Source: Geosiphon pyriformis uo1
Lineage: Eukaryota > Fungi > Glomeromycota
DNA length: 64,000 nucleotides
Reading direction: 5' to 3'
NCBI GenBank assembly: GCA_016748015.1
Contig: JAAOMT010000523.1
Span: 866,156 to 930,155, forward strand
Shown here: one piece after another, positions 1 through 64,000 of the stretch
Numbering within the stretch: the stretch's first letter is position 1
Layout: every line of letters begins with the position of its first letter
Position numbers and translations under genes: made by a program
The notes under the pieces: model-generated
Seen by the model: only the letters and a program-made list of their open reading frames with translations
What the model was told of the DNA's origin: nothing
Databases searched by the model: none

Positions 1-1236
1 CCTGATACAAGCCATCGCCACAAATCCTATGTCTAATTTGGGACAGGTCCATGCTGAATTTGATTCCTTATCTCGGCGATCACCTAGTCTTGAATCCGAA
101 GATTCTCAATTCTGTAAAGCATCATAATAGAGTTATTGAATTCTAATTTAATTAGCAAATCGATCCTACCTTCTAACAATATTGTTTCTTAGCGTTGCCA
201 TTCCTTCCAAATCCTCAAAATGGTGGATCTCTGACAACTTTAGGCTTAAGAGGAAGGAAATAGTTTAAAGTCGAGGGTTACCAAATTCATTCGTAATTTA
301 ACGTGATTTTTTGAAATTTTGAATTTAGGACGTAAATCAGGTTCTAATCTTGGGAGAAAACGAGGTTCAAGGTAAGATTCTTTAATCAAAATGCTATATA
401 TCATATTTTCTTGAACTATTATTTTTTGGTGATTATAATTGGATCTGCTATTTAGAACACCGACCTACACAAATACCAATAACAACAATAATACCCAAAA
501 AGGAATTAAATTTCGAATTACCACCGAGGATTATCAATTTGGTACATCAGATAATTCGTCACATCAGACCTTTAGTGATTTTACCGGATTGGAGTTCGTT
601 CCAACTACGGAAGACACCGGATATACCGAGGATGTCATATCTACCTCCAGTTTTGTAGGGATGTCTGGTTTGGAACCCACATACTGTATTTGTAATCAAG
701 TTAGTTTTGGAGAAATGATCGGATGCGATGGGGAGGTACGTTAATTGTCAATATATTGCGGAGTAGAGCTTTTAAAAGTCATACTTATTGAAATTTAAAC
801 TTGCAGAATTGTCGTTACGAATGGTTCCACATAGGGTGTGTTGGCCTAGAAAAAGTCCCAAAGGGCAAATGGTTTTGTGATACATGTGCTAAGACTAATA
901 TTCCTGCTCCGCCCGTTAAGAAAAGGAAACGAGGTCGCCCTGTTGGATCGTAAGTGTTGTTCAACATTTTTTTGGGTTTTTATATATTGTGGTTATTCAC
1001 ATATACCTATAATCTTACTCTTCAGAACAAAAAGTCATATTACGACTAATGAAGAATTTTTGCAGGAAGAAATTACTGGTCTTGGTGGGCATGTTAGTTC
1101 TGCAGTGGAATCAGAACTTTTGGTTGGCTCTAATTCGCAGTCTTCCTCAAATTCTGAATCGGATTCATCGTCAGTTGCTGAATCACCGGCAAGTTCGCCG
1201 CTCCCAGTACCAGCAAATTCTAACTTTACTTTGTAA
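1..1236 (+). CDS. ING-family PHD finger protein (Pho23/Yng2-like), 5'-truncated by the window edge, multi-exon
   Basis: Spliced translation gives EPTYCICNQVSFGEMIGCDGE|NCRYEWFHIGCVGLEKVPKGKWFCDTC, a canonical ING PHD (C4HC3) split by a GT-AG intron at ~736-807. An AT-hook-like KRKRGRP follows. Stop TAA at 1234-1236. Confidence 0.88.
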
Positions 1237-1550
1237 TATATGGTCCGTTAATCAAATCCTGCACATCGATCTTTTATATACGTTAACAAATTTGTTTTCA
1301 TCTTCGTCAAGTCATTTATAATTTATTTTGTAAGCTTTCAATTGAACATTTTAATGGCACTAGAAGTGTATGGTATTTTTTAAAAAGATATCGATGACAT
1401 CAACTTCGCTAATTGGGAAATACAATATACCGACTGGGTGCTGTGGAGAGTTTGAAGTATATTAAAACCGAAAATTACTGTTATGCTTTTAAGCTAAGAT
1501 AATTCTGAGACTTAATTTTTTTCAAGACCGAGGCCTTCGTGGCTTTATAA

Positions 1551-4061
1551 TCATGTTTTCGATTCCGCTAATCCATTAATAATTTGTGAACTATTGTTTT
1601 CATTATCTTGTTTATTCTTTTTTTGAACCGAATTTTTAAGATTTCCCTTATTATTGTGCCATCTAATCCACGTTTGTTCTCGTTTCGCGTGTTCTTCTGA
1701 TTTGAATGAGAAGTACTATTTTTCACCCAAAAACGTTAACTTCCATAAAATTATGGAAAAATTCGAATTAAGATTTTAAATAGAATAACCCAAACCTTTT
1801 CCCGAAAATGATAATGCCCCGGTTTCTTGTTACTTTCTTCGATGTTGGGATTTGTATTTACATTCTGATCACTGGTAAGAGGATTGCCTGTCTGATAAAT
1901 AGTCTCCAATCCTTTGTAATTATCATTCACATAAGCACGGTAAACACCAAGGACATTTTTCTTTGATTTTTCCATGGTGATTAGCCGGCGACTCCACGCG
2001 CCAAAACTTTGCTCGCTATTTGATATTAGTTTCATACAAGGATGAGAAGGTATATCCTCTTTTGTGTATCTTGATTTTTCGTGAAATATATGTCCAGCAG
2101 AAGAATGTTATAGACAAGCAAAATAAACTATCGTAAGGATAAAGTAAATGTAATCGTTTTTGAGAAAGCAGATAAAATACAAACTCTTCTACAACAGTAG
2201 GTAGCCAATATACTAGCCGACCACCAACTACCAAGAATTGAGCGGCAAATTCCAAAAGATCTTTAAGGACTTGGGACATTTCATATGGTTTTGTGGGTGG
2301 ATAATAACCCTCACGTCTTTGAGAGGCGAGAAATAAAGAATGTTTTCAGTGGAATTAAAAGAAAGATAATAACTTCTTTTCAAAGTGATTGATTACTTGT
2401 AAGCTGGTAGCTCATCAGCCGGTTTCGGCTTTATTGGCTTTTCATCTCGCTGCCCAAGTGTCTTCGCTCCCGCTCTTACACCATATGGGGCTGATTAAGA
2501 AATATGGGTTTCAGCGTTTAAGATAAGGCGCGCTTCACCCAGATTATCAGATACTTACGATCAGTTACAATAGCATCAAACCACAAGTTTTCCCGCCATG
2601 GATGATGACATATATCGAACACAAGTGTGTCCAAAATTTGATTTGAGAGGTTATACTGTTTGGCATTCGTCTTTACAGATTTACTTCCTTTAAAAATTGC
2701 GCATATTCGTTTGAGTTCTTATGAGTTGGTTTCATCTTGCCACCTTCGTGTTGAATAAGATAAACGTTACCTTGTCCACGAATTTGTCTTCCATCAATAT
2801 CAGATCCAAATGTAAAGGCGCCTGACTGTGCACATGTGAGAAGGAAGCTACCGGTACCCACAAAAGGATCATATATTATTTTTCCGGGAGCCGCCTAGAT
2901 GAGAAAAAAAAGTTGTAAATAAAATTGCCAACTTGGATTTTCAACTTAGGTATGAAAACACAATTACGAGTGGTCTTGAATAAACATGTTACAAACCAGA
3001 GCCTGGTTGGCCATTATCAAAGACAACTCGGCATCCATTGTGGTGTTTCCTATATAATTACGTTTCTTTACATCAAAAGTTTGAATCAAGCCACGTTCCC
3101 CGGATGCAATCTGTTAGGATGAAACAAAAATCAGGTCAAAATCAAAAAAGAATTTTGGGAAAAAAACCCAAAGCAAACATTTTAAAAAAAAAATAAGAAA
3201 ACGGAAATTGCCTACGAAACGACCAAAATATATCGCTATGGGTTCCGGAGGAGGGGCCGCTGCGTTTAAATCAATCCCATAATCTTCCATCACTGAGAAT
3301 ACCACTGCAGGATGTTTCAAATCGATAGCGCCCTTGAAGCTCAAATATGAAAAAGAATTTATAACGCGTAATTGATGAGTTGCGGAACATGTGGATCCGA
3401 AAGCGGATACAATAAATTTGAATGATTGCTGTAAATATTTTGGCTGTTACATAAAATTGAGAAACTTTTTTGAGTAAAAAAAAAAAAAAAAGTTTCATTT
3501 AAAGAACAATTTTCAATTTGATCGAGGGATATTCTCACCCATTTCTCGGGATTTTGTTTAACTTGCGCGTGAACTTGTTCATAAGTTGCACCAGATCCCC
3601 ATAGTTCATAAATATTTCTAACGAGAAAAACAGTTTCCATTAAATTTTCAATCGGGGAAAATTCAAGATAAAAATTATTTATAGCAGACAAACTTTATCA
3701 AGATAGCGCGTTTAACAAGTCGCGCGGCTTGTTCGTCCGTATCGATATCGACCACAAAAAAAGGTGACTAAAAAATTTCCCGTTATTTTCGAGGTTTTCA
3801 GTTTAAACAGCAACACCGGCCAAACACCCTGTACTGTAACTTTAAGACGTACGTCTTTTTTGTAAGTTTGTTCATCAAATTTCACTACCAGATTTTCAAG
3901 TTGTGCAAGTGAATCAAGTTCCGGTAGACGAAATTCCTCGTGAGCTTTGTGAAAAAGATTTAAAGAATAAAAAATAACGAGTTTAATTTCTACCGACTTT
4001 TCTGGGTTGGTAGCACTTTGAATTTTTTACCTTGAGCAAACTGTATCAAGTATTTTGGCAT
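1551..4061 (-). CDS. TRM11: tRNA (guanine(10)-N2)-methyltransferase Trm11, about 12 exons
   Basis: Exons read MPKYLIQFAQ|AHEEFRLPELDSLA, NIYELWG, FDVKKRNYIGNTTMDAELSLIMANQAL, IIYDPFVGTGSFL (SAM motif), GSDIDGRQIRG, FDAIVTD|PYGVRAGAK and LVVGGRLVYWLP. The introns checked are GT-AG. Stop TGA at 1551-1553. Confidence 0.93.
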
Positions 4062-4989
4062 TTTCAAAATTTCTTTCCCCAAAAAGCGGAGATGATCAAA
4101 TATGAGATAGTCTAACAAAATCAAAAACCAGATAATTTAGGTTGGTATTATTCCGAGTCTTTCAAGATCGTGACTCAAACTTTTAAACTTTAAATTTTCT
4201 ATTTTGTAGAATGGATCTTAAAAATTGCCTTTTAGTTTTTAGTATTCAATTTGAGATATATTTTATAGAATGCTAAATGGATCTTTTTAAATACAATTTG
4301 AGATTCATCAACTCGAAACTCATAGCAGATGATGGATAAGATTTCCTCGTACGAGAGATATCCCAATAATAATATAAATTTTATGATAATATGTCGAATT
4401 TAATAACAATAACAATATATGATTGTGATATATGTAGTATGAAGCAAAATATGTACAAAGAGAAGAATGAAGATTGTGGTGGCAAAAAAGCACACCAGTT
4501 ATTCGCTTTTCCAATAAGAATATGTTTTTGAGGGGATGAGATATTAATTATATAGGAATAAACATTTTGTACAAAAAAATACATGTTCTACTTCGACCAC
4601 CAAATCACGTTTCCCTCTAAATATTTATAAATATTGGGGTCCCAAAAAAACCTTTCTGATCAAAATGATTCCCTTAATTTGATCAAATGGATACTACCTC
4701 TAATAGACCCTATAAATTAAAATTTGTCTATCAAATCCCTCTTTATACTAACACGAGATTTCATCTTGTAATTGGGCGACGTTGGTGGGGAAGGGGGGAA
4801 TAAAGAACAAAAAAGCTATGGGTAAAAAATACCAGCCACTTATTTTAAAATGATAAATTTAAAAAATATCTAAGCAAAATGCAAGGAAAAATTTTATGTG
4901 GTAAAAAGCGTGAGAATGTTCAATTGGAAGATAAGATGTGAAAAGATAATATGCCAGGTTGGAAATTTTTACACGCAACAAAGAGAGAC

Positions 4990-6022
4990 TCACACCAACC
5001 ACGGTCTCCACATGCCCCTTATTTGTCCGTCGTTATCATCGTGAGGGTGGTGATGGTGATGGTGGTGGTGATGATGATGATGAGTTTTAACACGTTCTTC
5101 TTTAGTTTTCATATATTCGGCAGCTGTTGCGAGGATATTAATGCCAGACTCTGAGGTTCCTTTACTGGGTTCGGATTGTAATGATGGCACGAATTTGGGT
5201 GCCGGATGAAAATGCAAACTTGGAAGCTGTGTGTACTGTGGCTGCTGTCCGAGTATAGTTTGACCTTGAGGGTCAATGATCGGAGGTAGGGCACAATTTA
5301 TGGGGGGATATTGATTTAGAATTGGAGGGGGCAAAATTGGTGTGGTAGGCGTAACAGGTGAACTTGGAGATGGGGGTGAAGATAAATGCGAATTAAAATG
5401 ATCTAAATTCACCGAAAACGGTTGCAGTGAATGATGATTATGATATTGATGATGCTGGTGATGATTTTGATAATTATTACTATGAGGCTGACGTTCCGGG
5501 GTATAAGGGGAAGTTTTAATAGGTGGAGGGATGAGCATTGGTTTTTGATTAGGGGTTTGAGGAGCATCGATTGGTTTCAAGGTCGGGTCAGTAGTAGGTT
5601 GAGATGATGTTGACACGTGTGAAACTGTAGTGGCTCGAGGTCTGGTGTGGTTTGTATGATGCAGTGAAGTCTTGTTTAATGAGGTGGGAACAACTACAGG
5701 TGCCTGATAAGAATGTCGACGAGCATTTCGACTCTTTGAGGAACCACTTGAAGCCACCCCGTTAGGGAACATTGGTACAAAAGTGTAATTACCCTGAGGG
5801 GGGACAGAGGAGGCGTGGCCACTAGCTGCTTGAGCTGGAGTCACGGCGTGATGATGTAGAAATCTATGTTGATGGGCAGCGTTGTGCTCATTTGCCTTGA
5901 CGCGATTTGCTTTTGCGCGTCGATTTTGAAACCAAACCTTTATATTGAGGTGAGACATTATGTTAGCAAGTTGATTAGGAGAATCTGAAGAGGGAAGGGG
6001 GGCTGCCTTGAAAATGAAAAAA

Positions 6023-6060
<38 letters not shown>

Positions 6061-6752
6061 TATACCTGAACTTCACGATTAGTCATGTTTAATTTCTTTG
6101 CCAGTCTCTCGCGTACTTCATAGCTTGGTGTATCAGTTTGGTCAAACATTGCGACCAAATCAACTAATTGCTCGGGACTAATTCTCTTGCGCTTCACTTT
6201 AGCCGGAATCGGGTGGGAAGTGCTAGAATTTAATGGGTCATTTAAAGATGGAAATTGAAATGATTTTTCAATCGAATTTCCAGACAGAGAGGAATTTGTA
6301 GTCTTTAAAGCTGAATTGCTTGTATTTGGAGGGGAATAATTAATGGGGGCGAATTTCTTTGGTGATGACGGTGTTGACATTGAAGAGGCCCGTTGGATAT
6401 CTGAGGAAGAGGATGAACTATTTTTATTGTAGTTGTAGTTTATACTTGTCAAATGATGGTTGGCATCGGATGATAAGTTTGGAGCGGAATAACGACGCCA
6501 ATTTTGAGTTTCATACCCCACGATAGAATCTTGTGTAGTAGACCTATTGTAACTTTGATGATTTTGATCATAATCCGCATAATTACTGGGTTTTGGTCTC
6601 GTGGGAGAGGTATGATCCTCGGAATCAGGATTAAGTAAAGAAGATATTGACACGGCTGACGGGCGTCGAGTTACCGACGCGAAAGATGAGGTATGTATCC
6701 ACATATCATTTTTCTTGTTCTCAGCGACACGTGACTTCGAAGAACGTTCCAT
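4990..6752 (-). CDS. Homeodomain transcription factor, 2 exons (intron 5938-6065)
   Basis: KRKRISPEQLVDLVAMFDQTDTPSYEVRERLAKKLNMTNREVQ|VWFQNRRAK, with a phase-0 GT-AG intron at the classic helix-3 position. Also has Pro/His-rich regions, a His run and the C-terminus MWRPWLV. Confidence 0.93.
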
Positions 6753-7872
6753 TTTAAGGGAGTTTGATGCTTGAAGGTTAAAATTTCTGCAAAGTAAGGA
6801 GTCGGTTGGTGTTAGAGTGAGAGAATAAAGAGAAAAGCAATTTGAGAAAGCGAATTAAAATTTGATTTTTTGTAGACATTTTATCAGTTGGTGAAAAAAT
6901 TGAAAATTCTAAAAAACTACGTAGCAACCACAGTGTCAAGGAATTATACAACTCAAATCTTTTTTAAATTTCATAAACTTTTGGTTCTACTTCTTTGAAG
7001 ACTAGCCCATATTTTAAACATGAAAAACATGACATACCAAATTGATTCCAAAAATATACGAAATGGTCGTTGTAATGGTAAACTGGTCTTTATTGAGGAG
7101 ACAAGCACAGAACTTGTACAAGTGTAGTGATAAAATGAAGAGAGAAACTAAAGAAAAGTAAAAGTATTTGAACGTCTCAAAGGAAAAACAGTATAAGAGA
7201 GAAGAGAGAAAAGTGAAGAAGAAGAAGAAGAAGGGGGGGGGGAGAGAGAGGAGTGCGAATATAATATAGAAAATCTTAAAGTTCTCACTCATTCTGGAAT
7301 TTTTTATTGAGTGCTGAATGTAGTTTAGCGGCACACTTAATCAGCCTCAACTCTAATTGAAAATATAAATATAATAAGCTATTATAATATAAAAATATTA
7401 AAGGGTAGTACAATTGGTAATCTTTTTATATCGTAAATAGGTAATTTTTTTAAAAAAAAAAAAAAAAAAAAAAGTTTAAAATATACACACATACATACAT
7501 ATATATAAATTATATAATATATGATATTATGATATTATATGATATATTATATTATGATATATTATGATATTTATTAAATTATGTGATATATTATGATATT
7601 ATTATTTATTTTAAATTATTATTTAAATTATATGATGAATCGATGATGATGATGATGAAGATCAAAAGGGTAAATGGTAATACCAGTTATTTTTGGTTAA
7701 ATAACTTTTTTGGGAAATGTGTATCAGAAAATCAGGACCAATGGTAAAAAAGACAATGACGGTAGTGATGAATTGGATTTATAATGACCGAATTAGGATA
7801 CAACTTTTTTTTTCATTATTAATGGAAAGACTAAAAAAGCCTATGATGAAGTTTCGTCAAACATTGCCTCAA

Positions 7873-7980
7873 AGTAGCAGTAGAAGTAGAGGTAGTAGTA
7901 GAAGTAGAAGTAGCGGTAGTAGCAGTAGTAGTAGCAGTAGTAGTAGCAGTAGTAGTAGCAGTAGCAGTAGCAGTAGCAAC
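7873..7980. repeat. (AGT/AGC)n microsatellite
   Basis: Direct reading of the sequence. Confidence 0.9.
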
Positions 7981-8748
7981 TGGCGTTAACGTAATCACCA
8001 TTACCCGTGACTTAGAGTTCGTTTACGAGGCTAACTGGTATAGCAAGCCCAATTGAAGAAAAAAAAACCAGGCTTTCGTTAAACAGTGGGGCTTTTTTTA
8101 TTATTTTGATGATGGTGATTATGATGATTATAAATGATTATGTTGTTGATGTTGATGTTGATGTTGATGTTGATGTTGATGTTGACGATGATAATGATAG
8201 TAACAAAAATTTTTTGGTCATTATTAAAAAAAATAATAATTGAATCAGCATTAATTGATTTCCAGACATCAATTTTTTAAAATTTATTTTTTAAATTACT
8301 AGTATATTTAAAGACTTGAATGATCAACAGCTGAGATTCATAATAGAGTTTTTTTAATAATGCGGGATTTCAAACTTTTTTTGGGTATTTAATTTCAATT
8401 GGAAATGCAAAAAGAGATATTGGTAATCTATATTAGTCTAACCTGTAAGAAAATTGAATTCACGAATAAAATGTTCAAAAAAAAAAAAAAAAATTTTGTG
8501 AAACTTTTTTGTAATTAATGACCTAATTTCAAAAATAAAACAAATTTTAATGTCTGTGAAGGAAAGAAGATTTTTTAATCTTTTTCATACCTTAAAAAAG
8601 GAAAGCTACTAATTTATCATGAAACAAGAAACGGAAAATTTTGAAACGTCTTTTTACCCCCTCCCAATGCCCGATGGTACAGATATTGTTTTCAGATTCA
8701 AGTTAGTAGAAAATTAGAGAGAAGGGTTTGAATCAAAAGGTAATGAAG

Positions 8749-8804
8749 GTTAGGGTTAGGGTTAGGGTTAGGATTAGGGCTAGGGCTAGGGCTAGGGTTA
8801 GGGT
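8749..8804 (+). repeat. Interstitial telomere-like (TTAGGG/CTAGGG)n tract, about 9 units
   Basis: gttagggttagggttagggttaggattagggctagggctagggctagggttaggg. Confidence 0.85.
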
Positions 8805-9601
8805 GATATAAAATTTATTGGAAGGGAATAAACTAACAAAATGGAAGACTTATTATGTCTGTAGTGTTTCCAATTAATAATAATAATATTGTTGTCGGTT
8901 CAAGTTGAAAAACTAGAAATTTGGGAACAGTATAAAACTTGACCGAATTAAAATCTCCTTATCTGGTAGAGTAAAGTCCTACCTATTATAATAAATGTTT
9001 TCAACAACAAGATTCAAGCCTGTAATCTGTTTTTTTTTTTTTTAAAGCGAAAATCATTTCTTGGCTCAGTTACAGCACAGGAAAATCATGAGAATTAAGC
9101 CCATTAAAATTATTGATCTAAACCAGAAACGATACATGTATTTTTATAAAAAATGGGAGTTAAAAATTATCATTACTTTAAATTGATTAACGCATCAGCC
9201 AAAGTAGGAACTAGATATTAACCGGTTTTCAAAGCGAAGTAGAGGCGTCATGATTCAATTTCTAAGAAAAGGAAACTCCAGAGATTGGTAAAAATTGATC
9301 GATACCAAGAAAAAAAAAAAAAAAATTTTTTTTTGAAATCTGATTTGTTCTCAATCATTTTTCATAACACTAGTCAGGAATATCTACCGTCTTTGTTGAG
9401 ATAATTCTTTGAAAATTAGAAAGGGGGAGTAATAAAAGCGGAATAAGTTTTTTCAAGGGTCTTTAATGTTAGCTTTGGATCACCGATAAACATTGGGAAT
9501 TTTTCTTGGTCATGATCTACAGATATTTTGAGGCTTCAAGTTAAAAAACTTTTTTTTTTTAGTTGTTTCTCAAGGCTTGAACTTGGAATTTGACACAATA
9601 G

Positions 9602-9647
<46 letters not shown>

Positions 9648-11158
9648 AAATCAGATTTTATGGCTTCTGATCGATTTGGATTAGCCTCCAAAGAATATTT
9701 TCAAAAGCCATTTAGATTTAGAAAGCAAACACACACGACACAACCACTAAAAAAAGCCTCAGAAAGGTTATTAACCTTTAAGCATTTAAGGAGTTTTCTT
9801 CTTGATAGGTGTAATTTGTGTTGCTAAAAATGATGGTTGTGCCATGATGGCTTGGGTTGTGGTGGCTCGAAAAGTTACAATTTAAAGAAAATCCAACAAT
9901 TTTAGTAATACAACAGCTCTTAAACAGTGTGGCCATATTTAGGATGAAGATGCACAGCAACCAAATATTGTACCTTTATTTAATCTACTGACGATAGAAG
10001 TTCTGAAGAAGCTCTTAAATTGGCATAATTGAATTAGCCTTCTCATTCTTTCTCTTTATTCTTTGTTGTACACTAGAGATTAATTAAATTAATAATCTTG
10101 ATAGTTTCCTTTTCAAGACTACCAATATCACGGCCTTTCTCAATTGATCAACTTTCAAAAACCAGGCTTCACTCAATTTGATGATTTCATAATGGGACGA
10201 GATATTCATATTTTCATCAAACGTGATAATAATAAAGAAGCAAGCAATCAGGTAAGACAGGACAGGCAGGCAGGCAAGTAGGCAAGTAGGCAAGTGGACA
10301 CAAAATAAATAGCCGAATGATGTATTTACTTATCCTTTAGAATACAACAATGTAACGTATTTAATTTTATCACCTACACAGGTATTATCATGTCAGTTTT
10401 AAATAGGGTAGACTTCAATAATTCCAATAATAGAAAATAAAAATGGATTAAAAGAGAAAAAAATAGATCCTAACCTTACCAACTCCTCACCAGAAAAACA
10501 GTATATAAAAATCTTTGAAAATTTTAAAAAAACTTTAAGCTAAACAACATATTTCATGGCTAAACCCTAAAAAGCAAAGATGTAGTAAAGTAAAAGTTAA
10601 GGGGAAGAATGAATGAATTAATGAATTAATGAATTAATGAATTAATGAACGAGTTAAAGTTTGAGATTTTCCCAAAAATCATGACATAAAAGTTTGATTA
10701 AATCAAACCTTTTTAACTCCCAAATTATTTACGATAGGTTTTGAATTGATATTAAAAGGAAAAGAGGAACCTGAACTTTGGATTACTTGATTTTGTCATA
10801 ATGATTATTGTTTTGGGACCACATCACAAACATTTAGTCTTTTGATTTAATTGCCCCATGAATTGGTTCTTTTTTTTTGAATCGACATTTAAAAAAGAAT
10901 TTCAAACAGGTTAGCTTCTTTGAACTTGTCTCAAACATTGAATATTTCGATTTAACTTTTAAAGTTTACCATTTTAAGATGAATATATCTATATATAGTA
11001 TTCATAATTAAGGTTTCTGTACTCATTTAGATTTACCTCAAATAAATCAGTTTTTCAACATTTGGAATGAGTGGGGGAGAATAATTAAATTAAATTAATT
11101 TTTTTTAAAACAATTTATCATTAAATAATTTAATTCGTAAATATATCTCAAATGACAG

Positions 11159-11190
<32 letters not shown>

Positions 11191-11765
11191 GGATGGATGG
11201 ATGGATGGATGGATGGATGGAATAGGAAAGAAAAAACTAAAAAAGGATAATTTCATAGTCAGACTTTTTTCTCGTAAATGGCATCAAAAATGTGTAGAAA
11301 TTGTTAAATTTAGATATTATCACAATAATGGGGATCGATTAAGGTCTCCCATTCGAATCCATTCTAGGCGACGAGTTGATTATTAAAGGTTGTTGACGCA
11401 GGGACATTAGGACGTACAAACAAATACTTTTTTTTTTTTTTTACACTAAGTGAAAATATCAAAAGGCAAGTGACAAATACACACACACACACACACACAC
11501 GCAAACATCCAACCCAAATGACAAACAAACAGACAGCAAAAACAGCCGTGTCGTCGATGAAAAATTCCCCATTTTTTATCCTAAAATACACATGTTCCAA
11601 CTCGTTTTGGCGGCTTATCTTTTTCTCGCCACTAGGCTAAATGAAGTATTGGATGAAATTAATTGTAGCCACAATGATCGAAATTGGAGAAAGTAAATTA
11701 GATTTTGCTGTGTATGGAATCATTTTTTATTAATCTTATTCTATTAGGAAAGAGAACCGGCAATC

Positions 11766-11859
<94 letters not shown>

Positions 11860-11904
11860 AATGATGATTATAATCATAATAATAACAATAACAACAACAA
11901 CAAC

Positions 11905-11943
<39 letters not shown>

Positions 11944-11994
11944 CATCATCATCATCATCATCATTATCATTATCATTATCATTATCATTATCAT
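11766..11994. repeat. Compound (AAT)n/(AAC)n/(ATC)n microsatellite
   Basis: Direct reading. It is the source of the spurious poly-Ile/poly-Tyr ORFs. Confidence 0.95.
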
Positions 11995-12248
11995 CTGTTC
12001 CCAAGTTCTTTGTTCAAAGCGGAAAAACCCCACTTTTTTATTTCCTTTGGCTATAGAGGGCAAAGGGAGCAAATCAGTTGAACTTTGGAAATAATTACAG
12101 ATCCTTGTTTGGATGATACCACACTGTGACCATGCATGCAAACCCTATTTAGATTGCAAATGCCAAATTCTATTTACGGGCTGTCTTCATTCAACAAAAT
12201 TCAAAGCCCATCCCGGGGATTTCGACATCAAAAATCATTGTCAAAAAG

Positions 12249-12653
12249 NNNNNNNNNNNNNNNNNNNNNNNNNNNNNNNNNNNNNNNNNNNNNNNNNNNN
12301 NNNNNNNNNNNNNNNNNNNNNNNNNNNNNNNNNNNNNNNNNNNNNNNNNNNNNNNNNNNNNNNNNNNNNNNNNNNNNNNNNNNNNNNNNNNNNNNNNNNN
12401 NNNNNNNNNNNNNNNNNNNNNNNNNNNNNNNNNNNNNNNNNNNNNNNNNNNNNNNNNNNNNNNNNNNNNNNNNNNNNNNNNNNNNNNNNNNNNNNNNNNN
12501 NNNNNNNNNNNNNNNNNNNNNNNNNNNNNNNNNNNNNNNNNNNNNNNNNNNNNNNNNNNNNNNNNNNNNNNNNNNNNNNNNNNNNNNNNNNNNNNNNNNN
12601 NNNNNNNNNNNNNNNNNNNNNNNNNNNNNNNNNNNNNNNNNNNNNNNNNNNNN
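12249..12653. other. Assembly gap (N run); further gaps at ~13720-13832 and ~14205-14267
   Basis: Runs of n. Confidence 0.99.
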
Positions 12654-12860
12654 TTGGAGATTTCTTTCGCTCTGATTTTTCCGAGATAATTTAAACATTC
12701 CAATTTCACCCGCCTACTATTCTCATGCTAATGCACTTTTGGTGTGGTTTAAGTGAAATGGTGACTTAGGTAAGTGGCTTCAAATCCTATTATAGGCTTA
12801 AAGTTTCCTGCTTTCGGAATTAATTCATAAATTTCTCTTGCTTTTCAAATAAATAGGCTA

Positions 12861-12949
12861 AGCAGTAACAACAGTAACAACAGTAGCAACAGTAGCAACA
12901 GTAGCAACAGTAGCAACAGTAGCAACAGTAACAGCAGTAACAGCAGTAA

Positions 12950-13017
<68 letters not shown>

Positions 13018-13039
13018 AAAGAAGAAGAAGAAGAAGAAG
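12861..13039. repeat. Compound (CAGTAGCAA)/(CAG)/(TAG)/(GAA) microsatellite
   Basis: Direct reading. Confidence 0.9.
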
Positions 13040-13393
13040 TAAATTAACCAAGCAAAGCAATTTTCATTTAACCAAAACTTTGTACGCTGTTTGATTCTTA
13101 TTCGTTCTCAATGTGAGAATATGCACCCTCATACAATACCATTTCATAATAAATATGAATCATTCTGTGTTCATGTCTTTTTTTATTTTTTTTATACCTA
13201 ATGGAAATTTCTTTCATTTTCCTCCTCACTTTTGAACTCATTCATATTTGCTTATATTACGATATATAGTAATAGTTCACTGCGAATTTATGCACATAAG
13301 GTGCCATTGAACTTTATTAAATATTTTCCAACTTTTCGAAAATTAAAATTGTGTGGAGAGCAGGATAAAGGAAAAAGGTAAATGACTTTTTTT

Positions 13394-13431
<38 letters not shown>

Positions 13432-14073
13432 TCATCTTTGCCCCGTTGTATGATTATTGTTGTTGTTGTTGTTGTTGTTGTTGTTATTACTAATAAGTCA
13501 AGATTTTCATAGTCCGCATTATAGATTAAAAGGATTTCTTATAAATACCTTGGGACGTTTCACGAATTTTTTTATTTTTCTATATCAGTGCCAAACCCTA
13601 TCCCAAGACTGTGTGCCATAAAAAAATAAATTTGTAATTTTTCTTAAATAAAGTCCTACAATAAAAATTTTATTATTTATTCATCTTTCATTATAAAAAT
13701 TTCTTAATTTGTATTTGAANNNNNNNNNNNNNNNNNNNNNNNNNNNNNNNNNNNNNNNNNNNNNNNNNNNNNNNNNNNNNNNNNNNNNNNNNNNNNNNNN
13801 NNNNNNNNNNNNNNNNNNNNNNNNNNNNNNNNCATGAATAAAACCTTTCATAGAAAAAACGCCCGATACAGATATTCTAACACAAAAAGAATATATATAT
13901 ATATTTGACTCCAATTCGTACTTCTAAATCATTCGTGTGCTACACCATATGTAAGTTTTTGGCCATTTTGTAACAATTTTAATTTTGTTTTAGGTAAAAA
14001 TAGGATTTATATCATGATGCCATTTGTGGGAATTGTGTCTTGAATTGAAATTTTTCTTTGTTCTCTCTTACTC

Positions 14074-14108
<35 letters not shown>

Positions 14109-14511
14109 GTTCTTTCTTTTTTCGTGCATGATGGCTATTTTGTGTCAAAATAAAAAACTTGTATTTTAAACGGTGCCAAAAAAAAAAAGAATAAAAATAA
14201 AAAANNNNNNNNNNNNNNNNNNNNNNNNNNNNNNNNNNNNNNNNNNNNNNNNNNNNNNNNNNNNNNNAAAAAAAAAAAAAAAAAACTTTGAATGAATTTA
14301 AGTTAAGGTTTATTATTATTATTATTATTATTATTATTTTTTTAAAAAAAAAAGGGCTAAAAAAAAATTTTTTTTTGGGAATCACATACAAAAAAATTTA
14401 AAGTAGTTGAGCACAGAAAATAATAATAAATTATAAATAATAATTAATAAATTGTAAATTATAAATTGTAAAATAACAACAACAACAATAATAATATTAT
14501 TATTAACAATG

Positions 14512-14544
<33 letters not shown>

Positions 14545-14747
14545 TAAAAAGGTTTAAAAGAAATTTTGGTCCCAAAAGTTTCTTTTCAACTCCGTTAAAT
14601 TTAAGAAATTCCTATTTTGAATTACAAACAATTTGATCTACCTATTTTAATTTTTTTTTCTGCTAGTTTTTTTTAATAATTTAATGGGATTTTCAGGTTA
14701 TTTGAGTTAAATTGTTAGAACAACAGATTTTCCCAAGTTTCTTTTGA

Positions 14748-14748
14748 C

Positions 14749-14821
<73 letters not shown>

Positions 14822-14893
14822 GTAATAATAATAGTAATAGTAATAGTAATAATATTAATAGTAATAATAACAATAGTAATAGTAATAGTAATA
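14748..14893. repeat. (AAT)n/(AATAGT)n microsatellite
   Basis: Direct reading. Confidence 0.9.
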
Positions 14894-17471
14894 GAAATTT
14901 AGGTTAAATTGGATTTTTTGGTTATTTTTAGGACACTCTCTCCCGAAATTATTTCAAGCAAGTACGTTTAATTATTTTGTTGTCGCTGTCGCTGTCGCTT
15001 TTGCTGCTGTTGCTCCTCCTGCTGCTGCTGCTGTTGTTGCTCTTGCTATTATTGTTAGTCCTATTCAAGCTTTGAGTTTTTTTTTTGAATATTAAAAATT
15101 TTTAAAATTAGAAAACTCTTCTTTGATTCCCATTGTGACCAAAAGAGGTGATACCAATAAATTCAAAATTACCAATAATGAATATTGAATATTAAGGAAA
15201 AAGCGGATTATCGGAATCCGGTTTGTTTAAATCAGGTTTTACAATGGGATGCTTAAATTTAGAAATCCCTTGATTCATTTTTAATATTACCAAAATAGTA
15301 ATTTCTTAGATTTTAATCCCACTTTCTAGCATGAATAATAATTAACAAAGTCGGATGGATTGTAACACATCAATAATAAGTAGTACTAAACATTGCGAAC
15401 TAAGAATACTATTTTCCCGTATGACCCTCAGGAGAGAGGGTCAAGCAATCCCCCGAGTCCCATTTTCATCTTTGTCCATTACACCCTCGTAATTCACTGG
15501 GAGTTTACAAATTTTTCAGCAAGGGAAAGTTAAATACCCAAACAAATTAAAACAAGCAAGTAATCACGAATGAAATAGAAAATTTAATTGTGAGCGGAAC
15601 AAATCATAATTTCAAATAACGAAGGAGGAGAGCTGCAATTGTACATTTCGGCCCCCCCCCCCGATGCTTTTTATGTTACCACACCAACTACAAGTCTGGG
15701 ATGTGTGGGCCTAATTTTGTATGACAATGCGAACTTCTAACTACTAGGCCTTAGCCTTGGGGATCAGACATTGACAGAAACCATAATGTACCTAGCAGAG
15801 CATTTTCCGGAAAGTCTTTTTCTCGCCTTACCATTCGTTATATCTGACACCTTAAATGGTGAGATGATGATTGGGTCAAACTCGCGAGTGGAAGACAATA
15901 TCGTCTTTCTGTGAGACTGCTTTCTCGAGTCGCCGGGGCTTGAGTTTTTTACACTTTGAAGTAAAAATAGTCTGTTTAAATTTTTCGAAATGAGTTCCTC
16001 CACATACTTGCACAGGCAAGCAATCTGTCCAATGTCACAGGACGAACCTATTTTATCTATGCCCTTAGTTTAGAAGTGTAAAGGCCATAACACGCGATTA
16101 TCCTTATTATAAAAAAATCGATATGCATAGGCACACATTGACGAAGTGTAAAAATACGATAAAAAATTGTGAGCTCAAATCGTAACAATGTGATGAAATG
16201 ACCTAGGTGACTGGAAAGAAGGATGACGCCTTGGGTACCTTGTTGTCACTGTGTATTATGTCTAATAATTTTGTCTCGTGCTGTTAGCGGCTTCATCGTT
16301 GATATTAACAGGAGCCGAACTTCATGAGAGCATCCCAAGATGGGCGAAGGCCCTACAAACCTTTTTTTCGCCCCAGATAGCAGCGACGTGGGGTCGAGAA
16401 TTTCTCCAAAGCGTCATCACTTGTTATGTGCTGCCGTTGTCCTGATTTTAGTCTTGGGATTTTGCTTGTTCTAGCGCTCTCTTCTGTATTTAGCTGCTCG
16501 TTCTTCTTGCATTCTGCAGATGAAGACCATTTTGATGATAAAAATATCCTGGGAAAGTTTGTGTTCGTCTGAAGTTTTTATCATCGAAGAAAACTATAAA
16601 TTTTGCAGAATGGAGGGAAGTGATGGTGGCCAAACCAGCAAAGACGGTTGCGATAAACAACCACCACTTTTGAGATCGCTCCGCAACTTGTCCGTTCTAA
16701 TAGGGCTTAAGTCCAGATCGTTTGAAGTTTACACCTGGACCAATATTGGTGAGAAGTTCGTAGTCAGAAATCAAGAAAGGAGGAGCCGCTTTTATCGCCC
16801 GAGATCCTCTTTTTGCTTCGTGCTAAAGAAATGGGTGGTAGAGAGATAATCTTTCTAGTAGCGGAGGTGGGTGCTGTAGTAATTGCATTTTGGGAACTTA
16901 GCTCGGGAAAAAAGTAAAATAGCAAAAACGTGATGGGGTATTTATTGTCACGATTTTTGATCCTGATTTTTATTGATAATCGTTACCGGAATTACATTTA
17001 CAAGAAAGTACCTTTTTGCCATCTGATCATTCCTTGAGCACTCTTTGGATTGTTAAATTAATAATAATAATAATCAAAGATTAAAAAATTTAATTATTAA
17101 ACCAATATATTTATTAATTATTTTATTAATTATTATTTTGCAAATTAAAATATATTTGTTTAACTTAAAATTTTCTAATTTTATTTTTTGATTCTGTAAA
17201 AAAATTTATTTATTTTAATAATAAAAATATATTATTTATATTATTATTATTTTTTATTTATAATTATTATCATATTTCAATGTATAATTAATAAATATTT
17301 AATAAATTATGTAAATTAATTTTTATAATTACAAATCATATTTTATTAATATTTTTAATTATTATATTTAATAAATTATTATTATTTTTTGTATTTAATA
17401 TATTATGTTTTGCATTCATTATTTTTTTTTAAAAACAAATGTCAAATGAATAATAATAATAATAATAATAA

Positions 17472-17511
<40 letters not shown>

Positions 17512-18160
17512 GTAATATAAATTTTTTTACATACTTAATTAATATATAATAAAATTGTAAATTTTATTAAAATTGTTAAATAAAAATGTTTTTTTTTAAT
17601 ATATTTAAAATTTTATAAAATTTAAATTTAATAAAATATAATATAATACATTAATTAATTAACTATAAATAAAAATCCATAAAAACATATTTATATAAAA
17701 TTCAAAATAATATACATATACACATATAAATAATATGTAAATTATATTTAATAAATTTATTAAAAAACAAATTAAAATGGTTTAAAGACTAAGTAATACT
17801 TACTTGAAATCATTGATGTCTTATATATAAATAATAAACACATTACATTTAAACAAAATTATCAGTTACAAATTTATCGAGATTCAGTGTTTATTTTGAA
17901 GGTTGAAATGTTATCCAAGTCATCACCATAATTTTATTTGAATTTTTACCAATAAAAAGTGGCTCAATCAAGATTGAAATATACAACTGCATGAACAATG
18001 AAAATTATCCGTGTTGGCGAAAAATTTTGTTTCATTCATCTCGGAATAAGAAAAAAGGAACAAGTTTTTAATTCTATTTTGATTTTTTGTGATTTACTCG
18101 ACCTAAATCTTCATCCAATAATAAAATTTAAAGTCATTGATTAAAAAAAATTTGGATATT

Positions 18161-20053
18161 CTAAATTAATTCTTCTTCAATTCCTTTCAGTATAGAACAA
18201 TTCAAAGGGACATAAAGAGTTTTAGTTCCATCGTTATTTCGGCAAGTTCGAATAATACGGTGATCACGAAATTCCGTAAGTTGGGCTTGAAAGGTGACTT
18301 CGCTACTGACGAGAAACTCATTACGACATTTATTATATAATACTCCATACTCCAGTCCGGTATCCTGTGGTCGAACAGGGCTGGTGAATCCTTCAGATTC
18401 AGTAATCTGATTCTTAATCAAGAGCTGAAATATACCACGTGCGCGGGGGCTTAAGCTTGATAGTACATGATGGATTGATTGTGGGTTCAATTCTGCTCCA
18501 CCTCGCATTAAGAAAGAATTTTCGTAACTTGTCTCTAACTTGTAAGGTTGGTAGGTGGTTGCATCATGTTTTACCCAATTAAATCTAGTCGCACACACAT
18601 TATCAATAAGCAAGCCAGCGTGAATATTATCCATCGAAGCAATAAAATGGATATTGGGACTGGAAGCTAAGATGCTGAGGCAAGCATATGTTCTTTCAGA
18701 GCGAAGTTGCTGGCCATCAATATTATGAATGAGGATGTATAGACGCTGTATTGCACGTTCGGAACATGAAAAATATGAATGAATGAATCTGGCCTGTTCT
18801 TCTAATGATCCGCGGGGGTTATCGTTTAGGACTTCGTGGTAGATATTCTTTAAAATGGTTCTTAAATTTATTGATGGAAAATAGCCATTTACAATAAGCA
18901 AGGGATGATCTGTGAGGATGTTTCTTGCGAAATTCTCCAGCAATTTCCTTTTCGATCCGAATCCATAAAACAAAAGGTTGAAACCGGATATGAGCTCGAA
19001 ATACCACTGATAGAATTGGGCCTGTTGAAACTTTGAGAGTATCTCAAGTTCTTCTTGATGTTTAACAGGAAGATTGTTCAAAGTTTCTATTAAATCTTTA
19101 TCTTCCAACTGGGGAAGGTTTGAAAGTGTATTATGGGAAGTGGGAGAACTGTGAAGATCCGAAAAATATTTTTCATATCCTAATTGGTCTTCTTCGTAAA
19201 CAGCAACTTTTGCTCGTTTGATTTTACGCGGGGGCGTCACATTTCCTTCATCTTGACTATTATCATAGTCGTCGTCGTCATTATCATCACTATCATCACT
19301 TTGGAATGTTTGCCCCGGGTCTTCAATATTCTGTTTGTCTTTGTCTGAAAATGGACTGCAACGTGTTGGCGAGATTATGTTGGCTTGGTCGCTCTTGTTG
19401 AAAAATTCGAACTGTTCAGTCCTTTGAAGATCTCCATATTTAGTTGGGCTTAATGGAAATCCCTTCTCTGCAAAGGAATTGACCAAACCACGGTTTTCTT
19501 TCAGAGTTTTGGCAGCAACACGGGTTAATCGTTTAATTGGTTTTTTAATGAATTGGGTTTCGTTTTCTTTTTCCCTAATTAGGAGTTGACTTCCTTCTGA
19601 TGAGCTTAAAATGGTTTCATTATCTGAGACAGGGTCCTCTTTCTGTGCTTCTTTACATTTTTGCAGAAACTTATTAAACACATTTTTCTTTGGCCCCCCA
19701 ACAAATCCGAAAATATTCTTTCCTCTGTGACGAGGGGAAAGTTTTATTTTTCCTTTGAGCTCAGTTTCTTTTTCGTCATTGAAAGGATTGTCTTCGAAGG
19801 TTTCAAGTTGCGGTAAAGAGGCTCTAGCGAATTCGTTTTCCGCTTTAACAGAGTCAACCGTGAGGCCATTTGCAATAACGCGTTTTTGCGGGGATTTTCT
19901 GGGGGATCTTCTGGGAGACTTTATTTGATGTTTGCTTTTTAAACCATTCACTGCTTCTCTTTCTTTTTCGCGTAAAGAAATAGAAACTGTGTTTACAATA
20001 TGACGTGGAATTTCATTTTCTGCTTGGTAGAGAATCGCACGAAGTGTAGACAT
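18161..20053 (-). CDS. ORC2: Origin recognition complex subunit 2, single exon, 630 aa
   Basis: C-terminal ORC2 domain: QFYQWYFELISGFNLLFYGFGSKRKLL, VNGYFP, LIHNIDG, HFIASMD, HDATTYQPY.ETSYE, FLVSSE...QLTEFRDH. The N-terminus is low-complexity with SP/TP sites. Confidence 0.96.
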   Translation of the reverse strand: MSTLRAILYQAENEIPRHIVNTVSISLREKEREAVNGLKSKHQIKSPRRSPRKSPQKRVIANGLTVDSVKAENEFARASLPQLETFEDNPFNDEKETELKGKIKLSPRHRGKNIFGFVGGPKKNVFNKFLQKCKEAQKEDPVSDNETILSSSEGSQLLIREKENETQFIKKPIKRLTRVAAKTLKENRGLVNSFAEKGFPLSPTKYGDLQRTEQFEFFNKSDQANIISPTRCSPFSDKDKQNIEDPGQTFQSDDSDDNDDDDYDNSQDEGNVTPPRKIKRAKVAVYEEDQLGYEKYFSDLHSSPTSHNTLSNLPQLEDKDLIETLNNLPVKHQEELEILSKFQQAQFYQWYFELISGFNLLFYGFGSKRKLLENFARNILTDHPLLIVNGYFPSINLRTILKNIYHEVLNDNPRGSLEEQARFIHSYFSCSERAIQRLYILIHNIDGQQLRSERTYACLSILASSPNIHFIASMDNIHAGLLIDNVCATRFNWVKHDATTYQPYKLETSYENSFLMRGGAELNPQSIHHVLSSLSPRARGIFQLLIKNQITESEGFTSPVRPQDTGLEYGVLYNKCRNEFLVSSEVTFQAQLTEFRDHRIIRTCRNNDGTKTLYVPLNCSILKGIEEELI

Positions 20054-20073
20054 AATTAATTTTTTTTTACAAA

Positions 20074-20132
20074 GAACGCGACTTAAAATCCATTAATTCT
20101 GTGATAGTTAATATTTATATGGAGTCGCGTTC
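20074..20132. promoter_or_regulatory. Inverted pair of MCB-like (ACGCG) boxes just upstream of ORC2
   Basis: GAACGCGACT (20074-20083) and AGTCGCGTTC (20123-20132) are exact reverse complements in otherwise CG-poor DNA, 20-80 bp upstream of the ORC2 ATG. Confidence 0.5.
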
Positions 20133-20754
20133 ATTGTTACAAGGTCGATCAGTTCACCATAAATGTGCATAAAAATTTTTTTTAAACAATAATTTGATTT
20201 TAAATACTGTTTAATTTTAAGAAATTTTTAAATAATTTCTTTAAAAAAAAATTTATTAAGGTTAATATACAAGAAACATAAAATTTATAAAATTAATTTT
20301 TTAATATAAGCTAAAAATGTATTAACAAGTTTAATTGTAAGTTAATAAAAATTTTTAAACAAAATTGATTAATAAATTGATTAATTAAAAAATCATGTAA
20401 TTATGTTATTTAATAATAAATTCCAATTAACTTGTGCACAAACTTAAAAATTAATAGAGTAAAATAATAATAATAATAATAATAATAATTTGTTTTTAAT
20501 TATTTAAAATGCTTTAACTAAATGTAATCCAATTACTATCTACGCATTTTTAACAAGGAATATTACATAGTAGTAGAAGAAAAAGAAGAAAAGGCTTACG
20601 CAGTTATAACGTGTGGCCAACCACCTATAAATAATTATATAATATTTTTTATATAATTATTAACATATTATTTATCAATACATTATTAATTAGAAATAAA
20701 TTATTAAAAATATTTTTTTTTGTTTAATTTTATACAAAATTTTAATATTTTTAC

Positions 20755-20820
<66 letters not shown>

Positions 20821-20849
20821 ATTGGAAAAGCTAAAAATAAAAATTATAA

Positions 20850-20881
<32 letters not shown>

Positions 20882-22950
20882 ATTTATTAAATCAAATTAT
20901 TGTAACTTAAAAAAACCTTAAATTAAAAATAATATTAAATTTTATTTAATAAATTTTATTATAAAATTTTTTAATTTTTTAATTTTTTAATTTTTTTTCA
21001 TAGAATACAAAAGGGTGGCTGGTCACATTTAGTAAAAGTGTGAGCCACGCCTTTTGTATAGGAATTCTTCATTTTATGAGCATAAAAAAAGAATACAAAT
21101 TTGTATAATATATATAACAAAAATATAAGCTTGGATATTATTATAATAACAAAAAGATAAGCTTTGAATAACAAGAAGATAAATTATAAAAATATATGTT
21201 TTTATATAATTATTTAAAATTATTTTTGTTTTAAATTTTTTTTTTGTTAATTATAAATAATGTTAATAATAATGTGTATCAGTTTTAACAAAAATAAAAT
21301 TTTTTGAGGTAGAAAACTCGGATTACACCCTTTCGGAACGTCGCTTAGAGAGCTTCGGTAGTTATGTCATGTTTGGAATTGTGAACGTCCTGGAATGGAC
21401 CCGGGTGCTAATAAATCTGGCGTTGGCCGAGTCTTGGCTGATTTGGTAAACCCAAGCGGGGGGGACCGGTTCATGGTACTGGGGGGCCGGTATTTAGCAT
21501 TCGCCAAGGGTTTCGTGGATGGGGATGATACGTAGACACTGTTGACAAATTTAAGGACTCAAAATTAGTCAACCAGAGAATTATACAAGTGGTCAGATGT
21601 TTTGTACCCCTGCATCGTGAAAAGGATTTGATTTCAAAGGGCAACACACTATCCTACGATAGAGAAGGTGATGAGGCATAAGATTAAAACTAAAATGTCC
21701 CGATTTATGTTAATGAAATGTTGCATGTAGCTAGGTCATTTGTGTGGCTGGTTATGCGGTAGATCCACTACTAATATGTTGTTTGCAAAAAAAAAAATTA
21801 TATTTTTAACAAAATTAATAATAATTACTCAACTTTAAATAATCCATATTTCAAAGTGTTGAAACTTTTGAATTATTTTAAAATAGATTATTTTAAAATA
21901 ATTTTATACAAATTTAAATATATATATTAAAAATAATAATATAATTAAAAATTTTACAAATAAAAGTATTTAATTAAATATTATTTATTTATTTATTTAT
22001 TTAATATTTAAATATTAATAAAAAAAAATTTTTTTTTTCATGTTTTCAAAAAACAAAGATTTTTAAAATAATTAAATTAAATTATTTTATTATGTTTAAA
22101 ATTAAATGTAATTAAAAAATTAAAATTCAGTATTTTTGTTATATTTTAATTTTTAACAAAAATTTAACTTTTAAAATTATAATTATTAAAAAAATAAAAA
22201 TTTTATAAAAAAAAATTTAACTTAATTTTTATTTATTATATTTAATTACATTTTTAAATTATTACAAATTGAATATTATCAATAAAAAAAAAATATATTA
22301 AACAAAATTAAATAATAAATAATATAATATTAAATTAATAATAAAAGTTAAAAATAAATTTTAAATTTTAATTAAGAATAGCATTTTCTGTTTCTTTTTT
22401 AATATTTTATATATTATTTGATAAACACTTTTAAATAATGTTTAAATTATGTTTTTATTTTTTACAAAAAAAAAAATTACTCATGTTTATAATTAAAAAC
22501 TTATTTATTCTTATTAAATAACTTTTATAATTGCTTTTTATTATAACTATTAATAATTAAATTATTATTCTCATAGTCTGTTATGAGATGAATAACTTCA
22601 AATAAATTTTATTCTAAGTTTGATCATAAATAAAAATAAAGTTGCAAAATGATAACAAATTTTTATTTTAAGAAATTAATCCGAGTTTTTTCAAAGTATC
22701 TTGAACATAAATTAACTAGAAATTAATGTACTTGAATTAATAATTGTACTTTATAATTTTTTTTATATTTCTAATAACATTTTTAACTAATTTATTAAAA
22801 TAATAATGAAAAATATTATTACATCAATTCTAAAAAGCATTCAAACTTAAACATATTTATGAACTTTGAGCTTAGAATTGAAAATTAATCGAACCGAATT
22901 TAATCTAGAAAATCTAATTATGATGACCATCTGGGAGAAAATTAGTTGAA

Positions 22951-22990
<40 letters not shown>

Positions 22991-24367
22991 GGTGACAACA
23001 ATAAATTTACCATGTCAATAAAAATTATCAAAACAATTACATATTTTCTTGAAAGTAACAGTTTCATGAATAATTTCAAAAAATAAATAAATGGTCTTAT
23101 CGGGTTTAGATAAAAATTTTAAAAAAAAAAAAAAACTTTTTTTAAACACTTGACAGATGCCAAGAACAAACAAATAAAAGCATTACAACTTATTTTGAAA
23201 AGATTCAATAAAAAACTTTTCAAAAGAATTAATTAAATAAAGATCAATATATTAATTAAAAGCCATAAAAAAATAAAAATAATAATCTAATCATCGTATT
23301 TTCCATATTTAAGATTCATTTAATTTTTTAAAATGTTTAGGAAAATTCGAGATAATATATATATATATATCCTTTGAAAATTTTTGAAATGGTGGGATTC
23401 AATTTCTTACTTTAAAGAAAAATTTATATATATAACCTTTTTAACAAGTTTCAAAAATTCTAAATTTCACCTCACTAGTTATAAATTTTAAAAGTTTTTT
23501 ACTTTATGGAAAAAAGTTTGTAAGCTTTTAATAAAAAATTAATTGTAATTAGTTATGATATCATCTTTACTTTTGAACTATATAGTATATATATATATAT
23601 TAAATTATCATAAAATTGTGAGAGTGGAAATTCGGAAAATCATTCTTAGTTATCCTTTCGAAATACATTTTGTACCTTACATCGTTTCTTTCAAAGTTTC
23701 CCGATTTGGTTAAGAAAAATTCCGAAATGAGAATTCAAAAGTTTTAATCATGGATAATATTTGGTCAGGGTTCTTTGACCTTTAGAAATTGAAAAAAAAA
23801 TAAAAATAAAATAAAAATAAAAAAAAGATGTCTGATTGTCTTATCAGTGCCTTTGTAAACTGAATTTGTTAGGTTCACATTCGGTAAAATTTAAATTTTC
23901 CTGTCCGAAATTACAAATACCAAATATCACGTCGGAAAATCTTAATCTTCTCAACAATGAAAATTTTAATTAATTTTATAATTTTCTCTTTTAAATTGAA
24001 TCATTCACTCAGACGCGATGTTAGTTTCATTGCAACTATAGAAAATCTAAAATTTTTGGTAATATATCGGATAGCAAAGATTTGTGGAAAAAGAGATGTG
24101 TCAAACAGAAAAAGCAAAATTTCTAAAGATATTCTTGGTTTTTCTATAAAAAAAAAACGGAATTCTGAATTGGATATAATTTTTTTTGCGAAAAAAAGTC
24201 AAACCATCTAACAAATTTTACTTTTATTTTTACTCAAAAAAAACAAAAACCGATTTATCCTGTATTTTTGGTTTCTCCTCCTAGCCTTTTTTTATTTTAT
24301 TAACTTTCTCAACTTTTAATTATCAAAAGTGAATGAAAATTAAAAATCGAAAATTCATCTACCCCCA

Positions 24368-25537
24368 ATGCAAAAAATAAAAAAATTTAATCTAGGTCTC
24401 GTCTCCTGTTTATTTTCGTTGCTTCTTTTAGGGGGAATTCAACCTTTAACGGCATTAAATTTACCAACTCATCGAAATAAATCCAATAGTCCAAATGTTA
24501 CTCAACTTGACTCCTCTTCTCTCAAATTAGATCATTCGAATATATTAAAACGTAATGCAAAGTTCACATATTACTGGGTCCCCATGGAATCTGACCCACA
24601 ATTCAAATCTTCAAAACAAACCATTCTTCGCACTTGTCAAAATAAACCAATCACCCGAGTCTCCTCAACCTTTGCCGTTTCAATTAGAATGGAAGGTAGT
24701 GGTTATACGCTCTCGGGTAAACTTATTAATCTCGGGGATTGTGATTGTAAAAAGGGATTCGCATGTTTCGAGGAACTCGACCATCGAAAATTCCCATTTG
24801 GACAATCATCAATGACTCGTCCGTTGGTTCCATTTCAAAGTGCCGCTGTGAATGATTTAAAACCTGGAACAAAAGTTTATGTTCCACAATTGAAAGGACT
24901 TCAAACTCCAAATGGGAGACGACATAATGGGTGTTTAGTGGTAGATGATACTGGGTGGTCGTTTAAGGGAAATCATTTAGATTGGTTTGTGTTTTCGGAA
25001 AAAAATTATAAAAAAATGGAACATCAGAAATCCATTGATAAAGTGGATATTCATGAAGGAACAGGATGTAAATTACTGGATTATGGAACTGAAATATTAA
25101 ATTCTAAAAATTTTAAAGGTGCTTTGAATCGAGATTTAACAAAAGTCCTTGGTTGGACTACACCGTCAGCAAAAAAAAAAAAAAATTCATTTCATGAAGA
25201 GTTTGGGGTGAACTTAATAAGCAAGCTGGCTGAAAATAATGATTTTCAAGTTGAGGTTCCTAACAAAAACATCACAAATGCTTTAAAATTGATTAATCCC
25301 TCTACAAATAAACCTATTCAAATTCCAATCCAATTTCCAATTTCTCCCTACAATAATCCCTCTAGAAATAAACCTATTCAAATTCCAATCCAATTTCCTA
25401 TTTCTCCCTACAATAATCCCTCTAGAAATAAACCTATTCAAATTCCAATCCAATTTCCTATTTCTCCCAACGAAATCCTATATTATCCTTCTTCTTTTAG
25501 CTCGCCAAATAATTTGGAAAATGCGCTTTTAAAATAA
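24368..25537 (+). CDS. Secreted 3D (Asp-Asp-Asp; MltA/RlpA-like double-psi beta-barrel) domain protein, putative lytic transglycosylase, single exon
   Basis: Hydrophobic signal peptide (LGLVSCLFSLLLLGGIQPLTA) and a KR site before NAKFTYYW. Motifs MEGSG, SAAVNDLKPGTKVYVP and VVDDTGWSFKGNHLDWFV match the 3D consensus AVD..IPLGT.VYI...DTGGAIKG..IDIF. Confidence 0.8.
   Translation: MQKIKKFNLGLVSCLFSLLLLGGIQPLTALNLPTHRNKSNSPNVTQLDSSSLKLDHSNILKRNAKFTYYWVPMESDPQFKSSKQTILRTCQNKPITRVSSTFAVSIRMEGSGYTLSGKLINLGDCDCKKGFACFEELDHRKFPFGQSSMTRPLVPFQSAAVNDLKPGTKVYVPQLKGLQTPNGRRHNGCLVVDDTGWSFKGNHLDWFVFSEKNYKKMEHQKSIDKVDIHEGTGCKLLDYGTEILNSKNFKGALNRDLTKVLGWTTPSAKKKKNSFHEEFGVNLISKLAENNDFQVEVPNKNITNALKLINPSTNKPIQIPIQFPISPYNNPSRNKPIQIPIQFPISPYNNPSRNKPIQIPIQFPISPNEILYYPSSFSSPNNLENALLK
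25295..25468 (+). repeat. 60-bp coding tandem repeat, about 2.9 copies (NPSRNKPIQIPIQFPISPYN)
   Basis: Near-identical units starting at 25295, 25355 and 25415. Confidence 0.95.
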
Positions 25538-25758
25538 ATCTTCTTGTCAAAGGATGTTAGACAAATTGACAATCAAATATAAAAATAAAAAACTTTTTAA
25601 TATTTGAGGAAAAGATATGAGTGTTTAAAGTTCATAATTTAATAAAATTCTAGAGTTTAATAAAAGTCTCACTACACGTGACACACCCGAGATTAATTGA
25701 TTGAATTTCTTTTATAAAACCACAAGCATAAACATAAAACAAAGCAAAGTTTTAGAGA

Positions 25759-26480
25759 ATGGCAGCTCTGCGTCCCTCCACCGGTCCTGCTGCTGGTGGT
25801 CCTAGCAACCCCCATAGCCGAAATAACCCTCCTCACCGAAACAACCCTGTCGTGTCAGCAGACCCAGACCACTCAACAGAAGAGAATCCAGCCGATTTAA
25901 TTGAGATTGTAACTCTCTTCATGTTGGAATGAAATATACAAAGACTTTTCAGACCTTAACTTTGTCTTTTCTAACTGGTTTAGATTCTTGGTCCAAATAA
26001 AGATATGCGGAACATCACTTTCATCATGAAAGATGAAGATCATACACTAGGAAACGCGCTTCGTTATATTATCATGAAAAAGTGAAGACACAAGAAATGG
26101 GTTCGTTTATTTATAATGTTCGGAATTCAATTTTTTACAATGGTTTTGTTGGTACAGTCCCGAAGTCGAATACTGTGGCTATTCTATTCCACACCCCTCC
26201 GAAGCGAAACTCAATATACGAATCCAAACAAAAAGTAAGCAATTTGTAAAAGGAGAAGAAGTTATATTCAATGGCGATTTCTCGATTTGATTTTCAATCT
26301 TAATTGTGGCTTCAAAAGTCACTGATGCTGAATTTTTTGATAGAAACGACAGACGCGGTGGAGGCCCTGAAAAAAGGGCTAAACGATTTAACCAATGTAT
26401 GTGACCATGTTTATGCCCAATTTGTCGATGAAATAGCTGGCGGTCGATACGAGTACGACCCGGAAGCTAAATGGCCTTAA
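25759..26480 (+). CDS. RPC19: RNA polymerase I/III shared subunit AC19 (RPAC2/POLR1D), 4 exons; missed by the ORF track
   Basis: Spliced translation ...[23 protein letters not shown]|[24 protein letters not shown]...[16 protein letters not shown] introns; TAA at 26478-26480. Confidence 0.94.
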
Positions 26481-27399
26481 ATAAAGGGTGGTAAGGGTCT
26501 TTGCGGATGCATTAATTATAGCAAAAAAAAAACATTAGCCAGATTGATGCTTTAGATTCTTGATGAAATTAAAAGGGGGTCAAGAAATGTTGGGTATTAG
26601 GAACGTGAGTGAGTATTTGGGTATTTAGAATCTAATTTCTTTATTATTTTTGAAAATATACAATATAAAGAGAGAAAATTATCTCTGCCCACTCATGCCT
26701 CAGACTTCTTCCCCGAGGTTGGCCAACAGTATTTCTTTATTTTCGTCTTTGATGAATGTTTTGATGTAAATTATAGATATAATGAATAAATAAAAACCAG
26801 TATTAGTCATTTCACAATTAAATAGGGATAAGGTCCCGATCAATAAGTAGATTGTGGCGCGTGGGATGTAGAATTTGGTGAATGAATGTGAAATATATTA
26901 GAGCGAGAATTAGTAAAACTAAAGGAGTTTATAAGGTGCTAAAAATTTCGATCGCGTTCAACTGAAAATCTTTCAGATAACAAAGTGAAAGTACGGAAAT
27001 AAACTCTTCAACCTCCACCAAGCAAATCACCAAACTAAACGCGTTTTTATATGCCACAGATCATACGCGAATTGGGAATTCAAGAGCGAGGGCACCTTAT
27101 GACATAGCAAAGGATATTCATTGCTTTGCATGGGAACTTTGTACCTTATAACATGTCTCCAAATTTATTATACAAATTCTCGATTTTTTGATTAACTGAA
27201 GCATATCTATCTATACCCAATTTTCGGCTTTTCAATTTGACCGATATAGAAGGGTGATTTAAACCCGTTGGTTTAAATTAAGGCGATTTTTAAACGCCAT
27301 CCTACCCGCAATATAAGACGGGGAAATCGAATATTTAAACAAGTACTCGGGATTGCAAAAATCTTTATTCCTAGTTTTTTGGAGGTTCGAATTTTATCT

Positions 27400-28157
27400 T
27401 TACACTCGTTGAAAAAAATGTGATTCTCGAATTTCAGGATCCGCATCAGCATTCGGAGCAACCAATAACCGCTTGATCTCAAGGGATGGGTTCAAGGCGA
27501 ATTTTTTAGCTCTCTCCCATCTCTCAAGGCGTGTAATTCCAATGCATGGACCGAAATCATAATCGAGATCGAAAGCATGCAAAAGCTTCTTTTCTGGGGT
27601 GAGATCCTCATCATGGAAGGCTAAAATCAATTTTATTATACAGATTTCAAACAAATAAAAAATATAAGAATTCACAGCTATCTTTGATGACATACTTAAT
27701 TTTGAGCTATTTTTAGGCTTGATCTTGTATTGCATAGCCTCATCGAAATTATCATTTTCTTCAGGTTTCGTGACTTCATCATTGTTCTAAAAATTAAGAA
27801 AAAATTATTTTGTTTGATTATATAATTTTTAAAAGTTTCTTGATCATCAATTTCGAGCTTACTTCCTAATTTCATTCGGAATACCTTACTAACTTCTAAT
27901 TCAGTTTCAGAGTCGTCTGTTTCGTTAAGATCCAAAGCTTTAAAAACTGTCTCTTCATTGTCTTCAAACTCGTTACTCGTTCTTAAAGCTGTCTGGGCGG
28001 TTCCATCGCGAGGATACTTTTGTTTTTGAGGTGATTTGGGACTGACGGTCTCACCCTCACGTTTTCCAATGGGGATCAGGTCAGTTATTTTTGATTGTAA
28101 TAATTTAGAAGGTTGAAGTTTCTTTTGTGTCTGTGGAAGTGGTTTTTTGGGTGGCAT
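27400..28157 (-). CDS. POLD4: DNA polymerase delta subunit 4 (Cdm1/p12), 3 exons
   Basis: LHAFDLDYDFGPCIGITRLERWERAKKFALNP is the POLD4 signature. The N-terminus has a PIP-like QSKITDLI. Confidence 0.9.
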
Positions 28158-28389
28158 TCTGTGACGATTTTGAAGTTAGAGTGCGTGAAGGGCAAAGAAG
28201 GTATTTCAAGAGAAAACCGGTTCCTAAGTACAATATAAACAATACGTCACAGATAGATTATAAACTCAAGAGCCCCATGAAATCATCACTTGAAATTGTT
28301 TTGATCACAGATTTTAAAATTTTATGGTGAGCCCAAACTAAAATTTTCGTATTAAAATTACCCAGATATTATTTTCATGTTTTCAGTTT

Positions 28390-29307
28390 TTAAAAGAAAG
28401 GTTTCGCACATTTACGATATTCAATCGCTTTGGTTTTAGGACATTGCATCTCCTGCCAAGATACGGGGACCATTGTGATCCCTACAAAAAACATATTTAA
28501 ATAAAGGTGTACAATATATAAAAAACGAGGCTGTTATTACCTGCCACACTTTGAGCATAAATAACGCCCAATTCATTTTTGGCCGTAGATAGATAATAAG
28601 AGCGAGAGTCTCCTAAAGAAATCTTTTTATGAGTCACGAGGACAATATTGAAATCCATATAATAAAGGATGAAGAGGGAATCAGGTTGAGGATACAACTT
28701 CAGCTCTTACAATATCTCCAGGTCGATATGAATCATAAATTTTTGTTTTGTCCTTTTCTGTAGCGCGGATATCTTGTATTCTATAACAAAATAAATTGGT
28801 CATGATGCTTGCCTTCAAATATGTCAATATTGAGTAAAAAATACCGAATAATCCCTTGAAAATCTTCTTTGCATGGTGACTGGCCGACAACCATAATGGA
28901 AACAACAGCCTCTTTAGGTGTTATTCGTATCACTTTTCCGGTTATCTTAAAATTATAAATAATCACAGTTATTCTATAAAGATCAGTTGAATAGAGGTAT
29001 TAAAGGGAGACTTACAATGCTATTAACTTGTGGCACATCCCATCTTTGCTTCTCTCTTATCACACTCAATGTAGGCAACTATTGTTATCCCAAGAAATAT
29101 GGTTTACAGGATTAAATAGAATGTACATTTCAGCTCTATACAATCACCTCTAAATAATTTCACCTTTCCATTTGAAGAAGCTTCTATTAATTTCTGTCCA
29201 ACTAAACTAGCGTAAATATAGTTTCCACGAACATATGTACCAGGTCCTGAAATGAAGTCTTGTGCGATGCCTATCCGCTGTCCCGGAGTTACCAATTGAG
29301 AAGTCAT
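28390..29307 (-). CDS. CSL4: Exosome component Csl4 (EXOSC1), multi-exon
   Basis: MTSQLVTPGQRIG...SGPGTY, FQGIIR|IQDIRATEKDK...SYRPGDIVRAEV|ISLGD...YYLSTAKNELGVIYA, and the C-terminal MVPVSWQEMQCPKT..EYRKCAKP. Confidence 0.95.
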
Positions 29308-29595
29308 TTTTAAATTGAATATAGAAAGAAGCTCGAAATGATAGACAGAGGGGTAATTTAAAAAAACTGTGAATGACTCATTTAAATCCAGTACCATATT
29401 CATCAATATTAGTTGATGGTTTATTACCTTATATAGAAATACTGATATTTTTCTCACGGTAAGTTGATTGAATTCGATTACATATAATCAATAATTTATA
29501 AATCAGGACTAGTGCCTTCTCCGATAAATGAACATATTTGACTTTCTTCCATGACCGCCAAGCGTATTGATTTAATCCGAAATCATTTGGCTGGA

Positions 29596-31585
<1,990 letters not shown>

Positions 31586-31832
31586 TTTTGTGGATTGCAT
31601 TTAGGATTTATCGTTTAATTTATGTAATAATATTTAAACATCCTTTTTTACTGATCAAGAAATGATAGCTTTTGTTTTGAATTTCATGAAAATTATAGGC
31701 AAAAAGCCCTTTTTTTATTAAAATAAAATTTGCAATTGGTTTCTCCTCTGAAAATAAAATGTTCATCCAGGACCGGAGTATTGACGGCATTTGTGATCTT
31801 AGCAAGACACGAAGGTAATAAAATCAAAATTT

Positions 31833-34800
31833 TTATATCCTGCCTCTTTTACCATATCGATCTTCGTGATATTCTTCTCTGTCTCGGGAGCGGCTCCTAC
31901 GACGATATGTCCCTGGACTATCTCTATGCCTTTTTTTGTCTTGTCTATCCCTAGATCGGCTATGATGATGACGATGATTTTCATGATGTTCATGATCATG
32001 TCGGTGACGAGTACTACTACTTTTCTTTCGCGATGATGATGAATGATAACTACTTCTCTTTCGAGATCGCATACTCTTTTTAGCGTAACGATCTTTTGAC
32101 GATGAATGTCCATGCCTTGAACGCAAAGGTCTCTCCTCTCTCTCTGGAGATCCGTGTCGATGATGGCGATGAGACCTACTGCTATCGCGACGTTTAGAAG
32201 ATGAGTGGCGCCTTTTTTCAGGTGAAACAAAGGGTGAAGAGGGTCGTTCTTCAATTGGAGAAGGTCGAGATTCATGTTCATCTTCACTTGTTGAAGATTC
32301 GTCCTCTTCATTGATCGATACATCAACAACATCGACAGCATCCTCAACAGCAGATCTGTTGTCCTCGTGAACACTAGATAATGATCGTGGAGTTCTTGAG
32401 CGAGAACGACGTTCTCCGTTAGGAACCTCTTCTAATTGAGGTGATAAACTACGTCTATCATATTCCAATTCTACAACGGTATTGCGTAATACAACATCCG
32501 GACTAGGTAATTGGCCTGAGGGGGACTTTCGGGTATCATCGTCATCCCTTTCAAGGCGAGGCGATGCAGACTGTGATCTAGTAGGCACTTTTTGAAGTTC
32601 TTGTTCTTTTGTTAAAGATATATTAATTATTTCTTGTGGAGTTTCATTTATAAAAACTCTTCTTTCGTCCTTTGATTCTTCGATTGGCTGAACACGGGTT
32701 TCTTCACGTCTTACAATAGGTGTTTCATGTGGAGCGTCTCTCCTGTCAACGAATTCACGTCTGTGAGATCTAGAGTCATATAATGTTTCATGCTTTTCTT
32801 CCCTCCGGTGACCCATTGAATAACGCCTTTCATCTTTGGCGTATGAATCACGTTCTTGACTATAACTTTGACGTCTTGAATATGAGGGCAACTTACGCCT
32901 TTCATCAGGTGATTGTCCATATCTATTTGGGGAACGACTTTCATGATGACGTCGCGAAGAGCGATGGGAACGAATAGGACTTTTTCGAGACCTATCTTTG
33001 CTTCTACTTCTACTTTTGCTCCTATATCGATTTTTACTTCGGCTACGACTTCTACCACTAGGTCTTCTATCATCAATCACTTCGCCCCTAAACTCCCTTT
33101 CGCGCCTTTCATGATCAGATAAGCGAGAAGGAGATTTTTTATTATGAACCTCCTCTTTATCCGAAAGCCGTGAGGCAGACGATATGCGTCTAGGGATATC
33201 ACGTCCAAAATCATCTACTAATCTGTCCTTTTCATATTTAACTTCACCTTCCCGGAAATCGCTTCTTTCTTGTCTACAAGTAATTTAATCTCGTGAGATA
33301 TTGAACCCTGTTGAAATAAGGAAGGAATCCCATAGATTTTAAATAATTTCTACTAACCCTTCTCTGCCTTTTCTACGTCCTATTGATGATATGACACTGT
33401 CTTCTCTTCGTAATTCGCCTCCACGCCCAAATTCAAAAGGTGGACGATCGTTATGATATGTCCCACTACCTCTTCCTCGACCACGACCTCGAACACGAAA
33501 ATTTCCACGATAGTTACCACCGCCAACACTATTGCCCCTGAAGGGAGGCATTCCGCCATCACGGCCTCCCATCATGTTTCCGCCCAAATTACCAAAAGGC
33601 GTAAAATTATTCTGGTGATGTTGGGGGATTGGTGTATCCCAAAACTCACCATACATCGGTCTGAAAGTCGGCATGAACGGTAGGTGTGGGGGAAATTGGT
33701 CAGCTGGATAGAAACCCGAATCGAAGTAATTTTGGTCGTAAAAAGAAGGTCCATTCATCATATCCATGTCCATGGAAGGATATCCTAAATATTAAGAATC
33801 CATAAAATGATCTCAATGAAAGGCAGAAAATAAAACTCATCCAATAAATAATGGTTGTTCTTACCATCATCATACCAATACCCTTGATCTTGATCTTGAT
33901 CATAACCAAATGTATTGTAGCTGTCATAATACTCAGCCCCAAATTGACCATATCCTTGGTGCGCGACCGCGGGTGTATTGGGACCAAAAGGTTTACCGTT
34001 CGTGTTGTGCGAGAAGCCCTCATTTTGGTGATATTGCTGATGTAATGGAATTTCCTCATATTGCTGGTATTGGGATTTAGGAAATTGCGGTTGATGTGGC
34101 ACGTTTTGGGACATTGCGCGTGGAGAGCCTTGATCTTGCATAGTATGTTCGGATGTTTCAGGAAGTTCAATCTTTGTCCGCCCAAAGGAAAATTTTGTGA
34201 GGCCATTCAGATTCATAATAGTTTTTACGCAAAAAAATCTCTTACCGCTGATGAATTGTCGTTAGATGGCACTTTAGTTGCCGATTCAGGAAATTCAACT
34301 GATTGTTCCTGAACATTTTTGATAATTATGTTTTCCTCTTTCACTTCTTCCTGAATAACAGGTTCAACCACAGTTACCCCCCTCTCGGCTTCATCCTTCA
34401 AGCCAGGAGTAGGGGGTATCTGATTTCTGCGACGCGCCCAATCTCTCAAATGATCCTCAACAGCTTCGCGCGATCTTTTATCAGGCATCAGTTCGTCCGG
34501 GACCAATTGATTCCCACAATTAGGGCATTTGAAGTGTTGCAGTCCTTGCTCAGGATTAATCAAGGCGTGACGAATACCTATATTTTAATATTATGAAGAG
34601 CCATTTTTCCCGACAATGTTAAATTAAAAGTGAAAGGGCAATATCTTTGTTAGTGGATATTGACCTAGAGTAAATCTTAATGGTAGGGTAAAAGGGAAAT
34701 TTTAACAATTAAAATTGTCTTATTATGAGTTAGTTTGGAGGCTTAAGAAAAAACATGCAAGGCTATTATCGAGTCAGATACTCTTGCACTATTATGCAAA

Positions 34801-36658
34801 ACTTCAATAGCAAACCATGCTCTTTTCGCGACTCTGAGTGGATTCAACAATAGGCGTAAAACCCTGGACATCATCTGGATCCAAAGACTTGACGAAGCGG
34901 GGAATCAAAAGTTGGGAATGATACAATTTCATTCAACTTACCTAACCTCTGGAGAGGTTAGCAAAGTTGTTAATCCAGAAATAATTCTATCTAAGGGAAG
35001 GGCAATTTTCTTTTCAAGGAAGTTTGAACGATAGTTTAAAGCTTCATACAAACTCGTTTAACTATCCCTCTGGTGATCCTTGAATCTCCCAAAAAATACA
35101 ATAAAGAATATATTTATTGTGCAACGAATGTGTCGTAAGCACGAAAAATTAAATGCAAGTAAAATGGGGAAATTTTTTCCAAAAATAAAGAAATTTGATA
35201 AAACCCCTATTCTACCATTTCTACTTTGGCTATGACAAACATCTAAGAAATGCCGTCCTTGTGGACAACAATAATGATACGTACATTCATCACAATAGGA
35301 GGCCTGACAACACGGTGTCGTTACGGCTTCTTTCAATAAGCCTGTACAAATTCGACACTGTAGCTCTTCTGGAATTGGAAGGGTGTCATGAAAAGCATCA
35401 TTCGATGTCACATAGGATTTTTGTCGCTCATGGAATTTTTGCCATTCAGCGCTGTTAAGAATGAACATTGAATTCAATTAATTTCAGATGAATATTGACT
35501 ATATCCTAAATAATAAATAGAATATTTATACATACTCATTAGCTTGGGCAATAACTAAATTTCCGTCATGAGTGACCAAAGCACCTTTCCCCACAGGAAT
35601 TTGTTCCACTTTTTGCAAAAAAATTTTCGGAATACCAGTTGTCCGTTTGAGCTTCATCGTGTCGAATGATCTATCTCCATTTGTTGGGCAAAATGAAATG
35701 TAATGCCCTAATTTGAATAAAGCTCACATTGATTAAAAATATTGTATTTCTTCACGTGAAAGGAAAAAATTTTGAGATTTACCTTTTTGGCCGCATCTAA
35801 AACAAACATAATTATCCGGTGGAGGTCTAGATTGTTGTGAGAGCGTTTGTAAGTTTGGCCTAACAGGAGGACGATTTTGATTGAATTTTCTAAACGGAGC
35901 TCTTACAAAGAAAAAAAGAAAAATGTGTAAAACAATATTGCTTCCCGAATTCTATTAATGGTGTGCAAAGAAAGCTTACGCGGCCATCTGTTCTTGAGTT
36001 TTCTCCCAAAACTCAGTTGTCTGCTGAAACATTGCTTTTATTTTGTCTTCCTCAGTTTGTTCCCCATTATTATTTTGGACTCCGGTTGCAAGAGGAACTA
36101 ATGATTCTGCTTGCTTTAATGGTTCGAAAGTTTTAGATATAGAGCTACGGTGGTAGAGAAGATCATTGAATAAAATGCGGTGAGAATAGAGCGACATCCA
36201 GAGGGTATTTACCCATTCATGACATTGTTGTTTCGTGCATTACTAGCAAAATTACGCTGTGGAGGTGGCCGAGATCCTTCTAAATAAAGATGAGCTGTTC
36301 CTTTTCCTGGCTTTGTTGGCACACGTTTTACTACTATGGGTGTGTTACGCGGTATTAATACGTTGTCATCAACATAATCTAAATAGGTCAAAGAATGAGA
36401 AATTTTTAAATGGTTCTTACAAATCTTCAATATGGTTTGAAATTGGAAGGGCAATAGAAATTAGATCAAAGTTTGATAGATAGTATCCTTGCCTTCCCCA
36501 GATTCTGCATGAGAAACAACAATGTCGAAGTCATTCCCTTTCAATTTTTTTGCTGTTAGGATCTCTTTCTTGGCATCAAACACAGTTATTCCAAGCCCAT
36601 CGAAAGTGAGATTATCAAAGTCTTTGGCACTCTTAAATTTATAATAAATCTGTGACAT
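31833..36658 (-). CDS. MPE1: Mpe1/RBBP6 cleavage-polyadenylation factor: DWNN, zinc knuckle and RING domains plus long RGG/RS-rich tail, multi-exon
   Basis: MSQIYYKFKSAKDFDNLTFDG (DWNN), YVCFRCGQK|..HYISFCPT (CCHC), LKRTTGIPK, CRICTGLLKEAVTTPCCQASYCDEC...CPNC (RING), and an RS-repeat C-terminus. Confidence 0.92.
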
Positions 36659-36968
36659 GCTCTACGACGAATCCTCCAGGCTGAGACTTAACACAGTAGG
36701 GTCAGGTATAATGTTTAATTTATACGAAGGCAAATCAGGCCTGGGAAAAGCTGTTGCCCGAGAAGGCTTAGAAAAGATAATTGATATCGGATTAATTGAA
36801 AAAAACTTTAGGATGATTGCGTCATGCTACCAGCCTGAATAACCAGTTTAAACTTGATGTTTCACGTGATATTGAGAATCTACGTGCGTCATAACAGTTT
36901 TGTCTTATTATTAATACATTCTCCCAGTGATTATTTAAAGTATATGGGGCGTGCTGCAACAAAACCAT

Positions 36969-37001
36969 GTGACGTCGATTCACATTCACGCGTCACGCGT
37001 G
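36969..37001. promoter_or_regulatory. Tandem ACGCGT (MCB) boxes plus a TGACGTC CRE-like site in the divergent promoter between MPE1 and the 37.2 kb gene
   Basis: ACGCGT at 36988-36993 and 36995-37000; tgacgtc at 36970-36976. Confidence 0.4.
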
Positions 37002-37217
37002 TAATTCTTTTTCCCTCACCTACATTTACTCTGACCAGCATCTACCGATTGTTTGGTGGCAAAAGGCACTCTGTTATAGAACAACCCCTTCAAGGTAGAT
37101 ATAACCTGCCGAGTCCTTGTTTTTCTTCGCGATTCTTTGCACCAGCCTCGATTTCTGCTAAGTTTCTTGGACAATAATTTTTTTCGTTTTGCATCTCAGT
37201 CTCGCCCAAAGTTAAGC

Positions 37218-40096
37218 ATGTCATATTTTACTGAAACGGAAGTCCCCGAATGGAGATGCGACGATGCTATTCAATCATACCAAAAAGATTTTCCACAGTA
37301 TGTCCTGAAGCAAATTCTTGATGCGATAAAAAAGGACCTTAAGAAAATGGCAAACTCTTCTACTGATCAGCACCGAAAAAGTCGAGCACAATGGATACTT
37401 GACAACTGGCAGGTTGGTTGTTACTAAGTGTTGAGTTGAGAGGGATAAAGCCTCATTTGGCTAAAGAAGGCAAAAAGGCGAGATATGGCCAAGCTGGAAC
37501 ACTCTTAGTCGCCCGGTGATGAACTCTTAGTTCGTGCCAATCTTAGCTGCCTTTGGCGTAAAGCTGGAACACTCTTAGTCGCCCGGTGATGAACTCTTAG
37601 TTCTACGCTCCCTCTCAATTTTATATTCTGGCCTTTGCAATTCGCTGAATTATCTCTGTCAAGAAATGGGTAGGATTGGTGAAGAAGTTCGACAAGCTCG
37701 CTAAAGTCAACAACCAATTTCAAATACTACAAGTAAGTTTGGATGAGATTTTTGATCAGGGCAGCAAGATACTGACTTTACTTTTTTTTTTTTTAAAAAA
37801 AAAAAAAAGACGCAGCAGCACATACAGGCAACGCAGAAGGCGGTCGAGTAGGTCAACGTTATTCAGGAAACCCTTGTCATTGCCTCAAAAAATGCGGTGA
37901 GGGAGTAAGGACGTGAATGTGAGGAGAACTATAGAGAACTTCCATCAACTCCAACAAAAAAGGTACGACAGGTCGATGTCCCTTCATGTTGATAATTCTT
38001 CAACTATCACTCATTTACTATTGCATCGTTCTACAACTTGTAAAGAAGGTGGGGAACTCTGGAACCATCACTAGCGAAGTCTTGGGTGTTCAATTGCCAA
38101 AGAGATCTTTCGAATACTCCAGAAACGAAAAGGAACAAGGGCAAATGAGAAAGGTTCGACGTACGGAGGAAATAGCAGAGGAGATGCAGGTGAACGTTCA
38201 AGTTTGTTACCTTTTGAGTGATTATTGATTTGGCTTGTACATGAATTTATCTCTTATTTTCACGTTTTAGGAAGAGCAGCAGGAAGACGAAGAAGAGCGA
38301 GATCCTGTAGACAATACACTCCTCAAGTGGGAGTTTGATTCATCTATGCCAAATTGGCTAATCAAGTTTGCTCAGAGTCATTTCTCTCTCGTATCCAGTG
38401 CAAATCAATCAGAAGCAATGACAAAGTAAGCACTGATTTGTTCACTTGTTTTTTGTATCTGTTCCTGGCGGACTTTATTGTAATTCTCTATTCCTATAAC
38501 AGGGCGTTGTATTGGAGGATCGTCGATGCATCGAACCCCGCTGTGATTTCCGAATTTTCATCAGAGGAGTTTGAAGAATTAAATGCCATATTTGCTTCCA
38601 CATTCAAACGCGGGGGCTCGAAAGAAAACTTGGAACCATCTGCGGAAAGATGCCTTCAAATACTCGACAAGGTAAAATGGTGATATGAAAGAATCTGTTG
38701 TAAATTCTCGATCTTGCTAATATGTACTTTGGTTCTTCAGCTTGACTGGGAGCAGTTGAAATTTATTGGTAGTCTTGTCAAGGTTAAAGGAATCCAAGGA
38801 GCAGTACAAGAGGTTCGAAAGTTATCGAAGGGTTTCGAAAACAAGAAACATGATCAAGGTTTGTTTGATGATGAAGTAGATGAAGTACCAGCTTTGCTTG
38901 GCGATCTACTAGAGGAAGACTGCCTAGAGGATGATGTCGGCTATATTTTTCAATTACTCTGCTATGCGTAAGTTGATTTCATCTGTGCTCTTATGACATA
39001 AAACTTTGATTAATATTTTCATTACCATTTCGATAGATGCGAGTGGATCAAGAAATCGATCCCTCAGCGACACAACTCTGAGCGGGATGTAGATATGTTT
39101 GTCAAATCTCACATCTTCTCCTGCTTGGATGGTATTACCGATCAACACTTGTGAGCGCCATTTTCCCTCGTTGTGTTTGTCGATATTGTAATTGGTACTT
39201 ATATTTTGACTTGATTAGTGGTAAAATGGTATCTCGGGCATCACGAGATCGCCGGGCGAATGCTTTAGATTCGCCCGACAACACTGAAGGATACCATATA
39301 GACTGGATGTTCACGGTATGTTCAATACTTCAAAATCCTTTTTATTTTCCGTAACGTCCTGTTAAAGGAATTTCTCTGGCAGCGCCATGATCTTTCGAAT
39401 GAGGCTTGGGGTCAAGAATTTTCCATGTGTGAACGCGCGGGATCCAAACCCGACAATAAATCGAAGATTTTGTTGGACACGCTCCGAGTTCAGAAGACCA
39501 TGCGGGATATGCACAGAGCTCTAACTGGGAACATTTTCGCGGCTGGCAATGGAGCAGTCTCGAAACCAGTATTGAATGCGTTCACGAAACTCTTGATGCC
39601 GGGATTTGTTTCTTCTTATTTTTTCATCCGCACAATTCTTGTTGTTTACGTCGGAGCCGGTTTTTACGCATCGATTCAACTGTCGGAATTCAACATTCCC
39701 ACTACCTATGACCAGCTTGGGAACATTGTTAACATTGCACGTGAAATGTTGCGGGTTAAAGTAGGTAACATTTTTCTTCATGGTTTTGCACATTTGAAAT
39801 AACATTTTCTCACCTTATTGCGGTTTTGTGATATACAGAAAATTCTGCGTTCTACAATATCATCATTCAAGGCAATGAAAGCAAGAGCGGATAGAGAAAA
39901 ATTCGAACCAGGAAGAATAAAATTGATCAATAGCCCGCCAGAATTTGGCACGCCAAGCAGAAAGCGTATTTCGAGGAAGGTGAGTTGTCTCACGTATATT
40001 GTATTATACTAAAACCATTCTTAATCGTCTTCCACGAATTCTTCCAAGTTGTCAACCCAAACGGTATCGAAACCGAGCTTGCAGGATTTGATCTGA
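37218..40096 (+). pseudogene. Multi-exon gene of an expanded Glomeromycotina/Mucoromycota family with a C-terminal PD-(D/E)xK (Crinkler-REase-like) domain; carries nonsense mutations
   Basis: N-terminus MSYFTETEVPEW...ILDNWQ|KW. C-terminal motifs SERD, GKMVSRASRDRR, GYHIDWMF, EFSMCERAG and KILLDTLRVQKTMRDMH. In-frame TAG (37849) and TAA (37906) lie in an exon whose splice phases are otherwise consistent. The family assignment is from motif recall only. Confidence 0.6.
37491..37603 (+). repeat. 43-bp direct repeat, 2 copies (70-bp period), inside intron 1 of the 37.2 kb gene
   Basis: aagctggaacactcttagtcgcccggtgatgaactcttagttc at 37491 and 37561. Confidence 0.92.
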
Positions 40097-43000
40097 GATA
40101 TCCAGGAAAATATGCCATAACATTGGAGCCCAATACGCGCACTTGTATCGATTTGAAGATAGCATTGGAAATCCCGGCAACAACAATGGTTCAATTAGCA
40201 TCCAGATCTAGTTTAGCAAAGAAAGGAATTAGCATCAGAGGAGAAATAATTAATGCAGTATATGTAGAAAATATCATTGCAATGCTATAAAATGAATCAG
40301 AAAAACCATATATAATTGAACCAAACGAAAAGATAGCACAGGCAATATTCCTACCTTTGGTGAAAATAGCTCAATTAGTGCCAGTAGAAACAAGGGAAGA
40401 GTTAGGGATTGCAGCGAGAGAAAAAAATGGATTTGGATCCATGGGTAGAATAGACATACCAGTCAATATGGCAAAGGAAAAAATCATTAATAAGGAAAAA
40501 ATTATCTCCACCAATCAATCAGTTTTCATTCCACCATATGACCAGCATATGTTAGTAATAAAAAGAAAAGTAAGAAACCAGTCCCAGATTTTTGAAGCGG
40601 AACCAACTATTTGTGAATCAAGAAAAATTGGAATTACCAATTTCTACATACTAGCCAAGAACTATAAGCACATTAAAATTCCCATCTACAATACAACTGG
40701 AGACACCATTGAAATACCAAGTAGAATTATCATCAAATACTTGAATACTGAAGTTGAAAACCAATCACCAAACACCATTTCAGATTTTCCACAATTGTGT
40801 AAATATGTGAATATTACATCACAAATAATATATAGATAAGAAAAATGTTATTTGCTTTAACCAGAACAATTAAACCAAATAAACTTGGAAAACTTAGACC
40901 CATTTTAACATATACAACTCAAAATATTACTTAATAATTTCATTAATATCTTTGTTAGTGAAAATAAATTTGGCAGAATTGACATTATTCAACACCAAAT
41001 TAAAACCAAAAATACAATATCAATCAAACAAAGAGCATACAAAGTACCACCAGCAAGTTATAAGATCATCCAACAGGAAATCAACAGAATGTTGAACAAT
41101 AGATTAATTCAAATATTTATAAGTTTATGGTTATTATTAATAGTACTAGTTCAGAAGAAAAATGGAAAAATCTGCTTTTGTGTGGATTACAGAAAGCTTA
41201 ACAGTATTACTCATAAAGACAATTATCTAACTCCATAAATTTAAGAACTATTTGATGCATTTGAAGGAAAGAAATGATTTTCAACATTGAATCTAGACAG
41301 TAGTTATTGACAAGTAATTATAAACCCAGCTGATAAAAAAAAGACAGCATTTATAACCAGAGAAAGGAACTTTAAATTTAATGTTATGCCTTTTAGCTTA
41401 ATGAATGTTTCAGCCATCTTCCAATGATTAATGGAAATTGTCTATACTGAATTACTATGAAAATTAGTAGTAGTCTATTTGAATGACACCAATGTGTTTT
41501 CTAAAACATTCAATAATCATCTTTATTATTTTCAACAAGTATTTAAAAGATTAAGGAAAGCTAAATTAAAGTTAAATGCTATAAAGTATTTCTTTGGTAA
41601 AATAAAACTGAAATTCTTGGAATATGTCATAAACAAAAACAGCATTAAAATGAATTCAAATAAAATTGAAATAGTTAAAAACTTTTTAGTACCAACAAAT
41701 CTTACAGAATTAAGAGCATTTTTGAGATTTGCTGAATACTATTGCTGCTTTATTCAGAACTTTTTTAAATTGGTTCAACCATTTTACCAGCTCCAAGCCA
41801 AGAATATGAAATATGAATGAACTAAAATTTAACAAGAAGCTTTTGACATCTTGAGAAGAAAACTTATCTAAGCTTTAGTATTAATCTATTCAAATTACAA
41901 CAAATTATTCATTATTACCACTGATATATCAAGTCAAGCCTTGGGAGCAATATTGTTACAAAAAAAACCAGATAAAAGAGAACATCCAATAGCATACACC
42001 AGCTAAAACTTAAGCTCAGCTAAAAAAAATTATAGAACTCCAGCATTAAAATATTTGGCTATCTATTAGACTGTTATAAAATAGAAAAAATATTTGAATT
42101 AAAAGTTTGATGTGTATACTAATCACAAAAGATTGACATCAATTCAGAAGCAAAAATTTGCAAACAACTATCATGCAAAATAAAAAATAAAATTATCATT
42201 ATTTAATTATATAGTACATTATAAAAAAAGAAAAAAAAATAAAAATGCTGACAGTTTATTGCAAATAAAACAAATCTAAGAACATTTTAACCCAAATATA
42301 TAACAAAAAATAAACACACAAAAATATCAATAATATCAATATTATATTAATACTCAACAGTTCAAAGAGAAATTATCTTAAAAAGAACAAAACAACATAA
42401 AACAACAAGCAAAATATTTTATCACTTACCAAAATATATTATACTAAAAAAACAGAAAAAATTTAGATCAACCACTTAAAATAATTACAGAACCAAAGAA
42501 AAAAACAATATTATTCAAAATGCACTTAGATCCAACAACAGAACATTTTTATAAAAAAGCAACCATAGAAAAAACCAGAAAAAAATACTATTGGCTATCT
42601 ATATATTTAGATATTATTTAATATGTTCAAAATTGTAATGCTTGTCAAAGAAGAAAAGGAACAAGATTCAATGAACTACTAAGTCCAATTAAAATAAGAC
42701 AATCATTTAATTGAATTGAAATTGACTTAGTTGAACCATTAATAATAACCAGTAGAAGCAACTATTATATAGTAGTAATCATAAATTATCTTACAAAATG
42801 GCCAAAAGCAAAAGCAATACAAAGAGCAAATGCAGAATCTATAGCTAAATTTGTTTATCAAGATTTGATTTATTAACACAGATGTCCAAAAAAATTATTA
42901 TCAAATTAAAGAACTCACTTTGTAAACAAAATACTAATTAAATTGATTCAAAAATTTAGAATTAAGAGATCATTATTATTATTATACTATTTACAAACAA

Positions 43001-44259
43001 ATAACTTAATCAAAAAATTTAACAGAATATTGTGTAAAGTGATAGCCAAGATCAGCCAAGAAAACCAGAACAAATGATATTTGTTTATACTATCAATATT
43101 ATTTGCTTATTAAACAATAAAGCAAAATACCATACAAATAACATTATTTAAACTTGTTTATAATAAAACAGCAATATTATCAGTAGAAATAGACATTAAA
43201 ACATATCTAATAAAATCAATAACAAAAGCTAACTTCCAAAGAACATTGCTAAAAAAACATACAAATTAATAGAAACTTTGGAAAACAAAAGATAAAAAGC
43301 AGTTAACAATATTTAAAAATCACAAAAAAAACAACATAATAACCAATTACCAGATAAACCAGTTGAATTCAAAATTGGAAACAAAGTACTCTTATATCAT
43401 ACCAAAGTGAAAAAACAATAAAGTAGAAAATTTGACTCCAAGTAAAACAGACCATTTTATATTAAAAAAATTTTAGGAAATAAATCTTATAAACTAAGAT
43501 GAGACAATAAAATTTTAGCTAAAGCAACACATAAAAATTAATTAAAACCATATTATAATATAGCATCATTATTTATCAATAATATTTTACAACTGGAAAT
43601 ACAAAAAATATTAGTCAAACCAGATAAAATTCCACAAAATCTAAAACCAATTATTATTATTAAAGCAAACATGTCAAATTAAGCTATTAAAACAGTACAT
43701 AAAAAACTAACACACATGACAAAAACAGCAAGAAAAGATAGAAATCATCAACAACATTTACTCACTTGCACAACAATTATTACAACTAATTCAACAACAG
43801 AAATTAAGTCTAAAAGTCATCATTAATAAATACATAATACAATACAAAAACAAAAGAATATTATGAAAAGACCAAACCAAAGAGCAATATTTTAGATGCT
43901 ATACTTCTGAGAATACTATAGATAAAATAAGAGAAAAGATAGAAAAAACATTGAAAAATTCAAGAATATCAATACCAGAAAAAGAATTGATCTTAAAAAA
44001 TTGGAACCAATAGATACAACAAAATCTAAAAAACTTTTATTACTATTAGTTAGGACAACAGTTAAGCATCAAAAACTTATATACTAACAAAACAAAAAGA
44101 AAATTTGATCTAATTTAACTACAACAAATTAAACAACTTGTTAAAAAAAACAATTTATTTACATATGCAAGAGTCATTTATCAATTATAAATAGAATTTT
44201 GAGATAGACTAGAAATATTATTACACTTAATAATAGATATTATCAATAATTCTAAGTAA
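40081..44259 (+). mobile_element. Element A: degenerate Ty3/Gypsy pol fragment (dUTPase-RT-RNaseH-IN-extension); no LTR seen
   Basis: AGFDLRYP/SRSSLA/KIAQAIF/NGFGSMG (dUTPase), FCVDYRKLN, VMPF.L, YLND (decayed YLDD), RNase H, and integrase IDLVEPL/YLTKWP. Many premature stops. Confidence 0.9.
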
Positions 44260-44545
44260 AGAATTTTGGTATTTTGGAATTCTGAAATTCTGCAATTTTT
44301 TCATAGAAATCCTGAAATTCCTCTATTATTATGTCTACTTTTAATTGGCTATTTCTCTAACTATAATATTCTTAATTTCTATAAATAACATTATATCTTT
44401 CTTTTTAATATTAAGCTTTGTTGAAATTTTTTAAACTTTCTAAATTTTCTTCTTAAATTAGCTTTATAACTTTCTTCTCCAGAATTACTTTTGTAATTTT
44501 TATCTGCAATTCTTTAAATTAAGCAATGATTAATTTTTTTAATAT
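44260..44545 (-). mobile_element. Inverted fragment of the same family: end of the IN extension, PPT and start of an LTR
   Basis: The reverse complement reads AAAAAGAAAGATATAA|TGTTA... and is colinear with 47050-47420. Confidence 0.7.
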
Positions 44546-44549
44546 GTTT

Positions 44550-46439
44550 TACTTGTAAAAAAACACTATTTGACAAAAAAATATAGAACAATATTTATAG
44601 TCAAGAAGAAATATGTGATATATCATGTTAATATATGATTTTTATTAGCAATTGAATGAATTGAAAAACACTTTTTAATACTGCATAGAACCAAGTACTC
44701 TTATACTTAGACAGTTATCTATATAACAAAGACAAAATCTAGTAAATAGAAAGTATCAAAGCTGAAAACACTTTGTTCAGTAAAATATTGGCAATTAAAA
44801 ACAACCTACCAGAACCAATTGAGACTATTTTTATTTCAAACTCAGATATATTTCTTGATATTTTAAGTAATTTAAAACAATTTTATGAACACTACTAAGA
44901 ATTGGCATCTATTAAGAAGGAGTAAAAACAATAATTAGAAAAGCTAAACACTTAACTATGTGACCATTGTTTAATACTATGTGACTTTAAGTATTGTAAT
45001 AAATATGACCTTATTTACAATTTATCACAACAAATGATCTATTCAATCTCTAAAGAAAAAAAACCAATCAGCAAGTGCACAGTGAAATCAGAAATAAAAT
45101 TCAATTTCAATTTAAACTTTGACAATAATAATAATAATGATTTCAACTCTGTTCAATATGGTAACAACAATAACAATTCAAACTTTAATCACAATTCCAA
45201 ACAATATATTATACTTTCAGATCTTTCTATGAAGCAAAAATTAAGATAGTTCAATAATAATAATGAAGGTATTATGCCAGAATGTGTATATGATATTAAT
45301 ATAGGATTTGATCTAAGATATTCAGAAAAATATGCCATAATATTGAAACCCAATACATGTACTTGTATTGATCTAAAAATAGCATTGGAAATTCTGGCAA
45401 CAACAATAATTCAATTAGCATTCAAATCTAGCTTAGCAAAGAAAGAAATCAATATTAAAAGAGAAATAATTGATGCAAGATATATAAAAAATATTATTAC
45501 AATATTATAAAATGAATTAAAAAAACCATATATATTGAACTAAATGAAAAAATAACACAGAGAATATTTCTATTTCTGGTAAAAATAGCTCAATTAATTT
45601 TAATAGAAACAAGGAAAAAATTAAGAATCACAATAAAAGAGAAAAATGTATTTGAATTCATAAGTAAAATAGACATACCAGTTAATATGGCAGAGGAAGA
45701 AACTATTAATAAAAAAAATTATCTTTACTTATTAATCTGTTTCTATTTTATCATATGATCAGTATATATTAGTAATAGAAAAAAAAATAAGAAACCAGCT
45801 TCAGATTTTTGAAATAAAACCAATTATTTGTAAATTAGAGAAGATTAGAATTACTAATCTTTATATACTGGCCAAAAACAATAAACACATCAAAATTCTC
45901 ATCTATAATACAACTGGAAACATCATCAAAATACCAAATGGAATCACCATTAGATACTTAAACACTAAAGTTGAGGATCAACCACCAAATATTATTTCAG
46001 ATTTTCCACAATTGTGCAAATATGTGGATATTATATCACAAACAATATACAGACAAGAAGAATGTTATTTGCTTCAACCAAAACAATTGAACCAAATAAA
46101 CTTGGAAAACTTAAATTCACTTCAGCATATGCAACTCAAAATATTATTTAACAATTTTACTAATATCTTTGCTAGTAAAAATAAATTTGGCAGAATCAAC
46201 ATTATTCAACACCAAATCAAAACCAAAGATACAATGTTAATCAAACAATAAATATACTAAATACTACTAGCAAGTTATAAAATCATCTAACAAAAAATCA
46301 ACAGAATGTTAAACAATAAGTTAATTCAATCATCAATAAGTTCATGGTTATTACCAATGATACTAGTCCAGAAGAAAAATAGAAAAATCTGTTTTTGTGT
46401 AAATTATAAAAGACTTAACAGTATAATTTATAAAGACAG
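44550..46439 (+). mobile_element. Element B: degenerate pol fragment (Cys-rich modules, dUTPase, start of RT), cut by the LTR of element C
   Basis: LCDHCLILCDF.YCN, GFDLRYS and FCVNYKRLN; ends abruptly at 46439. Confidence 0.85.
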
Positions 46440-47279
46440 TATTACAGGTGATTATTTGGAGTCTTAAATTAAATAACAAACCCATAACTTGGTGCTAATA
46501 GCTGATCTGATTGTTATAATCTGAAGGTTTTGGTTGAGTTCTTTGTATAATAGACAGAAATTTAATGGTTGTTTTCCATAGTCTCTCAGAATTGCAATTC
46601 TGTCAATTTTTTTCTTGGCTTGGTGGCCAGCAATCTTCTGGTAAGCAATCTGTATTTTTTACATGTTTTACTCACTTGTAGGGGTTTTTTATCAGGCAAT
46701 CTTTGATGTTAATAACTCAGCACTTTAATCTTTAATCAATTAGTCAACAACAAAAAATAACAAAAAAATAAAAGAAAAATAAAAATAAAAGAAAAAAAAA
46801 TAAAGAAATAAACCAAGGCAATAAATGTTAGTATCTCATCAATAGCCATGATCAAGAGCTATTGTTCCAGTGTGGTTTAGGTATCAGCTATTATCAACAT
46901 AAAAAGTTGATAGTGGAGAGTGGATTAAGATAATAAATAATTATTTATTGATATTTTGTAAATTAAAAGGTTGCTTAGATAAAATCTAAACTGAGAGGTT
47001 TGTCTTTTCTATTTCTAATGCTACTGCTATATATACATAATTGAGATTCTTCAATTCCTCAATTCTTTTCACCAGGAATCCTAGAATTTCTGGAATCCTG
47101 CAATTTTTTTGAGAGAAATCCTGAAATTTTGGAATCCTGTAATTTTTTGTATGAGAATTCTGAAATTCCTGAAATCTTGCAATTCCTCTAAGAAGAATCC
47201 TGAAATTCTCCATTTACTATGGCTACTTCTGATTGGCTAATTTATATGCTAATATACTTTTTATACTCTTTAAGTAATA
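46440..47279 (-). repeat. 3' LTR of element C (~840 bp)
   Basis: Decayed TGTTAC...TGTAACA termini. Purine tract AAAAGGAGAAAATAA immediately upstream on the minus strand. Homologous to the LTRs at 53083, 62119 and 63855. Confidence 0.85.
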
Positions 47280-48730
47280 TTATTTTCTCCTTTTAATATT
47301 GAGTTCTGTCAAGATCTCCTAATTTTAATTCTCTATTTTTGAGTATTTCTTGAACTTTTTTCTTAAGAATTACTTGTGTTATCTTGTTCTGTAATTCTTC
47401 AAATTGAGCATTGGTTATTTTTCTCATTTGGTTAATGATAATAGTGTCTATTGCTGGATTGAGTAAGATTTCTAATTGGTCTTGAAATCCAATTTGCAAT
47501 TAATAAATAGCTTGTACTTATATAATTAGATTGTTTTTTCTCACAAATTGCTCAAGTTGTTATAAAATTTCTGGATCAAATAATTGTTTTGTTTTATCTG
47601 TATATAAGTTTTGAATATTTAAGTATTGTCCCAAGTGAAAATAACAAAAGTTCTTTAGAAATTTTTGTATTTACCACTTCCAAGTTTCTTTGGTTAATTT
47701 TTAATATGTGGTAACACTTGTTGGCTTTTCTATCACCAATTTTACTTTTAGAATTATTTTGTTAACAGTGTTTTTTGGTTTCTTCTGTACTTTGTATTGG
47801 GGTATTTTTTTTGTATCTTTGTATTAAATAGTTTGTTGATTAATAATAATTTCTATATTCTGTTGTTAAATTAATTGAAAAAGTTGCTGTGTTAATGAGT
47901 GAATCTTGTTAGTAATTTTCATTTTTCTGATATTTTCCATTGCATCTACCATACCTTTATATATTCTTTTGGTTAATTAATTTGGTGTGTTTGTGTCGAT
48001 AATGATAATTGGTTCTAGATCTCATGAAATCTCATCTGGTCAAACTAGTATTCTCTATACTCTTAATTGTGGGATATTGATACTATATGGTAATATGGTT
48101 TTAGTTGATCACTATATGCTGCTTTGGTTAAGATTTTGTTGTTTAACTTTAATTTATAAGCTCTATTTTCAAGAATTTCTTCTATGTAAAATGGTCCATT
48201 CCATTTGGGGTCAAATTTTTCACTTCATTGTTTTTCTGCTTTGGTATAATGTAGAAGTACTTTGTTTCCAATCCTAAATTTAACTGATTTATCTGGTAAT
48301 TGGTTATTATGTTATTTTTTTTGTTTTTTCTGTGACTTTTTAATGTTATCAACTGCTTTTTGTCATTTGTTTTCTAGTGTTTCCATTAAGTCATATGTTC
48401 TTCTCAACAATGTTTCTTGAAAATTGTCTTCTGTAATTGGTTTAGTTGAATATGTGTTGACTTCTATCTCGACTGGTAATGTTGCTATTCTACCATATAC
48501 TAATTCAAATGGTATTGCTTGTGTAGTGTCTTGCTTTATTATTCAATAAGCAAATAGTACTAATGGTATAAACAAATCTCATTTACCTTGATTTTTTTAA
48601 CTGATTTTGGCAATTGCTTCACACAATATTCTGTTAAATCTTTTAACTAACTTATTTATTTGTGGATAATATGATGATTATAATAGTCTTTTGATTCTAA
48701 ATCTTTGACTTAATTCTGCTAGTGTTCTGT

Positions 48731-49699
48731 TGTTACCAATAGAATTTTAGCTATTAATTAGCATGAAATTACCTTTATAATTCCTATTATTAAATAACAT
48801 ACATTATTATTATTTCAATTATTACTTATTAATTAATCAAATTATCAAAAATTATTACTCAACCAATAATCTGATTTGTACTCTAAAAATTAAGATGATC
48901 AAATTACACAATATCCTAAACCATTTAACATAGTCAAAATTCACTGAAATTAATAAAAATTGGCCGAAATAATCAATAGTTCAGTGAAATAACTTGTAGT
49001 TTGCCAAAATATATCTTTAGTTCACCCAAATTGTAGAAAAGAGAAAAGTGCAAGTTTAAAAACTAGTACTATAACAAGTTGTATAAAAGAAAAGCTTTTT
49101 TTTTCAAGAAAATATATCTTCTTATAGTATTTTAACATAGTATCTTACTTTAGATATCTTAATTGAAACAAATCACCTTTTACACATTCAAATAAAAATT
49201 AAATATTCAAAAACCAAATTCTTAAATTATTATACTTGAAATTTCCTCAACACAACTAACGTTTTGAAATTAATTAGTTACCAATTTCAATAAACTATTA
49301 GTAACTTCAGGTCTGGATAGAAAACATTTCCCTTAACAGAATTCTATTTCTTTTATATTTCTTTTATTTTCTTTTATTTTCTTATTATAATTATTAGAGT
49401 AGTCTACAGATGAGATTTCTGTAAAAGAGTTGACTTTTACAGCAAAGTAACTACACATTTTAGTGAACTTCCAAATAAGCAATTCCTGGAAAAGAGTTGA
49501 TATTTACTACAACATAACTACATAAAGTAACTGGCATGGAATTGGCCATTTCATTTATAAGCCCAACAGTTCAAATTATAAGAGATAATTTAAAGATAAA
49601 TTCAGTTACTGAAGGTCCAACTACTTTCTGAGAACGTGAATTTACAGTAGATCAACATTAACAACATTCAAGAAAAGAGACCAAAAACCTCTGGTAACA
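48731..49699. mobile_element. Element E: 969-bp solo-LTR-like insertion of a different family inside the integrase of C
   Basis: Termini TGTTACCA...TGGTAACA (perfect 8-bp inverted repeat), flanked by the 4-bp direct repeat CTGT (48727-48730 and 49700-49703). The host integrase frame rejoins when the insertion is removed. Confidence 0.85.
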
Positions 49700-52600
49700 C
49701 TGTTTACAAAGTAAGTTCCTTGATCTGATAGTAGTTTTTTTGGATATTTATGTTGACAAATTAGATCTTAATAAATAAATTCAGCAACAGATTTTGCATC
49801 TGCTTTTTGAATGGCTTTTGCTTCTGGTCATTTAGTAAGATATTCTATAACTACTGCAATATATTTGTTATTTCTGCTGGTTATGGTTAATAATTTGACT
49901 AAGTCAATTCCAATGTGATTAAATAGTTGTTCTATTTTGATTGGTCTCAATGGTTTACTGGGTCTTGTTTCTCTTCTTTTTTGATAAGCATTACAATTTT
50001 GAATGTATTAAATGATATCTGAATACATAGATGGCCAATAGTATTTTTTTCTGATTTTTTCTATGGTGGCTTCTTTGTGAAAATATTCTGCTATTAGATT
50101 TGAGTACATGTTGAATAATATTGTTTTTTTTTTTGGTTCTGTGATTACTTTGGTTGGTTGATCTGAATTCTTTCTGTTTTTTTGATAAAATATAGCTTGG
50201 TGAGTAATAAAATATTTGGATTGTTGTTTGATATGGCTTCATTTTTTTGAAGATAAATTTTTCTTGAACTGCTGGGTATTAATATAGTGTTGGAGTTGCT
50301 AATATTTTTGTATATTCATCTTTTGTTATATTTTTGGATTGAAATGTTTTTAGATTTGTCTTATTTGTGACAAACTGTTGGCATTTCTGTTTTTTTTTCC
50401 TTTTTTGTAATGTACTGTATAATTAAATGATGAAAGTTCTATTTTCTATTTAGCATAATAATCATCTCTGAATTTTTGTTTTTGGATTGAAGTTAATCCT
50501 TTATGGTCTGTGTATATGTCAAATTTCTGGCTTAAGTATTTTTTCCATTTTATGACTGCTCAATAGATAGCTAAGTGTTTCAATGTTGGTGTTTTATAGT
50601 TTTTTTTAGCTGGACTTAAGCTGTGACTAACATATACTACTGGGTGTTTTTTTTCATCCAGTTCTTTCTGAGATAGTACTGCTCTCAATGCTTGACCTGA
50701 CATATTGATTGTAATTATGAATGGTTTGCTATGATCTGAATAAATCAATATTGAAGCTTGAATAAGCTTTTTTCTTAATGTATCAAAAGTTTTCTACTGA
50801 GTTTTTGTCTATTTATATTTGGTGTTCTTTGTTTGAAGCTGGTGTAATGGCTGAGGCAGTTTGGAAAAATCTTTGATGAAGTGGCAGTAATAATCTACAA
50901 ATTCCAAGAATGTTCATAATTCAGTCAAGTTGGTGAGTATTGAAAAGTTTTTAACTATTTTAATTTGTTTGTATTTGTTTTAATTCCATTTTTGCTCACA
51001 ACATATCCCAAAAACTTGAGTTCTGTTTTGTTAAAAAAACACTTGGTTGTATTTAGTTTCAACCCTACTCTTTTCAGTCTTTTAAACACTTGCTGAAAGT
51101 GATGAAAATGATTATCAAATGTTTTTGAAAACACATTGGTGTTGTCCAAATACACGACTACTGATTTTCATAACAGTCTAGTATAAACAATTTTTATAAG
51201 CTGTTGGAATGTTGCTGAAGCATTTATCAAGCCAAATAGTATTATTTCAAACTCAAAATTTTTTTTTTAGGTTGTAAAAGCCATTTTCTCCTTATTTTCT
51301 GGTTTTATGGCTACTTGCCAGTAACTACTGTCTAAGTTTAAAGTTGAGAACCATTTCTTTCCTTCAAAAGCATTGAAAAGTTCTTGGATTTTTGGGATTA
51401 GGTAACTATCTTCTTTTATTACTTCATTAAGTTTTTGGTAATTCACACAAAAATGGATTTTTCTATTTTTTTTATGGACTAGTACTATTGGTAATGACCA
51501 TGAACTCATTGATGATTGAATTAATCTATTGTCTAACATCTAATTGATTTCTTGATGAATGATCTCATGGCTGGTTAGTAGTACTCAATATGCTCTTTGC
51601 TTAATTGGCATTGTATTTTCGGTTTTTATTTAATGTTGGATAATGTTTGTTCTGCCAAATTTGTTCTCACTGACAAAGATGTTATTAAAATTGTTTAATA
51701 ATATTTTAAGCTGCATACATTATAATAAATCTAAATTTTCTAAGTTCATCTGTTTTAATTGTTTTGGTTGGAGCAAATAATATTTTTCTCATCTGTATAT
51801 TGTTTGTAATATGATATTCACATATTCACACAGTTGTGGAAAGTCTGGAATAGTGTTTGGTAGTTGTTTTTCAATTTCAGTGCTTAAATATCTGATGACA
51901 GTTTCTTTTGGTATCTCAAAAACATCTCCTGTTGTATTGTAGATGGGAATTTTAATATGTTTTGGACTTTTGGCTGGTATATAAAAATTGATAAATCCAA
52001 TTTTTTCTGATTCACACATTGTAGTTTCTGCTTCAAAAATCTGTGCTTGATCTTTTACTCCTCTTTCTATAATTAACATGTACTGGTTATATGGTGGAAT
52101 GAAAATTAATTGATGGGTGGAAATAATTTTTCCTTTGTTAATAATTTTTTTTTCTGTCATATTAATTGGTACATCTATTTTACCTATAGATCCAAATCCA
52201 TTAATCTCTCTAGCTGTAATCTTTAATTCTTCCCAGTTTCTTACTAATATTAATTGAGCTATTTTAACCAGAGGCAGGAATATTGCCTGTGCTATTTTTT
52301 TGTTTGGCTCTATGATATAGGTCTTTTCTAAGTTGTTTTGTAGCATTGTAATGATATTTCTTATGTATTCTGTGTTAATTATTTTTTTTCTGATGTTAAT
52401 TTCTTTTTTCACTAAACTACTTTTGGATGCTAACTGAACTATTGTTGTTGCAAGAATTTTTAATGCTACTTTCAGATCTATACATGTGCATAAATATAAT
52501 TTAATTTGATGACTTCTTTTCCCAGATATCTCAAATTAAACTCTGCATTAGTATTATGTGCTTGTTTTGACATAATACCTTCATTATTATTGCTAAACCA

Positions 52601-53082
52601 TTTAAGTTTCTGCTCCTTAGAGAGGTTATAAAGCATGATATATTGTTCTGGATTTGAATCAAAGTTCAAATCATTTTCATTGCTATTTTGAATAAAGCTG
52701 GAACTATTATTATTATCATTGTCATTATTGAAGTTTGAATTGGGATTGAATGTCGATTCTGATTCTACTACACAGCTGCTAATTGGTTCTTCTTCTTTTG
52801 GAATTGTGTAGATTATGTGTGGTGGTGGATTGTAAATAAGTTTACACTCATTACAATACTGAAAGTCACATGGAATTAAATAGTGATCACATAATTGAGT
52901 GTTTAGTTGTTCTAAATATTGTTTTTGTTCTTCTCTAGTGGGTGTTAGATTCTGATAGTGTTTATGGAATTTTTCTGGACCTGCTTTAATATTCAGAAGT
53001 GCTTTTGGATTAGAAATGAGAATGACTTCAACTAGTTCTGGTGAATTGTTCTTTATTTCTAAAATTTTGCTGAGTAAAGCAC

Positions 53083-53951
53083 TGTTACTCATAAAAAGAA
53101 AACAGATATAGAAAATAGTAGTTAGCATGTGAGCACATTGCTCAGCAATATAAAGCAATGTCAGAAATCATAGCACATTGCTTAGCAATGTGGAGCGATG
53201 TTAGAAAATTAGGGCATATTGCTTAGTAATATGAGTATTGCTCAAGAAATTATAGCACATTGCTCGGGAATGTGAGCAATCTCATAGAACATCAATTATG
53301 TATATATAGCAGTAGCATTAGAAGAAAAAAAGACAGACCTTTTAGTTTAGATTTGATCTAAGCAATCTTCCATATCACAAATATTAATAAATAATTATTT
53401 CATATTTCAAATTCACTCTCTACTATTAACATGAAGTGTTGATAGTAATTAATACTTAACCATACTGGAACAATAGCTCTTAATCATGGCTATTAATGAA
53501 ATATTAACTTGCAATTGCCTTGGCTTATTTCTTATTTTTTTTATTTTTTTTTATTTTTTTTTGTTATTTTTTTTTGTTTTACTAAATTGATTAAGAATTA
53601 AAGTGCTAAGTTACTGATGTCAGAATATAGCACTGATAAAAGATTCAGGAATAAGGGTGAACACTTAGATTTGAAAATAGCTTACCAAGAGATTGCCAGC
53701 CATTATGCCAAAAAAAGAATTGATGAAATTGTAATTCTGAGAAGTGATGAACAACAACTACTTGAACCCACAGGTAATACTTGAAACACTATTAAACAAA
53801 AACTACATTGAAATTTTTGTTCATTATACAAAGAACTCAACAAAAACTTTTAGATACAAACAACTTTCAGAAACCAACATTATTATATTTATTTAGCACC
53901 AAGTTACAGGTTTGTTATTTGCTTTGAAACCCCAAATAATCACTTGTAACA
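53083..53951 (+). repeat. 5' LTR of element D
   Basis: Colinear with 62119-62964 and followed by the PBS. Confidence 0.92.
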
Positions 53952-56900
53952 TTTGGTGCTTTCTGTAAAATATAATCCTACAGAGAACCAGCACCAACAA
54001 ACACTCATCTGAACAGTGGCAGAATCCAAAGAAACAGGAACAAAACATTTGGAATTTGCAAAATCTTTATTCAAACACTATTACACTTATCTTGGATTAA
54101 CAAATAATAGTTGGCCAACAGAATCAGCTTTTAACTGCTATGTTAATGAGAAAATAGTATATTATTTGGAAAACCAAGAAGATCCAAAATCTGCCTTTAA
54201 CAATTTCTTTAGTAAACTATTCCAAAGCACCACTTTTGTACAAAACTACTTATTTGCATCCTTAATCACAGAAATAAACAAAGAAATTGAAAGATACACC
54301 AAGCAGAGATTTCCTATCACTTTTGCTGACAAGGAAAAAGAAAGATTACAAACATGAACAGGAACACTAAAACAAATCCAACTACCTACTTAGAAGAAAC
54401 AAAGATTTGATTCACCTGCTAATCTATTATATTACCACACACCTGGAAGTACTATCAACATAATAAACACAACTATAGTAAGCACAACAACACCATTGAA
54501 CAGAATCTTGTTCCAAAGTAAACAAAAGAAAGCAGAGCTATTAGAAACATACAGTGACTATTTCAAGGAATTTAAATTACGATTCCCAATGTCATCAGAA
54601 ATTTGATTACCATCACCACAACCAGATTTCAGAGCCATTAGTTCTTGGGAAATAACCAACTCTAAGAAAAAGGAAAGTAATGATCAGAAAATTAGCAAGC
54701 AAAATCTGATTTTAGAAAATTCGGAAATCAAACTCAAAATATTCAAACTCCAGAAAATCAGAATGATCTAAACTCCAACATAATTAATCAGCAAAACTTA
54801 CTTCCAATAATCGAGATCAATCTACCATTCATTCTACCAATTGCCAAATAGCAATAACAGCCACAACTGCTATCCCAACAACAATTCTAATAGCAACTAC
54901 AACAACAATCACAACAAATGGCCTATGCTCTAATTGCCAAAATAAAAAAATTTACTAGCAAGGAGGATGATGTCCAAGTATGGCTCAACAATATGAAAAA
55001 AGCCATTGCAGCCAATAGATGAAATAATGATAAAGTTTTTCAAGTGATCTCCTATTTTTTCCAAGATACCATCATAAAGCAAGAAAAAACTGAAGCAGTT
55101 ACTACTTATCTAAGATGCTTCCATAGAAACCTGCACTAAATACAAGTAATTAATGTGAATTACTTTACAGTGCCACAGATTTTGAACCAGTTTATCTGTG
55201 GACTACGCAATAGCTTTCTTTAATGCATATGTTCAATATACCTACAAACTTTTTAAGACACAGTTACTAATGCACAAGATTTTGAATTCATTAAACTTGA
55301 AGCCAATCATGCCCAAGCTGTAAATTTAGTAATGAATGGATTATCTGAATTGAATTCTAAATTAAAACAATTTAGTAAATCAATCAATCAGAAACTAAAA
55401 GAGTACTTAGCTAACAATAATCAGAACATATATCAATTGTTACAACATCACAACAATCCCAGAACCATTAATTAGCAACAATATTAGTTACATTCCATAA
55501 CAACATAATTATTATGGCAGCAAAAAATGCATATTTGCCACAACTGTAGTAAACAAAAACACATTAGGATTAATTGTCATGCCAAAATTAATAATTAACA
55601 ATTAGGAAATCAATATTGAAATCCCAATTGCCAATTCCAAACTCCGAATCAATACTCAAATCAGAATCAATATGCACCTCATTACACCCAAATGACACAA
55701 CAGCCAATTTATTAACCACCAATATATCAAGTTTTAATTTATCAACTGGCAACACCTGTAATTTATCAGCAACAGCCACAATCTATCTATTAACCACAGT
55801 CCCAAGTACTATATCAACCTCAATAAATTTAAACACCACCACAAAACTTACCTCAAACTGGAACACAAAGCCCAAGAATTACACAACAAAACTGGAGATT
55901 AGCAATAGTTATCCATCAACTGATTTCCAGCTTTTCCACCCAATAATCAAGAACATGCTCTCAGAATTTGGAGACTAGATATGCCCAAAACCTGAATTTC
56001 CAACACTATTTAAGTCTTCTGGTTACTCCAGAAGATGCCTTACTCAACAACCAGAAACTCAATCAAAACAAATTACTTACCAGCAACATACCTCCAGCCA
56101 CTATTACCAATGACAAATTATTAGCAGCAATCTTCTTATTTGAATTTGAGAAACTGTCATTTACACCTTTGTTCAGTGGAGTCATGCTTGAAGAAAAACT
56201 GATTACCACTATGTACACTAATGCTAAAGTTGATGGCCACCCCATCAAATTCATATTAGATAGTAAGTTAGCAGGCAGCATTATCACATAACAACTCATG
56301 AACCAATTAGATCACCAAGTTGATAATACTGCCAGTGCCAGAATCATAACAGCCGATAAAGTGACCAAAATTCCAATTGGCAAGATTGATAACTTCCTCA
56401 TAAAAGTCAATGGCATTATTGTACCAATCAAGGTATTAGTCATGAAAGCCACTCAGTATTAAGCACTTATTGATAATAACTGGTTGTCCAAAACTAACAT
56501 GACACTTGATTGGAACATGCAAAAGCTCTAATTAAGTCAGAACAGTTAACACACATGTGTACCAGCCACGTGTGGCCACTTCAAATCTATCATCACACCA
56601 TCAGCACCTCTTATCAAGTTTGACAATGAAAAAAAAAACCTACCTAAAAAGCTTACCAAGTATTATAGGCTAATGACAACCACAACAAATTACTACCAAT
56701 ATTGTTTTAGGACAACAAAGAGAAGAAAAAAAAAAGAACATACTTAGAAGACTGACCAAGAATTTTAGACAAACAACAACCAAGCCAAGCCACCACCAAT
56801 TTGGACTTGGGAGGAAAAAGAAAAAGAAAAAAAAAAACCAGCCCCAGCCATTATATCAACATATATTTCTTATACTATATCCCAACACCAAACAAATTAC

Positions 56901-59900
56901 CAATGACCCAAACTCATATGCATCAATTGTGGCAAGAAATTGTCATCAATGGGCACATGCTGTGATGATGATGAGGAATACTTAACAGCAACAAAGTTCT
57001 ATTGTTACCCATGCATCCTGAAACATTTTAGATGACCAAAACAGCAAGAAAAATGAGATAATAAACCTTGTCTCACTTGTGAAGAAACTTTATTAGATAA
57101 AAAAATATGGAACAACATTCCTGGACAAGAAAAAATCTATGACAAATTGTGCCAATATATGATTCTAATTAGTGACTGGATATGAAAAAAGACTTCAATA
57201 GAAGCCACCTGAAGAAGAGCAGTAAAATGTTTGAATGGTTGTCCATATGATGACAATGAAATCTGGCAAATAGCACTCATTAAATTGAAGAAGCATCAAC
57301 AGAAGAAATAAAAACAATCAAAAACAACCCACCAGAATCCATAAAACTCAACTGGAGCCCAAACTCAAATATTATCCTAGAGTCTATGAACTCAGAACAA
57401 TTCCATAAACACTACCAAGAATTAGCACCTACTTGAAAAGAACAAGAACAATGCTTGGAAGAAATCAACACTCAACTATGTGACCACTGTTTGATCTTAT
57501 ATGACTTTTAATATTGTAATAAATATGACCTCATTTACAATCTACCACCACACATAATCTATATGATCCCAGAAGAGAAAAAACCAATTAGCAGTTGTGC
57601 ATCAGAATCAGAATCAACTTTCAATTCTGCTTCAAACTCTGACAATGACAATAATGAAAACAATAATTCCAACTCTGCTCAATATGGCAACAAAAATAAC
57701 AATAATTTGAACTCTGATTCAAACCCCAAAACATACATCACACTTCTTAATCTCTCTAAGAAGCAGAAACTCAGATGGTACAGTGACAACAATAAAAAAA
57801 TTATGCCAGAACATATACATAATACTGATGCTGGGTTTGATCTGAAATATCCAGAGAAAGATGTTATCAAATTGGAACCACATTTGTGCACTTGTATTGA
57901 TCTGAAAATAGCACTGGAAATTCCAGCAACAATAATGGTTCAACTAACATCTAGGAATAGCTTGGTAAAAAAAGAAATCAACATCAGAGGAGGAATAATT
58001 AATGCAAGATATGTAGGAAATATTATTGCAATACTACAAAATAACTTAGAAAGGCCTACATCATAAAGCCAAATGAAAAGATAACACAAGCAATATTCCT
58101 GTCTCTGGTTAAAATAGCTCAATTAGTATCAATAGGAGACAGAAAAAAATTAGAGATTACAGCTAAAGGAATACAGAGTTTCAGATCTATAGGTAAAATA
58201 GAAGTACCAATTAATATAGCAGAGAAAAAAATTGTTAACAAGAGAGAGATTATCTTCACCTGTTAATCAATTTCCATTTCACCATATAACCAGTACATGT
58301 TAATCATAGAGAGAAAAGTGAAGGACCAGGTTCAGATTTTTGAGGCAGAAGCAACACTTTGTGAATTAGGAGAGATTGGATTAGTCAATCTACACATACC
58401 AGCCAAAAACTACAGTTACATCAAAATTCTTATTTACAACAACATGAAAAATATTATTGAAATATCAGAGAAAACTACCATTGAATATTTAACCACCAAA
58501 ATTGAAAACCAACTGCCAAACACTATTTCAAACTTTCTACAGCTGTGTGCATATGTAGATATTACATCTCAAACAATATACAGATAAAAAAAATGTTATC
58601 TGTTCTAACCAGAACAATTGGAACAGATAAACTTGGAAAATTTAGACTCATTACAATATATGCAGCTCAAAATGTTACTCAACAACTTTAATAACATCTT
58701 TGCCAGTAAAAACAAATTTGGCAGAACTGACATAATTCAGCATCAAATTAAGACTGAAAATACTATGCCAATCAAACAAAGAGCATACAGAGTACTACCA
58801 GCCAGCCATAAGATCATTTATCAAGAAATCAATCAAATGCTTGACAATAAGCTAATTCAGCCATCAATAAGTCCATAAGAAAAATAGAAAAATCCACTTT
58901 TGTGTGGATTACTGGAAACTGAATGAAGTAACCAAAGGTGATAGCTACCCAATCCCAAAGATCCAAGAGCTGTTCAATGCTTTTGGGGGAAAGAAATAGT
59001 TTTTGACTTTAGACTTAGACAGTGATTACTGGCAAATAGCCATGAAACCAGAAAACAAAGAGAAAACAGCTTTTACAATATAAAAAAGAAATTTTAAATT
59101 TGAAGTGATGCCATTTGGCTTGATGAATACTTCTGCTATATTTCAACAGCTTATGAAAATTGTCTATACTGGACTGCTATAGAAATTGGTAGTCATATGT
59201 CTGGATGGCACTAATGTGTTCTTAAAAACATTTGATAATCACTTGCATTATTTCCAACAAGTATTTGAAAAGCTAAAAAGAGCCAAATTAAAACTAAATA
59301 CAACCAAGTGTTTCTTTAGAAAAACTGAACTCAAATTTTTGGGATATGTCATGAGCAAAGATGAAATCAAAACAGATCCAGACAAAATTAAGATAGTTAA
59401 GAACTTTCTAGTATTAAATAATCTCACAAAATTAAAAACATTCTTGGGATTTGCTAAATATTACCACTGCTTTATCAAAGATTTTTCCAAAATAGCTCAA
59501 CCATTACACCAACTCCAAACAAAAAACACCAAATACAAATAGACTGAAACCCAACAAAAAGCTTTTGACATACTGAGAAGAAAACTTATTCAAGCCTTAG
59601 TATTAATCTATCCAGACTACAACAAACCATTTATCATTAGCACTGATGTATTTGGTCAAGCATTAGGAGGTACTATCTTAAAAGAGACTGGATAGACAAG
59701 AACACCCAGTAGTTTATGTCAGTAGAAGCTTAAGTCTAGCTGAAAAAAATTATAGAACTTTAGTACTAGAACACTTAGCTATCTATTGGGCTGTCACCAA
59801 ATAGAAAAAATACTTGAGTCAAAAATTTGATATATACACTAATCATAAAGGATTGACTTCAATCCAAAAGCAAAAATTTGGAAACAATTGTTATGTCAAA

Positions 59901-62118
59901 TAGAAAATAGAACTTGCACCATTTAATTATACAGTACATTACAAAAAAAGAAAAGAAAACAGAAATGTCGATGGTCTGTTGCAAATAAGACAAATCTAAA
60001 AACATTTCAAACCCAAAAATATAACAAAAAAATGAATATACAAAAATACTAACAACTCTAATATTATATAAATATCCAATTGTTCAAGGAGAAATTATCT
60101 TAGAAAAAACAAGATAACATAAAACAACAATCAAAATATTTTATCAATCATCACAATATACTTTACTAGAAGAACAAAAGAAATCCAGATTAACCAACCA
60201 GAGTAATTACAAAACCAGAAAAAGAGACAATATTGTTCAATATGCACTCAAATCCAATAGCAGAATATTTTCACAAAGAAACAACCATAGAAAGAATCAG
60301 AAAAAAATATTATTGGCCATCAATGTATTCAGACATCATTCAATATGTTCAAAATTGTGATGTTTATCAGAAAAGAGGAGGAACAAAACCCAGTAAATTA
60401 TTGAAACCAATCAAAGTAAGACAACTATTTGATCATATTAGAATTGACTTAGTTGGACCATTAACAATTATCAGCAGAGGCAACAGATATATTGCAGTAG
60501 CCATGAATTATCTCACAAAATGGCCAGAAGCAAAAGTCATTCAAAGAGCAGATGCAGAATCCATTGCCAAATTCGTTCATTAAGATTTGATCTGTCAACA
60601 TGGATGTCCAAAAGAACTACTATCAAATCAAGGAACTCACTTTGTGAATAAAACATTGGCAGAATTAAGTTAAAGATTTGGGATAAAAAGACCATTATCA
60701 TCACTATATCATCTACAAACAAATAGGTTAGTTAAAAAGTTTAACTGAACATTGTGTGAAGTAATCACCAAAATCAGCCAAAAAAACCAGGACAAATAGG
60801 ATTTGTTTATACCATCAGTATTATTTGCTTACAGAACAATAAAGCAAGACACTACACAAGCAACACTATTTGAATTAGTATATAGTAGAACAACAATATT
60901 ACCAGTTAAGATAGAAGTCAAAACATATCTAATAGAACCAATAACAGAAGAGAATTTTCAAAGAATATTGTTAAGAAAAACATATGACTTAATAGAGACA
61001 CTAGAAAACAAATGACAAAAAACAGCTAATAACATCCAAAAGTTACAAAAAAAACAAAAAGAAAGACACAATAACCAATTACCAGATAAACCAGTCGAAT
61101 TTAGGATTGGAAACAAAGTACTTTTACATTATACCAAAGTGAAAAAACAATGAAATGGAAAAATTGACTCCAAATGGGATGAACCATTTCACATAAAAGA
61201 AATTCTAGAAAATAGAGCTTATAAATTAAGATTAAACAACAAAATCTTAACCAAAGCAGCACATGGAAATTGACTAAAATTATATCAAAACATAACATCA
61301 ACATTCACCAGTAATATTTTACAACTGGAAGCACAAAAAATATTAGTTCAACCAAATAAGATTCCATGAGATCTGGAACCAATTATAGTTATTGAACCAA
61401 ATATGTTAAATTGAACAACCAAAAAAGTATATGAAGACACAATATACACGACAAAAGCAACAAAAAAAAATAGAAATACCAGATCATATTTACACTTTAG
61501 CTCAACAATTGTTTTAGGCTTTAAGTCAACAGCAAGTAAACATGGAAATTATTATCAACAACCAAACAATCTGTTATCAAAACACCAAACAAAAAGGGAA
61601 AAACACACCATATTAGTGACTACAAAAACAGTTAATAAACTGGTCAAATAAAATAGTAGAGAAAATAAAGAACACTTTTGGAAAGATAACTGTTATGATT
61701 CCAACAGAAGAACTGATGAAAAAAAATTAGAACCAATAGATAAACCAATTTCCAATACCATACTGTTATTATTAATTGGAACAAAAAGTAGACATTCAGA
61801 AGTTATATCTTAACAAATCCAAGAGAATCTTTAATCAAAAAATAATCTGAAACATTGAAGACATTATTGGAAAAAAAACAAACTTGACATTACATATTAA
61901 AACTATTTATTGACTACACACTATATTTCAAAACTATTCAGAAGTATTGTTACACTTTGACATAGAAACAATAACCATTAACCAATAAAGAAGAATGAAC
62001 AACTCACAAATTGAAAAAATAAAGAGTAGGGTGAAACAGATGCTACTTAAAAAAGAAGTATTTGACATAATTCAAAATAAAAATTTCAATAAAGCTCAAT
62101 ATTAAAAGAAAGAGATAA

Positions 62119-62964
62119 TGTTACTTATAAAAAAAAACAAATATAGAAAATAGTAGACCAATAGAAGGGTAGTAGTTAGCATGTAAACATATTGCTCAAT
62201 AATGTAAAATAATGTTAAAAAATTAGGGTACATTGCTCAGCAATATAAGCATTGCTCAAGAAATTATAGCACATTACTTGGGAATGTAAGTAATCTTGTA
62301 GAACATTAATTATGTATATATAACAGTAGCATTAGAAGAAGAAAAGACAGACCTCTCAGTTTAGATTTGATCTAAGCAATCTTCTACATTACAAATATCA
62401 ATAAATAATTATTCTATATCTTAAACCCACTTTTTACTATTAACACTTTATGTTGATAGTAATTAATAATTAACTACACTGGAACAATAGCTCTTAATTA
62501 TGGCTATTAACAGGATATTAACTTGTAATTGCCTTGGCTTATTTCTTATTTTCTTTATTTTCTTTTATTTTTTTTTGTTATTTCTTTTTGTTTTACTAAA
62601 TTGATTAAAGATTAAAACACTGAATTATTGACATCAAGATATAGCACTGGTAAAAGACCCAGGAATAAGGATAAACACTTAGATTTGAGAATAGCTTACC
62701 AGAAGATTGCCAGCCACTATGCCAAGAAAAAAATTGACAGAATTGCAATTTCAAAAAGTGATAGACAACAACTACTTAAACCCATAGGTAACACTTAAAA
62801 CACCATTAAACAAAAACCACATTAAAATCTCTGTTCATTATACAAAGAACTCAACAAAAACTTTCAGATACAAACAACTTTCAGAAACCAACATCATTAT
62901 ATTTATTTAGCACCAAGTTATGAGTTTGTTATTTGCTTTAAGACCCAAATAATCACTTGTAACA
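62119..62964 (+). repeat. 3' LTR of element D
   Basis: Preceded by the purine tract aaaagaaagagataa; ends TGTAACA. Confidence 0.92.
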
Positions 62965-63854
62965 GTGCTTTTGATTTTGGCATTTGCTATTCTTCAGATC
63001 TTGTCCTTATTGTGTGGATAACTATCCAAGCAAGAAATTGCTTGGTGCCATGCAACAGTAATCAGTGTGCTATGACTGATCCAGTCACTTATAAGAATTA
63101 TGTACTGGCATGAAGTGTTACACATTCCTTTTCGACCAGAAATGTTATTCTACATTCCTTTGTCGAGTAGCTGTTCTCTACAAGCAAGACATGGTTTGTT
63201 GTCCCACTTGCCTTGTCATTTTGGATAGCTGTACTGCTTTCAGTAACATAGTTTACAATAATAGTGGGTTCATATTTAGTAGTCTTTGTTGGGCATAATC
63301 CAAGCTCCCATGAAAGAAAGTTTTTTGTTACAATTTTGGCATTTAAGTGGAATATATGGTGATTGCTTTAATGACTTGTGTGAGTAGGATCTTTCCCAGC
63401 CACTAGTTATTTTTTTTTTGGTAATATTTTCTTTTAGTGCATCTTCTTTCTTTTCCTTCTTTTTGTCATCTCAAGAAAATACTGATGGCAACTTATTGTG
63501 TTCAATATTAGTCTAAAAAACTTGGTAGGCTTCTCAGGTAGGTTTTTTTTCTTCATTCTTGAATGCAATAAGTGGTGCTGTTGTATTGGTACTAGGTTTA
63601 AAATGACCACAGGTAGCTGATACTTGTATGTATTTATTGCTTTGGCTGAATTGCAGCTTTTGTGTGGTCCAATCAAGCATTGTATTGGTTTTGGATAACC
63701 AATTATTGCTGACAAGTATTTGGTATTGAGTGGCCTCTATCACTAAGACTTTGATGGAGATGATAATATCATTGACTTCAAATGGGAAGTTATCAATTTT
63801 GTCTATAAGAGTTTTGGTCACTTTATTGGCTGTAATGATTTTGGTGCTGACCAT

Positions 63855-64000
63855 TGTTACTCATAGAATATAGAAAGTATATTATTAGCAAATAGATATT
63901 AACCAATCAGAAGTAGACATAGTAAATGTGGAATTCCAGGATTCCTCTTAGAGGAATTGCAAGATTTCAGGAATTTCAGGATTCTCCAGTAAAGAATTGC
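63855..64000 (+). mobile_element. Element F: start of another LTR (C-type U3) inserted in the protease region of C; runs off the window
   Basis: TGTTACTCATAG...ccaatcagaagtag...gaggaattgcaagatttcagg matches the reverse complement of 47160-47279. Confidence 0.85.

Follow-up and report, generated by a model that had tools for sequence, protein, structure and literature searches.

The characterised members of the MltA/3D superfamily, MltA, LtgG, YuiC and Bd3285, all act on peptidoglycan (PMC4499186, PMC6667503). The MltA groove binds chitohexaose, and YuiC of Bacillus subtilis converted chitopentaose to a 1,6-anhydro disaccharide, a precedent for a 3D-domain enzyme able to cut a pure GlcNAc chain (PMC4499186). 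In the active site, D297 of MltA (D151 of YuiC) binds the N-acetyl group at subsite -2 (PMC4499186), and the roles of the Thr and Tyr of a T-x-Y motif, including the orientation of the catalytic Asp, come from work on YuiC and LtgG (PMC4499186, PMC6667503). A literature search, which covered among others a zygomycete secretome study and a lichen preprint, yielded no report on fungal MltA-like or 3D proteins.

The window analysed here is a stretch of 64,000 nucleotides from the fungus Geosiphon pyriformis (contig JAAOMT010000523.1, positions 866,156 to 930,155 of the forward strand). One of its genes encodes, as judged from a structural model, an intact secreted enzyme with the fold of MltA/3D-domain lytic transglycosylases, an activity predicted from this fold. 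It would add a fungal branch, putatively secreted and conserved from chytrids to mycorrhizal fungi, to a family of wall-cutting enzymes that is known from bacteria alone. Like the MltA homologues compared (E. coli MltA and others of CAZy GH102, PDB 2ae0, 2pi8, 2pnw, 7esj, 3czb and 2g5d, and B. pseudomallei LtgG, 6qk4), the Geosiphon domain is a double-psi beta-barrel into which a second domain is inserted, with a groove between the two, and it keeps the T-x-Y motif and the counterparts of MltA D297 and D308. Unlike MltA (about 340 residues), it comprises about 190 residues with a much smaller insert and lacks PF03562; the identity is only 14-18%. Asn occupies the position of the first '3D' Asp (D261 of MltA), six cysteines are present, and a eukaryotic signal peptide with a pro-region stands in place of the MltA lipobox. 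YuiC (Sps family; 4wjt, 4wli, 4wlk) shares the 3D barrel and the catalytic residues (Z 8.4-8.8, 22-26% identity over the barrel), but it has no inserted domain and forms a domain-swapped dimer, and only 85-93 residues align. Expansins, loosenins, cerato-platanins, barwin and GH45 enzymes have the double-psi beta-barrel core alone in common with the Geosiphon domain; they lack the inserted domain and show no sequence-level match to the protein.

Two groups of short proteins are close to the Geosiphon protein. The 3D proteins of predatory bacteria, e.g., a '3D domain-containing protein' of Haliangium ochraceum and those of Halobacteriovoraceae, share the domain over its full length, with 30-39% identity, an Atlas structural TM of 0.88, five cysteines and their nature as secreted proteins or lipoproteins. 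Bd0519 and Bd0599 of Bdellovibrio may belong with them. However, the Geosiphon protein belongs to a separate clade (96/94) with AxND and HNGC in place of their SVAVD and HDGC, and fusions to VanY and M15 peptidases occur in the bacterial proteins. Orthologues and paralogues with 41-48% identity come from Rhizophagus irregularis, R. clarus, Glomus cerebriforme, Funneliformis, Bifiguratus and Basidiobolus; these fungal proteins are uncharacterised and bear the name '3D domain-containing protein' by automatic annotation in UniRef. They share the signal peptide and the dibasic site, but are shorter (203-306 aa) and have no repeat tail, and the Rhizophagus gene carries an 81-bp intron that the Geosiphon gene lacks.

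Gene structure, neighbourhood and predicted secretion

The gene has the following parts:

24368..25537, + strand: intact, uninterrupted open reading frame of 389 codons
24368..24457, + strand: start codon and signal-peptide-like N-terminus, about aa 1-30 (MQKIKKFNLGLVSCLFSLLLLGGIQPLTAL), with a hydrophobic core
24458..24553, + strand: putative pro-region, about aa 31-62, ending in Lys61-Arg62 (Kex2-type dibasic)
24554..25114, + strand: MltA-like catalytic domain, aa 63-249, placed by the AF2 model, structural matches and Pfam 3D
25115..25534, + strand: C-terminal tail, aa 250-389, rich in Asn, Pro, Ile and Ser
25294..25468, + strand: 60-bp tandem repeat in the tail, 2.9 copies, 98% identical
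25535..25537, + strand: stop codon TAA, from the ORF call

The frame remained open in 0 of 20,000 shuffles of the gene, and the other five frames contain 23-41 stops each. The initial annotation had described an intronless gene among mostly intron-dense neighbours at the edge of an extremely AT-rich tract. The single uninterrupted reading frame bears out the absence of introns. The statement on the neighbours holds for the downstream RRP4 gene, which is split, but not for the upstream ORC2, an uninterrupted ORF of 630 aa. The tract was also found: the GC content is 7-26% across most of 20000-24000, with one block of 31% at 21000-21500. It is low-complexity intergenic DNA and lies about 0.4-4 kb upstream of the gene. 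The gene itself matches the host Geosiphon in GC and GC3 (0.25). A contaminant origin was rejected, as the gene sits on a 1.6-Mb contig near the housekeeping genes ORC2 and RRP4. A second copy, a paralogue, is located on the same contig at a distance of 709 kb.

All motifs quoted in the initial annotation were recovered in the translation: KR at aa 61-62, MEGSG at aa 108-112, SAAVND at aa 158-163, PGT at aa 166-168, DDTG at aa 193-196 and GNHLDWF at aa 201-207. The protein looks secreted and processed from a pro-peptide, as had been proposed from the same features. The N-terminal hydrophobic core has a mean Kyte-Doolittle value of 2.5 over 12 residues from aa 11, and nearly all fungal relatives possess a comparable signal-peptide-like feature. 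The KR pair stands six residues ahead of the first strand of the domain, TYYW (aa 67-70), and a dibasic EKR, ERR or KR recurs 5-19 residues before TYYW in the relatives from Glomeromycotina and Mucoromycotina. The signal peptide would route the protein into the secretory pathway, the pro-region is probably cut off at Lys61-Arg62, and three disulfides probably stabilise the mature domain, which has about 190 residues. The mature domain has cysteines at positions 90, 125, 127, 133, 189 and 234, five of which are kept in bacterial and eukaryotic relatives. No Pfam match was obtained for the C-terminal tail, which is absent from the Geosiphon paralogue and unique within the genome. Inside the tail, the 60-bp repeat encodes three Pro-rich units of 20 residues.

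Fold and active-site residues

An MltA/3D-type domain had been proposed from the motifs, and profile and structure comparisons sustain this assignment. The whole protein matched Pfam 3D (PF06725) at E 4.2e-5 and 24.1 bits, a small margin over the cut-off of 23.8; the score was 26.0 bits for the domain alone and 26.8 in a six-frame genome search. Among the 138 family members, only 72 match Pfam 3D at E<=0.01. The MltA-specific PF03562 and an NCBIfam scan gave no match in the Geosiphon protein. The AF2 model, built with the 138 homologues, reached a pLDDT of 94 and a pTM of 0.89; a model from the two Geosiphon paralogues alone had a pLDDT of 30 and was discarded. The 138-homologue model presents a double-psi beta-barrel, a reduced inserted domain and the six cysteines. 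The top 12 Foldseek matches were all MltA-type enzymes. In VIA, 160-164 of 196 residues aligned to MltA at Z 10.4-10.9, while YuiC reached 8.4-8.8 and expansins or loosenins 5.4-6.5; a search independent of Foldseek agreed. The insert of about 80 residues superposes on part of domain B of MltA. An identity as an expansin-, loosenin- or GH45-type double-psi beta-barrel was rejected: for these folds, about 82-101 of 196 residues superposed at Z 5.0-6.5, with Foldseek E >0.1. Thus the best structural match is MltA, and not the expansin/Barwin/GH45 barrel named at the outset as the alternative.

Conservation was counted in the 138 members, 68 eukaryotic and 70 bacterial cluster representatives, for these residues of the active site:

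24566..24574, + strand: Thr67-Tyr68-Tyr69, the T-x-Y motif, matching T91/Y93 of YuiC and T128/Y130 of LtgG
24851..24856, + strand: Asn162-Asp163, with Asn162 in the column of the first '3D' Asp (MltA D261, YuiC D129)
24947..24949, + strand: Asp194, counterpart of MltA D297 and YuiC D151
24980..24982, + strand: Asp205, counterpart of the acid/base MltA D308, YuiC D162, LtgG D343 and Bd3285 D321

The T-x-Y motif (Thr67, Tyr69) lies on the first barrel strand; its Thr occurs in 61/68 eukaryotic and 66/70 bacterial representatives, its Tyr in 63/68 and 67/70. The retention of both MltA aspartates, D297 and D308, had been claimed and is confirmed by the alignment. VDDTG with Asp194 aligns to ALDVGG of MltA, and the column is Asp in 63/68 eukaryotes and in all 70 bacteria; HLDWF with Asp205 aligns to HFDIY of MltA, with Asp in 66/68 and again 70/70. 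The column of the first '3D' Asp divides the clades: Asp is found in 64/70 bacteria and Asn in 63/68 eukaryotes, Geosiphon with its Asn162 among them, and the following column is Asp in 55/68 eukaryotes (Asp163 in Geosiphon). As signatures, the bacteria have SVAVD and HDGC, the eukaryotes AxND and HNGC. In the likely mechanism, suggested by this conservation and the modelled fold, the glycan chain would lie in the groove between the beta-barrel and the small inserted domain. Asp205, oriented by Thr67, would act as acid/base, and the beta-1,4 bond would be cut, leaving a 1,6-anhydro end.

A merely binding protein has to be weighed against this mechanism. The MltA groove might only hold chitin or peptidoglycan fragments, so that the protein would serve as an effector, as a shield or, in the manner of loosenins, as a wall-loosening factor. 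The non-hydrolytic expansins, loosenins and cerato-platanins share the barrel (Z 5.3-6.5), and the first '3D' Asp has been lost in the eukaryotic clade, as such a role would allow. Yet Asp205, Asp194 and the T-x-Y residues are kept in 61-66 of the 68 eukaryotic cluster representatives, which argues for selection on catalysis, and the MltA-type matches span at least 160 residues including the inserted domain, the expansin-type ones about 90. We regard a loss of catalysis as improbable.

Family distribution and descent

A word-index protein search with the single protein returned only the protein itself; the homologues came from an exhaustive profile search. They occur in Glomerales, Mucorales, Endogonales, Calcarisporiella, Bifiguratus, Basidiobolus and chytrids, and all named eukaryotic relatives are early-diverging fungi. 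The nearest bacterial relatives, whose loci were sought with an alignment of 15 bacterial rows, are 3D proteins, either secreted or of the lipoprotein type, from predatory Myxococcota (e.g., Haliangium, Kofleriaceae and Polyangiaceae) and Bdellovibrionota. When all 138 rows served as the profile, the matches were nearly all from Myxococcota and contributed nothing further on fungi. In the IQ-TREE phylogeny, all eukaryotic copies form one clade, split from the predatory-bacterial copies at 96/94. The Geosiphon pair (100/93) and the Glomerales (97/92) make up a Glomeromycotina group at 94/85 (95/77 with one further row), which is sister to Mucoromycotina (100/95) within a Mucoromycota clade (97/82). 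The gene tree is thus congruent with the fungal species tree, with both Geosiphon copies at the expected place. Canonical MltA genes of Myxococcota align to the family profile over positions 72-157 only. Rooting on them, with 115 columns only, kept the eukaryotes as one clade (SH-aLRT 83) and made the bacteria paraphyletic, a tree compatible with a single old transfer but too weak for a claim. A comparison of deposited proteins with the DNA of their genes revealed spliceosomal introns in the relatives from Rhizophagus, Jimgerdemannia and Calcarisporiella.

Horizontal acquisition had been suggested for the Geosiphon gene. As a recent transfer from a bacterium into Geosiphon alone, with the intronless gene beside its AT-rich tract as the scar, this is very improbable. 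An intron-free gene downstream of an extremely AT-rich tract, from a superfamily that is bacterial in the wider sense, would fit such an event. However, the closest relatives are fungal (41-48% identity to the Geosiphon protein, bacterial ones 30-39%), the gene tree follows the fungal phylogeny, relatives carry introns and the composition is that of the host. The GC3 of 0.25 contrasts with bacterial relatives that come throughout from Myxococcota and Bdellovibrionota; myxobacterial genomes are GC-rich. The housekeeping genes nearby, the likewise long intron-free ORF of the adjoining ORC2 and the second copy on the same contig are further points against a recent arrival. The family is old and common to many early-diverging fungi, so Geosiphon did not acquire the gene recently and by itself, and the phylogeny displays the broad vertical eukaryotic inheritance that had been named as the counter-evidence.

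By its sequence and its place in the tree, the Geosiphon gene is an ordinary, vertically inherited family member, a sobering main outcome for this gene. The data are compatible with a single, very old bacterial origin of the eukaryotic clade: one transfer from bacteria probably supplied the ancestor of the copies in chytrids, Basidiobolus, Mucoromycotina and Glomeromycotina. Geosiphon would have inherited the gene vertically and then duplicated it, and the present copy would have gained its repeat-rich tail.

Substrate of the eukaryotic clade

For the substrate, we slightly prefer chitin or its partly deacetylated form, cut in remodelling of the own wall or in attack on other fungi, a tentative choice at somewhat less than an even chance. 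The lean over peptidoglycan is due to the clade-wide change from Asp to Asn at the first '3D' Asp, joined by the change from HDGC to HNGC, and to the fusion partners, of chitin type in eukaryotes and peptidases in bacteria; the work on chito-oligomers with YuiC and MltA favours it too. In the eukaryotic clade, the domain is fused to LysM (3-4 cluster representatives, in Mucorales), CE4 (2) and GH18 with EGF repeats (1). For the CE4 module of the member P0035, fungal chitin deacetylases are the best matches (2iw0, E 4e-31), and peptidoglycan deacetylases follow only from E 2e-19. Bacterial members are fused to VanY, a match just below the cut-off, and to Peptidase_M15_3, which act on the peptides of peptidoglycan. 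Further Pfam scans of the long family members revealed no additional informative fusions. Against the lean, the other CE4 module, of two in all, matches chitin and peptidoglycan deacetylases equally well, and the chitin-type fusions are few and occur in branches near chytrids and Basidiobolus and in Mucorales, not in Glomeromycotina.

A secreted peptidoglycan lytic transglycosylase directed against bacteria, for defence, nutrition or the control of endobacteria or the Nostoc partner, is a serious possibility, if one that we would not favour. All characterised relatives cut peptidoglycan, the catalytic residues are retained, the nearest bacterial relatives belong to the predatory Myxococcota and Bdellovibrionota, and the fusion partners of bacterial members are peptidoglycan peptidases; in Bdellovibrio, prey invasion turns on short MltA-like genes with a 3D domain only. 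LysM binds peptidoglycan besides chitin (zygomycete secretome study). Such an activity would be an old antibacterial or symbiont-handling tool in early-diverging fungi, with a bearing on endobacteria and on the Geosiphon-Nostoc symbiosis. The fusions to a fungal-type chitin deacetylase and to GH18 speak against it, however, as does the clade-wide loss of one of the three family-defining aspartates. The family is not expanded in Geosiphon (2 copies, 3 in R. irregularis), and nothing links the gene to Nostoc.

A chitin-cutting role may be carried further, to the whole eukaryotic clade with AxND and HNGC. The clade might have switched its target, formerly peptidoglycan, to chitin or chitosan, forming a non-hydrolytic 'chitin lytic transglycosylase' that leaves 1,6-anhydro-GlcNAc ends and is restricted to early-diverging fungi, including the arbuscular mycorrhizal ones; in this full form we hold the proposal to be rather unlikely. 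We know of no chitin lytic transglycosylase activity class described in fungal wall biology. If chitin is cut, this would be a new chemistry of fungal wall remodelling, and the anhydro-chito-oligomer products could matter for wall growth and plant signalling. Among the fusions encountered, that of the member P0082 to a prenylcysteine lyase was set aside, as it looks like a merged gene model.

Fold and family assignment

Positions 24368-25537 (+) hold one open frame of 389 codons; the remaining five frames carry 23-41 stops across the gene, and frame 0 was open in 0 of 20,000 shuffles of its sequence. The single frame, the signal-peptide-like start, the AT-rich tract upstream and all motifs quoted in the initial annotation were found again. 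A hydrophobic core of the kind seen in signal peptides lies at the N-terminus and is followed by:

aa 61-62, KR, 6 residues ahead of TYYW
aa 67-70, TYYW, first strand of the domain
aa 108-112, MEGSG
aa 158-163, SAAVND
aa 166-168, PGT
aa 193-196, DDTG
aa 201-207, GNHLDWF
aa 250-389, C-terminal tail rich in Asn, Pro, Ile and Ser

Three 20-residue units inside the tail derive from a 60-bp repeat with 98% identity. The tail had no Pfam match and no further copy in the Geosiphon genome. A run of 15 A within its coding sequence (25171-25185), translated as KKKKN, is prone to slippage and could change the frame of the tail between strains or nuclei.

Pfam recognized a single family, 3D (PF06725), with an E-value of 4.2e-5 and 24.1 bits against a cut-off of 23.8; the domain alone scored 26.0 bits. 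An NCBIfam scan of the protein gave no match. The sole match in a sequence search of the PDB was YuiC (E 0.14), in an alignment pairing VVDDTG..GNHLDWF with VVADTG..GNRLDLY. An AlphaFold2 model, computed with an alignment of 138 homologous domains (68 eukaryotic, 70 bacterial), reached a pLDDT of 94 and a pTM of 0.89. With this model, the first 12 Foldseek matches in the PDB were MltA-type lytic transglycosylases (E 8.5e-5 to 1.1e-3), followed by YuiC, whereas expansins had E-values >0.1. A Foldseek-independent search of 48,161 representative chains produced the same ranking.

Structural alignment of the model (VIA-align)
MltA: Z 10.4-10.9, 160-164 aligned residues
YuiC: Z 8.4-8.8, 85-93 residues
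Expansins: Z 6.0-6.5
Loosenin: Z 5.4-5.8
GH45: Z 5.0-5.5

An expansin, loosenin or GH45 barrel as best structural match, which the initial annotation had named as a finding that would overturn its reading, was not obtained. At least 160 residues could be aligned to MltA, but only about 90 to either YuiC or expansins; on this basis, the protein is predicted to combine the barrel with a smaller form of the inserted domain of MltA. In the ESM Atlas, the structurally closest clusters came from Myxococcota (TM 0.88) and Mucoromycota (TM 0.84). The protein is a member of the 3D/MltA-like superfamily by profile, fold, two of three aspartates and a T-x-Y motif. It differs from canonical MltA in the reduced insert, an identity of 14-18% and the lack of a match to the MltA-specific Pfam domain PF03562, and from the minimal YuiC-type enzyme in having an insert. 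The nearest relatives carrying a name are unstudied fungal '3D domain-containing proteins', an automatic UniRef name given to several of them. In the set of literature that was searched, no paper dealt with eukaryotic members.

Active site and substrate

The profile of the 138 domains was aligned to E. coli MltA. The motifs SVASD, ALDVGG and HFDIY of MltA correspond to the family consensus SvAvd, vdDtgg and hiDfF and to AAVN(D), VDDTG and HLDWF of the protein. The positions of MltA D297 and D308 are both retained, as had been claimed from the sequence.

Conserved positions, counted over the alignment columns
Asp205 (MltA D308, YuiC D162): D in 66/68 eukaryotes, 70/70 bacteria
Asp194 (MltA D297, YuiC D151): D in 63/68 eukaryotes, 70/70 bacteria
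Thr67 (YuiC T91): T in 61/68 eukaryotes, 66/70 bacteria
Tyr69 (YuiC Y93): Y in 63/68 eukaryotes, 67/70 bacteria

MltA D297 and YuiC D151 bind the N-acetyl nitrogen at subsite -2, and Thr, Tyr and Asp are likewise the proposed catalytic set of LtgG (PMC4499186, PMC6667503). In Bdellovibrio Bd3285, the corresponding Asp is indispensable (PMC10127604). The first '3D' aspartate column (MltA D261, YuiC D129) is Asp in 64 of 70 bacteria and Asn in 63 of 68 eukaryotes, with Asn162 in this protein; the following residue is Asp in 55 of the 68 eukaryotes. A second switch of this kind leads from HDGC (D in 64/70 bacteria) to HNGC (N in 63/68 eukaryotes). Both changes characterize the entire eukaryotic clade. 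The gene represents an old eukaryotic branch that has an active-site signature of its own and is equipped with secretion signals of eukaryotic type.

We lean, tentatively, towards chitin or chitosan as substrate, on the basis of the clade-wide D to N changes, domain fusions in other eukaryotes, the relationship of one CE4 module and precedents in YuiC and MltA. The fusion proteins (P0035, P0124, P0043, P0008, P0013 and P0016) combine the domain with LysM (in Mucorales), with a chitin-deacetylase-type CE4 module (twice) or with GH18 and EGF repeats. For P0035, fungal chitin deacetylases gave by far the better matches to the CE4 module (2iw0, E 4e-31; also 8hfa, 2y8u and 7bly), and peptidoglycan deacetylases appeared only from E 2e-19; for the CE4 module of P0124, the two types tied. 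YuiC forms a 1,6-anhydro-GlcNAc-GlcNAc product from chitopentaose, and MltA bound chitohexaose along its groove (PMC4499186). Chitin has to be seen as a lean rather than a finding, since the fusions are few and belong to sub-branches other than that of Geosiphon. Peptidoglycan would be a somewhat less likely substrate: every characterized relative cuts it, predatory bacteria form the bacterial sister group, and in two bacterial members the domain is joined to enzymes acting on the peptide of peptidoglycan, Peptidase_M15_3 in P0150 and VanY in P0084, the latter match slightly below the cut-off. A non-catalytic role seems improbable.

Distribution and inheritance

An exhaustive profile search yielded 880 homologues with E<=1e-3, of which 421 had E<=1e-10 and 40 had E<=1e-30. 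Relatives were present in Glomeromycotina (Rhizophagus irregularis with three paralogues, R. diaphanus, R. clarus, Glomus cerebriforme, Funneliformis geosporum), Mucorales (Fennellomyces, Benjaminiella, Choanephora, Mycotypha), other Mucoromycota (Jimgerdemannia of the Endogonales, Calcarisporiella with three copies, Bifiguratus), Basidiobolus (B. ranarum, B. meristosporus) and chytrids (Geranomyces, Thoreauomyces). Two further members that were checked lay on eukaryotic contigs. The bacterial half comprised Haliangium ochraceum, 205 loci in MAGs of Haliangiales, Kofleriaceae, Polyangiaceae and Nannocystaceae, and one Halobacteriovoraceae MAG.

The Geosiphon genome has exactly two copies, the second 709 kb off on the same contig:

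G000:C692:1600015-1600599 (-), corresponding to L002:1489-2262 (-), 257-aa frame with signal-peptide-like start and TYYW strand

This copy is 56% identical and stops directly after the domain. Its deposited model, GenBank KAG9293131.1, has 168 aa and begins with MLRTCDKK, so that signal peptide and catalytic Thr-x-Tyr are both missing; it is probably truncated at the N-terminus.

An IQ-TREE phylogeny of 59 domains separated bacteria from eukaryotes (support 96/94). Within the Mucoromycota clade (97/82), the Glomeromycotina group (94/85; 95/77 with one more row) was sister to Mucoromycotina (100/95), and the Geosiphon pair (100/93) was sister to Glomerales (97/92), a branching that matches the species tree. 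A weak rooting with the canonical MltA of the same Myxococcota genomes, over only 115 columns, gave one eukaryotic clade (SH-aLRT 83) and paraphyletic bacteria. Introns were mapped by matching deposited proteins to their own gene DNA. The Rhizophagus gene has one 81-bp phase 1 intron (GTAAGT...TAG) at INLG|DC:

L083:3296-3376, R. irregularis orthologue, GT-AG intron interrupting the conserved NLG|DCxC motif

Jimgerdemannia and Calcarisporiella have two spliceosomal introns each, Basidiobolus none. The differing positions in Rhizophagus, Jimgerdemannia and Calcarisporiella suggest gains lineage by lineage after the entry of the family into fungi. One very old transfer from a bacterium to a eukaryote is compatible with the data and parsimonious, as the superfamily is bacterial. 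The idea of an antibacterial tool gained by horizontal transfer and linked to the cyanobacterial symbiosis of Geosiphon found no support; in Geosiphon, the gene was inherited vertically. Specific to Geosiphon are only the duplication, the missing Rhizophagus intron and the C-terminal tail of this copy.

Genomic surroundings

The genes flanking 24368-25537 are ordinary housekeeping genes:

18161-20053 (-), ORC2, 630-aa uninterrupted ORF, RecA-like domain (E 7e-81) and winged-helix domain
29107-29457 (-), RRP4 exon (exosome subunit) of a split gene, N-terminal domain ECR1_N (E 2e-15)

The description as an intronless gene among intron-dense neighbours therefore holds for the gene itself and for the split RRP4, but not for ORC2, likewise free of introns over 630 aa. 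The gene has a GC content of 34% (GC3 0.25), ORC2 of 39% (GC3 0.33), and the flanking genic DNA of 33-42%. Upstream, about 4 kb (20000-24000) are of low complexity, with numerous short tandem repeats made up of A and T alone (AAT, TTA, 8-26-bp units) and a GC content of 7-26% over most of the length, apart from a single block of 31% at 21000-21500. Since comparable AT-rich blocks occur in the window at 12-18 kb and 42-50 kb, the tract seems to be ordinary intergenic sequence for this genome. Just 3' of the gene, a short GC-rich stretch with an ORF (25759-25880, +) is conspicuous in the AT-rich surroundings.
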